Shown here piece by piece: positions 1 through 64,000 of a stretch of 64,000 nucleotides of DNA. The position numbers and the translations under genes are program-made. Each line of letters begins with the position of its first letter. Within the stretch, counting starts at the first letter, position 1. This DNA comes from an uncultured Gammaproteobacteria bacterium (lineage in GTDB: Bacteria; Patescibacteriota; Microgenomatia; UBA12405). Below the pieces are notes generated by a model. The model was not told where the DNA came from. It did no database searches and was given only the letters and a program-made list of their open reading frames with translations. The stretch is taken from positions 15,046 through 79,045 of the forward strand of contig CAZICU010000001.1 of the NCBI GenBank assembly GCA_964537905.1. Direction: 5' to 3'.

Positions 1-1378
1 CACTAGAACGACAGATTTGTACATAATCTCCATTACACCGTTTATCTCCAATAGGTGTACATTTAGTCAAGGTACAAGAACTAGTATTACATTTCCAGGT
101 AAATTTCGTTGGTTCTTCAACTGGATTTTGTGCCTGTAAACCACTCTTACATCCATATGCAGTTCCATAATCACACCAATCACCATCAGCAGGAGCTGAT
201 AAGGTGCATTTACAACAAGATTTAGTACTACATGCAGAATTACTAGTATTTACAGACTCACATAAACTTTTAATTCCCAAACATTGATCCGCCGGAACTT
301 TACCTGCAGGACAAGTTTCACAATTTGAAACTACATCACATCCAGTAGCAGTCATACAATCTGATTGATTAGTATAAGTATAATCACTAGTAGTTCCACT
401 AGTACAATTATAATCACCAGTACTTGTATTACAGGTACCTTTTTTCCATTTGTATGTAGTTTTAAGTGAAGACGCACAACAAAAAGCACCAGCCTCATTA
501 CAAGTTTTATCAGGTACAGAAGTAAAAGTAGTAGTACTACCAATATTTGCCGTCATTTGAGCACAACTACCATTTTTTTCTGACCAACAATTTAAGTTAG
601 TTCCAGTACATTTATTAGTTGAAACTACATCACATCCAGTAGCAGTCATACAATCTGATTGATTAGTATAAGTATAATCACTAGTAGTTCCACTAGTACA
701 ATTATAATCACCAGTACTTGTATTACAGGTACCTTTTTTCCATTTGTATGTAGTTGTTTTATCACATCCAGTAGCAGTCATACAATCTGATTGATTAGTA
801 TAAGTATAATCACTAGTAGTTCCACTAGTACAATTATAATCACCAGTACTTGTATTACAGGTACCTTTTTTCCATTTGTATGTAGTTGTAGTAGTACTTG
901 GTACAGCACAACAAACAGGAGTACCTCCAGAACAACCCGCGTTTGCTATTACTTCACCATTTTCAGCATTACATATTGCTACAGTTCCAACACAAGCCCC
1001 ACCCCTAGAATTACAAGTAGATGTAGAGTTACAACACACCAAAGGACTTGCACAAAAACCAGTAGTGTTAGAAATCACTCCTCTACCCGTCGTAGTTACA
1101 CACGTCTGATTATTTTCACAAACACCACCAACTTTAGAACACTTTGACTGACAATTTGGCACTTTGTTAGCATCCCAATAACAACTAGAATTATTACTAC
1201 ACTCAGTGAGTATACCGCAAGCTGTACAATTTGTATTAGAACAACCTGTCCCAGTTGCCGCTTTACTTCTATTCTCTTGATTCTGTTGGACCAATTTTGT
1301 CGTTACCGGCAGGGCTACTGCCATTACTAACATCACTACCATTATTGCTATTGAAGCGATACCTTTTTGTTTATTCAT
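1..1378 (-). CDS. Cys-rich secreted repeat protein, paralogue A (3' end runs off window start); N-term MNKQKGIASIAIIMVVMLVMAVALPVTTKLVQQNQENRSKA..., >450 aa, contains 3 copies of a 42-aa TTYKWKKGTCNTSTGDYNCTSGTTSDYTYTNQSDCMTATGCD module
   Basis: Manual reverse-strand translation from ATG (complement of cat at 1376-1378) is open to position 1. N-terminal hydrophobic anchor plus conserved QENRSKA motif shared with ORFs 1577-1858 and 2997-3329. Very high Cys/Thr/Asn/Gly content. Confidence 0.6.
   Translation of the reverse strand, partial: MNKQKGIASIAIMVVMLVMAVALPVTTKLVQQNQENRSKAATGTGCSNTNCTACGILTECSNNSSCYWDANKVPNCQSKCSKVGGVCENNQTCVTTTGRGVISNTTGFCASPLVCCNSTSTCNSRGGACVGTVAICNAENGEVIANAGCSGGTPVCCAVPSTTTTTYKWKKGTCNTSTGDYNCTSGTTSDYTYTNQSDCMTATGCDKTTTYKWKKGTCNTSTGDYNCTSGTTSDYTYTNQSDCMTATGCDVVSTNKCTGTNLNCWSEKNGSCAQMTANIGSTTTFTSVPDKTCNEAGAFCCASSLKTTYKWKKGTCNTSTGDYNCTSGTTSDYTYTNQSDCMTATGCDVVSNCETCPAGKVPADQCLGIKSLCESVNTSNSACSTKSCCKCTLSAPADGDWCDYGTAYGCKSGLQAQNPVEEPTKFTWKCNTSSCTLTKCTPIGDKRCNGDYVQICRSS
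338..889 (-). repeat. Intragenic near-identical tandem repeats (~126 nt unit, copies at ~338-463, 632-757, 764-889) encoding the 42-aa module of paralogue A
   Basis: Identical string acatccagtagcagtcatacaatctgattgattagtataagtataatcactagtagttccactagtacaattataatcaccagtacttgtattacaggtaccttttttccatttgtatgtagtt occurs 3 times; copies 2 and 3 are directly adjacent, copy 1 is separated by a ~165-nt unique spacer. Confidence 0.85.
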
Positions 1379-1576
1379 TTTTTTAATATAAAAATTACTC
1401 AATGAAAAAGTAAACCACTTTTAAAAATTTAAGTCAATAAGTCATTTTTATAATTCTATTAATTGTCTTTTCTAAATAGTAAAATCAACTAAAAAATAAC
1501 CTCTTTCAAAAAAAAATAATCCCCCCAAATTAATCCCAAAAAACATCCCTTAAAAAACACTTTAAACAATCAAAAT

Positions 1577-1858
1577 TTACAACGTATTACAATCACCAGT
1601 CGTTGTATTACATCCTACATCTCCACAACCGATGATACTAACAAAACCAATTCCAGCTGAATTACAAGTTTGAGAATACCATTGATTCAAAGAATTTTTA
1701 AAACATTCCTTCACATTTGGAGTACAGACATTTTCTACTGTTGCTTTACTTCGATTTTCTTGAACTTGTTGAACTAACTTTATGGTTATTGGTAAAGCCA
1801 CTACCATTAATAAAACTACAATTACTGCTATTGAAGCGATACCTTTTTGTTTATTCAT
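1577..1858 (-). CDS. Small Cys-rich secreted protein, paralogue B (93 aa)
   Basis: ORF track. N-term MNKQKGIASIAVIVVLLMVVALPITIKLVQQVQENRSKAT is nearly identical to paralogue A. 8 Cys in the mature part. Confidence 0.6.
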   Translation of the reverse strand: MNKQKGIASIAVIVVLLMVVALPITIKLVQQVQENRSKATVENVCTPNVKECFKNSLNQWYSQTCNSAGIGFVSIIGCGDVGCNTTTGDCNTL

Positions 1859-1910
1859 TTTTTTTAATATAAAAATTACTCAATGAAAAAGTAAACCACT
1901 TTTTAAAATA
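1810..1910 (-). repeat. ~100-nt segment (5' UTR/promoter plus first codons) duplicated at 1330-1430 and 1810-1910, indicating tandem gene duplication of paralogues A and B
   Basis: ctattgaagcgatacctttttgtttattcattttttt(t)aatataaaaattactcaatgaaaaagtaaaccact is present upstream of and into both genes. Confidence 0.8.
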
Positions 1911-1922
1911 TCTGTCAACGAC

Positions 1923-2957
1923 TCACTTTAAAATTCTACTAATATCACCTACTGTAATTAACAAAATTAATCCCAAAAGCAACATCATTCCTAAATTGTT
2001 TACTACTATCTCTAATTTCTGGTTCACTTTCTTTTTAAAAATCATTTCATATAAAACAAAAATAATTCTGCCACCATCTAATGCTGGAAAAGGTAAAATA
2101 TTTACCACCGCCAAATTAACCGATACTATTCCAAAAAAATGAATCACTGCCAATAATCCCTGGTTTTTATTAATAGCCGAAGTTGCTTCATACATCCCAA
2201 TTGGACCGCTAACATCTTTTGGCACTTGTCCCATAAACAATCCCCCAATCATTTTAAATACCCCACCGGCAATAATTTTTCCCCAATAATAAGCTTCTTT
2301 AAACCCAGCCCAAATACCTTCATAGAATCGATACCAAGGTACTTTTATCATCTCTGTATTAGAAATGGCTACTCCCATACTTCCCTCACCTTCTGGTGGA
2401 TTTTCTCTCACAGCGACGGTTATTTTTTTATTATTAATTATTAATTCCACATCCTTACCCTTATATTTACCTACTTCATCAATCAATTCATTAGCTTTTT
2501 TTACTTCAATACCATTTACTTGAGTAATCACATCATTTTCTTTTAAACCAGATTTATCTGCTGGTGAATCTTTAGTTACTCCTACAATTATCACTTTATC
2601 AACTTCTTTGGGAACTCCAACTACAGTATAAACCACACTAAATATAGTTATTGCCAAAACTAAATTCATAATTACTCCACCCAAAACTATTATCATTTTC
2701 TGCCACGGTTTCTTATGATTAAACGCCTCTCCCCCTTTACCATCACCATCTTCCCCATACAATTTACAAAAACCTCCGATAGGCAACCAATTTAAACTAT
2801 AAATAGTTCCTCTTATTTTTTTACCAAAAATTCTAGGTGGCAAACCCAAACCAAATTCTTCTACTTTTACCCCTGTTTTTCGAGCAGCAATAAAATGCCC
2901 CCATTCATGAACCAAAACTAAAAGAGATAAAGCTAAAACAAAAATTAATAAATCCAT
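1923..2957 (-). CDS. rseP: Site-2 protease RseP/RasP (M50 zinc metalloprotease with PDZ domain)
   Basis: HEWGHF (HExxH) in the first TM helix, PDZ-like central region, C-terminal LDGG motif. 344 aa, typical RseP architecture. Confidence 0.85.
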   Translation of the reverse strand: MDLLIFVLALSLLVLVHEWGHFIAARKTGVKVEEFGLGLPPRIFGKKIRGTIYSLNWLPIGGFCKLYGEDGDGKGGEAFNHKKPWQKMIIVLGGVIMNLVLAITIFSVVYTVVGVPKEVDKVIIVGVTKDSPADKSGLKENDVITQVNGIEVKKANELIDEVGKYKGKDVELIINNKKITVAVRENPPEGEGSMGVAISNTEMIKVPWYRFYEGIWAGFKEAYYWGKIIAGGVFKMIGGLFMGQVPKDVSGPIGMYEATSAINKNQGLLAVIHFFGIVSVNLAVVNILPFPALDGGRIIFVLYEMIFKKKVNQKLEIVVNNLGMMLLLGLILLITVGDISRILK

Positions 2958-2996
2958 AAAATCATAGTATTTAAATTAAAGTCTTTCCACAATATT

Positions 2997-3329
2997 TTAT
3001 TTTTTATTAGCACTGCAACTAACCATAATATCTGCACTCGTTCCAATACAATTCCAATCGTAACTACCATCATCAGCTTCACTATCCATCCAATTTACTG
3101 CACCAGAAGCACAAGCAACTTGAACATCAGGCATTGCCTCAACAGTTGTTCCATTAACTTCCCCACAAACAGCCTCAATCTCACGAATAATCACTGGAGT
3201 ATTTTCTTCCATTTCACTTGTTGCTTTACTTCGATTTTCTTGGCTATTTTCTGCCAACCAAGTAGTCAATGGAATCGCCACCGCTAATAACAAGGCTCCT
3301 AACATTAAATACTTATTTTTTTTACTCAT
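2997..3329 (-). CDS. Small Cys-rich secreted protein, paralogue C (110 aa)
   Basis: N-terminal anchor followed by ENSQENRSKAT motif, as in paralogues A and B. 6 Cys. Confidence 0.55.
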   Translation of the reverse strand: MSKKNKYLMLGALLLAVAIPLTTWLAENSQENRSKATSEMEENTPVIIREIEAVCGEVNGTTVEAMPDVQVACASGAVNWMDSEADDGSYDWNCIGTSADIMVSCSANKK

Positions 3330-3363
3330 TATTTACTAAGAATAAACTAAATAAATATTTAGG

Positions 3364-3924
3364 TCAACCTCTGATTTCTTTTTCTTTTTTAGAAGCAATA
3401 TCTTCTAATTTTTTAATAAATTCGTCGGTTATTTTCTGTAATTCAGTTTCGTCTCGTTTAAATTCATCTTCCGATATTTCTTTTGATTGTTTGGCAGACT
3501 GTAAATCTGATCTAAAATCAGCTCTCGCATCGCGAATCATTACTCTTGCTCCCTCCAACTTTCTTCCCAATAATTTTACATAATCTTCTCTTTGTTCTAC
3601 TGTTAACATTGGTAAACTCATTCTAATTATTTGTCCATCGACTACTGGATTCATTCCTACATTAGCCGCCGCAATTCCATTAGAAATTTCTCTGATCAAT
3701 GTTTGATCCCAAGGTTGAAAAGTTAAAGATCTAACATCAGGCACTCCAATTGATCCCAATTCAATTAGTTTCATTTTTTGTCCACCATAAACTGTCACTA
3801 CCACATTTTCAATTAATCCCGGGGTTGCTCTACCAGTTCTGAGTGAAGCAATATCTTCTACAAATATAGAAACAATTTTGTCCATTCGGACTCTAACTTC
3901 TGCAAAATTTATCATATAAATCAT
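3364..3924 (-). CDS. frr: Ribosome recycling factor
   Basis: RRF hallmark segments (VRTGRATPGLIENVVVTVYGG, LPMLTVEQREDYVKL). Probable true start is the internal Met MINFAEV (3915). Confidence 0.9.
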   Translation of the reverse strand: MIYMINFAEVRVRMDKIVSIFVEDIASLRTGRATPGLIENVVVTVYGGQKMKLIELGSIGVPDVRSLTFQPWDQTLIREISNGIAAANVGMNPVVDGQIIRMSLPMLTVEQREDYVKLLGRKLEGARVMIRDARADFRSDLQSAKQSKEISEDEFKRDETELQKITDEFIKKLEDIASKKEKEIRG

Positions 3925-3971
3925 TATACCAAAAAATATAATTTATTTTAAAAAAACTTAATCCTGTAATA

Positions 3972-4535
3972 TTGAAAATACCTAATTTGTGGTATAAAAT
4001 ATCACACATGAGAAAAGAAACTATACCTGATATAAAAAATTTTCAATTACCCACACCATCTGTTTATAATATAGACAATATTAAAAATAGAATTAATGAA
4101 TTAGAGTCTATTTCTTTTGACTCTAGATCAACTAGTGAAACTAATTTATTAAATTATTATCAACAACTTTTTAAAGTTCCTCTTAATCCAACAGATAGAA
4201 ATTTAGAACAACAAAACAGTCTTATCAAAAAATGTTCTTTGGGTAGCAATGAATATGTAGAAGAACTATATAATACCTGTTTTATCAAAACAGATGAATT
4301 CGATCCAGAAAATAATAAATATTCCCAAATAAAAAAAATTAGTAGTTTGTTAAGTTATATTTTAGATAAAAATGAAGTGTTTGAAAATATATTAGAGTTA
4401 GTTAGTCCAATAGCCAATACAAAACCTTATAGACAAACAATTTTATCTAATTTCAGAGAATATTGGGCTCCAGACGAAGAACTAAAAAGAAAAGCAATCC
4501 TAAGAATGAAAGAAAAGTGGGATTTAGTTGATTAA
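3972..4535 (+). CDS. Hypothetical protein (187 aa), opposite strand, inserted between frr and tsf where pyrH normally sits
   Basis: ORF only; no recognisable motif. Confidence 0.35.
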   Translation: MKIPNLWYKISHMRKETIPDIKNFQLPTPSVYNIDNIKNRINELESISFDSRSTSETNLLNYYQQLFKVPLNPTDRNLEQQNSLIKKCSLGSNEYVEELYNTCFIKTDEFDPENNKYSQIKKISSLLSYILDKNEVFENILELVSPIANTKPYRQTILSNFREYWAPDEELKRKAILRMKEKWDLVD

Positions 4536-4559
4536 ACTAATAATAAAAGACAAACGATT

Positions 4560-5033
4560 TTAGATTTCGTATCTTTGAAACCTAGTTAATTTCATATTTT
4601 CCCCAAATTTGACCACTAAACCTTTTATTTTTTCTTCAATTGTAATTGAAGCATCTTTAATAAATTCTTGTTTTAAAAGTTGATCAACGTTTTCTGGATT
4701 CATTGCCGCAATTTGTAAACAGATATCTTTTGTTAATTCCATGAAATCTTCATGTTTAGCTACAAAATCAGTTTCACAAAGCAACTCAACCATAACTCCA
4801 ATTTTACCTGTAGAATGGGTATAAGTAGCTACTCTCCCCTGGTGAGTTTCTCTTTCAGTTTTGGTCTCTGCTTTTTTAAATCCTTTTTCTTTTAAAATTT
4901 GTTTGGCTTTAGTTTCATCACCATCAGCTTCTTCCAAAGCGGCTTTAATTTCCATAATTCCCAATCCAGTTTCATTTCTGATTTTTTTAACTAATTCAAT
5001 TATTTTTTTATTATCCATAATTTTTTTAAACAA
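4560..5033 (-). CDS. tsf: Elongation factor Ts (short form, 157 aa)
   Basis: N-terminal UBA-like IRNETGLGIMEIKAALEEADGDETKAKQILKEKG, typical of EF-Ts. Confidence 0.85.
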   Translation of the reverse strand: MFKKIMDNKKIIELVKKIRNETGLGIMEIKAALEEADGDETKAKQILKEKGFKKAETKTERETHQGRVATYTHSTGKIGVMVELLCETDFVAKHEDFMELTKDICLQIAAMNPENVDQLLKQEFIKDASITIEEKIKGLVVKFGENMKLTRFQRYEI

Positions 5034-5081
5034 TTTTTAATTTTTCCATTAGCTACTTACTACTAGCTAATTACTAATTAA

Positions 5082-5999
5082 CTATTTAGTACCTGCTGCT
5101 TTAATTGCTTTTCCAATTTCTTCAACCAAAAGATTAACACTTTTAACTGAATCATCATTGGCTGGAATAGCAAAATCAACTTTATAAGGATTGGCATCAG
5201 TATCACTAATAGCCACTACCTTAATTTTTCTTAATTTAGCTTCTTTTACTGCTGTTTTTTCACAACCAGCATCAACTACAAAAAGAATATCAAATAATCT
5301 TTCTAAACTAGTCAAACCACCAACAATCTTTTCTAATCTAGCAACTTCTTTGTTCATATCCGAAAGTTCTTTTTTAGTACTTTCAACAAATTTTCCCGAT
5401 TCTAAACCACTTTTAAGATCAACTAATTTTTTGACGTCTTTTTTAATTTGATCCCAATTAGTAATTGTTCCACCTAACCATCGATCAGTTACATAAGGTA
5501 CACCAGCATTTAAAGCTACTCTTCGAACCACCTCTCTTGACTGTCTTTTGGTTCCTACTAAAACTATCTGTTTATTATTTCTTTTTTGGTTATAAATAAA
5601 ATTACAAGCTTTTTGTAATCCTTCCAAAGTTTTTACCAAATCAATTACTTCAATTCCATCTTTTTTACCATAAATAAAATCACGAGCTTTTGGATTAGTT
5701 TTAGAAACTTTATGACCTAAATGACAACCCGCATTCAATAAATCTTTTAATCCAATGGTTAAATCATAATTTTTATCTTCTTTAGCCGCCGTAGCTTTAG
5801 CCAAGGATGGCTTCTCTTCAACTGCATTCACTTTATTTTCCAAAATCTTTTTCTCTTCCAATTTCTTTTCGTTCATTTTCTTGATGTTTTCAGCTGAAAT
5901 CTTACTTTGATTTTTAGCTTTAACCACCAATGCTTTTTTAACCAAAGATTTACCGCTTCGGTTGACGGTTTTAGTTATATTTTTTTTGGCTTCTGCCAT
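5082..5999 (-). CDS. rpsB: 30S ribosomal protein S2 with ~70-aa Lys/Glu-rich N-terminal extension
   Basis: LLNAGCHLGHKVSKTNPKARDFIYG and TDRWLGGTITNW motifs. Positioned in the rpsB-tsf-frr operon order. Confidence 0.9.
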   Translation of the reverse strand: MAEAKKNITKTVNRSGKSLVKKALVVKAKNQSKISAENIKKMNEKKLEEKKILENKVNAVEEKPSLAKATAAKEDKNYDLTIGLKDLLNAGCHLGHKVSKTNPKARDFIYGKKDGIEVIDLVKTLEGLQKACNFIYNQKRNNKQIVLVGTKRQSREVVRRVALNAGVPYVTDRWLGGTITNWDQIKKDVKKLVDLKSGLESGKFVESTKKELSDMNKEVARLEKIVGGLTSLERLFDILFVVDAGCEKTAVKEAKLRKIKVVAISDTDANPYKVDFAIPANDDSVKSVNLLVEEIGKAIKAAGTK

Positions 6000-6002
6000 A
6001 TT

Positions 6003-6115
6003 TTTTTATTCCGATTTATCGGAATCCTCCTTACTTGTCCGCCGAAATTTTAATGAAGGCGGATTAATTTCGATACCGGGTATTACTCCCAGGATTCTTG
6101 TATCGAAACAAAATT
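6003..6115 (-). promoter_or_regulatory. Structured rpsB 5' leader: SD (aggagg, complement) separated from the AUG by a perfect hairpin ttccgatttatcggaa; second hairpin tccgcc...ggcgga
   Basis: Inverted repeats read directly. The SD-to-start distance (~27 nt) is only compatible with initiation if the hairpin forms. Confidence 0.3.
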
Positions 6116-6173
6116 TTTAATCTAGAAATTATAACATAACCCTATTTCAACAAAAAATTGTTAAAATACTTTC

Positions 6174-8378
6174 ATGTCTGACAATGGTTTTATTGTCCTA
6201 GAAATTCGATTACCTCAACAAAACGAGTTTACTTTTGAGGCCATGTCTTCTTTATTGTCTAATTTTACCCAATTTTCCAAACTTTCTTTTGCTGAAAAAT
6301 TAGTTGGAAAGAAAAAAACTATTGCTTCTTTAGAAATTGTTTTAAAAGATGGCCAGCTTCGTTTTTTTGTTGTTATTCCCAAAACTGAAATTGATTTTTT
6401 TAGATCTCAAATTTTAGCTCAATATTCCAGCGCTATTACCAGAGAAAGTTCTGATCACATCGCTGAATTTTTAACTCCAACTTTAACTGACCCTAACCAA
6501 CCAAATTCTCCTTTAAACATTATTTCTCCCTCTTTTACTCAACTTGGTTTAGGTAGATCTTACAGTTATCCCCTAAAAACTACTAAAGATTTCCGAGATA
6601 CTGACCCTTTAAACTCAGTTTTAGCTCCCCTATCTCGATCAAACAATATCAAAGATTTTTTTGTCTTTCAAATTGTCCTTTCCTCTGCCCCAAAAAATTG
6701 GCAAGGCAGCATTATTAGTACTATTCAAAACGGAATTTTAGTCGACAAAGAACGCAACATTCGCACCGCCCATCCTGACAAAATGATTTTTGAACAAAAA
6801 ATCCAATTTCCCGGAATTTTTGCTCAAATTAACTTTCTTTCAAATAATCCTGGTTTAATCTCTTCTGTTTCTTCTTCATTTGGAGCTTACACTAATCCTC
6901 GAGGTAATTTTATTAAAAATTATCCTCCTAATTTTTTTACTAAAAACAAACTTCTTAAAGCTATCAAAAACAGAGAAATTTTTTCTGGCCTCAAAGGTCA
7001 AATTTTTAACACCGAAGAACTTTCCGCCATTTGGCATTTCCCTAATCAAATCACCAAACTTCCTAATATTGCTTGGGGAAAAAATCTTTATTCTGATCCT
7101 CCAGAAAATTTACCAATTGCTGACAATACGACTCCCGAAGAAAAATCTCAAATTACTTTTTTTGCCAAAACTGAATTTAGAAATAAAGATTCTATTTTTG
7201 GTATCAAACAAGGAGAAGACCGTCGCCGTCATACCTACATCATCGGTAAATCAGGTACTGGTAAAACCACTCTTATTGCCAATATGGCCATTGATGATAT
7301 TCGCAAAGGTCGAGGTGTGGCTGTTATCGATCCTCATGGTGATTTATGTAACACTATTCTCGATTATGTCCCTAGTTCCCGTATTAATGATGTTTGTTAT
7401 TTTAATCCTGCCGACCCCGAATACGTTTACCCTCTCAACGTTCTTGAAGCCAAAAATGATTCTCAAAAAGAACTAATTGCCTCCGGTGTTCTCTCTATTT
7501 TTAAAAAACTTTACGGTACTGTTTCCTGGGGACCACGACTTGAACATATCTTACGCAATGCTGTTTTAACTTTAGTCAATTCGCCCGGTTCAGATCTTAC
7601 TCATATCGTTGAAATTTTAACCAATAAAAATTTTCGAGAAAAATGTGTTTCTCAACTTACCAATCAAACTCTTATCAATTTCTGGCGCAACGAATTTGAC
7701 CGTATGGATCCAAAATTTCAAAATGAAGCTGTGTCTCCTATTTTAAATAAAGTTGGTCAATTTATTGCTTCGACTAACATTCGCAATACCGTCGCCCATG
7801 CTAAATCAAAAATAAATATTCAGGAAATCATGGATAATAAAAAGATTTTAATTGCCGATTTATCTACTGGTCGTCTTGGTGAAGACAATTCTTCTCTTCT
7901 TGGAGCCATGATTATCACTCAAATTCAACTTTCCGCCATGAATCGGGTTTTTCAAGCCGCTGAAGATCGTTCTGATTTTTATCTTTACGTCGATGAATTT
8001 CAAAATTTTGCTACCGAAGCTTTTATTAAAATCCTTTCTGAAGCTCGCAAATTTAAACTTAACCTTATCATTGCCAACCAATATATGTCTCAATTAGACA
8101 GGACTATTCAAGACGCCATTTTAGGCAACGTTGGTTCTATTATTTCTTTTGTTGTCGGTAATCAAGATGCTTTTATTTTAGCCAAAGAATTCGGTTCTGC
8201 CTTCCCCCCCGAAGACTTAGTTAAAATTGGTAAATATCAAGTCATTTGTAAACTTTCTATCGATTCCGAAACCACCCAACCATTTTATGCCACCACTTTA
8301 CCTCCTTTATCTTGTAAAAATCAACAACGAGACAAACTAATCAGAACTTCTCAAGAACATTGGGGTAAAAAGAAATAA
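6174..8378 (+). CDS. Soluble TraD/TrwB/VirD4-type (type IV coupling protein-like, TraG-D_C/DUF87) P-loop ATPase, 734 aa, no N-terminal TM
   Basis: Walker A YIIGKSGTGKTT followed by AVIDPHGDL (cf. TrwB VIVDPNGD). Walker B YVDEFQNF and the LIIANQYMSQL motif typical of T4CP C-termini. Confidence 0.6.
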   Translation: MSDNGFIVLEIRLPQQNEFTFEAMSSLLSNFTQFSKLSFAEKLVGKKKTIASLEIVLKDGQLRFFVVIPKTEIDFFRSQILAQYSSAITRESSDHIAEFLTPTLTDPNQPNSPLNIISPSFTQLGLGRSYSYPLKTTKDFRDTDPLNSVLAPLSRSNNIKDFFVFQIVLSSAPKNWQGSIISTIQNGILVDKERNIRTAHPDKMIFEQKIQFPGIFAQINFLSNNPGLISSVSSSFGAYTNPRGNFIKNYPPNFFTKNKLLKAIKNREIFSGLKGQIFNTEELSAIWHFPNQITKLPNIAWGKNLYSDPPENLPIADNTTPEEKSQITFFAKTEFRNKDSIFGIKQGEDRRRHTYIIGKSGTGKTTLIANMAIDDIRKGRGVAVIDPHGDLCNTILDYVPSSRINDVCYFNPADPEYVYPLNVLEAKNDSQKELIASGVLSIFKKLYGTVSWGPRLEHILRNAVLTLVNSPGSDLTHIVEILTNKNFREKCVSQLTNQTLINFWRNEFDRMDPKFQNEAVSPILNKVGQFIASTNIRNTVAHAKSKINIQEIMDNKKILIADLSTGRLGEDNSSLLGAMIITQIQLSAMNRVFQAAEDRSDFYLYVDEFQNFATEAFIKILSEARKFKLNLIIANQYMSQLDRTIQDAILGNVGSIISFVVGNQDAFILAKEFGSAFPPEDLVKIGKYQVICKLSIDSETTQPFYATTLPPLSCKNQQRDKLIRTSQEHWGKKK

Positions 8379-8425
8379 AACCAAACCTTGACAATCTCCG
8401 TATATGTCACTTATAATATAAAAAT

Positions 8426-8869
8426 ATGAGTGAAAAAATTATTGATATTTCCAATACAAAACAAGAATATTGGGAAAGTATTTTATCAGGAGAAGGATTA
8501 GGTGAAAATCTTTCCCCTACTAATTCAGATCAACCAAAAAATTTTCAAGACGGAAATATTGATATCAATAAAGACGATAAAGACATTGAAGGTTATTATT
8601 TCTCAAAAACCAATAATAAAGGTTGTAATGGTTGTAATCCAAGAATAATGCATTTTGAAGGATGTTGTTCAAGAGAAGTAGCTGAAAGTCATGGTTATAA
8701 GTACTACTCTGTCGAAGACCTAACCGATCATGTAATATATGACATTTGTGAATTTTTAACTCGAAACGAAGATGGAATTTGGAGATGTGAAAATTATTTT
8801 AAACGTCCCCAAAAATGCCGTTCTTTTGAATGCGATACTTCAATTGGACACAGGATTAGAAAAAATTAA
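8426..8869 (+). CDS. Hypothetical Cys-rich protein (147 aa)
   Basis: ORF; C-terminal half has 9 Cys (CNGCNPR..GCC..C..C..C..C). Confidence 0.4.
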   Translation: MSEKIIDISNTKQEYWESILSGEGLGENLSPTNSDQPKNFQDGNIDINKDDKDIEGYYFSKTNNKGCNGCNPRIMHFEGCCSREVAESHGYKYYSVEDLTDHVIYDICEFLTRNEDGIWRCENYFKRPQKCRSFECDTSIGHRIRKN

Positions 8870-8871
8870 TT

Positions 8872-10878
8872 TTACGGTTTCTTCCACCCCGCCCACTTAC
8901 AAATCGGATAATTAGAACAACCATAAAATTTTCTCCCCGTTTTAGTTTTTCTGACTACTCCCTCAGCCCCACATTCTGGACATTTAAATCCCGCATTTTC
9001 TTGGTATTGGCGACTATATTTACAATCTGGAAATCGATTACACGATACAAATTTACCAAATCGACCCAATCTAATTACCAAATCTCCTTCTTTACACTCC
9101 GGACACTTTTCTCCTAATTTTTCTGTTTCTACTTTTACTCTTTCTCCATCTTTATTAGCTTTTTTAACTTCTTTTTCAAAATCTTTCCAAAATTTTTTCA
9201 TCATTTCTTTCCAATTCAATTTATTCAAAGCAATTTTATCCAAAGAGGTTTCCATTTCCGCTGTAAATGGCAATGATAAAATATCTTCAAAATTTTTCAC
9301 TAAAAATTCATTGGTTGCTTTTCCTAAAACTGTTGGTTTAAATTTTCCCTCATCTCTTTCAACATACTGACGCATAATAATTGTGGAAATAATTGGAGCG
9401 TAAGTACTAGGTCGACCAATCCCTTGTTTTTCCAAAGACGATACTAAACTAGCATCACTATATCGAGGCATCGACATCGTTTCATTATTTTCATAACCAA
9501 TTTTTTTAGCTATTATTTTTTCTCCCTCATTCAATTCTGGTAAAATTTGATCCTCATGTTTTTCTCCACTAATTTTCAAAAAACCATCGAACAACATTCT
9601 TACTCCTTTTGATTGAAAAATAGCATTATTTACAGAAAAATTAATTGTCGTATTTTTCATCTTTGCCGCCGCTCCCTGAGTCGCCACCGCCCTTTTCCAT
9701 ATTATATCGTACAATTTAATCTCTCTTGAGTCAGCTCCTTCAATGTTACGAATTGATACATTTGTTGGTCTAATCGCTTCATGTGCTTCTTGGGCGTTTT
9801 TACTATTATTTTTATAAACTCTTATTTTCTCTGATAAATATTTTTTTCCTAATTCTTTTTCAATAAATTTTCTAAATTCTCCAATCGCTTTTTCTGATAA
9901 ATAAACTGAATCAGTTCTATGGTAACTAATTAAACCCTTTTCATAAAGTTGCTGAGCCACACTCATCGTTTGTTTACCCGACCATCCCATTCGTCGTGCC
10001 GCCGCTTGTTGTAGTTTTGATGTCGTAAATGCTGGTAATGGTGTTTTTAATATTTCTTTACCTGTTACACTTTCTACTAAAAATTCTTTCTTTAAACCGT
10101 CAACAAATTTTTTAACTTCTTCTTCAGTTTTAAAAACAGATTTAGAATAGGTATAATCACCATCAAATAATTTCAATTTAGTACTAATAAAAACATTTTT
10201 ACCATCAACTTTAATTAAATCGGCTCGAAAAGTTTCTTTTTTATTTAAATCTGACCAAACAGTATAAAATTTTTCTTTCTTAAAATTTTCAATTTCTTTC
10301 TCTCTTTCACAAATTAATCTTACCGCCACTGATTGAACTCTCCCTCCAGACAAACCTCGTCTGACTTTTTTCCATAAAATCGGTGATAAACTATATCCCA
10401 CTACCCTATCCAAAACTCGTCGAGCTTGTTGAGCATTAACCAAATCCATATCAATCTCCCGAGCATTTTTTAAAGCTTCCTCGACTGCTTCTTTAGTAAT
10501 TTCATGAAAAGTAATTCTAGTAATTCTTTCAGAAATTCGATTATTTGATTTTGTTTGTTTCTTGGATTTTGGTGATTGGTTATTTTCTAATATCCAACGA
10601 ACATGCCAAGAAATAGCCTCTCCTTCACGATCAGGATCAGACGCCAACAATATCATTTCTGCTTCTTTTGCTGATTTAATTAATTCATCAACTACCTTTT
10701 TTTTCTTTGAATCAATTTGATATTCAATTTCAAAATTTTTAGCCAAATCTACCGCCATTTTATTCTTAGGTAAATCTCGTATATGACCCACTGTTGCCAC
10801 CACTTTAAAATCTTTTCCCAAATATCTTCCAATAGTTTTTGCTTTTGTCGGTGACTCAACTATTAATAATTTTTTCAT
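8872..10878 (-). CDS. topA: DNA topoisomerase I with C-terminal zinc ribbons
   Basis: TOPRIM N-terminus KKLLIVESPTKAKTIGRYLG, active-site region ISYHRTDS, C-terminal CPECK..C / CPECG..C fingers. Confidence 0.9.
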   Translation of the reverse strand: MKKLLIVESPTKAKTIGRYLGKDFKVVATVGHIRDLPKNKMAVDLAKNFEIEYQIDSKKKKVVDELIKSAKEAEMILLASDPDREGEAISWHVRWILENNQSPKSKKQTKSNNRISERITRITFHEITKEAVEEALKNAREIDMDLVNAQQARRVLDRVVGYSLSPILWKKVRRGLSGGRVQSVAVRLICEREKEIENFKKEKFYTVWSDLNKKETFRADLIKVDGKNVFISTKLKLFDGDYTYSKSVFKTEEEVKKFVDGLKKEFLVESVTGKEILKTPLPAFTTSKLQQAAARRMGWSGKQTMSVAQQLYEKGLISYHRTDSVYLSEKAIGEFRKFIEKELGKKYLSEKIRVYKNNSKNAQEAHEAIRPTNVSIRNIEGADSREIKLYDIIWKRAVATQGAAAKMKNTTINFSVNNAIFQSKGVRMLFDGFLKISGEKHEDQILPELNEGEKIIAKKIGYENNETMSMPRYSDASLVSSLEKQGIGRPSTYAPIISTIIMRQYVERDEGKFKPTVLGKATNEFLVKNFEDILSLPFTAEMETSLDKIALNKLNWKEMMKKFWKDFEKEVKKANKDGERVKVETEKLGEKCPECKEGDLVIRLGRFGKFVSCNRFPDCKYSRQYQENAGFKCPECGAEGVVRKTKTGRKFYGCSNYPICKWAGWKKP

Positions 10879-10973
10879 TTTAATTTTTACTTTATAACTT
10901 GATAACTTTCTACTTTCTACTTTTTAAACTAAGTTTCATTGTTATCTATAATACTCTCTCTGTCAACTACAAA

Positions 10974-11270
10974 TCATTCATCAATATTTCTTCTTCGATT
11001 TGAAACAATTACCTTTTCTTCTTCAGATACTCTTAAAACCATCTGTTTAATATCCATTGTTAAAATTCTTTTAAAAGTTGCTTCTTCTGGTTCAGAATAA
11101 TTTATTCCAGAAAAACCTTTACATTCTTCACCTTTTCCATCGTACACTTCAAGAGAATATTGACCTTTACGTTTATCATCAAAATCTACCGCTTTTCTTA
11201 ATTCCTTTTTAGTCTCTAAATATTCTTTAATTCCATCTATAATCATCCCTGCAGATTCTATAAATCTCAT
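10974..11270 (-). CDS. Hypothetical protein (98 aa)
   Basis: ORF only. Confidence 0.3.
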   Translation of the reverse strand: MRFIESAGMIIDGIKEYLETKKELRKAVDFDDKRKGQYSLEVYDGKGEECKGFSGINYSEPEEATFKRILTMDIKQMVLRVSEEEKVIVSNRRRNIDE

Positions 11271-11301
11271 ATAAAAAATAATATCACTTTTGTTAAATTA
11301 T

Positions 11302-12936
11302 TTATTCTGACATTTCTTTTGTCTCTTTGTGTCTTGGTACTACTGTCTCTGGTTCATTAAACCATTCTTTTAAAATATCTCCCACAATTGGCGCCGCTAT
11401 ATCCGATCCTTCACCCCCTTTTTCTACCATCACTGTAATTGAAATTTGAGGATTATCGGCTGGAGCAAAAGCTGTTAACCAAGCGTGAGCATCTTTACTT
11501 CCATCTCCCACTTCAGCTGTCCCCGTTTTACAAGCAATTTCAGTTTTAAAATTAAAAAGTGGCCAAGCTGTACCTCCAGTTTTACAAGCTTGTTTCATTC
11601 CTTCTATTATTGTTATCCAATTAGTTTCTTTAATTCCAATATTTTGACACTCACTTTTTGTCTCTTTCAAAATACTCATTTGACACTTATTCCCTTTATT
11701 AGCAATAATATTGGTCATTTGATTAACTTGCAAAGGAGTCACGTCTAAATCACCCTGACCAATAGACAAATGATAAGTATTACCCAAATACCAAGGTTCA
11801 CCTTTTACTTTTCTTTTCCAATCATCGTCAGGTACCACTCCTTCTACTTCTCCAGAAATTTCCACTCCCGTTTTTGTTCCAAAACCATATTTTATTGCCC
11901 ATTCTTTTATATTATCTACCCCCAACATTTCTCCTAATTTATAGAAAAAAATATCATTCGATCTTTTTATTGCTTTTGTTATATCAACCATTCCATCAGA
12001 TTTTCCACTCCAAGTCTTATAACTATAATCTCCAACTTTTAAAACTCCCACATCTTCTATTAAAGTCTCTTTATTAATTAATCCTGTTTCCAAACCAGCA
12101 GTTGCTGTCACAATTTTAAATACTGATCCAGGATGATATCTGGCTGAAATTGCTCGATTTAACAAAGGTAAATTATCTTTATCGTTTAAATACATAGAAA
12201 TATCTTTATTATTTTGTTCCGAAAAAGAATTTGGATTAAATGCCGGACTAGAAACTAAAGCAATTATTTTACCCGTACTTGGTTCACTCATTATTACCAC
12301 CGCTTTTTTACCTCCCAAAAGTTTATAAATTTTATCTTGCCAATAAGCATCAACCGATAATGCCAACGAGGGTTTTATTTCTGGCTCTTCTCGCCCTAAT
12401 TCCCTAATATAATTACCCAATGCATCAACTTCTATTATTCTTTTTCCATTATTTCCCCTAATATCACAATCCAAAAAATTTTCAATTCCCCCTCGGCCAA
12501 CCAAATCATTTCTATAAAATTTATTTCCACATCTATTATCTTTAATATCTTTATCTGATACTTTTCCCACATAACCAGTCAACATCGACATTGATTCTCC
12601 ATATGGATATTCTCTATTTATTTCATAAGCCAAATCTTTACCTTCAAATTGATATCCATCAAAATCACCACTTTTTTGATAAATTTTTGTTTCATTGTCA
12701 ATTTTAAAATACTGATAAATTGTTTGAGCCACTGTTCTTCCTTTTCGATCGACTATTTCTCGCCGTGGAGCTGGAATTACCGTTTCTAATACTTTATTAT
12801 TTCGTGCCACTTGACTGTAATATTTACCTTTAATCAAATTTAATCTCAAAATTGCTACCGTTAAAATTAACAAGCTTAAAATTAATCCAAATTTTAATAT
12901 CCAAAATTTCCAAAAATAAACCACCTCATCTTTCAT
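11302..12936 (-). CDS. mrdA: Penicillin-binding protein 2 (class B transpeptidase)
   Basis: N-terminal TM, SVFK (SxxK), SxN-like and KTGT (CKTGTAE) motifs. Adjacent to mreB. Confidence 0.8.
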   Translation of the reverse strand: MKDEVVYFWKFWILKFGLILSLLILTVAILRLNLIKGKYYSQVARNNKVLETVIPAPRREIVDRKGRTVAQTIYQYFKIDNETKIYQKSGDFDGYQFEGKDLAYEINREYPYGESMSMLTGYVGKVSDKDIKDNRCGNKFYRNDLVGRGGIENFLDCDIRGNNGKRIIEVDALGNYIRELGREEPEIKPSLALSVDAYWQDKIYKLLGGKKAVVIMSEPSTGKIIALVSSPAFNPNSFSEQNNKDISMYLNDKDNLPLLNRAISARYHPGSVFKIVTATAGLETGLINKETLIEDVGVLKVGDYSYKTWSGKSDGMVDITKAIKRSNDIFFYKLGEMLGVDNIKEWAIKYGFGTKTGVEISGEVEGVVPDDDWKRKVKGEPWYLGNTYHLSIGQGDLDVTPLQVNQMTNIIANKGNKCQMSILKETKSECQNIGIKETNWITIIEGMKQACKTGGTAWPLFNFKTEIACKTGTAEVGDGSKDAHAWLTAFAPADNPQISITVMVEKGGEGSDIAAPIVGDILKEWFNEPETVVPRHKETKEMSE

Positions 12937-12940
12937 ATAT

Positions 12941-14047
12941 TTATAAAGTTATTAACTTTACCTGATTTAAAAGTGAATTATCTTCAATCAATCTACCACA
13001 ACCTCTAATCACTGACATTCCTGAATCGTCACCCAAAATTGTACATATTTTAGTTTCTCCTTCTATTATTTCTTTTAAATTAGCCACTTTTGCTCCTTCA
13101 CCCACTAGTATAATTCCTTTTTTAACTATATCTTCCATTAATTCTGGTGGAGTTTCATCTAAAACTAACTTAACCAATTTTGCAATTTTACTTAACTCAA
13201 AACTAATAGCTTCCAATATTTCCGATTTTGTCAATTTAATCTCACCCGGAAGACCAGTTTCCAAACTCCTACCTCTTATTAAGCCATCATTTTTAAAATT
13301 TATTTTTACTTTTTCTGCACTATTTTGACCTACTAATAGGCCATATTTCATTCTCACATAATTAATTATCGCTGTATCCAATTCATCTCCCGCCACTTTT
13401 ATTCCCTTACCTATTACCACTCCCCCCATTGATACCACACTAACTTCAGTTTTACCTCCACCCACATCCACTATTACCGATCCAGATTGAGTTTCTAGTG
13501 ATAAATTTAAACCCAATGCCGCTAATAAAACTTCTTCTATTAAAATTACTTCACCGGCTCCAGAAGCAATTAAAACCGACTTTATAGCTCTTTTTTGGAC
13601 CTGATTAATAAAACTTGGTATTCCAACTATAACTCTTGGTTTAAAAATTTTGGGATATTTTGAAGGAACTTCATAAACCAATTTAAAATAATAGCTCATT
13701 AAACTTTCCAAAGCTTCCAAATCAGCAATTATGCCATTTTTAATTGGACTGACTACTTCTATCTGTTTTGGTTCTCGATTCCACATCATTTTAGCTTTTA
13801 ATCCATAAGCTATCGGTCTAGTTAAATTTTCTTTTGGAGCTGATAATCCAGTCCATCTTTTTCTTTTCCTTCTCGCCAACATGGTTGGCTCATCAATCAC
13901 TACCCCTCTATCTTTAAGATAAATTAAAGTGTTACTACTTCCCAAATCAATTCCAATATCCCAACTCAAAGACATAAACAAATTCTTTAATAAACTAATT
14001 TCTTTTTTAAAAAGCTTCACTTTAAAATTATAACAATTTATCGTCAC
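12941..14047 (-). CDS. mreB: Rod shape-determining protein MreB (actin-like). Likely true start is Met at 13975 (MSLSWDIGIDLGSS)
   Basis: DIGIDLGSSNTLIY phosphate-1 motif, VDVGGGKTEVSVVSMGG, GEGAKVANL. Contains an insertion after the first strand. Confidence 0.8.
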   Translation of the reverse strand: MTINCYNFKVKLFKKEISLLKNLFMSLSWDIGIDLGSSNTLIYLKDRGVVIDEPTMLARRKRKRWTGLSAPKENLTRPIAYGLKAKMMWNREPKQIEVVSPIKNGIIADLEALESLMSYYFKLVYEVPSKYPKIFKPRVIVGIPSFINQVQKRAIKSVLIASGAGEVILIEEVLLAALGLNLSLETQSGSVIVDVGGGKTEVSVVSMGGVVIGKGIKVAGDELDTAIINYVRMKYGLLVGQNSAEKVKINFKNDGLIRGRSLETGLPGEIKLTKSEILEAISFELSKIAKLVKLVLDETPPELMEDIVKKGIILVGEGAKVANLKEIIEGETKICTILGDDSGMSVIRGCGRLIEDNSLLNQVKLITL

Positions 14048-14073
14048 TCAAATTCAGTTACAATAAATTAATC

Positions 14074-16032
14074 ATGAAATTATTAAATCAATCAATTAAA
14101 GTTCTTTTTGCTTGCCTTTTTTTAATTACTCCTTTAATTTTGTGTTTTTCTAATTCCGAACTTTTTGAAATCCCCAAAATGCATTTCATTTATTTAATCA
14201 CCATACTAACCACTACTCTTCATCTAATAAATTGGTCTTTAGGTCAAATTAAACTTTTTCATAAAAATAAATTAAATTGGTTTTTAATTATTTTTCTCAT
14301 TTCCCAAATAATTTGCACTATCACTTCAATTGATATTTATACTTCTCTTCATGGTTATTATTCTCGTCTCAATGGTGGTTTATTTTCTCTTATTGCCTTC
14401 AGTAGTATTTTTTTAATTCTCCCCCTTTATCTAAACGATAAATTCAAAAATACTCTTATCAATTTAATTCTTTTATCAGGTTTTTTTGTGGCTATTTTTG
14501 GTATTTTAGAACATTTTGGTATTGATAAAAATTTTTGGGTTCAAGATGTTCAATCTAGAGTTTTTTCTACTCTTGGTCAACCCAATTGGCTAGCCGCTTA
14601 TCTTTGTCTCCTCCTTCCTTTTTCTATTTATAAATTTCAAAATTCTATAAATAAATTTTCTGCTACTAGCTATTTACTACTTACTACTATCTATTATCTA
14701 ACTCTTCTCTTTACCAAATCCAAATCTGGTATTCTGGCCGCCGTTATTTCTTTAACAATATTTTTCATTTTTACTTTTTTTCAAAAAAAATCTCTCAAAA
14801 AATCATTAATTATTAATTATTCATTATTAATTGTTTTATCTCTATTAATTTCTAATCCTATCAAAGATTTCCTCTTCCCTCATAAATTAGACATTAGAAA
14901 TTCGACATTAGAAATTAATAATTTAAACGTTACTTCCAGTGGTAATATTCGCAAAATTGTTTGGCTTGGCAGTTGGGAATTATTTAAAAAATTTCCCTTA
15001 GTTGGCACTGGAGTCGAAACATTTGCTTATTCTTATTATTGGACTAGACCCATAGAACACAATCTCACTTCAGAATGGGATTTTCTTTATAACAAGGCTC
15101 ACAACGAGTATTTAAATTATTTAGCTACTACCGGTCTGGTCGGCACCATTCCTTATTTACTTTTTATTTTGGCGGTATTGATTGTTCTAATTAAAAAGAT
15201 ACTAAATACCAAATACTTAATACTCGATATTGCTATTTTATGTTCATTTATCAGTATTTTAATTACTAATACTGCCGGTTTTTCTATTTCCATTGTCTCT
15301 TTGTTTTTCTTTACTTTACCTCTATTTAGTTTTAAATATCAGGAAGATCAATCACATTTTAAAACTAAAAAAATTCTCATTCCCCTAGTTTTATTTTTTT
15401 CATTTTATAGTCTCAATCAACTTATTCGTTCTTATTTTGCTGATGTTTATTTTTCCAAATCACAAACCAAAGACAATCACCAAGACTATGAAACTGCTTA
15501 TCAATTAATCTCTCAAACTAATCAACTTAAACCAAAAGAACCTAATTATTATATCCATCTTGGTTTATTATCAGCAAAAATGGCCCTTCTTACCAACGAT
15601 CAAAAGTATATTGATCAAGCTATCAAATATGCTGATTTATCAGTTACCTCATCTCCAGCCAATATAAATTTTTGGAAACTTCGATCTCAAGTTTATTATT
15701 ATCTTTCTAGTCTTGATCAAAAATATTTTACTAAAACCATTGAATCTATGTTGCAAGCTTCAAAATTTGCCCCAACTGATGCCAAAATTTATTTTAATCT
15801 AGGTCAATTTTTAGAAACTGCTTCATTCATCGATGAAGCTATTATTTACTATCAACAAGCTATCGATGTTAAATCAAATTATGATCATGCTTATTTTGCT
15901 CTCGGTCAAATTTATTTTGATCAAAAAAAATATGATCTTGCCAAAACCAATTTAGAACAAACCCTCAAATACGCCCCCACCAACACCGCCGCCCAAAAAC
16001 TCCTCGACAAAATCAAAAAGCTGAAAAACTGA
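14074..16032 (+). CDS. Polytopic membrane protein with O-antigen ligase (Wzy_C) domain and C-terminal TPR repeats
   Basis: Many TM helices, Wzy_C-like NIRKIVWLGSWELFKKFPLVGTGVETF, TPR-like C-terminal third. Confidence 0.6.
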   Translation: MKLLNQSIKVLFACLFLITPLILCFSNSELFEIPKMHFIYLITILTTTLHLINWSLGQIKLFHKNKLNWFLIIFLISQIICTITSIDIYTSLHGYYSRLNGGLFSLIAFSSIFLILPLYLNDKFKNTLINLILLSGFFVAIFGILEHFGIDKNFWVQDVQSRVFSTLGQPNWLAAYLCLLLPFSIYKFQNSINKFSATSYLLLTTIYYLTLLFTKSKSGILAAVISLTIFFIFTFFQKKSLKKSLIINYSLLIVLSLLISNPIKDFLFPHKLDIRNSTLEINNLNVTSSGNIRKIVWLGSWELFKKFPLVGTGVETFAYSYYWTRPIEHNLTSEWDFLYNKAHNEYLNYLATTGLVGTIPYLLFILAVLIVLIKKILNTKYLILDIAILCSFISILITNTAGFSISIVSLFFFTLPLFSFKYQEDQSHFKTKKILIPLVLFFSFYSLNQLIRSYFADVYFSKSQTKDNHQDYETAYQLISQTNQLKPKEPNYYIHLGLLSAKMALLTNDQKYIDQAIKYADLSVTSSPANINFWKLRSQVYYYLSSLDQKYFTKTIESMLQASKFAPTDAKIYFNLGQFLETASFIDEAIIYYQQAIDVKSNYDHAYFALGQIYFDQKKYDLAKTNLEQTLKYAPTNTAAQKLLDKIKKLKN

Positions 16033-16040
16033 TAGGCTGA

Positions 16041-16610
16041 CTAACTGAATATCTTAATATCTGCTTTCATCATTTCTTTCCCATTCCATTTATAAAATTT
16101 TCCACCCTCTTTTTTAATATAATCCACAAACAATCTTCCTTTCAAATGATCACTTTCATGTTGCCAAACAATTGCCTCAAAACCCTCTAATCCTTTTTTC
16201 TTTAAAATAAACTTTTTCCCAATTAATTCTTGCCATTCAACTTCTATTTTTAACCATCTTTTAACTGTTCCAAAATAATTTGGAAACGACAAACATCCCT
16301 CCAAAAAATCTTCCTTGGCCGACGTAGCGCCAGCGTAGGCGGCTTCTTTTTCTATCAATGGATAAACTCTTTCTCCCCAAGTTTTTATTAATTTTGGATT
16401 AAAATAAACTTTTACTTCTCCGTTTATTTTCATTCCAAAAAAATTTTTTGACACCCCAATTTGCGGCGCCGCCAAACCAGCCGCATTTTCCCCTTCTGCC
16501 AAAAGTTTTTTTAATTCCTCAATTTCTTTAGCAGTGGTCTGATCAATTTCAATTACATCACTAACTTTTTGACGTAAAACATCGTTAGGATAAAGAATAA
16601 TTTTTATCAT
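16041..16610 (-). CDS. def: Peptide deformylase
   Basis: GLAAPQIG, EGCLSFP, QHESDHLKG motifs. Confidence 0.9.
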   Translation of the reverse strand: MIKIILYPNDVLRQKVSDVIEIDQTTAKEIEELKKLLAEGENAAGLAAPQIGVSKNFFGMKINGEVKVYFNPKLIKTWGERVYPLIEKEAAYAGATSAKEDFLEGCLSFPNYFGTVKRWLKIEVEWQELIGKKFILKKKGLEGFEAIVWQHESDHLKGRLFVDYIKKEGGKFYKWNGKEMMKADIKIFS

Positions 16611-16683
16611 TAATGTATTTTATCAAATTTCCAAATGAGTACGGTATAATTTATTACTACTTCTCTACTAAAAATTAAATATT

Positions 16684-17556
16684 ATGATCAATACTATTTT
16701 CTTCGGTTCTTCCGAATACTCTGTCATTATTCTTAAAAAACTTCTCGAAATTAAAGATCTTCAAGTTTCTGCCGTTTTTAGTAAAACCGACAAACCTGTC
16801 GGTCGTCAACAAAAAATTATCCCTAATCCCGTCGCCACTTTTACTAAAACCAATAATCTACCTCTTTTTCAAATAGAAGAGTTCAGTCCTGAAGTTAAAT
16901 TAAAAATTAAAAATTTGCAACCAGACCTCGGCCTAGTTGTCGCCTTTGGTCCCCCTTATTTCGATCAACAAACCATCGATATTCCCAAATATAAAATTGT
17001 TAATATTCATCCTTCACCTTTACCCAAATACCGTGGTGCCACTCCCGGCCCTTGGCAAATTATCAATGGTGAAATTCAAAGCGCCGTCAGTTTTTTTCAA
17101 ATCGATGTTCTTCCCGATCATGGCCCCATTATCACTCAATTACCTTTTGAAATTTCCTCTACTGAAACTGCTACCAGTTTTTACACCAAAGCTTTCGATC
17201 TCGCCGCTCAAAATCTTACTATTATCCTTAAATCTTATATCTCAAATCCTGAATTATTAATACCTCAGGATCATTCTCAAAAAACTTATTTTCCCAAATT
17301 TGACAAAGATAAAGCCAAAATAAATTGGTCTTGGGATCAAGCTAAAATCGAACGTTTTATCAGGGCTTTAAACCCTTGGCCTATTGCTTGGACCTATGTC
17401 ACCAACCAAAAATGTCAACAATTAAAAATGAAAATCTTCAGTTCAACTTTTAACTTTAAACTTTCTACTTTAGACTTAAATCAAGTCCAAATCGAAGGTA
17501 AAAATATCACTTCTTGGTCTGAAATTTCCAAATACTATTCTATAAAAAAATCCTAA
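16684..17556 (+). CDS. fmt: Methionyl-tRNA formyltransferase
   Basis: IFFGSSEYS N-terminus, VNIHPSPLPKYRGATP formyltransferase motif. Divergent from def. Confidence 0.85.
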   Translation: MINTIFFGSSEYSVIILKKLLEIKDLQVSAVFSKTDKPVGRQQKIIPNPVATFTKTNNLPLFQIEEFSPEVKLKIKNLQPDLGLVVAFGPPYFDQQTIDIPKYKIVNIHPSPLPKYRGATPGPWQIINGEIQSAVSFFQIDVLPDHGPIITQLPFEISSTETATSFYTKAFDLAAQNLTIILKSYISNPELLIPQDHSQKTYFPKFDKDKAKINWSWDQAKIERFIRALNPWPIAWTYVTNQKCQQLKMKIFSSTFNFKLSTLDLNQVQIEGKNITSWSEISKYYSIKKS

Positions 17557-17914
17557 CCTACGGTAAAATTAGTTTTTTATTTTTAGTTTAGACATTAAAT
17601 ATTAGATATTAGAAATTATTTTTTTACCCTATCTTTAGGTAATTTCAAATACCTGTTTTAAAATTTAATGGAAAAATTCATCATTAATCACATATCTTTT
17701 TTCTGCTAGCTTAGGCAATTTTGTAATTTTATATAAAAAATAATTATTAATTATTAATTTTTAATTTTTAATTAATGTCCCAATAATAGGCAATAAATAA
17801 TTTTAATTTATCAAAATTTTATTTATTTAAAATCGAATCATCCCCAAGGTTAGGCATTTCACTTTTTGACAAAATTTTAAAAACCTCTTTAATTATTATT
17901 AAGGAGGTAAAAAT

Positions 17915-18028
17915 ATGCCAGTCAAAAAGAAAGCTACTAAAAAAGTCGCCAAGAAAAAAGTTGTTAAGAAAAAAGCTGCTAAAAAAACAGCCAAGAAAAA
18001 AGTCGCCAAAAAAACCAAGAAAAAATAA
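17915..18028 (+). CDS. 37-aa lysine-rich microprotein MPVKKKATKKVAKKKVVKKKAAKKTAKKKVAKKTKKK (histone H1/Hc1-like low-complexity basic protein)
   Basis: Strong SD aaggaggt 7 nt upstream of ATG. Followed by an intrinsic terminator. TTGACA hexamer ~45 nt upstream. Below the ORF-track size cutoff. Confidence 0.5.
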   Translation: MPVKKKATKKVAKKKVVKKKAAKKTAKKKVAKKTKKK

Positions 18029-18044
18029 TAAACTTGGATTATTT

Positions 18045-18080
18045 AAAAAACGGTACTTTCAAAATAGAGTGCCGTTTTTT
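18045..18080. terminator. Bidirectional intrinsic terminator between the K-rich microprotein gene and rpmB (convergent)
   Basis: aaaaaa-cggtact-loop-agtgccg-tttttt: 9-bp stem (one G.U), flanked by an A-tract and a T-tract. Confidence 0.6.
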
Positions 18081-18267
18081 ATTGCTTAGCCTCTTTTTTA
18101 AGCTTTTTCAAACACTTAGTACAAAAAACTCCGCTAATTTTATCCTCTCCCACCGACAAAGTAACTTTTTGAATGTTAGCTTTATAGGTTCTTGGAGTTC
18201 GATTTTGGGCATGTGATCTATTTCGACCAACTTTTGTCCCTTTGTTGCATAAACTACATGTTCTCAT
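18079..18267 (-). CDS. rpmB: 50S ribosomal protein L28 (62 aa; ORF-track N-terminal extension not believed)
   Basis: MRTCSLCNKGTKVGRNRSHAQNRTPRTYKANIQKV matches the bL28 core (..C..C..G...G.NRSHA.N.T.R). Confidence 0.8.
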   Translation of the reverse strand: MRTCSLCNKGTKVGRNRSHAQNRTPRTYKANIQKVTLSVGEDKISGVFCTKCLKKLKKEAKQ

Positions 18268-18306
18268 AGTAAGGTATAATATCACAATCATTCTTTTTTT
18301 TGGAAT

Positions 18307-18942
18307 ATGGAAAGTTTTATTTTTAAAATTATCTCTTTTATCTGTCTCATCATTGCTATTACTATCCACGAATTTTTCCATGCTCTAGCTGCTGACCATA
18401 TGGGTGATCCTACTCCCCGATCTCACGGTCGCCTTACTCTAAATCCATTAGCTCACGCCGATCCTATTGGTACATTTTTTCTACCTTTGATTAATCTGAT
18501 GACTGGTTTACCTACCATCGGTTGGGCCAAACCAGTTCCTATTGATCCATTTAATTTTCGTCATCCCAAAAAAGATGAGATTATAGTTTCTTTGGCTGGT
18601 CCAGTTAGTAATCTTTTTCTCGCCATTATTGCTTCTCTTTGTTTCCGATTTATTCCTTTATCTCAAATTTTTTATATCTTTTTTTATTCACTTACTCTCA
18701 TCAATGTTTCTCTTTTCATTTTTAATCTAATTCCCATCCCTCCACTTGACGGTTCTCACCTTCTTCTCAATCTACTTCCAGAAAAATCACGAATCCAATG
18801 GCAAGAAATATTTGACCGATATGGTTTTTTACTAATTATAGTTCTGGTCTTTTTCCCTGTTTTTAATGGTCAAAGTCTAATCAGTCTAATTATGATTCCC
18901 GCCATTAAGTTTCTTCTTAGTTTACTTTTACCAATTCTTTAA
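18307..18942 (+). CDS. Site-2 protease family (M50B) membrane metalloprotease
   Basis: HEFFHALAADHMGD (HExxH in TM1), multiple TM helices, PPLDGSHLL motif. Confidence 0.7.
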   Translation: MESFIFKIISFICLIIAITIHEFFHALAADHMGDPTPRSHGRLTLNPLAHADPIGTFFLPLINLMTGLPTIGWAKPVPIDPFNFRHPKKDEIIVSLAGPVSNLFLAIIASLCFRFIPLSQIFYIFFYSLTLINVSLFIFNLIPIPPLDGSHLLLNLLPEKSRIQWQEIFDRYGFLLIIVLVFFPVFNGQSLISLIMIPAIKFLLSLLLPIL

Positions 18943-19162
18943 GATTCTTTATCATTTTTTCAATATCTTTATTATTCATTCCGTGAACTATTGCTCCTTC
19001 TTCCAATGTTTCCCTTCCTGCCGCCATGCACCCAATACAATGAAATCCATATTCTTCCATCAAAACATTGCCTAATTCTGGGTAATTTTCTATCAAATCC
19101 TCAATCATCATTTTTTTATTTATTTCCATTTTTTGTTTTTTCATAAAGCAATTATACTCCAA
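18917..19162 (-). CDS. Small DUF1858-like redox-disulfide protein (81 aa)
   Basis: FHCIGCMAAG CxxC-containing fold typical of hybrid-cluster-associated DUF1858 proteins. Confidence 0.45.
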   Translation of the reverse strand: MEYNCFMKKQKMEINKKMMIEDLIENYPELGNVLMEEYGFHCIGCMAAGRETLEEGAIVHGMNNKDIEKMIKNLKELVKVN

Positions 19163-19503
19163 TAAAATTATTAAAAATTAACGCATTTCCACCGCAAAAA
19201 ACAAAAAATCTAAAAACTGATAGACTGACAAACAATTTCATTGTTGTTAAACTTAATCGTCCTACCTCAAGCATCCACTTTAAGAAGGTGTTTTTTCTAG
19301 CTAAACTTCTTAAAAGGAGAACTTGTGCCTGACTAGACTTGTTCTTGCCAGACCAGTTTTCCCCACGTTTTTATAGCGTGGAAAAGCCACTATTGAAGTC
19401 GCTTTGGGTGGGACAACTCTTTTCGTTTAAATAGGACTAAATTTGAAGTGAAACGACAAATTTTGCCTATTTACACGATCCCGATTTATCGGGAAAATAC
19501 ATT

Positions 19504-20370
19504 ATGAAAAAACCTTATTTTTCCATTATTATTCCCTGTCTTAACGAAGAACATTTTCTTCCCAATTTATTAAAAAACTTAAATTCCCAAACTTTCAAAG
19601 ATTTTGAAGCTATTATTATTGACGGCAATTCCGAAGATAAAACTGCCAAAGTTGCTACAGAATTTTCCGCCAAATATCCCCTTCATCTCCATTCCACCAC
19701 CACTCGCAATGTTTCCTTCCAAAGAAATCTGGGTGCCAAAAAAGCAGTTGCTGATATTTTAATTTTTTTTGATGCTGACACTCAAATTCCCCCAAATTAC
19801 CTTAAAAAAATTGCTCAAGCTTTCGAAAAGAAACATCCTCATTTTGTAACTACCTACATTAAAGCCGATTCCCATAAACCATCAGAAAACATGTTTGCTT
19901 TTTTTAGTAATTCAATTATGAAGACTGGAGAAATTTTTAAACTTCCCTATTCTTACGGAGCCATGCAAGCCGTTAAAAAAGGAGCTTTTTTTGATGTTGG
20001 TGGTTACGATCCTAATATTAAATTTGGAGAAGACAGTGAATTACTTCAAAGAATTTATAAATATAATTACAAATTTACACTTCTCTCCACCCCTCGCTAT
20101 GTCTTTTCACTTCGTCGTCTTCGTTCTGAAGGCACCCTTAAACCATTTATTCAATATTTACAATTAAATTTCCATATCCTTCTAAAGGGTTTTAAAGTTC
20201 CATCAAAAATTAATTATCAAATGGGAGGAACTCAGTACGATATCAAAAAAATAGAAAATGCTAAAGAATCTCAAATTTTTAAAACCTTTTTTATTAAAAT
20301 TAAAAAAATTATTAAAAAGCAAAATTCCCACGCCCAAGAAATTATCGACAAAATATTTTCTTCAGACTAA
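19504..20370 (+). CDS. Family 2 glycosyltransferase
   Basis: FSIIIPCLNEE...AIIIDGNSED..DAD GT2 (GT-A) motifs. Confidence 0.7.
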   Translation: MKKPYFSIIIPCLNEEHFLPNLLKNLNSQTFKDFEAIIIDGNSEDKTAKVATEFSAKYPLHLHSTTTRNVSFQRNLGAKKAVADILIFFDADTQIPPNYLKKIAQAFEKKHPHFVTTYIKADSHKPSENMFAFFSNSIMKTGEIFKLPYSYGAMQAVKKGAFFDVGGYDPNIKFGEDSELLQRIYKYNYKFTLLSTPRYVFSLRRLRSEGTLKPFIQYLQLNFHILLKGFKVPSKINYQMGGTQYDIKKIENAKESQIFKTFFIKIKKIIKKQNSHAQEIIDKIFSSD

Positions 20371-20411
20371 ATTCTAAAACGAATCGGAACACTTGATATA
20401 ATAAATTCATT

Positions 20412-20483
20412 GCCTGAGTAGCTCAGTGGTAGAGCAATCCTTTTGTAAAGGAAAGGTCGTGAGTTCGACTCCCACCTCAGGCT
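20412..20483 (+). tRNA. tRNA-Thr (anticodon UGU)
   Basis: Manual cloverleaf: acceptor GCCTGAG/CTCAGGC, D-arm GCTC-AGTGGTA-GAGC, anticodon loop TTTGTAA, variable loop AGGTC, T-loop TTCGACT. CCA not encoded. Confidence 0.8.
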
Positions 20484-20529
20484 CATTTTTATAAATTATT
20501 TTGATACAATATCAAAGTATTAATAGTCT

Positions 20530-20602
20530 GCCCGGATAGCTCAGTTGGTAGAGCATCCCCTTGGTAAGGGGAAGGTCATGAATTCGAGTTTCATTCCGGG
20601 CT
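20530..20602 (+). tRNA. tRNA-Thr (anticodon GGU)
   Basis: Acceptor GCCCGGA/TCCGGGC, D-arm GCTC-AGTTGGTA-GAGC, anticodon stem TCCCC/GGGGA with loop TTGGTAA, T-arm ATGAA-TTCGAGT-TTCAT. Confidence 0.85.
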
Positions 20603-20606
20603 CAAA

Positions 20607-20891
20607 ATGAATGGATATATTTATGTCCTTCAATCTCTTAAAAATGGCCGATTTTATATTGGCAGTACCAATAATTTAGAAAGAAGATTAATTGAACATA
20701 ATCAAGGAATAAGTACTTATACTAGTTTTACTAAACCTTTTGAAATGATTTTTTCTCAAAAATTTGACAATTTAATAACTGCCAGAAAAATAGAATTTAA
20801 ACTAAAGCAATTTAAAAGCAAAAAAGTTATAATAGACATCATTAAGTCAGGAGTGATTAGAATTGATGAATTCTCCAACATTAGTTGGTAG
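20607..20891 (+). CDS. Small GIY-YIG nuclease family protein (94 aa), copy 1
   Basis: YIYVLQSLKNGRFYIGSTNNLERRLIEHN is a GIY...YIG..R..EH catalytic motif. ATG begins 4 nt after the tRNA-Thr(GGU) discriminator. Stop TAG lies inside the downstream tRNA fragment D-loop (agttggTAGagca). Confidence 0.75.
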   Translation: MNGYIYVLQSLKNGRFYIGSTNNLERRLIEHNQGISTYTSFTKPFEMIFSQKFDNLITARKIEFKLKQFKSKKVIIDIIKSGVIRIDEFSNISW

Positions 20892-20942
20892 AGCAGTCCG
20901 ATTGGTTCGGACAGGTCGTGGATTCGAGTTCCACTCCAGGCT
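20883..20942 (+). pseudogene. tRNA 3' fragment (D-loop to acceptor 3' end; positions ~14-73), lacking 5' acceptor and D-stem strand
   Basis: agttggtagagca-GTCCG-attggtt-CGGAC-aggtc-GTGGA-ttcgagt-TCCAC-tccaggc-t. The 5' side is replaced by GIY-YIG ORF1 coding sequence. Confidence 0.65.
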
Positions 20943-20946
20943 CAAA

Positions 20947-21231
20947 ATGAATGGATATGTTTATGTCCTTCAATCTTTAAAAAACAATAGATTTTATATT
21001 GGCAGTACTACCAATATTCAAAGAAGATTAATCGAACATAATTCTGGCCGAAGCACTTATACTAGTTTCTCAAGACCTTTCGAACTAATTTTTTCTCAAA
21101 AATTTGACTCCATCACTATTGCTAAAAAGATAGAATTTAAAATTAAGCAATTTAAAAGTAAAAAAGTTATAATAGACATCATTAAGTCAGGAGAAATTAG
21201 AATTGATGAGTTCTTCAACATTAGTTGGTAG
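20947..21231 (+). CDS. Small GIY-YIG nuclease family protein, copy 2 (~80% identical to copy 1; ORF-track N-terminal extension is translated tRNA fragment)
   Basis: MNGYVYVLQSLKNNRFYIGSTTNIQRRLIEHN. Starts 4 nt after the tRNA-fragment 3' end. Ends EFFNISW* with TAG in the next tRNA fragment. Confidence 0.75.
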   Translation: MNGYVYVLQSLKNNRFYIGSTTNIQRRLIEHNSGRSTYTSFSRPFELIFSQKFDSITIAKKIEFKIKQFKSKKVIIDIIKSGEIRIDEFFNISW

Positions 21232-21281
21232 AGCAGTCCGAAGTATCGGACAGGTCATGAATTCGAGTTTCATTCCGGGCT
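21223..21281 (+). pseudogene. Second tRNA 3' fragment; T-arm and acceptor 3' strand identical to tRNA-Thr(GGU) 20572-20602, anticodon loop degenerate (6 nt)
   Basis: agttggtagagca-GTCCG-aagtat-CGGAC-aggtcatgaattcgagtttcattccgggc-t. Confidence 0.65.
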
Positions 21282-21369
21282 CACATCAGTTTATAAAGTC
21301 AAAAGTTTTTAAAGTTTCTAAATTAAATTACTTTATAACTTTATAACTTTATAAACTTTCAACTGATTT

Positions 21370-21452
21370 GGAGGGGTGCTCCGAATGGTAAGGAACTTGT
21401 TTTGAAAACAAGCGTCAGCAATGACATGCAGGTTCAACTCCTGTCCCCTCCG
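21370..21452 (+). tRNA. tRNA-Ser (anticodon UGA), class II with long variable arm
   Basis: Acceptor GGAGGGG/CCCCTCC, 3-bp D-stem, anticodon stem CTTGT/ACAAG with loop TTTGAAA, long variable arm, T-arm GCAGG-TTCAACT-CCTGT, discriminator G. Confidence 0.7.
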
Positions 21453-21567
21453 CCTTCGCCCGACGAAGTGATAACGTAGGCGGGTAATATTCAATATTCT
21501 TAGCCCAATAAAAGTAATTTTGTTTCCTGCTTCAGCGGACAATGTCCGCATTAATGTAAAATTAATT

Positions 21568-21831
21568 GTGCAATATGTTTATATTTTAAGATGTAGTAAT
21601 AATCATCCATACATTGGGTGTACTGATAATTTAAAAGAAAGAATCGAAAGACATAATAATGGTTATGTTCCAGCCACAAAAGAATTAAGACCACTTAAAT
21701 TAATTTGGTATTCATGTTTTGAAGATAAATATTTAGCATTTAATTTTGAAAAATATTTAAAAACTTGTTCTGGTAGAGTATTAATCAATAAAAGATTAAT
21801 TACCAATATCACGAAACCAAATGTGAAGTAG
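21568..21831 (+). CDS. Small GIY-YIG nuclease family protein, copy 3 (divergent; GTG start at 21568 or TTG at 21520)
   Basis: VYILRCSNNHPYIGCTDNLKERIERHN GIY-YIG motif. Stop followed 5 nt later by ctgttcccctccgcc, a copy of the tRNA-Ser acceptor 3' strand. Confidence 0.6.
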   Translation: MQYVYILRCSNNHPYIGCTDNLKERIERHNNGYVPATKELRPLKLIWYSCFEDKYLAFNFEKYLKTCSGRVLINKRLITNITKPNVK

Positions 21832-21835
21832 ATCT

Positions 21836-21850
21836 GTTCCCCTCCGCCAA
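21836..21850 (+). repeat. 15-nt remnant of tRNA-Ser 3' end (ctgt-t-cccctccgcc) immediately downstream of GIY-YIG copy 3
   Basis: Compare tRNA-Ser 21440-21454 ctgtcccctccgcc. Confidence 0.5.
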
Positions 21851-21881
21851 GATTTTAACCAATTTATTTAGAAAATATTTT

Positions 21882-22853
21882 TTAATTGATTTTATTTAAG
21901 TATTTATACATATTATTTCTTAGTTCAGTAGCCACGATTCTAGCCTCATCATTATTATTAATTCTCTTAGATCCAATAGGGACTGGATTAATACAGAAAC
22001 CTTCATGAATATTATACCCGTGAACACCAATTATTGTAGGAAAATTAAGTTTCTCAATAATTTGAGCCGTTTGTTCAGATACTTCGTATGGAGTTAGATT
22101 ACAATTTTGATTTAATTCTTCTTGTTTTTTCATCCAAATTTCATATGGAGTATTGGGTTTAATTTGAAGACCCATAAAAGTAATCCAGTCTGGTCTAGTT
22201 TCATTTAAAATTCTGGCAGTATCTTCAACATGCTTATTAAAATAAGACATACCACCTAAACCAGGCATAACCATAGTTGAATTTAAAATATTTCCTCGAT
22301 TTAAAATTTCACCAGCACGAGCAACCTGATCAGAGTCATAACCCTTACCTGCAATTTTAAGAACTTCACTATTACCACTTTCCAAGCCCCAATAAACCAA
22401 TTTTTTTGGATAAGAGCGACCAGATCTTCTAAAATCTTCCATACCTTCTCTTCCTTTTTTCAAGATATCTTGAGTGTTACCGTAAACAGATAGACGAATC
22501 AAATCAAAACCATTTTTCTTAAAAACTTCATTTATGTGACTACTTGCTTCTATTAATTTTTCAATATCAACATTTAAAGCATTACCAGCCCCAATAAAAG
22601 CTCTATAAATCGTTGTTTTATTAGAGACAAAATTCATTACTGAGTGAACATGCGCTTTAAAAATTTCTATTTTTTTTTCTTTATAATTTGGTCCATCATA
22701 AATATTACAAAATGTACAACGACCATGACTACAACCAGTAGTCAATTCAAATTGGACAACATGCGGACCTCTTTCGGATGGTGGCGGAACCATATGCTCC
22801 CTACTAAAACCCTTTCTTCCAATTAATCTTTCACAATAAGGTATATTTGGCAT
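21882..22853 (-). CDS. Radical SAM protein, YhcC/YtqA (TIGR01212)-like
   Basis: TTGCSHGRCTFCNI (GC...GCTFCN signature of the YhcC family) and WGLESGNSEVL...MPGLGG distal motifs. ~320 aa. Confidence 0.55.
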   Translation of the reverse strand: MPNIPYCERLIGRKGFSREHMVPPPSERGPHVVQFELTTGCSHGRCTFCNIYDGPNYKEKKIEIFKAHVHSVMNFVSNKTTIYRAFIGAGNALNVDIEKLIEASSHINEVFKKNGFDLIRLSVYGNTQDILKKGREGMEDFRRSGRSYPKKLVYWGLESGNSEVLKIAGKGYDSDQVARAGEILNRGNILNSTMVMPGLGGMSYFNKHVEDTARILNETRPDWITFMGLQIKPNTPYEIWMKKQEELNQNCNLTPYEVSEQTAQIIEKLNFPTIIGVHGYNIHEGFCINPVPIGSKRINNNDEARIVATELRNNMYKYLNKIN

Positions 22854-22996
22854 AAGTTCGATATTTTATCAAAATAGTTATTTTTTTTCAAACTATAGGC
22901 TTTTTTTTAATTTTACAACAAAAATCAAACTAAAATTTATTTTATTATTTTTTGTTTACAGACAGAAATTATTATAAGGACAAAAATATTTCAACT

Positions 22997-23017
22997 CCTG
23001 TCCCCTCCGCTCACCAA
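22997..23017 (+). repeat. 21-nt direct duplicate of the tRNA-Ser 3' end (ttcaactcctgtcccctccgc), ~1.5 kb downstream of the tRNA
   Basis: Exact match to tRNA-Ser 21432-21452 (T-loop through acceptor 3' strand); att-like scar. Confidence 0.6.
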
Positions 23018-23025
23018 CAAAAACA

Positions 23026-23409
23026 TTGCTTCTAACTTTGCTATTATTATTTATGTCATCTGTTTTACAAACTATTTATCTTCTTTTATTAATTATTATT
23101 CTTGCCGCTATTGGTTTATCTATCAGTAAACTTATGCAAGAAAATAGTCATTACGTTGCTCACGAAGAAAAATTTATTGTTCCAGAAGTCACTCCTGGAG
23201 AAATAAAAAATATCGACTGGCAAACAACAGATAAACTTATGTCTAATTGTCAAGTTAAAGTTGTTTTTCAAAAACATACTTTAGAAGTGACTGTTCGAGA
23301 TAAAGATGGTCAAATTTATCAAACTACCGAACCTAAAATTGATGCTATTTTTGATCTTGCCAAAAAATATCAAGGTCCTTGTGACATTGTCCAAATGATC
23401 ACTGAATAA
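23026..23409 (+). CDS. Hypothetical N-terminally anchored protein (127 aa)
   Basis: ORF with one N-terminal TM. Confidence 0.35.
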   Translation: MLLTLLLLFMSSVLQTIYLLLLIIILAAIGLSISKLMQENSHYVAHEEKFIVPEVTPGEIKNIDWQTTDKLMSNCQVKVVFQKHTLEVTVRDKDGQIYQTTEPKIDAIFDLAKKYQGPCDIVQMITE

Positions 23410-23467
23410 TGCTAAAATAAATTACATCAAGTGTAATTCACAAATTAAAAGTTAATTGGAGGTTTTT

Positions 23468-23773
23468 ATGAACATCAGGATTAACGGTATTAATTTAATT
23501 ATTTCTCTCAAAATTCGCCGGACAATTCAAACCAAATTTGTCCAAAAATTAGATCAGCTTTTGCCTCAATTTAATAATGAGTTAAAAACCGCTTCATTGA
23601 TTATTCAAAAAGATAAAAAATACAAAAATTACACGGCTAAATTTGATATGAGTCTACCTGGTCTCAAAAATCCTCTTCATGCTGAAGTTACTCATCATGA
23701 ACTTACTTCTGCTATCGTTGATTTACGTGAAGCGATTGAAAGGCAAATTAAAAAATACAAACATGCTGATTAA
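23468..23773 (+). CDS. hpf: Ribosome hibernation promoting factor / RaiA (short form)
   Basis: MNIRINGINL..., beta-alpha-beta-beta-beta-alpha pattern, ~100 aa, conserved basic residues typical of YfiA/HPF. Confidence 0.6.
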   Translation: MNIRINGINLIISLKIRRTIQTKFVQKLDQLLPQFNNELKTASLIIQKDKKYKNYTAKFDMSLPGLKNPLHAEVTHHELTSAIVDLREAIERQIKKYKHAD

Positions 23774-23813
23774 TTGATTGCTAATCAACTGTTTTTAGTT
23801 TAAAATACCACTC

Positions 23814-23993
23814 ATGTCTAAATCTAAAAAAACACCTAGAATTTTGATCGCCTTAGTTTGCTCCGTTTGTGGGGCTCAAAATTATTTAACCGAAAAAAAT
23901 AAAACTAACACTCCTGATAAATTGAAATTTATCAAATATTGCCGTTGGTGCAAGAAAAAAACTGAACATAAAGAGTCAGCTAAACTCAAATAA
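23814..23993 (+). CDS. rpmG: 50S ribosomal protein L33 (59 aa, zinc ribbon)
   Basis: ILIALVCSVCGAQNYLTEKNKTNTPDKLKFIKYCRWCKKKTEHKE: C..C...C..C bL33 pattern. Below ORF-track cutoff. Confidence 0.8.
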   Translation: MSKSKKTPRILIALVCSVCGAQNYLTEKNKTNTPDKLKFIKYCRWCKKKTEHKESAKLK

Positions 23994-24008
23994 CATGGTA
24001 TTTTGTAA

Positions 24009-24035
24009 GGGCGGGTCTTGTGCCCGCCTTTTTTG
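24009..24035 (+). terminator. Intrinsic terminator after rpmG; stem-loop is a REP-like GGGCGGG-tcttgtg-CCCGCC palindrome related to hairpins in the RAYT gene at 59.1-59.6 kb
   Basis: gggcgggtcttgtgcccgcc followed by tttttt. Confidence 0.7.
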
Positions 24036-24038
24036 TTT

Positions 24039-24992
24039 ATGAATCAAAAAATACTATCAAACCTAGAAAGTATCTACATCTCTCCTCTCGAAAGTTGTAA
24101 TCTCACCTGCAAATATTGTTACACTCATAAAACCACTAATGTTTTATCTAACCAGCAAATTCTAACTTTTATTGATCAATATTCTGGTTTTATTCATAAA
24201 TCTTATTCTTTGAATCTTAAATCTATCGTATTATGTGGTGGCGAAGTCTTTTTACTTCCAGATTTTCCTGAATTAATCAATACTTTGATCGATAAAGATA
24301 TATTTATCACCATAATCACCAATGGTACTATTGACCGACTTCAAAAAATAAAAAAGCCCGATAATTGCCAAATTTTAGTTTCTCTCGATGGACCAAAAGA
24401 TATTCATGATCAAAATCGCGGTTCTGGTAATTTTAATAAATCCATTAAATATATCAAACACGCTCATAAATTAGGCTTTCCTGTCGGTATTATGTTTTTA
24501 ATCACCCAAGACTCCTATCCTTACAAAGATTTCTTTCCCTCTTATTTATCTAAAATACTAGCGAACCAGCGAACCAGCGAACTAAGTTTTACCTATCTTA
24601 CCGATCGCAAAATATCTCTAACCAACGACCAATGTCTTGATATTAAACTTCACTACCCTACTTTCCCCAACAAAAATTTTGGTTGTTATCAAATCAGTCT
24701 TCAATCCAACGGTAACATTACTGGTTGTTGTGAATCTTCTATTTCTCTGGGAAAAATCATTGACAATCCTCAGGTTTATGTTTCTAAATTTATCAATTCT
24801 CTTTCAAAATGTTCTAATTGTAAAATTTCAACATTAAATAATTCATTAAAAATTAAATGTTATGGTTGTTGCGATCCATCATATTTGTGTGGTTACCCTC
24901 AAGAATTCCATCAAAACTCCTGTCAAGATATAATAAAATTATTTAACACAAAACCCTCCTGTCCCGACCAAAGTTGGGACATCCTCCCTTAA
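24039..24992 (+). CDS. Radical SAM / SPASM-domain protein (anSME/peptide-maturase-like), true start MNQKILSN
   Basis: CNLTCKYCY (CxxxCxxC), LCGGEVFLLPD, VSLDGPKDIHDQNRGSGNFNKSIKYIKHAHKLG, C-terminal Cys-rich SPASM/twitch region with ~12 Cys. Confidence 0.7.
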   Translation: MNQKILSNLESIYISPLESCNLTCKYCYTHKTTNVLSNQQILTFIDQYSGFIHKSYSLNLKSIVLCGGEVFLLPDFPELINTLIDKDIFITIITNGTIDRLQKIKKPDNCQILVSLDGPKDIHDQNRGSGNFNKSIKYIKHAHKLGFPVGIMFLITQDSYPYKDFFPSYLSKILANQRTSELSFTYLTDRKISLTNDQCLDIKLHYPTFPNKNFGCYQISLQSNGNITGCCESSISLGKIIDNPQVYVSKFINSLSKCSNCKISTLNNSLKIKCYGCCDPSYLCGYPQEFHQNSCQDIIKLFNTKPSCPDQSWDILP

Positions 24993-25096
24993 AAAAGGAG
25001 GAAGTCTTTAATTTAAATATTTATTGTTTTAACGACTGCTCCCTTTTTTAAGGGGAGCTGTCGAACAAAGTGAGACTGAGGGGTTTAAAATACATT

Positions 25097-26107
25097 ATGA
25101 ATTTTCAATCTCATTTCATCCATGAATGGACCATTCAAGCTATTAGAAAATTTTTTATCGACCGAAATTTTCACGAAGTCGATACTCCCACTCTTTTGGC
25201 CAAAATTCCTATTGAACCCAATTTATATTCTCTCCAAACTAAATGGACTCAGCGTAATTTTACTTTTTACCTCCCTACTTCTCCCGAAAGCGCTCTCAAA
25301 CGACTTATCGCAAACGGTATTGGTAATTGTTTTACTGTTGCCAAAGTTTTTCGTGACCTCGAAGATATTGGACCGACTCACAATTTAGAATTTTCCATGC
25401 TCGAATGGTACGAAATTGGTAAAACTTATCACCATATTGCCATCACCACTAAAGAATTAATTCTAAACACTCTTTACCACATTCAACAAAAATTGAATAT
25501 TCCCCAAACTAATATTATTAGTTATCAAGGTAAGAATATTGATCTTGGTGGCGATTGGTATCAATTTACTCTCAAGGAATTGTTTCAAAAATATGCTCAT
25601 ATCGATTTATCTCAAAATTTAACCGCTGACCAAATTATTGCCACTGCCAAATCCAAAGGTTACAACATTGATAATGTCACCACTTGGGAACCACTCTATA
25701 CTCAAATTTTTATTAATGAAATTGAATCAAAAATTCCCCAAGACAAACCGTTCATTATTTTTGACTATCCCACTCAGACTTCTCCACTCTGCCAAGTTTG
25801 CCCAGATTCTCCAGGATTCAGTCAGCGTTTTGAATTTTATATCGGCGGTATGGAAATTGGCAATGCTTACACCGAATTAACTGATTCTAAAATTTTACAA
25901 GATAATTTTGACACTGAAACCAAATTTAGACAGGAAAATAATTTATCCCTTCATCCTTACGATCAAAAATTTATCGACGCTTGCGGTCAAATGCCACCAT
26001 GCGCTGGCATTGGTTTAGGTGTTGACCGACTTGCCATGCTCATTGCTGACTCTCAATATATCGAAGATGTTCTTTATTTCCCTACTTCCCAGTTAATTCA
26101 AGAATAA
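25097..26107 (+). CDS. epmA: Elongation factor P--(R)-beta-lysine ligase (EpmA/PoxA/GenX), truncated class II LysRS paralogue
   Basis: IRKFFIDRNFHEVDTPTLL, LPTSPESALKRLIANGIGNCFTVAKVFRDLEDIGPTHNLEFSMLEWY (class II motifs 1 and 2), CAGIGLGVDRLAMLI (motif 3). Closely mirrors E. coli EpmA. Confidence 0.75.
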   Translation: MNFQSHFIHEWTIQAIRKFFIDRNFHEVDTPTLLAKIPIEPNLYSLQTKWTQRNFTFYLPTSPESALKRLIANGIGNCFTVAKVFRDLEDIGPTHNLEFSMLEWYEIGKTYHHIAITTKELILNTLYHIQQKLNIPQTNIISYQGKNIDLGGDWYQFTLKELFQKYAHIDLSQNLTADQIIATAKSKGYNIDNVTTWEPLYTQIFINEIESKIPQDKPFIIFDYPTQTSPLCQVCPDSPGFSQRFEFYIGGMEIGNAYTELTDSKILQDNFDTETKFRQENNLSLHPYDQKFIDACGQMPPCAGIGLGVDRLAMLIADSQYIEDVLYFPTSQLIQE

Positions 26108-26125
26108 TTATAATTAAAATATAAT

Positions 26126-26281
26126 ATGAGTAAACCCGCATCCAAATCAAAACCAGACAATCGGTCTACTATTATTAAAGGTTTTGTTAAACCAACAGTC
26201 CCCGATTTCCCTGGAAACAAATCTCCCGTCAATTTTAAACCAAACGCCAGAATGGGAACCATCAATCGCGGTCGTCGTTAA
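26126..26281 (+). CDS. Small basic hypothetical protein (51 aa), ends ...ARMGTINRGRR
   Basis: Short ORF found by eye; weak resemblance to the C-terminus of bL34 only. Confidence 0.2.
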   Translation: MSKPASKSKPDNRSTIIKGFVKPTVPDFPGNKSPVNFKPNARMGTINRGRR

Positions 26282-26616
26282 GCTTTAATTCTTTTTTGAA
26301 TTAGCTTATCAATCCAATATAATTTTTGAACCCCATTTTCTAATTTAAAGTAGTGGAAAATATACGGCACTAATAATATTAATATTAATCCGTCTATTAA
26401 CAACAAAATTGCTTGTGGATAAATTAAAACAAACATCGTTACTACTACAAAATTAATCGCAAAAGCTAAGGTCACCAAGAGATGAATCAATCTTTCGTGT
26501 TGTAAAAATTTTATTGTTTCCCGATGATGAACTAGAATAATTTTCCACCCTTTAGTTTCCTTATTCTTTAATTTTTCGTTAATTTCACTCAAATAACGAT
26601 TTAAAAAATCAACCAT
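26278..26616 (-). CDS. Hypothetical membrane protein (112 aa, 2 TM)
   Basis: ORF with two hydrophobic helices. Confidence 0.35.
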   Translation of the reverse strand: MVDFLNRYLSEINEKLKNKETKGWKIILVHHRETIKFLQHERLIHLLVTLAFAINFVVVTMFVLIYPQAILLLIDGLILILLVPYIFHYFKLENGVQKLYWIDKLIQKRIKA

Positions 26617-26641
26617 ATTTAAATTTTACACTTTTTTGCTT

Positions 26642-27130
26642 CTATTGTTTTTTATATTCCTGAACTTCATCATGGACAAATTCCAATTTAACTCCTACTT
26701 TTTTAAACATTTCTTCAGTCTCTGCTCCAGCATGATATTTTCTTTCACAAACCACTCTTACAATTCCACAATTAATCAACAACATGGCACAAGTTCGACA
26801 AGGAGTCATTCGACAATAAACTGTGGCTCCATCAATTGCTACCCCCAATTTAGCCGCCTGACAAATGGCATTTTGTTCCGCATGAACTGTCCTCACACAA
26901 TGTTCAGAAATAGTGCCATCATCATTCAAAGCTTTTTTAATTTGATGACCCACTTCATCACAATGTGGTAAACCCTTTGGTGAGCCAACGTAACCAGTCA
27001 CTAAAATTTGTTTATTCTTAACAATCACACAACCACTTTTACCTCGATCACAAGTCGCTCTTTTAGAAATCGCTTCCATCACTTCCATAAAATACTCATC
27101 CCAACTTGGTCTTTTATTTAATTTGGTCAT
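26642..27130 (-). CDS. dCMP deaminase (ComEB/CMP-dCMP deaminase zinc-binding)
   Basis: HAEQNAI ... PCRTC zinc-binding motifs. ~160 aa. Confidence 0.8.
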   Translation of the reverse strand: MTKLNKRPSWDEYFMEVMEAISKRATCDRGKSGCVIVKNKQILVTGYVGSPKGLPHCDEVGHQIKKALNDDGTISEHCVRTVHAEQNAICQAAKLGVAIDGATVYCRMTPCRTCAMLLINCGIVRVVCERKYHAGAETEEMFKKVGVKLEFVHDEVQEYKKQ

Positions 27131-27695
27131 AAATTTCCTCGATTTGTTGATTTAAAAAATTAATATCTTTATGATTTACTATTGTAAAATCCGCCATAGC
27201 AATTGGACCACCTTTATGTGAATTTTCTATTTCAGCATAATCTCTTGTCTTGGCTTCTTCTTTAGTAAGAGACCTATTTCTTAAATTTTTATCATCAACC
27301 CCCGACACTCGTATTGAAATTCTTTCATATCTTAATTCTGGCGGCGCCCAAACCGCAATTACTTTCATTGCTTCACCAAAATGTTCCTTCAAAACCTTAT
27401 ATTCTTCCCAACTATACAATCCATCAGCCACTACATCTCCCTTTTTAATTAATTCATCAATTTTTGGTAAATTCAAAATTGCAAAAGCTGCCATTCCGTA
27501 TTCAGCTCTCAATCCTTCTCTCACTGTTCTTTCATTAACTTCGTTTACTTCCAAGCCTCTTTTTTTTACTTCATCCAAAGTTATCTGACCAAATCTTATA
27601 TACTGAAAACCATTTTTTACAAAAAAATCCGTAACTACACTCTTCCCTGCTCCGCACATTCCCGCAATACAAATAATTTTATTCATTTTAACCAA
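27114..27695 (-). CDS. P-loop nucleotide kinase (dephospho-CoA kinase / dNMP kinase-like)
   Basis: IICIAGMCGAGKSVV Walker A at the N-terminus. ~190 aa. Overlaps the dCMP deaminase start by 17 nt. Confidence 0.5.
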   Translation of the reverse strand: MVKMNKIICIAGMCGAGKSVVTDFFVKNGFQYIRFGQITLDEVKKRGLEVNEVNERTVREGLRAEYGMAAFAILNLPKIDELIKKGDVVADGLYSWEEYKVLKEHFGEAMKVIAVWAPPELRYERISIRVSGVDDKNLRNRSLTKEEAKTRDYAEIENSHKGGPIAMADFTIVNHKDINFLNQQIEEIYDQIK

Positions 27696-27745
27696 TTTAT
27701 CAAAAAAATAATTCTAAAACAATCTGTCAATTAATTAAAAAAAAT

Positions 27746-28075
27746 CTAACGCTTATTTTTATTAGATAGTTTTGTCAACAACGCCTCCGCCTCAATCGTT
27801 CCCATTTTATCTATTCCAAAATCTTCAAATATTTTTTCTGGTATTAACAATACTTCATTTTTATCCAAATCTTTATTACACAAACCTCTTTTTACAAATT
27901 CATCACCAATACCCTTAATCCCAAACTGTTCCAAGATCTTATCTTCAGGAGAATTACAAGTGTAATGAACCACACCTTTATCTGTTCTACAAGTTCCCTC
28001 AGGTCTGCCTTCACTATTAATTTTAAAAGTATTGCTGGTGGTGGGTTTAATTCTTAATTCGACTGTTTTTTCCAT
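27746..28075 (-). CDS. Hypothetical protein (109 aa)
   Basis: ORF only. Confidence 0.3.
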   Translation of the reverse strand: MEKTVELRIKPTTSNTFKINSEGRPEGTCRTDKGVVHYTCNSPEDKILEQFGIKGIGDEFVKRGLCNKDLDKNEVLLIPEKIFEDFGIDKMGTIEAEALLTKLSNKNKR

Positions 28076-28266
28076 AACTCATTATATTAATAATATATCC
28101 AAAAACCAACAATAAATATCTTTTGTGCTATTCAGCCAAAAATCATCCCGATTAATCATGATTATATAAGTGCAGGTCCTAGTTGAATATATCAGAACCT
28201 ATTTTAGAAATTAAGATTCACAGAATAAAACGAATACAAACAAACTTTCCTCATGATTATGTATAA

Positions 28267-29301
28267 TTGGCTATGAATGGCGAACCAAATGAGTCTCTTA
28301 TTGGTCAAGTGAATTTACCTCAAGAAAAACCAAAATTATTAATCACTATAGATAAAATTAACTTGACACCAAAATATGAAAGTTCAATTCCTCAAAATAT
28401 AACTACTGCCATCTTACAAAAAGAACAATTGCCAAATGAATTACCAATACTTGGTTCATCTATGATTGAAGATTTTATAATAAGTAAATTTAATCAAGGT
28501 ATTTCTAATCCCAACCAAATTGCTGAAAAATTTACTACCGAAAATATAATGGATAGTGTAAAAAAATATATTGAACAAGTAAAACTATATTCAGAAAAAC
28601 TAAATTGGGAAGAAATATTTTCTACTGATGATATGGAAGCGGTTAGAAAAAGTGTATGCCAAGAAATGAAAAATCTCGGGATGACAGATCAACAGATTAT
28701 GAAAATTCAATCATTAAATATAAATATTACAGAAAATATAGGGGTTTCAACTGCCGCACCTCAAGGCATTGAAAGTGTAGATATTAGTCGTCTTCAAGTG
28801 GTCAGGAGAGCAATTGATTATACACAAGTGTTTGGTAATACAATACCTATTGAACAAGTTATAAAAACAATAATGGGTACTACCATAGGTCATGAACTTG
28901 GACATAAAGTAGATCAATCTGCAAATCACGCAACTAATCGTATTTCGTCAGATATTAATTGGAAAAAGAATAATGAAAATCATGAAAATAGAAGTGAAAG
29001 ATTTGCTGAATATTGGGCTTTAGTTGCTGAAAATATTCCAACAGAAAAAATTAGACAACACGAATGGTTAATCCAAGTTAATAAAGTGGCTCAATTATGG
29101 GATGTAATTTATAAATACAATCAATCGCATGAAGATAAAGCAGATTTGATGGATATTTTTAGAAAAATTGATGGAAAAATTAATGATAGTGACGTTGCCG
29201 CTTTATTTGGTGCTAGAAAACAATTATATAATAATAATGAAGTTGAAAATTATGCATCACCTTATACAAGAGATATTGTGGCTATGTCAGTAAAACAATA
29301 A
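28267..29301 (+). CDS. Hypothetical protein with HExxH (TIGHELGHKVD) metallopeptidase-like motif
   Basis: ORF; single HExxH. Confidence 0.4.
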   Translation: MAMNGEPNESLIGQVNLPQEKPKLLITIDKINLTPKYESSIPQNITTAILQKEQLPNELPILGSSMIEDFIISKFNQGISNPNQIAEKFTTENIMDSVKKYIEQVKLYSEKLNWEEIFSTDDMEAVRKSVCQEMKNLGMTDQQIMKIQSLNINITENIGVSTAAPQGIESVDISRLQVVRRAIDYTQVFGNTIPIEQVIKTIMGTTIGHELGHKVDQSANHATNRISSDINWKKNNENHENRSERFAEYWALVAENIPTEKIRQHEWLIQVNKVAQLWDVIYKYNQSHEDKADLMDIFRKIDGKINDSDVAALFGARKQLYNNNEVENYASPYTRDIVAMSVKQ

Positions 29302-29334
29302 ATAAAATCGGTATTTACAAGCTTTTTTCTTATG

Positions 29335-29406
29335 CAGGCCCATGAGGATTCGAACCTCAAATGGAGATTTTGGAGATCCCAGTGATAACCATTTCACTAT
29401 GGGCCT
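29335..29406 (-). tRNA. tRNA-Trp (anticodon CCA)
   Basis: Reverse complement AGGCCCA-TA-GTGA-AATGGTTA-TCAC-T-GGGAT-CTCCAAA-ATCTC-CATT-TGAGG-TTCGAAT-CCTCA-TGGGCCT-G folds as a canonical cloverleaf. Confidence 0.8.
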
Positions 29407-29508
29407 AAGTCAGATTGTTAAAATGATACCACTTGCCTACCGGCAGGCAGGTTTCACCACAGACCAAAATATATTTTTAGAGTATCGAATTCTACCTTAA
29501 TTTAATCC

Positions 29509-30129
29509 CTATTTCAAAGTCAAAATCTTTTTTATTCCTTCCAAAATATCATTCGGGTTTTCAGCTATAAAATCAGTCTTATTTTTCTCTAATCTCTCTT
29601 TTTCATGCATTCCCCAAATAACTCCAATTGCTTTTATCTTTGTCTCATGAGCCTCTTTTACATCACCCACACTATCAGTCACCAACAAAGTTTCTTGTGG
29701 TTTAATTTTATATTTATCCAAAATAATTTTAATTTTTTCTACTTTACTTGGATTAAAATTCTTTCCCAAAATTTCTGTAAAATATTTATCTAAATTATGT
29801 TTCTCTAAGAAAATTTTTATCGAATTTTCATCCGCCCCAGACACAATTATCAGTTTATAACCTTGTAAATCCAATTCTTTAATCACCCTATCTATACCCT
29901 CAACTGGCACTAATTGAACAATTTCTTCTCGATATCTTTCAAAATAATGTTCAAAATAAGAATTATCAATATTGTCTCGCAATTTTTTATCATAAACATT
30001 TCCATCACACCAATCTTGCATTTCTCCATAAGTAATATCTGACATATGTTCTTTGGTAATTTCCCACGACAATTGACAGCTATTTACTATCACCCCATCA
30101 AAATCAAAAAGAATTATTTTATTATTCAT
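29509..30129 (-). CDS. HAD-superfamily hydrolase (true start MNNKIILFDFDGV; ORF-track extension overlaps tRNA-Ala)
   Basis: FDFDGVIV motif I, ...SGADE.. motif II region, K...VTDSVGDV motif III/IV. Confidence 0.7.
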   Translation of the reverse strand: MNNKIILFDFDGVIVNSCQLSWEITKEHMSDITYGEMQDWCDGNVYDKKLRDNIDNSYFEHYFERYREEIVQLVPVEGIDRVIKELDLQGYKLIIVSGADENSIKIFLEKHNLDKYFTEILGKNFNPSKVEKIKIILDKYKIKPQETLLVTDSVGDVKEAHETKIKAIGVIWGMHEKERLEKNKTDFIAENPNDILEGIKKILTLK

Positions 30130-30131
30130 TG

Positions 30132-30204
30132 TGGACCCAAGGGGACTCGAACCCCTGACCTTCCCCATGCCATGGGGACGCGCTACCAACTACGCTATGG
30201 GCCC
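30132..30204 (-). tRNA. tRNA-Ala (anticodon GGC) with G3:U70 identity pair
   Basis: Reverse complement GGGCCCA-TA-GCGT-AGTTGGTA-GCGC-G-TCCCC-ATGGCAT-GGGGA-AGGTC-AGGGG-TTCGAGT-CCCCT-TGGGTCC-A. Confidence 0.8.
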
Positions 30205-30284
30205 AAAAGATTAGCAATTCTAGCAAATTTCTACCCCACATTCTACTGGTTTAATCATTAGCTATTGTGCTACCATAGCTTAAT

Positions 30285-31154
30285 ATGTCTATTCAAAAAG
30301 CTGTCATCACCGCCGCCGGTCGCGGCACTCGTTTTCTTCCCGTTGTCAAAATTTACCCCAAAGAACTTGTTCCTATTCTCGATAAACCTAATATTCAAAT
30401 TTTAGTCGAAGAAATTATCGGCGCCGGTATTAATAATATCTGTATTGTTCACCGTCCTGGTGAAAATTCTATCGAAAAATACTTTACTCCCGATCTTGAA
30501 TTAGAAAAATATCTTCAAGCCAACAATAAGATGGAATTTCTTCAAAGTCTTCAAAAAATCTGGGCTGAAGCCAAATTAGAATTTATCCCTCAAGATCCTA
30601 ATCTTCCTTACGGTAATGCCTCTCCAGCTTTAAGTGCCAAAGATTTTATCGGTACTGATGATTTTGCCTATGTTTTTGGCGATGATTTAATCGTTGAAAA
30701 CACTCCTGGGCAATATTTAGCCAAAATGATCACTACTTTTGAACAAAACCATGCCGATGTTGTCGTCTCAACTCAAGAAATGCCCACAGAAGAGATGAAG
30801 CGCTACGGTGCCGTCGTTCCCCACACTAATCCTTCGATTCCCAATCAAATCAGTGCCCTTTTAGAAAAACAAGATCCCCCACCATCCAATTTTGCCGTTC
30901 TTGGTCGATACGTCGTTTCCAATAAAATTATGACTGTTCTTCAAACCCAAGGTATTTCTAAAGACAACGAACTCTGGTGGGCTGATGCCGCCAACAGTTT
31001 AGCTAAAAGTGGAATCGCTATTAACGAACCTATAACCAACGGCATTTGGATGACCACTGGCGATCCTATTCGCTGGCTCAAAGCCAATATCGTCTTTGCC
31101 CTTAACGACCCTAAATACAAAGATGATCTTACCCAATTCATCAAAACTTTGTAA
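30285..31154 (+). CDS. galU: UTP--glucose-1-phosphate uridylyltransferase
   Basis: KAVITAAGRGTRFLPVVKIYPKELVPILDKPNIQ N-terminal nucleotide-binding motif. 289 aa. Confidence 0.8.
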   Translation: MSIQKAVITAAGRGTRFLPVVKIYPKELVPILDKPNIQILVEEIIGAGINNICIVHRPGENSIEKYFTPDLELEKYLQANNKMEFLQSLQKIWAEAKLEFIPQDPNLPYGNASPALSAKDFIGTDDFAYVFGDDLIVENTPGQYLAKMITTFEQNHADVVVSTQEMPTEEMKRYGAVVPHTNPSIPNQISALLEKQDPPPSNFAVLGRYVVSNKIMTVLQTQGISKDNELWWADAANSLAKSGIAINEPITNGIWMTTGDPIRWLKANIVFALNDPKYKDDLTQFIKTL

Positions 31155-31407
31155 TCAGTAATTTTAGATTATTGATCTAATATTCACATTCTTATCGAAT
31201 AGTATTTAATTTGGTTTTAAAATAATTTTTGTATCCTATAACTTGACTTTTCTGATATTAAATGATACATTTCTCATATAATAATCATCTAGATTATTAG
31301 CAGGCGTCCAGTGAAAGCAGGCATTTGCGCTTACTTCCCCTCTTCGCCGTTCTTTAAAAATTCGTGATTTATTTGAAAAAGTTTGTAAAACAAAAATTTT
31401 CCTTCTT

Positions 31408-31467
31408 ATAATATATGCCATCTTGGGCTTAAATCTTAAATCTTAAACCTAGAATGGCATATATTAT
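31408..31467. repeat. Perfect 14-bp inverted repeat (ataatatatgccat / atggcatatattat) flanking tandem aaatctta units
   Basis: Read directly; forms a long hairpin in the intergenic region upstream of the 31590 gene. Confidence 0.4.
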
Positions 31468-31589
31468 AAATAAATATATAAGAAAGGAGGCTCAATTTTA
31501 ATTCCCTTTTTTCAGGAGGAATCTGAAAATCAGTTAAGTCCGGGTGTTACATAAGACGGTATAAACCGCCCACCCAGAAAGGAATAATC

Positions 31590-31799
31590 ATGGCAACAAA
31601 AGCAACCGCATTAGCCAAAATCGAAGAGGCAAAACAAGAGATCAATAATATCGAAGAAAAACCAATCGAAGAACAGGTTTTGGATTTAAATAATAAGATT
31701 GATTATCTTCAAAAACTTATCATTGCCGGAATCGTAATCGCATCAATCGGAATGATCGGCATATTCATTTTTCTCACAATAATCTACGTCATACTTTAA
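31590..31799 (+). CDS. Small coiled-coil protein with C-terminal TM anchor (69 aa)
   Basis: ORF; hydrophobic C-terminus. Confidence 0.35.
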   Translation: MATKATALAKIEEAKQEINNIEEKPIEEQVLDLNNKIDYLQKLIIAGIVIASIGMIGIFIFLTIIYVIL

Positions 31800-31817
31800 T
31801 TTAAGAAAGGAAAAAAC

Positions 31818-32381
31818 ATGAAAAAAAATTTTGTTGTCATCCTCATCCTTACAACAGCAATACTGTTGTTCAGTTGCGGTGTTAAAACCGAACGGACAAC
31901 CACCGAAACCGCCGCAACCACCGCAACCACCGAAACCGCCGCAACCGCAGCAATTAAGATCTCCGCACCTCCCCCCGAGATGATTGAACCCGCCGAACCA
32001 AAGTTAAATCTCAATGAACCACTTATTGGAACGTTAGACGACTTCGGGGTTTTGGTAACAAGAACAGTAAACTGTGCGGTCAGCGGCCAAGTCTTGGACC
32101 AGTCTTTAAACGAGGGCGAAATCATTGTTGGGAATTGCTTTGCAATTCACGACAACGGCTGGATCTCCCAAGAGGGTAATAATGTTTTCTATGTGATAGC
32201 CCCCAAGGGAGGGATCAGGGTTCGCGCAACTGTTTATGATGGAGTTTTCTTCATCATTGATGCTCATAAAATTACCCTGAACCAATCCATCGCCGCCATG
32301 ACATTGGTATTAAAGGAAGGATTCAACGCAACTAATATCCAATATCACCAACTCAAGGATTACGGCGATCCCGTTAAATAG
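31818..32381 (+). CDS. Lipoprotein with Thr/Ala/Glu repeat linker
   Basis: Signal peptide with lipobox LLFSC, TETAATTA repeats, locally GC-rich. Confidence 0.5.
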   Translation: MKKNFVVILILTTAILLFSCGVKTERTTTETAATTATTETAATAAIKISAPPPEMIEPAEPKLNLNEPLIGTLDDFGVLVTRTVNCAVSGQVLDQSLNEGEIIVGNCFAIHDNGWISQEGNNVFYVIAPKGGIRVRATVYDGVFFIIDAHKITLNQSIAAMTLVLKEGFNATNIQYHQLKDYGDPVK

Positions 32382-32501
32382 CAAATTTTCATCAAATAAC
32401 ATCACGGATAGGTGAAATAGAATGAAATCGAGTGATTGAATTATATTTTGACTTTATTGTCATCTTATAACCAAACCATTCTTTCTCATTGCTATTTCAC
32501 T

Positions 32502-32556
32502 CCCGTCTCCCGCCGTTGCGGGACTGATGAGCCCCGCTTACTGCTGGGCGAAACGG
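32502..32556 (+). ncRNA. Candidate type III hammerhead ribozyme in the 5' leader of the GT2/YfhO operon
   Basis: cccG-U-C(cleavage)-[UCCCGC-cguu-GCGGGA stem I]-CUGAUGA-[GCCCCGC-uuacu-GCUGGGC stem II]-GAAA-CGG. All invariant core residues (C3 U4 G5 A6 G8 A9 G12 A13 A14, A15.1:U16.1, C17) present. Confidence 0.6.
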
Positions 32557-32568
32557 AAAACTAAAATT

Positions 32569-33441
32569 ATGAAAATTATTAAAAAACCATTAATTACTGT
32601 CTATATGCCAGTTTTTAATGCCGCCAAATTTCTTGATCAATCAATCCAAAGTATTCTTAATCAAACCTTTTCTGATTTTGAATTTATCATTATCGATGAC
32701 GCTTCTACCGATAATTCTTGGAAAATCATTAAATCTTATGCCAAAAAAGATTCTCGAATCATTGCTATTAAAAATCATATTAATTTAGGCGTTAGCTTAA
32801 CTTCTAATATTGCTATTTCCAAAGCCAAAGGTAAATTTTTAGCCCGTATGGACGCCGACGATATTTCTTTTACCGACAGATTAGAAAAACAAATTCAATT
32901 TTTAACCAAAAATAAGAAAGTTGTCGCTGTTGGTGGTCAATGTGTCGTTATTGATGAATTTAATAATGTTATTGGTGATAAAAACTTCCCTACTCAACCT
33001 AAAAAACTCAAAGAAATGATTTTCTGGGCTATCCCTATGCAACAACCATCTATAATGATTAATCTTGGTAAATTACCCAAAAATTTTGTTTGGTATACTC
33101 CAAATCAATCTTCTGCCGAAGAAGTTAATTTAATGTTTCGTTTTATGCTTTATGGTCAAATTTCTAATCTTGAATACAACTTACTTTTCTATCGTCATTT
33201 AAACGGCAGTCTATCTCACAAAAATCCTAAAGATACTTTCAAATTAACTCTTAAAAGTCGTTTGGACGCTATTAATTTAGGTTTTAAACCAAGTTTAAAA
33301 GCCGTTATTTTAAATCTAATGCAAATAATTATTATTGGATTAATTCCCAACAATTTAATTAATGAAATTTGGTACCATATTCGTGGTATCAAAAAGCCTA
33401 CCGGTCTTACTGTTGGTTCATTTGCTCAATCTCAGCTATAA
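32569..33441 (+). CDS. Family 2 glycosyltransferase (CsbB/polyprenol-phosphate sugar synthase-like); true start MKIIKKPLITVYMPVFN
   Basis: VYMPVFNAAKFL...FIIIDDASTDNS...MDADD GT2 motifs. Upstream ORF-track extension is translated ribozyme sequence. Confidence 0.75.
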   Translation: MKIIKKPLITVYMPVFNAAKFLDQSIQSILNQTFSDFEFIIIDDASTDNSWKIIKSYAKKDSRIIAIKNHINLGVSLTSNIAISKAKGKFLARMDADDISFTDRLEKQIQFLTKNKKVVAVGGQCVVIDEFNNVIGDKNFPTQPKKLKEMIFWAIPMQQPSIMINLGKLPKNFVWYTPNQSSAEEVNLMFRFMLYGQISNLEYNLLFYRHLNGSLSHKNPKDTFKLTLKSRLDAINLGFKPSLKAVILNLMQIIIIGLIPNNLINEIWYHIRGIKKPTGLTVGSFAQSQL

Positions 33442-33449
33442 TTTGACTA

Positions 33450-36044
33450 GTGAAACTCTTTTTTAAAAAAAATTTTTATCCATTAGCTTTAGGTCTAATT
33501 GTTTCTTTTCTTTGTTGGCGCAACTTTACCCCCAATACTTTTTTAACCGGATGGGACAATCTCATGCCCGAATTAAATATTTGGCTCAATCTTAAACGCT
33601 CATTCTTTGCAGTTTGGCAAAACTATCAAGGTCTCGGTTTAGTTGGCGGTATGGCTCATAGCACTGATTTAATTCGTCAACTCATTATTCTGCCTTTCAC
33701 TTTTATCCTTCCTCTTAATCTTGTTCGATACCTTTGGCATTTTGCCATGATTTTTTTAGGTACTTTTGGCGTCTATTTTGGTCTTTCAAAAATCATCAAA
33801 TTAAAACCATCTTCTTCATTCATTGCCGCTCTTTTTTACCTTCTCAGTTTTGGTTCAGTTCAAAATTTTTGGGTTCCGCTAGAAACATTTTCCTGTTTTT
33901 GGGGATTTTTTCCTTGGCTTATTTTTTCTCTTTTAGATTATCTAAAAAATCCTACAACTTCTAAGCTTAGTAAACTTTTAATTTTTAATTTACTCGCTAT
34001 CCCTAGTTTTTATGTCCAAACTGTTTTTATTGTTTATCTTTTAGTCTTATTTATTATTTTTATAATTTATCCCAAATCTTTTTTTACCCTTATCAAAATT
34101 GGACTGATTAATTCTTTTTGGCTTCTCCCACTTATCTATTTTCTTACCACTAATTTAAATGGACCAGCTAATGGATTTGGTAATCTTATGTCTAATGATG
34201 AAACTTTTTTAAGAAATTTTTATCGAGGCGGTATTTTAGATTTCCTTTTACTTCGAGGCTATTACTACGATTTTCCAAAAAATTACGGTTTTTTAATGAA
34301 TATTTGGCGTCAATTCTTTTCTTCCCCTATCCCAATCATCACTGGTATTCTTCTTGGTCTTTCAGCCATTAGTGGTTTTATTATTACTTCTATTAAGAAA
34401 AATAAGACTATTTTTGATAAATTTTTAATCGGTTTATTTTTACTTTCCGCTATTGCCTTACTTTCTCAAATTCCTCCATTTGCTCAAATTAACTATCTTC
34501 TTCGACAAATTCCTTTGATTAATCAAATATTTCGCTCCCCTTTTACCAAATTTATTACTCCAGCCGTTTTTGTTTTCTCTTGTTTAATTGCTAATTTAAT
34601 TGAAAAAATTTCTCTTAAATTTCAAAAATATATCTCCCTTTTAGCTTTTATTTCTATAATAATTTTTTCTTTTCCTAGTTTTAACGGTCATTATATTTCC
34701 CCTGACATGAGAAAAAATATTCCCCAAGAATATTTTGATCTAATCAATTTTTTTAAAATTCAAAATCCAAATGGACGTATTGCTAATTTACCTCAAGGCT
34801 CTTTTTGGGGTTGGACTAATTATCGTTTTGGTATTAGTGGTTCCGGATTTCTTTGGTATGGCATCGAACAACCAATTTTAGATCGAGCCTTTGATGTTTG
34901 GAACCTCAAAAACGAACAATATTATTGGGAGCTCAACACTGCTCTTCAAAAAGATAATTATTTAGAATTAAATAAAATTTTTGAAAAATATGCCATTCAA
35001 TACGTTATTTTTGATAATAATGTCTTTTTCCCTGATGAAAAAATTTACAACAACATCGCCATTACCACCAAAGAAAAATTAGATAATTTATCTTCACTTC
35101 AAAAAATTGCTGAATTTGGTCAAATCACTGTCTACCAGACTCCCTTTATTACTCAAAAATATTTTGTTAATAATCCAGTTTCTATCAATAAATTTAATTT
35201 TTATTATTCCGACCCAGCTTTCTCTAAATTTAATAACTATATCAATAGTCATCAAATTAACTATCACTTCCCTTTTGTTAATTTATTTACTAATCGTCTT
35301 CTTTCTGAGCAAGAATTTTCAGTTTCTAAAAATGAAAGTTCAATTATAATAAATTTTCAAAATCAAAACCTTAGTTTTAATCTCGATAATTCAGCTAATG
35401 CTGAATACAATATTGGTCTTCCAAATGAAAAAACATCTTTAACTGTTTACAATTTTCCCCAAGCAAAACTTAATCAAAATTATTTAGTTGAAGTTAATTA
35501 TAAATTTATTTCTGGGCTTCCCAGTCAAATTAGTGTTGTTTCCACTAATTATCGTCACAAATATTTTGATACCAAACTCAAAAAATCTACCACCGATACC
35601 ACTTCTTGGTTTATCATTCCAGCTCACGAAACTGAAGATTTCCAACCAGGAATTGATATTATTTTTAATAATTCTTATCTTTCAGAAATTCCCAGCCAAA
35701 ACCAAATAAATTTTGTTAAAATTTATCCTTTTGATTTAAATTCCTTAATAAACCAATATCAATTTCTTTCCCCACCTCAACCATCAACTTACATTTTTTA
35801 TCCTCAATCTTATTCTTCTGGTTGGCTCGCTTTCTACTTCGATGGCCTAAAACCAATTTTTCTCAAAAATCATGTTCTTGCCAACAACTGGGCCAATGCT
35901 TGGCTTGTCGGCCAAGACTACGAAGTTGTCGGCGGAGAATTACCAAAAATATATGTTCTCTTCTGGCCTCAAATTTTTCAATATATTGGTCTAATCATCA
36001 CCGCCACCACTCTGATTTTGGTTTTAAAAAAATCTAAAAAATAA
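33450..36044 (+). CDS. YfhO-family polytopic membrane glycosyltransferase (GT-C-like), 864 aa
   Basis: ~13 N-terminal TM helices, large extracytoplasmic domain, C-terminal TM. Size and pairing with a CsbB-like GT2 matches the B. subtilis csbB-yfhO arrangement. Confidence 0.55.
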   Translation: MKLFFKKNFYPLALGLIVSFLCWRNFTPNTFLTGWDNLMPELNIWLNLKRSFFAVWQNYQGLGLVGGMAHSTDLIRQLIILPFTFILPLNLVRYLWHFAMIFLGTFGVYFGLSKIIKLKPSSSFIAALFYLLSFGSVQNFWVPLETFSCFWGFFPWLIFSLLDYLKNPTTSKLSKLLIFNLLAIPSFYVQTVFIVYLLVLFIIFIIYPKSFFTLIKIGLINSFWLLPLIYFLTTNLNGPANGFGNLMSNDETFLRNFYRGGILDFLLLRGYYYDFPKNYGFLMNIWRQFFSSPIPIITGILLGLSAISGFIITSIKKNKTIFDKFLIGLFLLSAIALLSQIPPFAQINYLLRQIPLINQIFRSPFTKFITPAVFVFSCLIANLIEKISLKFQKYISLLAFISIIIFSFPSFNGHYISPDMRKNIPQEYFDLINFFKIQNPNGRIANLPQGSFWGWTNYRFGISGSGFLWYGIEQPILDRAFDVWNLKNEQYYWELNTALQKDNYLELNKIFEKYAIQYVIFDNNVFFPDEKIYNNIAITTKEKLDNLSSLQKIAEFGQITVYQTPFITQKYFVNNPVSINKFNFYYSDPAFSKFNNYINSHQINYHFPFVNLFTNRLLSEQEFSVSKNESSIIINFQNQNLSFNLDNSANAEYNIGLPNEKTSLTVYNFPQAKLNQNYLVEVNYKFISGLPSQISVVSTNYRHKYFDTKLKKSTTDTTSWFIIPAHETEDFQPGIDIIFNNSYLSEIPSQNQINFVKIYPFDLNSLINQYQFLSPPQPSTYIFYPQSYSSGWLAFYFDGLKPIFLKNHVLANNWANAWLVGQDYEVVGGELPKIYVLFWPQIFQYIGLIITATTLILVLKKSKK

Positions 36045-36050
36045 TAAATA

Positions 36051-36133
36051 CGTCATTGCGATCCGCCAACTGGCGGAGAAGCAATCTCCACTCCACGTCA
36101 TTGCGATCCGCCAACTGGCGGAGAAGCAATCTC
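36051..36133. repeat. 38-nt direct repeat x2 (cgtcattgcgatccgccaactggcggagaagcaatctc), each containing the palindrome tccgccaactggcgga
   Basis: Exact duplicate at 36051-36088 and 36096-36133. Confidence 0.8.
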
Positions 36134-36185
36134 ATTGAAATTGCCACATCGCTATTGTAACTGCTCCCCGCCATGACATAATTTA

Positions 36186-36219
36186 TTTGTAGAGTGCAGG
36201 CATGCCTGCACTCTACAAA
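36186..36219. terminator. Perfect 17-bp-arm palindrome tttgtagagtgcaggca/tgcctgcactctacaaa, likely bidirectional terminator between convergent yfhO-like and glyA
   Basis: Read directly; flanked by T/A runs. Confidence 0.5.
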
Positions 36220-36239
36220 TTGCTACTTATTACTAACTA

Positions 36240-37394
36240 CTAGCTATTTACTATCTTCACTATTCTCTCCCCTAATTCTTCAAATTCTTTTTCTTTCCAC
36301 CCCTTAGTCGTCATAGCTGGCGTTCCAATTCGAATTCCTGATGGTTTTAACGGGCTTCCTTGCTCATGTGGAATAGTATTAGCATTACACACAATCCCAT
36401 TGTCTTCTAATTTTATTGCCATTTCCTTACCTTTTTCTTTACCCATATCTACCACCATCAAATGATTTTCTGTACCAAACACTCTCAATCCATTTTTCTT
36501 TAAAGTTTCTGCCAATATTTGAGCATTTTTAACTACTTGTTTGGCATAATCTTTAAACTCTTGAGTATCTGCCTCGGCAAAAGCCACCGCTAAAGCCGCA
36601 ATATTATTTTCATGAGGCCCACCTTGCATCCCCGGAAACACTGCCTTGTCAATTTTTTCCGCCAATTTAAGGTCTTTTTCCAAGCCTTTTTTAGTTACTC
36701 CTATAAATGCTCCTCGTGGTCCTCGTAAACTTTTATGAGTCGTACTCATAATTAAATGAACATAAGGTACTGGACTGGGGTGAACTCCACCCACAATTAA
36801 GCCAATAATATGTGACACATCAGCTACCAACCAAGATCCCACTTTATCAGCAATTTCTCCAAATCTTTTAAAATCCAAAATCCACGGGTAAGCCGTTGTT
36901 CCCGCCATAATCATTTTAGGTTTTTCTGCCAGTACCAATTCTTCTAATTTGTCATAATCAATTCGCCCATCTTCTTCTACATTATACTGGACACTTTCAA
37001 AATATTTTCCCGAAAAAGTAATCTTTGGATGACCATGAGTCAAATGACCTCCAGCCGATAATTTAAGTCCACAAATTTTATCCCCTCTTTCCAGAAGCGC
37101 CATTTGAATGGCACTATTGGCTGGACTGCCAGAATATGGTTGGACATTTAAATGTTCTACTCCCAACAATTTTTTACCCCTATCAATGGCTAAATTTTCT
37201 ACTTCATCAATAAATTTATTTCCTTGATAATAGCGTCGACCTGAATAACCTTCGGCATATTTATTAGTCAAACAACTTCCCAAAGCCATTTTAACTTCTT
37301 CTGAAGCAAAATTTTCTGATGGAATCAAAGACACTACTGAATCTTGCCTTTCTTGTTCTTTTTGAATTAAATCTCTAATTTGTTTATCGATCAT
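36240..37394 (-). CDS. glyA: Serine hydroxymethyltransferase
   Basis: SENFASEEV, GGHLTHGHP, PLP-Lys region STTHKSLRGPRG. Confidence 0.9.
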   Translation of the reverse strand: MIDKQIRDLIQKEQERQDSVVSLIPSENFASEEVKMALGSCLTNKYAEGYSGRRYYQGNKFIDEVENLAIDRGKKLLGVEHLNVQPYSGSPANSAIQMALLERGDKICGLKLSAGGHLTHGHPKITFSGKYFESVQYNVEEDGRIDYDKLEELVLAEKPKMIMAGTTAYPWILDFKRFGEIADKVGSWLVADVSHIIGLIVGGVHPSPVPYVHLIMSTTHKSLRGPRGAFIGVTKKGLEKDLKLAEKIDKAVFPGMQGGPHENNIAALAVAFAEADTQEFKDYAKQVVKNAQILAETLKKNGLRVFGTENHLMVVDMGKEKGKEMAIKLEDNGIVCNANTIPHEQGSPLKPSGIRIGTPAMTTKGWKEKEFEELGERIVKIVNS

Positions 37395-37460
37395 AAAACT
37401 CCTTTTTTAAAAAACTAACTCAAAACCAGCAATCTAAACTCTCTATATCATGAATTCATT

Positions 37461-38150
37461 TTACAACAAATTTCTTCTCTTTAATTCATTCCAAATAATC
37501 TGATTAATTTCTTCCATTGGAAGTAATTTATTATCTCGACAACAATCAATAATCACCCATCTTTCAGGTTCTTTATCTACCATTTTTTTATATTCCTTAG
37601 CTGTTTCCATTTGATGATTAAAATTTGCTTCAGCCTGATCCATTACTTCTTTTCCTGTATAATTTCTTTTGGCTTTTTTTAAAACATTTTCTCGACAAAT
37701 TTCTGGCTCTACTGACATTACTAATATCAAATCTGGTTTAATAATTCCCATTTGATTATAACCAGCTTCCCAAAGCCAATTAGCATATTCTTCTCTTTGG
37801 TTTTCTGGTTTTTTAGCAATTTGATGAACATTTGAAGTAAAATATCTGTTCGATACTACCATTTTTCCTTTTTTCAACGCTGGTCCAATTATTCTTTTAC
37901 TTCCATCAGTTTCATCCAACATATACGGCAAAACAGCTAAATAAGGGCTAATGGTAAATAACTCTCCAAACTCTCCAGTCAATAATCGACCCGCCTGTTT
38001 TCCCCAAAAACTTGTTTCATAGTGAGGATAATCATCAGTTACCACGTCAATTCCCTCTTTTTTTAATCTTTCTACCAGTAATTCTGTTTGTGTTCCTTTT
38101 CCAGAACCATCAATCCCCTCAAGAACAATAAATTTTCCTTTAGTTTTCAT
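37461..38150 (-). CDS. tmk: Thymidylate kinase
   Basis: FIVLEGIDGSGKGTQ P-loop, DRY-like SNRYFTS region. Confidence 0.85.
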   Translation of the reverse strand: MKTKGKFIVLEGIDGSGKGTQTELLVERLKKEGIDVVTDDYPHYETSFWGKQAGRLLTGEFGELFTISPYLAVLPYMLDETDGSKRIIGPALKKGKMVVSNRYFTSNVHQIAKKPENQREEYANWLWEAGYNQMGIIKPDLILVMSVEPEICRENVLKKAKRNYTGKEVMDQAEANFNHQMETAKEYKKMVDKEPERWVIIDCCRDNKLLPMEEINQIIWNELKRRNLL

Positions 38151-38859
38151 CTTTTAATTTGGCTCCTTTAATATTTTTCCAAATACCACAAGACATTTTT
38201 CCTTGGTCGCAAATTTTTTCCGATACACATGGTGGACCGGCATTTTCAAAAATAATTGGCGCCACTTCTTTAACCAAATCCAACATTTGTTTAGCCACTT
38301 CTCTTATTTCCCACTGAGCTCTAGTGCATGATCTGACACTAAAGAAATGCAATAATTCTCGAGCATTCATTGTCATTACTATTTTTACTTGTACTGATTG
38401 TGGTTGACAAAATCTGGCATCTTCAGCCGGAATTCCGGCATCAATCAATTCATTGTAAAGTTCTTGGGAATTTTCTAAATGTTTCAAATATTTTTCCAAC
38501 AACTTTTTATTTTCCAAGTTTCTAATTTTTGGTGGCACCCTGTAAGCCGCATCTCCTCGTTTGACATATCTTCCCGATTGAATCGAAAACGAAGCAATTC
38601 TGTGACGAATCAAATGAATTTCTGTCACTCGGCTTACTCCGTCGATGGCAAAAGTAAAACTAGCATGTTCCAATGTTGACGTATGTCCCGAACTAATTAC
38701 CTGTTTTATTAATCTTCGTTTAACTTCTTCTGTTGTTTTTTCCTTTAGTTCTTTAGCTCCCACCGAAGCATAACATTGTCTAATCGCCGCCACTACATTC
38801 TGCTCTGGATCAGAGGTATAACCTATTAACTCTACTTTAAGTTTATCTTCTTTTGCCAT
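38140..38859 (-). CDS. thyX: Flavin-dependent thymidylate synthase ThyX
   Basis: ThyX signature RHRIASFSIQSGRY (RHRxxSxxxxSxR). Confidence 0.85.
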   Translation of the reverse strand: MAKEDKLKVELIGYTSDPEQNVVAAIRQCYASVGAKELKEKTTEEVKRRLIKQVISSGHTSTLEHASFTFAIDGVSRVTEIHLIRHRIASFSIQSGRYVKRGDAAYRVPPKIRNLENKKLLEKYLKHLENSQELYNELIDAGIPAEDARFCQPQSVQVKIVMTMNARELLHFFSVRSCTRAQWEIREVAKQMLDLVKEVAPIIFENAGPPCVSEKICDQGKMSCGIWKNIKGAKLKDEN

Positions 38860-38943
38860 TAACCATTTTTTCCAAATTTTTAACTCTGAACCAATTTAAT
38901 CTAAAAACCAATTTTATTCAATTCACTAAAACTAGGTCAAGTA

Positions 38944-39888
38944 TTAACAAAACGGACACTTTTCTCCCATATACCAGCAACCACATTTTTCACATTCTTT
39001 ATATCCATCTGGTACTTCTCCAAATTTCACTTGACCATCAGCCAAAATATAATAACCAATTTTTTCCCCAAACTCACCTATTCTAGTTGTAACTGCACAT
39101 CCATAACTATCTACTTGAGATACTTTTTGCATTTCTCCATACATATAATTTCTCAAATCATATCTACTTAAAACTTCACCACCTTTAATCATATATCCCT
39201 TAGATATTGCCTTATAACAAGCTGAATATAATCGAAAAATTAAATTAGAATTTTCTGTTAATTTTTGACCAAAATTATCTTTAAATTCATTTATATAATC
39301 TTTAACTACGCTTTCAATTAACTCCATACTACAAGAATTTTTTACTTCACTTAATCTAAACAAATCAAATAATTCATTTAATTTTAAATCTGAACTAATA
39401 GGAGAGGCTAAAATTTTAAAATTATCTTCTACTTTTGGTTCTCCAGATAAAAATGATCTTATTTGATTCATACTTTCAAAATCATTTTTAACTACAATTC
39501 TATTCCAAACAACTCGACCATCATCTACTACTCGCCAAAAATCAACACAATCACTTGGATAATAATATTTTTCATTTTTTGGACTAAATCCAATCCATGT
39601 TGAATCAGGATTTTCTCTCAAACCTTGTTCAATCTTTCTTATCGATTCAATTTCTTCATTCCTTCCCCCTCTAGCTGTCAACTCTACTATTTTCTGACCC
39701 GATTTAGGATCATACAAATTACCCTCATCATCAACTCGATATTCCAAAGTAAACTGAACCATTCCAAAATCTTCTGCTAGCTGAGTTTTTAATTCCTGAG
39801 CCAAATTCTCTCTTCTCCCCGACTCGTCAAGTCTTTCTAAAAATTTTTTTTCTTTTTCTGGTGAAAACCCAGTTGTTTCTTGATTCAT
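38944..39888 (-). CDS. Uncharacterised protein with C-terminal CxxC...CxxC zinc ribbon (ATG at 39888; ORF track uses TTG at 39903)
   Basis: No family recognised. Sits between the pduO-like gene and thyX, immediately downstream of a cobalamin-riboswitch-like element. SD GGAGAG 8 nt before ATG. Confidence 0.45.
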   Translation of the reverse strand: MNQETTGFSPEKEKKFLERLDESGRRENLAQELKTQLAEDFGMVQFTLEYRVDDEGNLYDPKSGQKIVELTARGGRNEEIESIRKIEQGLRENPDSTWIGFSPKNEKYYYPSDCVDFWRVVDDGRVVWNRIVVKNDFESMNQIRSFLSGEPKVEDNFKILASPISSDLKLNELFDLFRLSEVKNSCSMELIESVVKDYINEFKDNFGQKLTENSNLIFRLYSACYKAISKGYMIKGGEVLSRYDLRNYMYGEMQKVSQVDSYGCAVTTRIGEFGEKIGYYILADGQVKFGEVPDGYKECEKCGCWYMGEKCPFC

Positions 39889-39904
39889 ATTTTTACTCTC
39901 CAAA

Positions 39905-40075
39905 TTGCTTACAACTTGGTCCTCGACTTTAGTCGGGATGCTCGAAAGTTTTGGTCATCCGGCTTCGACCGACGAAGCTTTGCGAAGGCGGTTTTTACAC
40001 CCCCATCTTTGCTCCGACAATCACACGGTTGCGGCACAGCTCAGGATTCTAACCTGATTCCCCATCACCCGCCAT
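39905..40075 (-). promoter_or_regulatory. Candidate cobalamin (B12) riboswitch, compact variant, with expression platform hairpins
   Basis: Minus-strand RNA AUGGGGAAUCAGGUUAGAAUCCUGAGCUGUGCCGCAACCGUGUGA matches the cobalamin core (GGGAA..GGUG.AAUCC...C.G..CCCGC.ACUGU.A). A canonical B12 box is not obvious. P1 GGCGG/CCGCC. Downstream alternative pairings CUUCG/CGAAG. Confidence 0.5.
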
Positions 40076-40114
40076 AGTTTTAACGACAGCGGGCATTAAT
40101 AATTTATTTTATCA

Positions 40115-40612
40115 CTAAAATTTTGATCTCCACATAAAATATAAAAATTTTGAAGTTCTATTAAAATAAGTCAAAATATTTTCATCAAATTTTAATCCCT
40201 CTTCCTCTTCTCTAACTAATTTTAGAGTTACCACTCTTGTTTCTGCTTCTCTACAAGCAGTTCGACATAAATTAATTCTTGATTCTATTTCATTTTCACC
40301 TGGAATTAAAAAACTATCTAAATTGCCAATTCTATTTTGAAAAACCATAATATCTTCATCCAATTCACCTATTCTTTTTTTTCCATTTTTCCACTCACTA
40401 CCAGTAAATAAATTCCCCATCACTTCACGTAAATCACTTTGAATTTGTTTAAGTTTTCCATTTTCTTTTTTATTTTCTAAAACCACTCTTGCCAAACCTA
40501 ATCTTGCCTGAAATTCATCAATTCCTCCTACTGCTTTTACGAATGGCGAATCTTTATTTACATCAAGTAAACATTCTCCACAAGTTATTCCTTTATCTCC
40601 TTTTTCACTCAT
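40115..40612 (-). CDS. ATP:cob(I)alamin adenosyltransferase, PduO/MMAB type
   Basis: N-terminal MSEKGDKGITCGE...AVGGIDEFQARLGLAR mirrors the PduO motif (TGDKGETSL...G.VDELNS.IGLAR). Confidence 0.7.
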   Translation of the reverse strand: MSEKGDKGITCGECLLDVNKDSPFVKAVGGIDEFQARLGLARVVLENKKENGKLKQIQSDLREVMGNLFTGSEWKNGKKRIGELDEDIMVFQNRIGNLDSFLIPGENEIESRINLCRTACREAETRVVTLKLVREEEEGLKFDENILTYFNRTSKFLYFMWRSKF

Positions 40613-40673
40613 AATTTTATATATAATTTTAATTTTATTAGATTTTTAATATTTTAATTTAAAAATTAAAAAT

Positions 40674-43181
40674 TTATGAGCATTTTGAATAACCACAAAA
40701 CACATTTGTACATTTAAAACAGCCTTCTTCAGCTCGAAGTGGACTACCACAATCAGGACAAGCTCCAAATTTAGTTTCTGCCTGAGTCAACTCATCATTA
40801 CTTTTAACTACATCTATTTGATTTAAATCATTTTGATCACCAAAAATACTTAATTGTTCACCTCGAGAAATTTCCAAAACCGATTTACCAACTGCATCAA
40901 ACATACTCAAAACTGCTCCATTTCCCATTCCTGTTTTTTGCCCACAAGAAATTCCAATTAATTCACCCGAAATTTCATCTAAATTTGCCCCGTATTTCAA
41001 AGCCAAAGAAGCTAATCTTCCAGTCACTTCTGCCGAAGCCGCTAAATATCCTCCAGATTTACCTAAATTAACAAAAACTTCTACTGGACCATCCCCTTCT
41101 TCGTAAAAAATCGAAGTATAAACGCTACCCACATCACATTTTTTCTTGACTCTAATACCACTTGCCACGATTGGTGTTGCTTTTTTCTTTGGTGGTGCAA
41201 CAATCATTTTTTCCTCATTTTTTTCATCTTTACTTTTTATCTTTTGAATTATTTCAGAAGATCTTGAACCACTTCTATAAATAGTAATTCCTTTAGTTCC
41301 TAGAGAGTAAGACTTTAAATAAGCTTTTCTTACATCATCCACTGTCGCTGTTTCTGGTAAATTAATTGTCTTTGACACTGCATTATCAGTAAATTCTTGA
41401 AAGGCCGCCTGAACTTTTATATGCCATTCTGGATCAATTTCTAATGCTGTTGTAAAAACTTTTTTAATATCTTCAGGAACTTCATCTATTCCCTTCAAAA
41501 TTCCCCCATTTTTAACAACCTTTTCTATTAATTCTTCAGAATAAATTCCTCTTGTTTTCAATTCTTCTATCAGAACTGCATTTAAATAATAAAGTGTCTT
41601 TCCTTCAACTGTATTTTTTTGATATCCCAAAGAAAATACTGGTTCAATCCCTGAACTAGCATCCGCCAAAACACTAATTGTTCCTGTTGGAGCAATTGTC
41701 GTCAAAGACATATTTCTTGGTTTATAATCAGTTCCAGCAAACAAACTTACTTCCCATGATGGGAATACACCTCTGGTTTTAGCCAATTCACAAGTTGCTT
41801 CTCTGGCCGATTCAGTCACAAATTTCATTATTTTCTTAGCCCAAGCAATTCCTTCTTCTGAATCATATTTCACTCCTAATTTAAATAAAGTATCCGCAAA
41901 ACCCATCACCCCAAATCCAATTCTTCTAAATTTACTCACTGTTTCCCTAATTTTTTGAACTGGAAATTCATTTATTTCCACTACGTTATCTAAAAAATGC
42001 ACCCCCATAAAAATTACTTTCTTTAATTCCTCCCAATTAATATCGCCCTTTTTAAGGGAGATGTCAGCACTAGCTGACAGAGGGTTTTGAAGGACGAACT
42101 TTGCCAAATTTACACTCCCTAAATTACAGGCATCATAGGGCAAAAGTGGTTGTTCTCCACATGGATTAGTCGCTTCAATTCGACCCACACTTGGTACTGG
42201 ATTTGAAGTTTTATCATTCATTCTATCAATAAAAACCAAACCTGGATCACCAAATTGCCAAGCCAATCTCGTCACTAAATTAAAAACTTTATAAGCATTT
42301 AATTTCATTGTTGCCTCTTTAGTTCTAGGATTTATTAGTTCATATCCTTCACCTTCTTGAGTTGCTTTTGCCCAATCATAAAGTTTTTTAGTGCCTGCTT
42401 CTATTTCTCTTAATCTAACCTCTGTATTACGACTTCCTTCGGCTTGTCTTATTTCTTCTACTATATCTTCTGGAACTAAATCGTCAGTCACAAATTTTTT
42501 GTCCGACTCAATTTTACTCATAAAAACATCCGTCACCGCCAAAGAAATATTGAAATTAGTCAAAGTCCATTCGTCTAATTTTGATACTGCAAATCTTAAT
42601 ACATCAGGATGATCAATCGACAACATTCCCATATTAGCCCCTCGTCTCATTCCTCCTTGTTTAATTTGAGCTGTTACATCATTATAAGCTTGCATAAAAC
42701 TCACCGGTCCAACAGTCGTTCCTCCACTCGACTTAATATAATCACCACTTGGTCTTAATCTCGAAAAAGAAAAACCAGTTCCTCCACCACTTTTATGAAT
42801 CATGGCCATATTTGTCATGGTTTCTAAGATTGATTCCATTGAATCATCAATTGGCAGCACAAAACAACCTGACAATTGTTGATGTGTTCCACCAGCATTT
42901 ACCAAACAAGGAGTATTTGGCAAAAATTTCTGTTCTGCCATCAAATAATAAAAATCCTTCGATAATGCTTCAATTTCTGTCTCACTTTTACCAAAGTTTT
43001 TATCTCCTCCAGCTATTGCTCTAGCCACCCTCCAAAAAATATCTTTTACCTTTTCATAAGCTTTTCCTTCCTCATTTTTTCTGGAATATCTTGTTTCTGC
43101 AATATATTTAGCATTTTCCGACAATTGCGGTTCCATTAATCCTTGATTATTAATATTTTGACGAATATCTGTATCTGTCAT
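40674..43181 (-). CDS. nrdJ: Adenosylcobalamin-dependent ribonucleotide reductase (class II, NrdJ) with C-terminal zinc ribbon
   Basis: LSGCFVLPIDDSMESI, catalytic NPCGEQPLLPYDACNLGSVNL, C-terminal CPDCG..CFKC. Confidence 0.9.
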   Translation of the reverse strand: MTDTDIRQNINNQGLMEPQLSENAKYIAETRYSRKNEEGKAYEKVKDIFWRVARAIAGGDKNFGKSETEIEALSKDFYYLMAEQKFLPNTPCLVNAGGTHQQLSGCFVLPIDDSMESILETMTNMAMIHKSGGGTGFSFSRLRPSGDYIKSSGGTTVGPVSFMQAYNDVTAQIKQGGMRRGANMGMLSIDHPDVLRFAVSKLDEWTLTNFNISLAVTDVFMSKIESDKKFVTDDLVPEDIVEEIRQAEGSRNTEVRLREIEAGTKKLYDWAKATQEGEGYELINPRTKEATMKLNAYKVFNLVTRLAWQFGDPGLVFIDRMNDKTSNPVPSVGRIEATNPCGEQPLLPYDACNLGSVNLAKFVLQNPLSASADISLKKGDINWEELKKVIFMGVHFLDNVVEINEFPVQKIRETVSKFRRIGFGVMGFADTLFKLGVKYDSEEGIAWAKKIMKFVTESAREATCELAKTRGVFPSWEVSLFAGTDYKPRNMSLTTIAPTGTISVLADASSGIEPVFSLGYQKNTVEGKTLYYLNAVLIEELKTRGIYSEELIEKVVKNGGILKGIDEVPEDIKKVFTTALEIDPEWHIKVQAAFQEFTDNAVSKTINLPETATVDDVRKAYLKSYSLGTKGITIYRSGSRSSEIIQKIKSKDEKNEEKMIVAPPKKKATPIVASGIRVKKKCDVGSVYTSIFYEEGDGPVEVFVNLGKSGGYLAASAEVTGRLASLALKYGANLDEISGELIGISCGQKTGMGNGAVLSMFDAVGKSVLEISRGEQLSIFGDQNDLNQIDVVKSNDELTQAETKFGACPDCGSPLRAEEGCFKCTNVFCGYSKCS

Positions 43182-43624
43182 TTTTTCTTAAATTCAACTA
43201 ATAATTTTTTAAATTCTTCAATAGAATTTAGGTCTAAATAAACCGAGGCAAATCGAATGTAAGCCATTGGATCAACTCCTTTTAATTTTTCCATCAACAT
43301 TTTTCCAATTTCTCGTGACGGAATTTCAATATCCTTCCAATTCAAAAGTTTCATTTCAATTTCATCAATAATTTTTTCTCTCTCCTCAGCTGTCATCCGC
43401 CAACAAGCTTTTTCCAAACACCTTTCTAGTTTATTTCTTGAATAATCTTCTACTTTTCCTGATTTTTTAATTACTTTTAAGCTGATATTTTCCACTCTTT
43501 CATAAGTTGTAAACCGCTTTTTACATTTAACACATTCCCGTCGTCGTCGAGTCGCTTTTCCATCCTCTGCCTCACGACTTTCCAACACATTACTTTCATC
43601 AAAACCGCAATATGGACAAATCAT
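43178..43624 (-). CDS. nrdR: Transcriptional repressor NrdR
   Basis: MICPYCGFDESNVLESR...RRRECVKCKKRFTTYE zinc ribbon plus ATP-cone. Confidence 0.9.
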   Translation of the reverse strand: MICPYCGFDESNVLESREAEDGKATRRRRECVKCKKRFTTYERVENISLKVIKKSGKVEDYSRNKLERCLEKACWRMTAEEREKIIDEIEMKLLNWKDIEIPSREIGKMLMEKLKGVDPMAYIRFASVYLDLNSIEEFKKLLVEFKKK

Positions 43625-43668
43625 ATATTTTCGTCTAAGTTTTCAGCTTATTTTAAATTTTTAATAAA

Positions 43669-43684
43669 CCACTATTGCTAGTGT
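43669..43684. promoter_or_regulatory. NrdR-box-like palindrome ccACTAttgcTAGTGt upstream of nrdR
   Basis: Compare consensus acACTAtatatAGTGt. A second box is not clearly found. Confidence 0.35.
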
Positions 43685-43870
43685 GTACGCAACATAATAC
43701 ACGCTACCCTTAGACACCAACAATACCACAAACCATATCAACTTTTTTTCTTGCGCCAATTTCGCGGTGAATAAATTTTTAGTTTCCCAAAAGTTTCCAA
43801 ACCGCATATCCAAAACAACCACAAGCAAAAATAAACCAAATTATTTCCATCGTTTTATTAATTTTTTCTT

Positions 43871-46405
43871 TTATTTTATTTTTCCTAACCATTTTCTTAT
43901 TTGTCTTTTAATATAAACCAAAGACATTAATAATAATAATAAATAAGCCAAAGTTTCTTTTTTAACTACTTTAATATCATCATTAATTGGACTTTCATAA
44001 ACATAATCATCTTCCGCTCCCAACACTTGTCCTCTCTCTAAAACTATTTTTCTTTTTACCCAAAAATTAGTTTCCGCCACATTTGAGCTGACTTCATTAT
44101 TATTTTCGTCTAATCCTACAATCCAAGTTTTAGTAGTGTATTTACCTCCAGCTTCACTCATCACCATTCCAAAATCCATTTTACCGGCTCTATTAATCTC
44201 AATATCTCCTAAATATAAACCATTTTCTGACCATAAATTTCCCTGTTCATCAAAAATTTGATGAATCAAAATTGCTTCCTTCATTTTTCCCTCTCCCACG
44301 TTTTTTACTTCAATCAAAAAAGTCACCGTATCATTTGGTAAGACATAATTATTAACATTATTTTTTGCTTCCAACACTATTTTTGTTTGGCGATCAGAAA
44401 CGTTGTTTTTGCTTTCCTCATTTTGTTCCCTTTTTTCAATTATCGGATACCAAATTATTGTTGCCCAAACACTTTGATTATTATTTAAATTAGATTCAGT
44501 TGTTTTTGTCTGAACCATGGCTAATATCTCTACCTGAACATCTTTTTTTTCTAATCCATCAAGTTTTGCCGTCAAATTAAAACTATTGTTAGTATTAGCC
44601 GCTAAATTATTTATTTTCCATTTTAATTTATTTCCTTCTCGTACCAATGGTAAACCACTATTATCAGCGACATAAATAAGTTCTTTTGGTAAATCAATTT
44701 CCAAATCTGCTTCATTTGCTATTTCATATCCCAAATTACTATAATTTATTAGATAAATTATTTCCTCTCCACTTTGACCACCTTTCTTGTCAGCACTCAA
44801 ACCCACTGTCAAATCCGGATAAGCAAAAATTATATCCCCTTTCCAATTACCCAAAACATTTATCATTCCCCAAAACCAATCACTCCCCCAAACATTTACA
44901 TTTATTAAATTAGTTAAATTAGCAATTGACCACGCCGACCCACTATTAATAGTACCGTTATTAGCTCCACTTATTTGATTTCCGCCTGAATCCGCCGTCA
45001 CTAAAATTGAATTATTTACTTGAGCGATATTATTATTTATTATCAAATCATTTTCATTCTGACAATTTAAACATCCATCCTCATTTAATACAAACAAAAG
45101 TTGATTATTACTAATGTCTTCAACTGATCCTGGAAAACTCCAATTATAAATTTTACCGCTACTTTCCCCTAAAACATTTAACTGTAACCACATCTGGTTG
45201 TTCACTTCAGCATTTAAATTTATTACCGACAAATCATTACTATAAGCCTGAGCCGTTCCTGTTTCAATCGTTGAATTATTTACATTTATGGTTGCATTAT
45301 TGCCACTATTTGAATCCGTAACAACCGTATTATTCAAAACCGCTTGATTATTATTTATCGTCACCGATCCATCTGAATTGCCACTAATTTCCCTTGTTTG
45401 GAATTTTTCCGGATTAGGTAAAACAATATCGCCTAAATTTTCTCCCAACACATTGATCACTCCAATAAAAAATTGGCCTCCAACCAAATTTGTATTTACT
45501 AAATTAATTACATTAGCCACCGCTGTTGCCTTTCCCGTCACTATTAAAACTTCATCTCCTCCAACCACAGTATTATTTCCACTGGTCGCTACCACTGTCA
45601 CCACATTATTTAAATTAGCCAAATTTTTATTACTAATAATCACCATTTTTTCATCATTTGATCCGGCTTCAATTATCATTGCTCCCTCTCCTGCCATTAA
45701 CTTTAACCACATTTGATTTAAATCCAAATTGGCCCATTCTTGGTCAAAATTATTAATTAAATAAATTCCTAAATTTGTCCCTACCACATTAGTATTTATC
45801 AAATTAATCACATTAGCATAGGCATTTGCCTCACCACTATTTACTGAAACATTAGCCTTACTAGTTATTGTTTCATTTTCTCCAGTGGTCGCTAATGATT
45901 CATTTTCTGTTGTTACTTCAGCTTGATTATTATTTTCTATTTTCTCCACTTCAGATTTTATTTCTTCCTCGGAAGTATCAATTATTGTTGTTGCCACCTC
46001 TAAATTATTTGTATTAACTTGATTCTGATTTGTTGTTCCCGCCGTCGCTCCACCAGTATCAATATTTATCTCCGTATCATTGTCATTACTGCTTTGATTT
46101 TCTCCAGTGGTTGCCACTGAATTATTCTCCACTTCTAAATTAGCTTGATTATTATTTTGATTACTACAATCTATTTCCAATTGACAACCATCAACCGTTC
46201 CTGTCGTTTTTCCTGAATTATTATTAACCTCATTATTCGATTCTACTTCAGCCACTGCCTCTCCAGTAACAATTGACTGCTCTGCTATCGGAATTTCTGT
46301 TGTTTCAGATGTCACTTGTGGTGGTACTTCGGATGATACCTCTGTCGTTTCTTCGGCTTGAATTGGTGACCACAAAAATCCCCATAGCAGAAAAATCAAA
46401 CTCAA
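43871..46405 (-). CDS. Large secreted/cell-surface protein (844 aa): signal peptide, E/T/N-rich region, 4 copies of a ~45-aa A(N/Y)ANVINL(I/V)NTN(V/L)VG module, C-terminal hydrophobic anchor
   Basis: ORF; internal repeats read from the translation. C-terminal LAYLLLLLMSLVYIKRQIRK anchor. Confidence 0.55.
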   Translation of the reverse strand: MSLIFLLWGFLWSPIQAEETTEVSSEVPPQVTSETTEIPIAEQSIVTGEAVAEVESNNEVNNNSGKTTGTVDGCQLEIDCSNQNNNQANLEVENNSVATTGENQSSNDNDTEINIDTGGATAGTTNQNQVNTNNLEVATTIIDTSEEEIKSEVEKIENNNQAEVTTENESLATTGENETITSKANVSVNSGEANAYANVINLINTNVVGTNLGIYLINNFDQEWANLDLNQMWLKLMAGEGAMIIEAGSNDEKMVIISNKNLANLNNVVTVVATSGNNTVVGGDEVLIVTGKATAVANVINLVNTNLVGGQFFIGVINVLGENLGDIVLPNPEKFQTREISGNSDGSVTINNNQAVLNNTVVTDSNSGNNATINVNNSTIETGTAQAYSNDLSVINLNAEVNNQMWLQLNVLGESSGKIYNWSFPGSVEDISNNQLLFVLNEDGCLNCQNENDLIINNNIAQVNNSILVTADSGGNQISGANNGTINSGSAWSIANLTNLINVNVWGSDWFWGMINVLGNWKGDIIFAYPDLTVGLSADKKGGQSGEEIIYLINYSNLGYEIANEADLEIDLPKELIYVADNSGLPLVREGNKLKWKINNLAANTNNSFNLTAKLDGLEKKDVQVEILAMVQTKTTESNLNNNQSVWATIIWYPIIEKREQNEESKNNVSDRQTKIVLEAKNNVNNYVLPNDTVTFLIEVKNVGEGKMKEAILIHQIFDEQGNLWSENGLYLGDIEINRAGKMDFGMVMSEAGGKYTTKTWIVGLDENNNEVSSNVAETNFWVKRKIVLERGQVLGAEDDYVYESPINDDIKVVKKETLAYLLLLLMSLVYIKRQIRKWLGKIK

Positions 46406-46454
46406 AACCCAAAATATCTTTTTGGTTATAATTTTAAAAATAAATTTTATTTTC

Positions 46455-46480
46455 CCTCATCCACCGGAAGTTCCCTCCCG
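46455..46480 (-). terminator. Hairpin ccaccgg-N10-ccggtgg between the two surface-protein genes
   Basis: 7-bp GC stem followed by A/T-rich run on the transcribed strand. Confidence 0.35.
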
Positions 46481-46505
46481 GTGGATTTAAGAAACAAACT
46501 TTTAG

Positions 46506-47066
46506 TTAGTCTTGCCAAGTGATTGGTCTAACATTCACCAAAGTTCGACTAGAAACATTTGATCCAGCATTTCCAGTTACAATTGTGCTTCCTCCGACTA
46601 AATTTAAAGCTCCAGCCGCAACTCCAATAGACTTTTCTACCGTCGTTACGTTAGCTTGTTGATTAGTCCCAGAATCTGCATCTGCCTCGGTTATACCTTT
46701 AACCTCAACCGTATTAATTTTTGTTGGAGTTGTCATACAACCATAACAATAAGTCATACCACAACCACAAGCATCAGCATTAGCAATAGTCAAAGAACTG
46801 GCATTTGCATAAGCATTACCAGTAATAATAGTCTGACGATTCAAACCGCTAGCCGACAAAGCTAATACTTCTACTGATTTTGTTACCTCCGTCTGATTAG
46901 CTTGTACATTGCCGCCTGTATTTGCAGTTGCCACTGTTTGTGAGTTAATTTTTACTGTATTCACTTCTGGCATTTGAAAACTAGGCATATAATATGCCAT
47001 AGCTGGAACAGCAAAAGCCAACAAAGCTAGAGTAATTCCACCTAAACTAATTATCTTTTTTAACAT
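46506..47066 (-). CDS. Secreted protein (186 aa) with two copies of the TGNAxxNxSSxTxxN module found in the 844-aa neighbour
   Basis: Signal peptide ALLAFAVPAMA; repeat similarity by eye. Confidence 0.45.
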   Translation of the reverse strand: MLKKIISLGGITLALLAFAVPAMAYYMPSFQMPEVNTVKINSQTVATANTGGNVQANQTEVTKSVEVLALSASGLNRQTIITGNAYANASSLTIANADACGCGMTYCYGCMTTPTKINTVEVKGITEADADSGTNQQANVTTVEKSIGVAAGALNLVGGSTIVTGNAGSNVSSRTLVNVRPITWQD

Positions 47067-47306
47067 TATTTCTTCACCTCCTCAAACTAAATTAATAATT
47101 TTAGGACGCCAAAAAATATCTCGATCAAAACAACCATAAAAAAGAATGTTCCACTATCCTGCAATTTAATGCCTTTTTCTCTTCAAACAAATCACCTATA
47201 ACTAATCTAAAATAAATATCCACAACAACAACGTTGTAGCACTATTAAAAAAACTTGTCAATTTTAACTTTATACCTAAATTTTATAATTATATAAGAAA
47301 AATCCA

Positions 47307-48239
47307 TCAAAAAGCATCTGCTTTTTTTCTTTTTTTATTAGAGATTTCATTACCAGGAATTCTTTTTAAAGCAGTATCATATGTCAACAAAAATAAATCA
47401 ATTCCATTATTTATCTGATCAGAAGTCAATCCTCTAGTTATATCTAGACCTAAATGTTTTAATTTACTTATTAAGGATAAAGCAAATGCTGAAGCATTTC
47501 TCTCTTCCTCTTTTATCAATTGCTTTCCATAAATTAATTTTTGATCTATTTCATTTGTTTTTTTGTTTAAAGAAATACTCTCTTTCTTTAAACTTTCAAC
47601 TAAAGGACTTTTTATAAACTTTTCAGTTTCTACCATTTTAAATTGATATTTATGACCAAATTCATGGAATAATGCAAATAAGTTAAAAAAAGCACCTAAC
47701 CCTCGACCAAATTTCAAATCAATCATCTTCATTTGAGTTTCATTTTCATTCCAAACCACCACACCACCAGTTTCGTCAGTCACAAATCTTGAAGATCTAA
47801 ATAATTTATTTTCATAAACAATAGAAGTTCGATTCTTACCTGATTTATATAAATATCTTAATGGTTCTACACTAAAAAAATTACCTGATTCTTTATCAAT
47901 AATTTTGATATCACCAGAAAACATTCTTTTTGATTCAGGATAATATTCCAGTCTTTGCAAAACAATAATTCCATTACTACTTTGTCTAAAATATATTTTT
48001 TCATTTGGATTCTCTTTATCAGGAGTAAAAATTTTCAAACCATAAAAATCTTTATTTTTATCATAAACATCTCTATCTTTATCAAACAACGGATTATCTA
48101 TCGAGAACACACTTATGGTATTTAATCTTTTTTCTTGATCTTTTTTAAAATCTGGCTTTCTTAAATCAAAATCGGCTACAGGTATTACTGATTCTCCACT
48201 CTCCATAGTTTTTATATTAACATTTTGCTCTAAAAACAC
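47307..48239 (-). CDS. Hypothetical protein with HExxH motif (FHEFGHK)
   Basis: ORF; single HExxH. Confidence 0.35.
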   Translation of the reverse strand: MFLEQNVNIKTMESGESVIPVADFDLRKPDFKKDQEKRLNTISVFSIDNPLFDKDRDVYDKNKDFYGLKIFTPDKENPNEKIYFRQSSNGIIVLQRLEYYPESKRMFSGDIKIIDKESGNFFSVEPLRYLYKSGKNRTSIVYENKLFRSSRFVTDETGGVVVWNENETQMKMIDLKFGRGLGAFFNLFALFHEFGHKYQFKMVETEKFIKSPLVESLKKESISLNKKTNEIDQKLIYGKQLIKEEERNASAFALSLISKLKHLGLDITRGLTSDQINNGIDLFLLTYDTALKRIPGNEISNKKRKKADAF

Positions 48240-48287
48240 AATTAAACAAACCTAAAGCCAAACTCTATACTATAAAAATTACATAAA

Positions 48288-48854
48288 TTATTCAAAATCT
48301 ATGTAAAATCTTTTTTTTCCACATTTCAAACATTTAAATAAATATCCTTGTATATCCCCATGATTTCTCATAAATTCTTCCAAATTATCTTTTTCAATTC
48401 TCAAAATATCCAAAACTTCTTGGATATCATCAGGAACAATATCTTCAATAAATTCTCCAATTTCAACACCACTAACTTGGCCTATTTTACCTATAAATTC
48501 ACAAAAATCACCACAATGATCCATCCAATGATCTTCTTGTATTGAATAAAAACCAGGTGTTTTTTTTGTTAATTCATTTTTGTAATCATCATTTTCAACA
48601 TCACATTCATCAATAGTTGTAAATTCACCTTCATATTTTTTTGCCGCCGAACCATCAGCAATACAATTTGGACAAATTCTTCTTTCTTCTCCCTCATATT
48701 CATATGAATAAAAAGGACCAAAATAAGAATAATTCGAATGTTTACCACAAACAGGACATTCTGTTTCTTTTAACTCTATCGAACCGGTTTTTAAGGGATC
48801 TGGGTGGTATTTAAATTTAGGTAAATCAGTAGTAACTTTTTTATTATCTTCCAT
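48288..48854 (-). CDS. CbrC/UPF0167 family protein
   Basis: FKYHPDP...CPVCGK...Y.GP.Y...CPNC..G.A..K...HCG.F.E.IG...YLFKCLKCGKK mirrors the E. coli CbrC (YieJ) pattern. Confidence 0.55.
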   Translation of the reverse strand: MEDNKKVTTDLPKFKYHPDPLKTGSIELKETECPVCGKHSNYSYFGPFYSYEYEGEERRICPNCIADGSAAKKYEGEFTTIDECDVENDDYKNELTKKTPGFYSIQEDHWMDHCGDFCEFIGKIGQVSGVEIGEFIEDIVPDDIQEVLDILRIEKDNLEEFMRNHGDIQGYLFKCLKCGKKRFYIDFE

Positions 48855-48917
48855 TTCTAATAATAAATTTTTAACCTATTTCAATATATCACAATCAAAG
48901 CTTGATATAATACACTC

Positions 48918-49193
48918 ATGCAAAAAATCATTAAATTTTTAAAAGAGGTTGCAGTTGAATTAAAAAATATCACTTGGCCCAAAAAAGATACTTTAATTCA
49001 GCTTACAATTGTGGTAATATCTATCTCGATTATCATTTCCCTTATTTTAGGTAGTTTTGATTATCTTTTTACCAATTCTATTGGACTTATTGGTAAATTA
49101 AAAAATAATAATTCAAATCAAACGATTCAATCGATTGAACCTTCGATTATTCCTTTACCAACGGATGCTTCTACCGCTGGAATTAAAAAATAA
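48918..49193 (+). CDS. secE: Preprotein translocase subunit SecE
   Basis: FLKEVAVELKNITWPKKDTL followed by a single TM; immediately precedes nusG. Confidence 0.7.
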   Translation: MQKIIKFLKEVAVELKNITWPKKDTLIQLTIVVISISIIISLILGSFDYLFTNSIGLIGKLKNNNSNQTIQSIEPSIIPLPTDASTAGIKK

Positions 49194-49195
49194 TT

Positions 49196-49792
49196 ATGCC
49201 AAAAACATCTAATAAAACTATTCAAAAAGAGTTTCTTTTTAAACTCTCTTCTCGTGAACCTTCTTTTGATGCCGCTTGGTATGTCATCAATACCTATTCC
49301 GGTCACGAATATAAAGTTATAGAAGCTCTCAAAACCCGTATCAAAACTATGGGTCTTGAAGACCAAATTTTTCAAGCCATTATCCCAATTCAAAGCAAAA
49401 TGGTTATTCGACGGGGTCAAAAAGTTAAATCTCAAGAAAAAACTTTTCCTGGTTATGTTTTAATCCAAATGTCACTTTCCGATGATTCTTGGATTACTGT
49501 CCGGACTACTCAAGGAGTTACTGGATTTATTGGAGCTGACAACAAACCCCAAGCTATTTCTCAAGTCGAAGTCGACAAAATTCTTAATCATACCGAAGAA
49601 GAAAAACCAAAATACGAAACTCCATTTTCTATTGGCGATATCGTCAAAATTACCAGCGGTCCCTTTGCTGACTTTATTGGTACTATTGATAGTATCGACC
49701 AAGAAAAAGGTAAAATTCGCTGTTTAGTTTCTTTCTTCGAACGAGAAACTCCAGTCGAACTCGACTTTTTACAAGTTTCCAAAGAGTTGTAA
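49196..49792 (+). CDS. nusG: Transcription termination/antitermination factor NusG
   Basis: WYVINTYSGHEYKV NGN domain, C-terminal KOW (GDIVKITSGPFADFIGTI). Confidence 0.9.
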   Translation: MPKTSNKTIQKEFLFKLSSREPSFDAAWYVINTYSGHEYKVIEALKTRIKTMGLEDQIFQAIIPIQSKMVIRRGQKVKSQEKTFPGYVLIQMSLSDDSWITVRTTQGVTGFIGADNKPQAISQVEVDKILNHTEEEKPKYETPFSIGDIVKITSGPFADFIGTIDSIDQEKGKIRCLVSFFERETPVELDFLQVSKEL

Positions 49793-49836
49793 TTTTATTA
49801 CTACTCGCTACTTACTAATTAACTAATTTACTAATC

Positions 49837-50262
49837 ATGCCTAAAAAAATTAAAGCCATCGTTAAAATCGCTATTCAAGCAGGTTCAGCTAATCCAGCTC
49901 CTCCAGTCGGTACTGCTCTTGGTCCTCATGGTATTAAAATCATGGATTTCTGTAATGAATTCAATGAAAAAACCAAAGATCAACGAGGTTCAGTTATTCC
50001 TGCCTTGGTCACTATTTATGAAGATCGATCCTTCGAATTTATTCTAAAAAGACCTCCAGTTCCAGATATGATCAAAAAAGCAGCTGGTATCCAAAAAGGT
50101 ACTGGCACTGCTGGCAAAGAAAAGGTAGGTAAATTAACCATGTCTCAGGTTACAGAGATAGCTACCAATAAAATGCCTGATTTAAATACCAAAGATATTG
50201 AAGCCGCCAAAAGATCAGTCATTGGCACTGCCAAATCTATGGGGGTAGAAATAGTCCAATAA
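49837..50262 (+). CDS. rplK: 50S ribosomal protein L11
   Basis: KIAIQAGSANPAPPVGTALGPHGIKIMDFCNEFN. Confidence 0.9.
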   Translation: MPKKIKAIVKIAIQAGSANPAPPVGTALGPHGIKIMDFCNEFNEKTKDQRGSVIPALVTIYEDRSFEFILKRPPVPDMIKKAAGIQKGTGTAGKEKVGKLTMSQVTEIATNKMPDLNTKDIEAAKRSVIGTAKSMGVEIVQ

Positions 50263-50377
50263 CCAAGATACAAGAAACAAACATTATTAGTTACAAACTG
50301 AAAACTCAATAACCAAATATCAAGAAACAAACATTATTGTTTGGAATACTTGAAATTTGTATTTTGGGATTTCAAAA
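50258..50377 (+). repeat. Intercistronic element: partial copy (50258-50290) plus full copy (50308-50377) of aataaccaaRataMcaagaaacaaacattattgtttggaatacttgaaatttgtatYttggga
   Basis: Near-identical to 58408-58472 downstream of rplJ. Contains two hairpins (caaaca/tgtttg; aatac/gtatt). Confidence 0.75.
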
Positions 50378-50399
50378 TTTATAAATTAAATTTTGTATT

Positions 50400-51161
50400 A
50401 TGAGCAAAACCTCACAAGAAAACAAAAAGAAAGCTCTCAAAGAGCAAGAAAGTGTGGAAGTTCAAAGCACCGAAGGATTAAATCCTGAGATTGCCGAAGG
50501 ACAAAAGGCCGAAGAAACTACTACTGAAGTTTCAGAAACTCCAGCCGAAGAATCCCACAAAATTAAAACCGCCAAAGTTCGTGGCAAAAAATACCAAACT
50601 GCCAAGAAAAAAGTCGATGTTAATAAATATTATTCCTTAAAAGAAGCTATTTCTTTAGTTAAAGAAACTTCTTTTTCAAAATTCGACGGTAAAATCGAAG
50701 CTCACGTCACCACTTATGATATTGGTAACGTCGGTGAAATTACTTTTCCTCATTTAGAAACCGCTAGCAAAAAAATTGTTGTCCTCAATGACACTATTTT
50801 AACTGAAATCAAAGACGGTCAAGTAAATTTTGACATCATTATTGCTACTCCAGCTACTATGCCAAAATTATTACCTTTTGCTCGTGTTTTAGGCCCCAAA
50901 GGTTTAATGCCCAATCCTAAAAACGGAACGCTAACCGATGATCCAGAAACTGCTGTCAAACGTTTGTCAGTAGCCAAAACTATGGTCAAAACCGAGAAAA
51001 AAGCCCCTATTGTTCATATAGTAGTCGGTAAAATTTCTCAACCAGTCGATGAATTAACCGCTAACATCGAAGAACTTATCAAAGTAGTCAAATCCAACAA
51101 AATCAAAAAATTGGCTCTCTGTGCTACCATGGGTCCTTGTGTTAAAGTTGAGGTTAAGTAA
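50400..51161 (+). CDS. rplA: 50S ribosomal protein L1 with ~80-aa acidic/K-rich N-terminal extension
   Basis: L1 core KFDGKIEAHV...GPKGLMPNPK... Confidence 0.85.
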   Translation: MSKTSQENKKKALKEQESVEVQSTEGLNPEIAEGQKAEETTTEVSETPAEESHKIKTAKVRGKKYQTAKKKVDVNKYYSLKEAISLVKETSFSKFDGKIEAHVTTYDIGNVGEITFPHLETASKKIVVLNDTILTEIKDGQVNFDIIIATPATMPKLLPFARVLGPKGLMPNPKNGTLTDDPETAVKRLSVAKTMVKTEKKAPIVHIVVGKISQPVDELTANIEELIKVVKSNKIKKLALCATMGPCVKVEVK

Positions 51162-51281
51162 AACTTGACCGAAATTCCGCCATTGTAAGACTAAAATTAA
51201 ATAAAATTTTATTTTAAATCTAATTTCCCCTCCCAAAAGGAGGGGTTTTTGTGATTCTTAATTTTTCCGCTAAAATAGATA

Positions 51282-52001
51282 ATGGTCTCTTCTTTTAATC
51301 AACTTATTTATTTTTTTATTATATATTCTTTCCTCGGTTGGATTATTGAAATTATTTATACTTTTTTCAAAAGAAAAAAATTTATCAATCGTGGTTTTCT
51401 TTTTGGTCCATTTTGTCCTATTTATGGTTTTGGAATTATTTTTTTGATTAATCTCCTCCAGCCTTTTTTTTCTCAGCCTCTATTAATTTTTATTGGAACA
51501 ATTATTATCACTTCCACTATCGAATATTCCACTGGTTTTATTTTAGATAAAATTTTTCATACCCATTGGTGGAATTACTCTCAAGAACCATTTAATTTAA
51601 ATGGTTACATTTGTCTTCGTTTTTCTTTATATTGGGGAATTTTTGGCACATTATTTCTTTATTTTATTCATCCATATATCCAAAATTTAGTTATCAAATT
51701 AGATTTAAATAATTTTTGGTGGCTACCAAATTTGATAATTATTTATCTTCTTATTGATTTCGGTTTTACTTTAAAATCACTTATTAAAATCAAAGCTATT
51801 TATAAAAATTTCAATAAAGTTAAAAAACATTATCTCAATATTCGTCAAGAGTTTTATCAACACAATTTAAATCTTCTTGATTTTAAAAACGTCAAAAAAG
51901 ATTTTTCAAAAAACCGTAAAATGCTTCGTCGAAAAATTAAAAAATTCCATCTTGTCAAAGCTTTCCCTAATTTATATTTGATAAATAAACCCAAAAAATA
52001 A
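51282..52001 (+). CDS. Hypothetical polytopic membrane protein (239 aa)
   Basis: ORF; ~6 TM. Confidence 0.4.
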   Translation: MVSSFNQLIYFFIIYSFLGWIIEIIYTFFKRKKFINRGFLFGPFCPIYGFGIIFLINLLQPFFSQPLLIFIGTIIITSTIEYSTGFILDKIFHTHWWNYSQEPFNLNGYICLRFSLYWGIFGTLFLYFIHPYIQNLVIKLDLNNFWWLPNLIIIYLLIDFGFTLKSLIKIKAIYKNFNKVKKHYLNIRQEFYQHNLNLLDFKNVKKDFSKNRKMLRRKIKKFHLVKAFPNLYLINKPKK

Positions 52002-52006
52002 TAGCC

Positions 52007-52960
52007 CTATTTCAAAGCTAATTCAATCATTTTATCCAAAAGTTGCGGATAATCAATTCCAACTGCTTTAGCTTCTTTTGGTAGTAAAGAATTTGGTGTT
52101 AACCCTGGAATAGTATTCATTTCTAAAACTACTGGTTTAGTTCCTTCTTTAACTATAAAATCAACTCTAATAAATCCCCGAGAATTCGTTACTTCAAAAA
52201 CTTTCAAAGAATATTCTTGAATTTTTTTAGTTATTTCCTCATTTAACCTAGCTGGGACAATTTCTTCACATTTACCATCAGTATATTTTGCCTCATAATC
52301 AAAAAAATTATTTTTAGGACAAATTTCTATCACTGGCAAAGCTATTGGATCTTGGTTACCTATTACACCAGAAGAAACTTCCATTCCTGAAACAAATTCT
52401 TCAATTATCGCCGTTCTTTCAAAACCAAAAACTAAATCCAAAGCTTTATCTAAATTATTTAAATCATCTAAAATAGTGACTCCGACACTTGATCCCTGAC
52501 TTGCAGGTTTCACTACCCATTTATTTCCTAATTCTTTGATTCCATCCAGATCAACTAATTCCCCTTTTGTTACGTTTAACCCTTTTGGTACCGGTATTCC
52601 ATTTTTTTCTACTAATTCCAAAAATTTAATTTTATCTATTCCAATTTGCGACGCTTCTGATCCACAACCAGTAAATTTAATTCCTTCATCTTCAAATATT
52701 TTTTGGATTATTCCCCCCTCACCTATTCCACCATGCAAAGCAATAAAAACCACCTCTGGGAAAATAGTTTTGATTTTTTTCAAATCCAATTCAGATGTTT
52801 CCATTATCATCGGAATTACTTCGTATTTTTCTCTATTCAAATTTTTTAAAACCTCATTTCCTGAAGACAAAGAAACCTCATGTTCTGAACTTCCACCTCC
52901 CATTAACACCAATACTTTAATTTTTTGCATATGAATTTCATTATACCTGATAAAATACAT
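52007..52960 (-). CDS. ddl: D-alanine--D-alanine ligase
   Basis: GGGSSEHEVSLSSG N-terminus, ATP-grasp motifs, EMNTIPG. Confidence 0.85.
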   Translation of the reverse strand: MYFIRYNEIHMQKIKVLVLMGGGSSEHEVSLSSGNEVLKNLNREKYEVIPMIMETSELDLKKIKTIFPEVVFIALHGGIGEGGIIQKIFEDEGIKFTGCGSEASQIGIDKIKFLELVEKNGIPVPKGLNVTKGELVDLDGIKELGNKWVVKPASQGSSVGVTILDDLNNLDKALDLVFGFERTAIIEEFVSGMEVSSGVIGNQDPIALPVIEICPKNNFFDYEAKYTDGKCEEIVPARLNEEITKKIQEYSLKVFEVTNSRGFIRVDFIVKEGTKPVVLEMNTIPGLTPNSLLPKEAKAVGIDYPQLLDKMIELALK

Positions 52961-52962
52961 TA

Positions 52963-54168
52963 GTGAAAAAAAAACTTTCTTCGTTCGTTCTCAATTATAT
53001 TCGTTTCTTTGCCAAGCTCCAGCTTGCCAAAGTCCGTTTTCTTCAAAAAAGAAAACATAAACAATTAGATATTGTAGGTATCACCGGCTCTGCTGGCAAA
53101 AGTTCGACTCTTTTAGCCTGTCAATCCGTTTTCCCTAAAAACATCAAAGTCAAAACCAACAATGGCTGCAATTCTGAATCTGGTCTTCCTTTAAGTTTTC
53201 TTGATCTCAAAATTAATAATTACAATTTTTTTTCTTGGTTAAAAATTATTTTCCTTTCCCCACTTCAATATCTTATTAATTGGAAAACTTACGATATTTT
53301 AATTTTAGAAATGGGTATTGATTCTCCCCTTTGGCCTAAAAATATGGATTATCTTTTATCTATTGTTAAACCCAATATTGGCATTTTTCTCAATGTTAGC
53401 TCGGTTCATATAATGTCTTTTAAATCACTCGATCAAATTGCTGTCGAAAAAGCTAAATTAGTTAATCAAGCCCAAATTGCTATTATTAATTCTCAAGATA
53501 AATTAGTTGTTAAACACACTATTAATAATAATATTATTAAACTTATTCCTACTAATATTAAATTTAAAAAATTCTTTTTACCTTCAATTTATGATATTAG
53601 TTTTGGTGCCGCTCTTTCATTAGCTAAACTTTTTAATCTTCCCCAAAAACAAGCCATCGAAAATATTCAAAATAATTTTTCCTTGCCTCCTTCCCGTTCT
53701 TCAATTTTATCAGGAATCAAGAATACTACTATCATTGATAGCTCTTACAACTCCTCTCCACTTGCCTGCCAGGAATTACTTAAATTTCTTTCACAATTTA
53801 AAACCAAAAGGACAATTGCCGTATTAGGAGATATGCGAGAATTGGGCAAATCTAGTCAGTTTGAACACCATCGTATTTACGAAATTGCGATTCAATCAGC
53901 CGATTTAATTATCACTGTTGGTCCAGAAACTACCAAATATTTTGGTGATAAATCTCAAAAATTTACCTACTGGTGGCAAGCAGTCAATTATCTCCAAGAG
54001 ACTATCAAAGGTGGTGAAACCATTTTAATCAAAGGTTCTCAAAATACTATTTATCTGGAAGAATTAGTCAAAACTATCTTATCTGATCCAAAAGATTCTT
54101 CAAAACTCTGTCGTCAATCGTCTTGGTGGCTCAAAACCAAAGCCAAATTCAAACAAAAAAATAAATAA
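52963..54168 (+). CDS. murF: Mur ligase family protein, probably UDP-MurNAc-tripeptide--D-Ala-D-Ala ligase
   Basis: GITGSAGKSST P-loop, Mur ligase central and C-terminal domains; adjacent to ddl. Confidence 0.7.
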   Translation: MKKKLSSFVLNYIRFFAKLQLAKVRFLQKRKHKQLDIVGITGSAGKSSTLLACQSVFPKNIKVKTNNGCNSESGLPLSFLDLKINNYNFFSWLKIIFLSPLQYLINWKTYDILILEMGIDSPLWPKNMDYLLSIVKPNIGIFLNVSSVHIMSFKSLDQIAVEKAKLVNQAQIAIINSQDKLVVKHTINNNIIKLIPTNIKFKKFFLPSIYDISFGAALSLAKLFNLPQKQAIENIQNNFSLPPSRSSILSGIKNTTIIDSSYNSSPLACQELLKFLSQFKTKRTIAVLGDMRELGKSSQFEHHRIYEIAIQSADLIITVGPETTKYFGDKSQKFTYWWQAVNYLQETIKGGETILIKGSQNTIYLEELVKTILSDPKDSSKLCRQSSWWLKTKAKFKQKNK

Positions 54169-54172
54169 TACT

Positions 54173-54748
54173 TTACCCTTTAAAATCTCTATCTTTTTTC
54201 ATTTCTCTTTCAATCAAATTTCTCAAAAACACTGCCTTGGGAATCATTCTTTTTTGTCCTACCCAATCTAAATAATTCAAAATCCTTGGACTAACAAAAA
54301 AATTAAATCTCATGTCGACCAAAGCTTTGGCTTTTTTAATTGATTCTCGAATAATTTTTTCTAAATCATCTTCAGTATATTCTGCCAAAATTAATTTGGG
54401 ATTAGTAATCCCTTTTATAAAAATTGGGTTAGCTTCATTTTTATACAAAGCAATTACTGGTTTATTTTCTTTTAAAGCTTGGCTAATAATATAACCCATC
54501 GACATACTATGTCCCGAAACTTCCATTATTACGATATCCGTTTTATGAATAGATTTTAATACTTGTTCATAATTATTCTTTTTTATTTGAATCGGAGCTT
54601 GACTTAAATCTTCCACTCCCAATTTAACCCATTTCCACACTGTATCACTCACCATTTTATGGTCCTCAGCGATAAATTTATACATCTTAGAATAAAGATC
54701 GATATTTTTCCCTACTAATCTTGAAGAAGCCACAAAATATATCTGCAT
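54173..54748 (-). CDS. Hypothetical protein (191 aa), nucleoside 2-deoxyribosyltransferase-like Rossmann N-terminus
   Basis: Weak; IYFVAS.. N-terminal strand only. Confidence 0.3.
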   Translation of the reverse strand: MQIYFVASSRLVGKNIDLYSKMYKFIAEDHKMVSDTVWKWVKLGVEDLSQAPIQIKKNNYEQVLKSIHKTDIVIMEVSGHSMSMGYIISQALKENKPVIALYKNEANPIFIKGITNPKLILAEYTEDDLEKIIRESIKKAKALVDMRFNFFVSPRILNYLDWVGQKRMIPKAVFLRNLIEREMKKDRDFKG

Positions 54749-54774
54749 AACTTATTTTACTATATTTTTAAACC

Positions 54775-54915
54775 CTTTGTTCCTTCGGGATATTTCCCTT
54801 TAAAAGGGCAATTGTTTTCCTCAAAAATTTTCTAAAACCTAACCCTCACCCTGCCATGGGCAGGGTAAAAGAATATTCCCCTCTTATGAAAGAGGGGGTT
54901 AGGGGGAGATGGAAA
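54775..54915. other. Cluster of GC-rich hairpins in an AT-rich spacer (ccctgccatgggcaggg; cccctcttatgaaagagggg; cccttt-aaaaggg)
   Basis: Three palindromes read directly; located between two minus-strand genes. Confidence 0.5.
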
Positions 54916-55981
54916 ATTTTTCTTTAAAAAATTCCACATCCATTTTTATCACCTCATCCCAAGACTGTTTTAAATTATGATCATTATCTTGTCGAATATC
55001 CAATTCCACCTCTTTTCCCAACTTTTCCAATCTGTTTTGCAAATCTCGTTGCCAACTGACTTGACACCAAACATCAGCAGTTCCTTGATGAATCAAAATT
55101 GGGGCATTTATCCACTCATAAAAATTATCAATCGAATAAAGCTTACTGTCATAATCTTGTTCAAAATCAGCAATTTTTTGTTTGACAATTTTTCCTCCTT
55201 CACTCTCATCCATAGTTTCCAAAATACTTTGGGGAAATGGATTAGTCATTGGCGCCCACAATACTGTCGGATAATTTTTCCCTGTTATTTCCAACACCGA
55301 AATAGCAATTTGGCCCCCATTACTATGAGACCAAATTCCAATTTTATTACTATCAACATAATCTAAATTTTTTACTGATTCAATCAAATCCAATACACTC
55401 ACTGGTTTTTCAAATCGAGCCTCTAAAATATCTTTTGATTCTGAAAAAGACTTACCATATCCCAAAAAATCCAAACTGACAGTTACAAAACCATTTCTAG
55501 CCAATTCGTCAGCCGCTTTCCAACTTCCAGAACCCACAAAATACCCCTCACTTTCTGCATATCCTCGAATCATAATTATTATAGGCCTACTCACCAAGAC
55601 TGCGGAGCTGTCGGTGGGCACATTCATCATTCCACTTATTTTCTTTCCATTACTTTCAAATAAAATCTCATAACTCTTAAAATTATTTTCTTTTGTAACT
55701 CCTTCTTTTTTATAAGCCTTCAACAATTTTTTTCTTGCCTCATCCAACACAATACTTTCTCCCACAATTTTAATTTCCCCAGCTTTATTTTCTCTTTTTC
55801 TTAAATTTTCAAAATTATATTGAGCCAAATAACCTATATTTTTTTGCTTTACTGTTTTAGTTATCTTTCCACTACTTTTTGGCGATAACCAAGTAACTTC
55901 TTTTGATAAAAATTTTTCAATTCCTATCCCCAATCCAACAAATAAAATAAAAATCAGAATTATTTTAATAATTTTCATCAC
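54899..55981 (-). CDS. Alpha/beta hydrolase (dienelactone hydrolase/S9-like) with N-terminal anchor
   Basis: GIWSHSNGG nucleophile elbow (GxSxG), later D and H. Confidence 0.6.
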   Translation of the reverse strand: MMKIIKIILIFILFVGLGIGIEKFLSKEVTWLSPKSSGKITKTVKQKNIGYLAQYNFENLRKRENKAGEIKIVGESIVLDEARKKLLKAYKKEGVTKENNFKSYEILFESNGKKISGMMNVPTDSSAVLVSRPIIIMIRGYAESEGYFVGSGSWKAADELARNGFVTVSLDFLGYGKSFSESKDILEARFEKPVSVLDLIESVKNLDYVDSNKIGIWSHSNGGQIAISVLEITGKNYPTVLWAPMTNPFPQSILETMDESEGGKIVKQKIADFEQDYDSKLYSIDNFYEWINAPILIHQGTADVWCQVSWQRDLQNRLEKLGKEVELDIRQDNDHNLKQSWDEVIKMDVEFFKEKFSISP

Positions 55982-56092
55982 TCTTAATTTATACCAAAGT
56001 TTATTTAGAAATTAGACATTAGATATTAGAAATTTCATTTTTTATCCTATAATACTTGATTTGTTCAATTTAATAAGTTATAATCTCCTACT

Positions 56093-56737
56093 ATGTCTTC
56101 AGAGTTATCAATGACATCTGCTACTTTTTTTCACCTTTGGGGTGATTCCTTTGAATCTAATCAAAATTTTAATGATGATTATTGTTTAACCGCTCCTGAA
56201 CTCAAATGTTCATATAAATCAGAAGAAATCAAAGACGCATTTAAACCTATAATTGAAAGTATTAATAAATATTTTCCTTCATTAACTAATAAAAAAATTT
56301 TAGAAATCGGTGGTTCATCGGGCTTATTTTCTCAATATCTTCAAGATCAAAGTGCTGACGTTACTATGTTAGAAATACAAGAAAAATTTGTGGAAAAAGC
56401 CAAAGAAAGAGGCATTAACGCCAAAGTTTACACCGGTCTTAATTTTGATGATGTTATTAAAGGTCAATCTTTCGATATAATTGTTGCCAATCGTGTCTTT
56501 GAAGATATTGTTATGCCAGAATATAAGGCTCAAAATTTAGTTCGAGAACTTTATTCTCATCATCTCAATCCATCAGGAATCATCGTTATTGGAACTAAAC
56601 AACCAGAAGCTGTTTGGAAATATAATTCCACTCCTTCTATGAATTTTAAAACCAAAGAATCATTTTCTTATCGCCATTCTTATATTAAACAGGTCGATGT
56701 TTATCAAAAACCAACTCAAGAAAGTACATCTCTTTGA
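56093..56737 (+). CDS. Class I SAM-dependent methyltransferase
   Basis: ILEIGGSSGLFS (motif I), DIIVANRV. Confidence 0.6.
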   Translation: MSSELSMTSATFFHLWGDSFESNQNFNDDYCLTAPELKCSYKSEEIKDAFKPIIESINKYFPSLTNKKILEIGGSSGLFSQYLQDQSADVTMLEIQEKFVEKAKERGINAKVYTGLNFDDVIKGQSFDIIVANRVFEDIVMPEYKAQNLVRELYSHHLNPSGIIVIGTKQPEAVWKYNSTPSMNFKTKESFSYRHSYIKQVDVYQKPTQESTSL

Positions 56738-56924
56738 CAAAAACCAAAATTTAAGCTAAAATCCTATAATATAAAATTTAAAAAAATGAAAAATAGCTTT
56801 TCAATTTTTTTTAAAATTTTATCTCGCACCTTACCAGTTGGTAATTGTTTTAAACAAAAAAATATCTCAAACAATATTTCAATTAAAATTTCAGACGCAA
56901 GTCTGTTTATATAGATAACGTTAT

Positions 56925-57164
56925 TTGACAAAAAACAAAATATTTATTGAAGAAAGAGGGACTTTAATGTCGAAAGTTTCTGTAACTGTTAGCTGGGATG
57001 GTTTACCCCCAATCAACGCTGAGGAGATTATATCTCGTATTCCTTATACCCTTGGTATTGAAATAAATCCAGCAAATCCAACGACAATAAAGATCGAAAA
57101 AACACAAATTCCAAAACTTCAAACGTATTTAAAACCATTTGGCCTCGAGGTCCATAATGAATAA
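56925..57164 (+). CDS. Hypothetical small protein
   Basis: ORF only; probable start MSKVSVTV at 56967. Confidence 0.3.
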   Translation: MTKNKIFIEERGTLMSKVSVTVSWDGLPPINAEEIISRIPYTLGIEINPANPTTIKIEKTQIPKLQTYLKPFGLEVHNE

Positions 57165-57280
57165 GATTACCAACTGACGTCAGGCCCTAGATATTAAATA
57201 ATAATAGGTGAATCTAAAATTCATCAATTTTCATTATTTTTTATCTAGGGCTTTTTTCACGCCAAAATTTGTAAAACATA

Positions 57281-57604
57281 TTGCATTTATTTAAAATCAG
57301 TCTTATAATATCGGTAATGTTCGAAAAAGATAATAAAGGTTTAAACACAGAAACAGAAAAATGTACTGCACAACTTCTTTGTGACTTCGATAAACTTATT
57401 AAAGCTCTTAATGAAACTGGTGAAAAGCTCTCTCCTGTTTCATTAAACGATATAAAAGAAAAAATTTTTACTCTTACTGGACAACCTGATCCAAAAAGAA
57501 ACGAAGAAACGATATCACCAGAATATTTACAAGATATTAAATATACTAAATTTCTTAAAGATTTAAAAAAAAGACCTGAAAAACCTAATCAAAAACTATC
57601 GTAA
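57281..57604 (+). CDS. Hypothetical small protein
   Basis: ORF only. Confidence 0.3.
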   Translation: MHLFKISLIISVMFEKDNKGLNTETEKCTAQLLCDFDKLIKALNETGEKLSPVSLNDIKEKIFTLTGQPDPKRNEETISPEYLQDIKYTKFLKDLKKRPEKPNQKLS

Positions 57605-57699
57605 GAATAAGTTTGTTTTTGTAAGATTATAAATCTATCCCATAATTTGAAATAAGTTTTAAATAAGCAACTAGGGTCTTTCGCATTTATAAGTATATT

Positions 57700-57856
57700 T
57701 TTTTAATTATTTCTGTTATAATTCCCCATCTAACCGAAGACAGCAGGTTTAGTATTCCGAAACTTTAGTGAAGGATACTCATAAATCCCGCCGAGGCAAA
57801 ACAATTTATTTTGTTTTTATATAATCCTCGCTTCTTCGGCGAGGCTTTTTTTTGTT
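57700..57856 (+). promoter_or_regulatory. rplJ (L10) leader with terminator/antiterminator alternative hairpins
   Basis: cccgccgaggc (57787-97) can pair with either arm of the terminator hairpin cctcgc-ttcttc-ggcgagg (57826-44) followed by ttttttttg. Confidence 0.45.
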
Positions 57857-57896
57857 TTACTAAAAACTAAAAAGCTAATTACTAATTAACTAAAGA

Positions 57897-58412
57897 ATGC
57901 CAAATCAAGCCAAAATCGATCAAGTCGCTGATATTACCAGCAAGCTTGAAAGTGCTAAGTCTTGTGCTTTGATTCAGTATCAGGGTCTCAACGCCGCTGA
58001 CGTTTCCGCTCTTCGCGATAACGTTCGCGCCGCTGGTGGTAAAATTGAAGTTGTCAAAAACAGCCTTATTGCTCGTGCTTTTGCCAACATCGGTATTACT
58101 CTTCCTGAAACTTTGACTGGCCCAACCGCCATCACCTTCTGTAACGAAGATGAAGTTAATCCTCTCAAAGAGGTTGACAAAGTCAATAAAAGCCATGATT
58201 TCATCACCTTCAAATATGGTATCTACGACAAAAAACTTCTCGGATTTGATGAACTTAAAGCTTTCATCTCCCTTCCATCCAAATCAGCCCTTATGGCTCA
58301 ACTTTTAGGTGGATTGATCAATCCTTTACAACGTCTTGCTTATGGTTTGAGATACAACCAAACCCAACTCGCTTTAGCTCTTAAAGCCGTTGCCGATAAA
58401 AATAACCAATAA
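57897..58412 (+). CDS. rplJ: 50S ribosomal protein L10
   Basis: L10 fold; precedes rplL. Confidence 0.9.
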   Translation: MPNQAKIDQVADITSKLESAKSCALIQYQGLNAADVSALRDNVRAAGGKIEVVKNSLIARAFANIGITLPETLTGPTAITFCNEDEVNPLKEVDKVNKSHDFITFKYGIYDKKLLGFDELKAFISLPSKSALMAQLLGGLINPLQRLAYGLRYNQTQLALALKAVADKNNQ

Positions 58413-58472
58413 CCAAATAACAAGAAACAAACATTATTGTTTGGAATACTTGAAATTTGTATCTTGGGAATT
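58408..58472 (+). repeat. Second full copy of the ~65-nt intercistronic element (see 50258-50377), beginning at the rplJ stop codon
   Basis: aataaccaaataacaagaaacaaacattattgtttggaatacttgaaatttgtatcttgggaatt. Confidence 0.75.
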
Positions 58473-58509
58473 AAATCATAATTAATTATTAATTAAAAAA
58501 TTTATAAAT

Positions 58510-58899
58510 ATGGAACTTTCTGCAAAATTGCAAAAAATATTAGATTCTATTGCTGAACTTTCAGTTTTAGAATTGTCCCAACTCGTTAAAGGTATCGAAG
58601 AAAAATTCGATGTCAAAGCCGTCGCCGCTGCCTCACCCGCCATAGCTTCAGCGCAGGCAGGTCCTGCTGCTGCTCCGGCTGAAGAAAAGAGTGAATTTGA
58701 TGTTGTTATTACCTCTGGTGGTGCCAACAAAATCGCTGTTATCAAAGTTGTCCGTGAATTCAAACCAGAATTAGGTTTAAAAGAAGCTAAAGATATGGTC
58801 GATGCTTGTCCCGCTAATTTAGGTACTATGAAAAAAGAAGCTGCTAATGATGCCAAAGCTAAATTAGAAGCTGCTGGAGCACAAGTCGAGCTCAAATAA
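58510..58899 (+). CDS. rplL: 50S ribosomal protein L7/L12
   Basis: MELSAKLQKILDSIAELSVLELSQLVKGIEEKF, A-rich hinge, conserved C-terminal domain. Confidence 0.9.
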   Translation: MELSAKLQKILDSIAELSVLELSQLVKGIEEKFDVKAVAAASPAIASAQAGPAAAPAEEKSEFDVVITSGGANKIAVIKVVREFKPELGLKEAKDMVDACPANLGTMKKEAANDAKAKLEAAGAQVELK

Positions 58900-58913
58900 G
58901 TTTTACTTTTGTA

Positions 58914-58941
58914 GCTAATTAAAATCCCCCGTTCTTCGGGG
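58914..58941 (+). terminator. Intrinsic terminator after rplL
   Basis: atcccccg-ttcttc-gggggat followed by tttttta. Confidence 0.7.
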
Positions 58942-58947
58942 GATTTT

Positions 58948-59607
58948 TTATTTATCAAAATTAATTGGATTATTTTTTATATATTTTTTGTACCCTAAAT
59001 ATTCCTTTTCATTTCTTATAATTCTTTCAAAGAAATTACGTTGCCATAATCGTTTTTCAAATTTTGGCCAATTATTTTCTTTAACATTTTTAATGTATTC
59101 GTTGGTGGTTAATGATTTTAATTCACCAATAATCATCCCCAATGTTTTATTATTTGTAGGGGCGGGTTTTATGCCCGCCCTAATTGTGGTCGCCCTTATA
59201 TTTATGCCCGTGGTCGCCCTTATATTTGTGCCCACCATTTCATTATTATTTTTGGCAGGCACAAGACCTGCCCCTACATTATTAAATTTATTTTTAATTA
59301 CCACAATCATATGTACATGGTCAGGCATTAATACATATTCATCCAATTCAATAAATTTATTTTTAATAAAATATTCGACAATAATTTTTTCAACCATCGT
59401 TCCGACATTACCCAAAATCATTTTCTTTTCCATCAGGGCAAGCACAAGACCTGCCCCTACATTTTCAATTTTAATTTGACCAATTTTCCCAAAAATATTT
59501 TTTCGATTTTCACAACATATCGTCACCAAATAATACCAATTTTTCGAATAATCATATCCTTTCAATCTTATTGATTTTCGGTGTCCAGACATAAAAAATA
59601 ATATCAT
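58948..59607 (-). mobile_element. REP-associated tyrosine transposase (RAYT, IS200/IS605 TnpA-like HuH Y1) gene carrying ~70 aa of in-frame REP-derived insertions
   Basis: RKSIRLKGYDYSKNWYYLVTICCENRKNIFGKI N-terminus, HuH motif MPDHVHMIV, catalytic-Tyr region WQRNFFERIIRNEKEYLGYKKYIKNNP. Inserts NVGAGLVLAL and NVGAGLVPAK...GIKPAPT correspond to GC-rich palindromes. Confidence 0.65.
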
Positions 59608-59637
59608 TTTTTGTACGGGCGACTCGTGTGGTCGCCC
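59156..59637. repeat. REP-like GC-rich hairpins: 59156-59180 gtaggggcgggttttatgcccgccc; 59254-59277 and 59436-59460 (inverted orientation) ggcaRgcacaagacctgcccctac; 59617-59637 gggcgactcgtgtggtcgccc; plus direct repeat gtggtcgcccttatatttRtgccc x2 at 59186-59233
   Basis: Read directly. Same architecture as the rpmG terminator hairpin 24009-24028. Confidence 0.7.
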
Positions 59638-59643
59638 TCATAC

Positions 59644-60123
59644 TTATACTTTCTCCAAAAAATCACCCCAACCAATCTTAGTGTAAGTTTCCTTACATTC
59701 TTTCTCCAACACTCCCCCAACCACTTCCGGCTCATCACTAAAAAATGGTTTAATTTTTGATAAATCCTTATCTTGCAAAATATTCCATTTATTATGCCCC
59801 CCCATATTTGGCGACTTAACTCCGTAAACTACTTTTTTAAAGTGTAATTCTCTCATCATAAATGAACACATTGGACAAGGTTCACAATTAGAATAAATTT
59901 CACAATCACTCAAATCTTTAGTTTTTAATTTCTTCTGAGCTTTCCTCATCGCCATAATTTCAGCGTGACTGGTTACATCATGATTTTTCTCATTAGCATT
60001 AGTCACTGCCACAATTATTTTTCCCTTTCTCACAATCAAACTTCCAAATGGTGCTTCACCTTTTTTCACCGACTTTTCTGCCAAAGAAATACACTTTTTT
60101 ATATAATACTCGTCAGTTTTCAT
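59644..60123 (-). CDS. tadA: tRNA-specific adenosine deaminase (TadA)/CDA-family zinc deaminase
   Basis: HAEIMAMRKA ... CEPCPMCSFMM zinc-binding motifs. 159 aa. Confidence 0.7.
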   Translation of the reverse strand: MKTDEYYIKKCISLAEKSVKKGEAPFGSLIVRKGKIIVAVTNANEKNHDVTSHAEIMAMRKAQKKLKTKDLSDCEIYSNCEPCPMCSFMMRELHFKKVVYGVKSPNMGGHNKWNILQDKDLSKIKPFFSDEPEVVGGVLEKECKETYTKIGWGDFLEKV

Positions 60124-60163
60124 TTTTTAATTATATCTCAGTTTTTAAAAATCCAAAAATAGT

Positions 60164-61171
60164 CTAGTATTTCATTTTTCTCATTTCAATAAATTTCAAC
60201 AAAGCAAAAACGCACTTATGTTCTTCTGGTAGTGTATCTAATTCACTTTCCTTAACCTCAACCGGATCTCTCAAATAAGGTTCTCCATCCATATCCATTT
60301 CCAAAAATGTTTCCAGTGGTAATTTATAATTTATTGACTGTCTAATTTCCAATGTTTTATTTTTTTCATCCAGATAGGCAATACCTTTCATCCGTTCCAC
60401 TTCTTTACCATCAATTATCAACACTATTTCATGTGGATCATCTTTTCCCATATCATTTTCATCCAATTTTACTGGATAAAAATCATTTGGAGTTTCTATA
60501 TTTCTAGTCAAATAATCATATTTAATTTGATATTGATTATTTTCATCATAAACTTGAGGACATTTTTCTTTTAATTTTTCTTTTAATATTTCAACTTGTT
60601 CCCATTTTTCCCGAATAGCCTTTTCTTTATTTTCTTCTTCTGTATAAAAAACCGGTACTCTTCTTTTTCCTCTGAATAATGTTTGTATAAACAGTATTTC
60701 CTCATTTAACTCATTTAAAGTCACTTCTTTTAAAGGACCATCACATCTGCCAGCTGCTCCGGTTACATAACCAGGATCAGAAGGTGCCGCCTCATCTCTT
60801 TTCAAAAAAAGATAAGTTTTTTCACCCTGATTATCTTCAACTGAAAACCAAACACCACTAGAAAATAACCATCCTTTGCTACCATCTCCTCCTCTAATTT
60901 CATTCACTGTCGGTGAATTGGGTATATCTAAATCATTTTTCCATTTATCGTTAAATACCACCGTTGGATAAGTCGAATCTACCTCAATGTACCATGAATT
61001 TCCCTCTTGTCTAATATTTCGAGCCAAAGCATAAACTTTATCACAACCCTTTTGTGTTTCTTTTAATGAATTTCTTAATAGTTCGGCTGAATTAGATATT
61101 TGCAAACGATATCTGTCTACTTCAATAGCCTTCTCAGAATTCAAATTTTCAATAGAATGTGTCATAAACAA
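60164..61171 (-). CDS. Hypothetical protein (335 aa)
   Basis: ORF only. Confidence 0.35.
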   Translation of the reverse strand: MFMTHSIENLNSEKAIEVDRYRLQISNSAELLRNSLKETQKGCDKVYALARNIRQEGNSWYIEVDSTYPTVVFNDKWKNDLDIPNSPTVNEIRGGDGSKGWLFSSGVWFSVEDNQGEKTYLFLKRDEAAPSDPGYVTGAAGRCDGPLKEVTLNELNEEILFIQTLFRGKRRVPVFYTEEENKEKAIREKWEQVEILKEKLKEKCPQVYDENNQYQIKYDYLTRNIETPNDFYPVKLDENDMGKDDPHEIVLIIDGKEVERMKGIAYLDEKNKTLEIRQSINYKLPLETFLEMDMDGEPYLRDPVEVKESELDTLPEEHKCVFALLKFIEMRKMKY

Positions 61172-61224
61172 AGTATTATAACATATCTCATATATTATAA
61201 GACAATAATCTTCAAAAAATCAAA

Positions 61225-62280
61225 TCATAATAACTCTATTCTATTTTCTTCCTTTAATTTATCCACTACTTGACCCACTTTTCCTGTTTGGTCTTTTTTT
61301 GTAATTAATAAACCATCAGGAGTATCGATAACCACTAAATCCTCTACTCCAATCAAAGCAATATATTTTTTATTTTTTCTATAAACAAAATTATTTTGAG
61401 CTTCAATTTCAAAAATATCAGTTGCTTGATAGATATTTTTTTCTTTCATATAATTCGCTACTGATTCCCAAGTCCCAAAATCTACCCAATTAAAAGGCAA
61501 TTCCACCACCAATGCTTGATTATTTTTGTAAACAATTTTAGTTACTTCCTCAATTGCTCCTTTTGGCATTTTGCCATATTCTAGGGAAATATTACCACCA
61601 TTAGCAATCTCCACCAATGGCTGATACCACTCTGGTTTATAAGTTTGGTACATTTTTAATAAATTATTTGGAGTCATGGTCGTATGGTTAGCATGAAGTA
61701 ATAATTTATCTGTTCCCAAATATTGATTAATTTTTTCTTCTTCGGTTCTGTCAATATAATCAGCTACTTCATAAATTTTAACTCCATTTTCTTCTGAAAC
61801 TAAATTACCTTTAACTAAATAATCAACCCCTTTTATTACTGATTCTGGTACAAAGCCACCAGTTAAATATTTACCCGTCTCCCCCGCTAATTTTTCCGCT
61901 TCATCAATCATACTCAAAAAATTTTCATCTGATTCTCTTAAAACATCCGCTTGAACCAAAATAAACGGTTCATCACCAAAACCTCTTTTAATCAATTGAG
62001 CTGCCGCAAATCCAGTTGCCGGACCTTGATTTCTCATTTCCGGTTCGGCAAAAATATTTCCTTCAGGAATTTCTGATTTTAAATTTTTGGCAATTTTAGC
62101 TTGAACTTCATTTGTTTGCAAAAATATTTCTTCTGGACTAAACTTCTTCCTCAAAGCTTCATAATTCAATTCAAATAATGATTTATTACCAATTAATGGT
62201 AAAAAATGTTTTGGCATGGTACTTCGACTCATCGGCCACATTTTTGAACCGACTCCCCCACAAATTATTACTGCTTTCAT
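61225..62280 (-). CDS. Mannose-1-phosphate guanylyltransferase (GDP-mannose pyrophosphorylase)-like nucleotidyltransferase
   Basis: MKAVIICGGVGSKMWPMSRSTMPKHFLPL nucleotidyltransferase N-terminus. Confidence 0.7.
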   Translation of the reverse strand: MKAVIICGGVGSKMWPMSRSTMPKHFLPLIGNKSLFELNYEALRKKFSPEEIFLQTNEVQAKIAKNLKSEIPEGNIFAEPEMRNQGPATGFAAAQLIKRGFGDEPFILVQADVLRESDENFLSMIDEAEKLAGETGKYLTGGFVPESVIKGVDYLVKGNLVSEENGVKIYEVADYIDRTEEEKINQYLGTDKLLLHANHTTMTPNNLLKMYQTYKPEWYQPLVEIANGGNISLEYGKMPKGAIEEVTKIVYKNNQALVVELPFNWVDFGTWESVANYMKEKNIYQATDIFEIEAQNNFVYRKNKKYIALIGVEDLVVIDTPDGLLITKKDQTGKVGQVVDKLKEENRIELL

Positions 62281-62289
62281 AAATTATTA

Positions 62290-63306
62290 TTAATTTTTAA
62301 TTTTAATATAATTATTTATATTTTCCACCGTCGTCTTTACAATCCTTTCTATCGCCTCTATAGTATTAAAAGCATTGTGTGGTGTAAAAACCACATCATC
62401 CCGATCTCGAAGTAAATGAAAACTTAAAATATCTTGTAAACTATCTTTTGACGTTTTATTACTCATCACTACACTCATACTATCTACCAACATTTCTTCT
62501 TCAGTCACATCCAATCCTGCTCCAGCCAAAATTTTATTATTCAAAGCCCAAACTATGGCTTCTGCTTCAACCACCGCTCCCCTGGCCGTATTTACCAAGA
62601 AACTTCCTTTCTTCATTAATTTGATATTGTTTTTATTAATCATATGATAAGTTTCCGGAATCGCTGGCACATGTAACGTTACAAAATCTGCATTTTTCAA
62701 ACAAGTTTCCAAATCAGTATATTTAAAACCAGTCTTTTTTTCTAATTTAGGATCTCTATATTCATCCACTCCCAAAACCTTCATTCCCAAGCCTCTAGCG
62801 ATCTTAATTACATTTTGTCCTATCTTTCCGCATCCAATCACTCCAAGTGTTTTTCCATACAAATCTACCCCAGTTAAACCTTCCGGACTAAACTCCCCTT
62901 CTTCCACCGATTGATGAGCTACTACTATTTTTTTTGTTATTGCCAACAATAATGCAAAAGTATATTCGGCTACTGTGTTCGATCCATAAATAGGCACATT
63001 AGCTATCTCAATTTTATTTTTTTTACAAAAATTACCATCGATATGATCCATTCCTGTCGATCTAGTGGCAATCATTTTTAAATTTGGTAATTTTTCCAAA
63101 ATTTTTTCGTCAAACTTGGAATAAATAAACGGTGAAATTATTTCATATTTAGAAGCTAACTCCAAATTATCTTGAACTTCCTCTTTATAAATTCCTACCC
63201 CAAAAGTATCTAGATTATTTATTTCTCTCTCAATTATTTCTTTTTCCCAACTTTTAACTCCAAAAAAGGCAATTTTAAAATCTTTCTTATTATCAATCAT
63301 AAACAA
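62290..63306 (-). CDS. D-isomer-specific 2-hydroxyacid dehydrogenase (D-LDH/PGDH family)
   Basis: GVIGCGKIGQNV NAD-binding motif, catalytic R..E..H pattern. Confidence 0.8.
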   Translation of the reverse strand: MFMIDNKKDFKIAFFGVKSWEKEIIEREINNLDTFGVGIYKEEVQDNLELASKYEIISPFIYSKFDEKILEKLPNLKMIATRSTGMDHIDGNFCKKNKIEIANVPIYGSNTVAEYTFALLLAITKKIVVAHQSVEEGEFSPEGLTGVDLYGKTLGVIGCGKIGQNVIKIARGLGMKVLGVDEYRDPKLEKKTGFKYTDLETCLKNADFVTLHVPAIPETYHMINKNNIKLMKKGSFLVNTARGAVVEAEAIVWALNNKILAGAGLDVTEEEMLVDSMSVVMSNKTSKDSLQDILSFHLLRDRDDVVFTPHNAFNTIEAIERIVKTTVENINNYIKIKN

Positions 63307-63497
63307 TTGTACCTCATTTAAACCTAATTTAAACCCTTCCTTGTTTATTCATCAAAAAAAGAAATTCAAAAATTTAGTTTTCCCCCGTCTTATCAAAGAA
63401 TGGAGTTAGAGGAAAGATTTCATTCTTGACACACTAATATCCAATGTGATTAACTGAATACAGTTAAACATTATTTTGATACAAGAGGAGCCACCAA

Positions 63498-63755
63498 ATG
63501 GATTATCAAACAGAATCACAAGACAACCTTGTGAAACAATCATCCGCCCCAAAAAAAATCAATGGCGTCTCTATCGACAACTTGCCTGATCTTTTGACTG
63601 TTGCCGAAGTCGCTGATCTTCTTCGTGTCAGCAAACTCACCATCAAACGCTGGGGTAAACGAGGTAAACTTCCGGCTATCCGCATCAACGCTCGTGGTGA
63701 TCGTCGCTACCGCAAAGAAGCTGTTCTCTGGCTATTAGGAATTCAAACCGAATAA
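63498..63755 (+). CDS. Excisionase-family helix-turn-helix DNA-binding protein; locally GC-rich
   Basis: LLTVAEVADLLRVSKLTIKRWGKRGKLPAIRI Xis/AlpA-like HTH. Codon usage and GC differ markedly from neighbours. SD agaggag; TTGACA ~70 nt upstream. Confidence 0.55.
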   Translation: MDYQTESQDNLVKQSSAPKKINGVSIDNLPDLLTVAEVADLLRVSKLTIKRWGKRGKLPAIRINARGDRRYRKEAVLWLLGIQTE

Positions 63756-63780
63756 ATAATATCCTGCCCAATTATTTGGT

Positions 63781-64000
63781 TTATTTATTTAAACTTTGAA
63801 ATAATTCTTGTTTAATCAATGATTGATATGGAATATCCATTTTATTTGCCTTAACCTTTAGTCTTTCAATTAAACCGATTGGTAATCTTATTGTTACTAA
63901 TTTAGTCGTTAATTTCAAATTTGGAAACAAAACCCCTCTCTTGGCTTTACTTAAATCAAAATAATCTGAAAAATTAGCCTTCTCCCAAAACTCAAACTCC
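63781..64000 (-). CDS. Partial ORF (C-terminus only; continues past window end) resembling BrnA-type ribbon-helix-helix antitoxin
   Basis: Reverse translation ...KRGVLFPNLKLTTKLVTIRLPIGLIERLKVKANKMDIPYQSLIKQELFQSLNK*; compare BrnA ..ITIRLD.DVLEWFK..G.GYQT.IN..LR. Confidence 0.4.
   Translation of the reverse strand, partial: EFEFWEKANFSDYFDLSKAKRGVLFPNLKLTTKLVTIRLPIGLIERLKVKANKMDIPYQSLIKQELFQSLNK

Follow-up and report, generated by a model that had tools for sequence, protein, structure and literature searches.

Cobalamin riboswitches of the Cbl-I type, exemplified by those of E. coli btuB and T. tengcongensis (Rfam RF00174), possess a P2 loop-stem-loop between P1 and P3, and their P6 is enlarged by a sizeable extension, P7-P11, which packs back onto the core (PMC7367189). 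Cbl-II riboswitches, by definition, lack the P2 arm and carry only a short P6 stem-loop (PMC7367189). In env8 and btuB, a kissing loop stabilises P13 and thereby hides the ribosome-binding site (PMC10327014, PMC5028336, PMC7367189), and the published consensus of the L5 side of this contact is UCCCG (PMC10327014). B12 riboswitches also repress B12-independent ribonucleotide reductase (RNR) genes, namely Streptomyces nrdABS and the class Ia genes of B. halodurans (cited in PMC12528414).

The element analysed here lies on the minus strand of the window, by which we mean the whole 64,000-nucleotide stretch of DNA, and runs from 40094 to 39886, comprising an aptamer and an expression platform that ends with the start codon of a gene for an orphan cysteine-rich protein, hereafter X. 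With Cbl-IIa riboswitches (env8HyCbl type; RF01689, AdoCbl-II) it has in common the P3-P6 core, an L5-L13 kissing loop with the L13 bulge and a predicted translational control by a short P13 that holds the ribosome-binding site (PMC10327014, PMC5028336, PMC7367189). It differs from them in reading UGCCG in L5, in having no clear P1, in the placement of the AUG itself within L13/P13 in some relatives, and in carrying a P2-like arm and a 64-nucleotide P6 extension. The last two features put the window copy outside the Cbl-II definition, to which most orthologues (e.g. L003-L005, L013 and L029) conform, and most orthologues also pass RF01689. With Cbl-I it shares the B12 box and the kissing loop, it resembles that class in its P2-like hairpin at 40094-40067 and its extended P6, and it aligns to RF00174 over the full length of the model; however, its score falls under the cut-off of that family, and no match of its P6 extension to the P7-P11 fold and its tertiary contacts was obtained. 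No sequence relationship beyond the core was found to the atypical B. subtilis yvrC riboswitch (PMC7367189), which acts through a transcription terminator, whereas the window element appears to be translational. Like the Streptomyces and B. halodurans switches, it is tied to RNR physiology and would repress a gene required under B12 shortage, but it is intra-operonic and gates an orphan protein of 314 residues, with nrdJ or nrdD upstream and outside its control.

The gene for X (38944-39888, minus strand; AUG at 39888-39886, homologues beginning at the same Met) belongs to an operon with the order nrdR, nrdJ, PduO-type adenosyltransferase, X, thyX, tmk, glyA, just as an earlier, sequence-only reading of this DNA had described. 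All genes are on the minus strand. The NrdR repressor comes first (43178-43624; PF22811 plus ATP-cone) and is followed by NrdJ, a class II, B12-dependent RNR (40674-43181; TIGR02504 NrdJ_Z with 653.7 bits, Pfam RNR domains), and by a PduO-type ATP:cob(I)alamin adenosyltransferase (40115-40612; PF01923, E = 9.4e-31; TIGR00636 with 97.8 bits, under its cut-off of 108.45), which is the upstream neighbour of the element. Downstream of X, thyX (38859-38140), tmk (38150-37461) and glyA (37394-36240) were assigned by the Pfam families Thy1, Thymidylate_kin and SHMT. In the window, where one of the family comparisons covered the best 25 of 76 families, no second RNR, no NrdD, no B12-binding radical-SAM enzyme and no B12 transporter was found, the last in line with the earlier reading.

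The conserved RNA block on which that reading had been founded is present at about 40066-40022 of the minus strand. At the Rfam gathering threshold, a search of the whole window returned tRNAs and an L10 leader and no cobalamin match, and the cobalamin call was therefore made through a permissive local scan together with the orthologues. In the scan of 39850-40160, RF00174 matched over its full length (model positions 1-189) at 40104-39931 of the minus strand with 26.3 bits (E = 4.8e-5 in a 311-nucleotide search), against a gathering score of 31.5 bits; by the gathering thresholds of Rfam clan CL00101 (RF00174 or RF01689), the window copy is below. The sub-threshold score that the sequence-only reading had set in advance as counting against itself was thus formally reached for this copy, whereas orthologous leaders exceeded the Rfam cut-offs (RF01689 or RF00174) at 15 of the 23 loci scanned. 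The passing orthologues scored 38-45 bits with RF01689 (cut-off 36.5) and 32-42 bits with RF00174, the latter passed by four of them. We attribute the low score of the window copy to the P6 insertion and the extra 5' hairpin, since the conserved core positions are all intact. A custom covariance model, R1, trained on 19 orthologous leaders, gave a single match in the window (40074-39908, minus strand; 42.9 bits, E ~4e-6 over 365 kb), revealed no second copy there, and found one match per locus, invariably 5' of X. In addition, the element occupies a G+C island of about 50-55% between flanks of about 17-38%, and the X leader folds more stably than shuffled sequence (z = -3.4). Judged on this sequence evidence, the window element is a genuine but divergent cobalamin riboswitch, the RNA itself being ordinary and of a known kind.

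Its anatomy departs in several respects from what had been proposed. The functional element is wider than the 39905-40075 given by the sequence-only reading, and the window copy, taken to be unusually compact, is among the longest of its family. The 5' P2-like hairpin, GCCCGCUGUCG-UUAAAAC-UAUGGCGGGU (40067-40094), appears in the MFE and centroid folds and aligns to P2 of RF00174; it is missing from most orthologues and recurs in L035, where C-G has replaced U-G and G-C has replaced G-U. The conserved core GGGGAA (40058-40063) aligns to GGGAA of RF00174 and is kept in our alignments A2/A3. Some orthologous leaders have GUGAAUU-type cores. The P3-P6 junction that typifies cobalamin riboswitches (PMC7367189) is recognisable through P4, P5 and P6. 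In the P4/L4 hairpin UCAGG-UUAGAAU-CCUGA (40041-40057), 95.7% of cells are paired across 43 distinct leaders and four of the five pairs changed on both sides. P5 (40030-40038; UG/CA, with L5 at 40036-40032) is 100% paired and shows U-A/A-U swaps. P6 (39959-40028) joins CCG at 40028-40026 to CGG at 39961-39959 around the extension at 40025-39962; it is likewise 100% paired, and its middle pair alternates between G-C, C-G and U-A. Taken together, P4, P5 and P6 are 96-100% paired with changes on both sides in 6 of 10 pairs (8 of 12 when the weak P3, two base pairs and 80% paired, is included), and their covariation score of 0.470, against 0.166 in shuffles, was reached by none of 500 shuffles; slid controls were 22-55% paired.

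The P6 extension contains CUUCG repeats and CCGCC, and its helix ACCG/CGGU shows compensatory changes in L015 and L031, the rest of its internal fold being uncertain. A textbook B12 box had been thought missing, but AGCCGGAUGACC at 39964-39953, in J6/3, aligns to AGCCAGGAGACC in the B12-box columns of RF00174 and is identical in cut-off-passing orthologues, e.g. L005 and L007. A P1 helix was not identifiable, the RF00174-aligned P1 pairs being mostly non-canonical. We rejected the pairing of a 5' AAAG with CUUU, as the 5' flank is unconserved and L003 and L012 carry U-runs there, and also the GGCGG/CCGCC closure favoured by the earlier reading, which is unconserved: GGCGG pairs within the 5' P2-like hairpin and CCGCC pairs locally in the P6 extension, and L015 retains GGCGGG without any CCGCC partner. 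Similarly, the CUUCG/CGAAG pairings formerly seen as consistent with an expression platform belong to the repeats of the P6 extension, and the real platform is P13/L13 at 39948-39896.

L13, CGAGCA at 39944-39939, is the kissing-loop partner of L5. Complementarity between L5 nucleotides 1-3 and L13 nucleotides 4-6 is kept in 44 of 44 distinct leaders through three combinations (UGC/GCA in 39, GGC/GCC in four and UAC/GUA in one), with no one-sided break, 100% pairing and two of the three pairs compensatory, although this covariation rests on few independent events, about three lineages and L078. Further loci provided a G-U variant and, in L078, the variant UGACG/CGUAACA, which supports pairing of all five L5 nucleotides. 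The kissing loop expected of a cobalamin riboswitch (PMC7367189, PMC10327014) is therefore found here. P13 pairs CUUU (39948-39945) with AGAG (39899-39896), and its strands vary across the family as CUUU with AAAG, AGAG or GAAG, CUUC/GAAG, CUUA/UAAG, UUCA/UGAA, CUUG/CAAG and UCC/GGA. Because the model-based alignment A3 misplaced the 3' strand of P13 where hairpins interrupt L13, we scored P13 and the kissing loop on a rule-based mini-alignment of 26 columns, in which they were 98.4% paired (shuffled, 85.9%; slid controls, 28-59%) with a covariation of 0.344 (shuffled, 0.114; reached by 0 of 500), values that the rule may have biased where forms are long; for short forms no rule was needed. 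In the window, P13 has only four base pairs, with its 3' strand placed by the positional rule, and its loop holds two inserted hairpins, UCCCGACUAAAGUCGAGGA and CCAAGUUGUAAGCAAUUUGG (39938-39900). Both are in the MFE fold and both are missing from short orthologues, in which L13 is a plain 6-nucleotide loop. P13 itself is not in the MFE folds of the platforms, which suggests a weak helix in need of external stabilisation by the kissing loop. The Shine-Dalgarno sequence GGAGAG (39901-39896), read from the sequence, ends 7 nucleotides before the AUG of X, and its last four bases are the 3' strand of P13; in L058-L062, the AUG consists of L13 nucleotide 6 and the first two bases of that strand. 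No transcription terminator was found on the minus strand of the window, and no U-tract follows the P13-loop hairpins.

Since the ribosome-binding site lies in the covarying P13, repression of X translation is the likely mechanism. By analogy with env8 and btuB, ligand binding would stabilise the L5-L13 kissing loop and hence P13, whose formation would hide the Shine-Dalgarno sequence and exclude the ribosome; without ligand, P13 would be too weak to form and X would be translated. Production of X would then require both transcription of the NrdR-type dNTP operon and a low corrinoid level. What the sequences show is the element, its helices, the L5-L13 complementarity and the tight association with X, whereas cobalamin as the ligand and the direction of control are inferred; we consider it likely that 40094-39886 is a functional cobalamin (corrinoid) riboswitch repressing X translation when B12 is plentiful. 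A remote homologue, L072, bears on the direction: in its free fold L13/P13 pairs with the 5' arm of a terminator, which can form once that segment is blocked, in agreement with the model of repression for P. megaterium metE (PMC10327014). The L071 terminator forms whether or not the constraint is applied and is hence uninformative on direction; the contig starts in low-complexity repeats, so that of this leader the view is confined to P13/L13 and the terminator.

Three other accounts of the RNA were weighed against this one. The window copy could be a decayed, non-functional relic, sub-threshold through degeneration and leaving X constitutive, as its RF00174 score, the lack of any cobalamin match at the gathering threshold and the large insertions in P6 and the P13 loop might suggest. 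We find this scarcely credible, because no core position has been lost and the B12 box, L5, L13 and the two strands of P13 are likewise preserved, all equal to those of passing orthologues (L005, L007 and L015), and because the G+C island and the folding z-score point to a maintained structure; moreover, the extended architecture is common to L035, L015, L031 and L027, so that the insertions are inherited structured elements. An activating switch, in which corrinoid raises X expression, has a precedent with an L5-L13 kissing loop (PMC10327014), and substrate induction would be sensible if X processes incoming corrinoid. That example, however, opposes P13 to a terminator, whereas here the short forms carry only the start codon after P13, and neither the free fold nor the centroid contains an alternative helix sequestering the Shine-Dalgarno sequence. 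As the latter or the AUG is inside P13/L13, stabilising P13 can only hide it, and the L072 terminator forms once L13/P13 is sequestered, making activation very unlikely. It is also unlikely, if slightly less so, that the switch additionally lowers thyX-tmk-glyA at high B12 via polarity or mRNA stability: in the window these genes are co-directional with X, separated by short gaps and without promoter-like enrichment between them, but the platform appears translational, the window is devoid of a terminator, reduced thymidylate synthesis would be counter-productive while the B12-dependent RNR is active, and at other loci X is separated from thyX by genes that are unrelated or lie on the opposite strand.

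X has 91 close homologues and belongs to a small, closed family with 53 representatives among 1.84 billion (1.84e9) proteins. The only Pfam match was DUF5508 (E = 0.0022, 17.7 bits), under the 27-bit cut-off; NCBIfam and PHROGs gave none, the best PDB sequence match had E = 0.67, and remote members of the family had no curated-family match either. Fold comparison of an AF2 model (pLDDT 82) produced no convincing match, those found being weak and non-specific. The C-terminal CxxC ribbon noticed earlier was borne out as a Cys4 knuckle, CxxCG...CPxC, with C299, C302 and C311 invariant and C314 at least 90% conserved in 35 sequences down to 26% identity; it has the two CxxC knuckles of a rubredoxin or zinc-ribbon site, and X also has one invariant lone cysteine. 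X exceeds rubredoxin-type and CSL (Dph3-Kti11) Cys4 knuckles by about 250 residues, its N-terminal domains are unrelated to them, and neither sequence nor fold gives a significant match. We regard X as a cytoplasmic, cysteine-rich protein, predicted to bind metal and confined to CPR bacteria of the Microgenomates type.

Of 72 related loci, 71 have the riboswitch directly 5' of an X homologue, and the linkage persists to about 26% protein identity (>70% divergence) and in both RNR contexts. In L055 and L078/L079, riboswitch and X follow nrdD-nrdG instead of nrdJ-pduO, and therefore X is not simply a NrdJ/PduO helper; its presence beside nrdD-nrdG without pduO makes it less likely that X acts in the AdoCbl/NrdJ pathway alone. 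The AdoCbl-dependent module of the sequence-only reading thus describes the window and is not an obligatory context. Overall, its central proposal of a riboswitch controlling a B12-related X stands on this linkage, the Rfam passes and the helix covariation, and part of its anatomy does not.

This strict pairing of switch and protein, even beside a B12-independent reductase, makes X a strong candidate for a role linked to B12 that has so far escaped recognition. Our best guess, a tentative one, is that X is a redox or corrinoid-handling accessory to the supply of the RNR cofactor. With similar reserve, X may found a hitherto unrecognised, CPR-restricted, B12-responsive class that works with any RNR class, for instance as a partner of PduO or NrdG, the cofactor-generating enzymes encoded just upstream, that donates electrons through a Cys4 metal site or handles corrinoid, or as a B12-gated checkpoint or reserve in the provision of deoxynucleotides where the organism is unable to make B12. 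More narrowly, X could be a B12-independent deoxynucleotide back-up following isozyme logic, made only once B12 no longer suffices for NrdJ. Such control over B12-independent RNRs is an established pattern (PMC12528414), X is invariably a gene of the dNTP operon, placed immediately behind the RNR module and ahead of dcd/thyX/tmk/glyA, and no second RNR was found in the window; yet X, at 314 residues, is dissimilar to any RNR, kinase or nucleoside-salvage enzyme, and riboswitch and X are kept in L055 and L078/L079, where the RNR is already B12-independent, which leaves this idea doubtful. Equally doubtful is a corrinoid handler (binding, upper-ligand removal or reduction) that feeds PduO and is feedback-repressed by the finished cofactor, given the weak, non-specific fold matches, the lack of homology to CblC, BtuM, CobA or any Pfam B12 family, and the retention of X in loci without pduO and nrdJ. 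Less probable still would be a low-potential electron donor to the RNR-activating enzyme encoded upstream, acting on cob(II)alamin on PduO or on the [4Fe-4S] cluster of NrdG.

A riboswitch is experiment-free evidence of a response to its ligand by the gene under its control, and the interest of this one lies in X. CPR bacteria have reduced genomes, and in them the switch marks a closed orphan family as B12-responsive; a full-text literature search found no paper on cobalamin riboswitches in CPR, Patescibacteria or Shapirobacteria, and the vitamin dependence of CPR bacteria is little described. The orthologous leaders form a natural series before one gene, in which the periphery is Cbl-I-like or Cbl-II-like, the platform acts on translation or through a terminator, and the start codon can fall within the kissing-loop hairpin; they could serve to study how the periphery affects corrinoid selectivity. 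The pair has withstood both the protein divergence of more than 70% and the exchange of a class II for a class III RNR, which makes X a concrete target, amenable to cloning, in the search for a step still missing from B12 use or deoxynucleotide supply.

The operon on the minus strand runs nrdR (43624-43178), nrdJ for a class II ribonucleotide reductase (RNR; 43181-40674; TIGR02504, 653.7 bits), a PduO-type adenosyltransferase gene (40612-40115; PF01923), gene X (39888-38944; 314 aa), then thyX, tmk and glyA; gene and family annotation confirmed this order, which the sequence-only reading had given. The 226-nt spacer between the pduO-type gene and X (between 40115 and 39888), in which the RNA block quoted by that reading was found, is a G+C island (about 50-55% versus about 17-38% in the flanks), and its fold is more stable than those of shuffled controls (z = -3.4). 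As already stated there for btuB and btuFCD, no B12 gene besides the operon's own was recognisable among the family matches listed for the 64-kb window. NrdR-box-like inverted repeats, GTGTA...TACAC (43702-43683) and CACTA-GCAA-TAGTG (43683-43670), lie just upstream of nrdR on the same strand (43670-43702) and suggest, as sequence motifs, that NrdR regulates the whole operon, including its own gene. The C-terminus of NrdJ (40677-40760) is a cysteine-rich tail, CPDCGSPLRAEEGCFKCTNVFCGYSKCS; with the zinc-ribbon proteins NrdR and X, the operon encodes three Cys4-type sites.

Upstream of the operon, also on the minus strand, are genes for a large, Asn/Thr-rich, repetitive DUF11-domain protein of 844 aa (43871-46405, directly adjacent) and a secreted-looking protein of 186 aa (46506-47066), both probably cell-surface proteins. 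The only Rfam features above cut-off in the window were a ribosomal protein L10 leader (57716-57863, plus strand; RF00557, 52.4 bits) and five tRNA genes (20412-20483, 20530-20602 and 21370-21452, plus strand; 29335-29406 and 30132-30204, minus strand). The window also contains three ORFs with a GIY-YIG domain and two T5orf172 matches, which may be homing-endonuclease-like or mobile genes.

At Rfam gathering thresholds, no cobalamin family matched in the window. The anticipated match to the Rfam Cobalamin model was obtained in a permissive scan of 39850-40160, where RF00174 aligned over the full model (1-189) at 40104-39931 (minus strand), albeit with 26.3 bits, below the 31.5-bit cut-off, and an E of 4.8e-5 that refers to this small local search. 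The alignment contained GGGGAA, the P4 hairpin, GCUGUGCCGCAAC and, at 39964-39953, a B12 box, AGCCGGAUGACC, that the sequence-only reading had missed. Since this score alone was inconclusive, we turned to the orthologues.

Related loci carrying X homologues (L001-L079) came from scans of species-representative genomes and metagenomes (70) and from exact-protein look-up (nine more). In 15 of the 23 scanned with Rfam, a cobalamin-clan match exceeded the curated cut-off (RF01689, 38-45 bits, cut-off 36.5; or RF00174, 32-42 bits, cut-off 31.5), each lying immediately upstream of the X homologue. A custom covariance model built on 19 insertion-free leaders gave exactly one match per locus, always in that same position, and a single match in the window (40074-39908, minus strand; 42.9 bits, E about 4e-6). 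The element was present at 71 of the 72 loci with usable upstream DNA; at the sole exception, L071, the contig starts 230 nt upstream, in low-complexity sequence, and only the 3' part of the element is visible. All conserved core positions of the window copy agreed with the orthologues that passed the cut-off, and what lowers its Rfam score is a P2-like hairpin at the 5' end (40094-40067) together with 64 nt inserted into the P6 loop (40025-39962), both on the minus strand. We conclude that the element is a real cobalamin riboswitch, belonging to an already known kind of RNA.

Across 43 distinct leaders, pairing reached 95.7% in P4 and 100% in both P5 and P6, the short and weak P3 being 80% paired, and both partners varied in 8 of the 12 pairs scored in P3-P6. 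These helices had a covariation score of 0.470 versus 0.166 for column shuffles (0 of 500 reached 0.470), and register-shifted controls left only 22-55% of cells paired. No P1 helix was identifiable in the leaders. The GGCGG/CCGCC pairing once proposed as P1 found no support: GGCGG forms the 3' side of the P2-like hairpin, which L035 shares with pair-preserving changes, and CCGCC pairs within the P6 extension (ACCG/CGGU), a helix for which L015 and L031 show compensatory changes. L015 retains GGCGGG without any CCGCC. The CUUCG/CGAAG pairings taken for an expression platform also sit in the P6 extension. Such extensions (window 39962-40025; L015:5795-5940; L031:2845-2994; L035:915-1060) carry CUUCG/CUACG paired direct repeats flanking an A-rich stretch, for example CUUCGCAAAGCUUCG; in L015 these repeats also occur in the 5' hairpin.

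Far from being unusually compact, the window copy is among the longest of its family, a typical orthologue measuring about 90 nt between core and AUG. Under the class definitions of PMC7367189, most orthologues resemble Cbl-II in lacking a P2 arm and keeping the P6 loop simple, whereas the peripheral elements of the window, L035, L015, L031 and L027 resemble Cbl-I. Before the same gene, leaders alternate between minimal Cbl-II-like forms (about 90 nt to AUG; L003-L005, L013, L029) and extended ones that add a P2-like arm, lengthen P6 and carry hairpins inserted in the P13 loop (window 39886-40094 and those four loci). The L009 lineage has an additional insertion in L4.

Every leader carries, 3' of the B12 box, a 4-nt strand, CGAGCA and, immediately 5' of the start codon, a purine-rich 4-mer complementary to that strand. 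The resulting 4-bp helix, P13, occurs as CUUU/AAAG, CUUU/AGAG, CUUU/GAAG, CUUC/GAAG, CUUA/UAAG, UUCA/UGAA, CUUG/CAAG and UCC/GGA; in long leaders its 3' strand was chosen by a positional rule because the model alignment misplaces it there. Short leaders have CGAGCA as a simple loop of 6 nt; the window's copy carries two inserted hairpins behind it (39938-39900), and a bulge in L13, as in env8, is proposed. L13 is complementary to the aptamer loop L5 (UGCCG; published consensus UCCCG, PMC10327014). L5 nt 1-3 and L13 nt 4-6 read UGC/GCA (39 distinct leaders), GGC/GCC (4) or UAC/GUA (1), with no one-sided break among them; L068 has a G-U variant, and in L078 (L5 UGACG, L13 CGUAACA) all five L5 bases are pairable. 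Together, P5, the kissing loop and P13 were 98.4% paired (85.9% in shuffles; 28-59% in shifted controls), with six pairs changed on both sides and a covariation of 0.344 versus 0.114 (0 of 500 shuffles) that reflects few independent evolutionary events in the kissing loop and P13.

For env8 and btuB, a corrinoid-dependent L5-L13 kissing loop stabilises P13 and hides the ribosome-binding site (PMC10327014; PMC5028336). The window's Shine-Dalgarno sequence, GGAGAG, stands 7 nt 5' of the AUG at 39888, and its last four bases, AGAG (39899-39896), double as the 3' strand of P13. In L058-L062, the most divergent relatives, L13 nt 6 and two bases of the P13 3' strand make up the AUG itself, so that, judged from the sequence, the kissing-loop hairpin would hide the start codon rather than a Shine-Dalgarno; the arrangement UUCA-CGAGC-AUG-AA is seen at L058:2760-2790 and in L059, L061 and L062. 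P13 was absent from unconstrained minimum-free-energy folds, as expected of a helix that depends on the kissing loop, and a search of the window's leader gave no terminator on the coding strand. These four observations point to a translational OFF switch. By analogy with env8, corrinoid would promote the L5-L13 kissing loop, stabilise P13 and hide the ribosome-binding site of X, and we consider B12-dependent translational repression of X quite likely. An activating corrinoid riboswitch exists, in which P13 competes with a terminator (PMC10327014); unlike it, the window's element has no competitor of P13.

A terminator-like hairpin and U6 tract follow P13 (UCC-CGAGCA-GGA) at remote X homologues from higher-GC genomes (L072:96-178; L071:152-236). 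In L072, L13/P13 is 7/8 complementary to the terminator 5' arm and pairs with it in the free fold; when that segment was made unavailable in constrained folding, the terminator formed, which again argues for repression. The modelled folds suggest that L072 carries a transcriptional version of the same switch; the L071 terminator fold was uninformative on direction.

Co-occurrence of X with nrdJ and pduO, proposed as a check by the sequence-only reading, held at nearly all loci, which read nrdR-nrdJ-pduO-[riboswitch]-X, optional SIMPL, kinase and dCMP/dCTP deaminase genes, then thyX-tmk-glyA. It failed at L055 and L078/L079, where nrdD (PF13597, 599.6 bits) and a radical-SAM activase gene replace nrdJ-pduO while X and the riboswitch are retained (RF01689, 41.9 and 45.3 bits). 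The dNTP super-operon exists in two versions differing only in the RNR module, nrdJ+pduO (class II and adenosyltransferase) or nrdD+nrdG (class III and activase; L055:1-3969, L078:2450-6972, L079:2450-6972); L078/L079 show nrdR and X...thyX-tmk-glyA, which in L055 either fall beyond the stretch or are missing from it. Identity between the X proteins of L055 and L078 is only 34%, so the nrdD-type arrangement is old. A gene for a SIMPL/DUF541 membrane-anchored protein commonly lies between X and thyX (L002:7020-7757; L074:3959-4636; L075:7102-7857; L078:8631-9368); it is absent from the window, where that gap is 84 nt. Several MAG records with the Shapirobacteria-type operon (L001-L003, L005, L008, L011, L012) are titled 'uncultured Gammaproteobacteria bacterium', probably a placeholder or mislabel in TPA assemblies.

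X gave no significant match to Pfam, NCBIfam or PHROG profiles and no relative in the PDB by sequence. Its 91 close homologues all lack a protein name, the only taxon name among them being Candidatus Shapirobacteria. Searched with a family profile, 1.84 billion representative proteins yielded only 53 family members, essentially all full-length, of a single architecture and without known domains. Structure prediction gave confident models (AlphaFold; pLDDT 82.3 over the full length and 81.9 over the C-terminal domain), yet no family assignment was gained. Across the family, E13, E39, C264, C299, C302 and C311 are invariant and C314 is at least 90% conserved, the cysteines forming a CxxCG...CPxC knuckle plus one lone cysteine. 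The hydrophilic N-terminus leads us to expect a cytoplasmic protein.

Since X and its riboswitch are kept beside nrdD, the constant unit within the dNTP operon is [riboswitch + X], which weakens any model that confines X to the AdoCbl/NrdJ branch. Corrinoid handling by X is improbable, and a role as a B12-independent back-up for dNTP supply is equally so; that X is the reductant for PduO or NrdG is less probable still, and what likelihood is left falls to some other function. The interest of the locus lies in X as an orphan flagged by a riboswitch.
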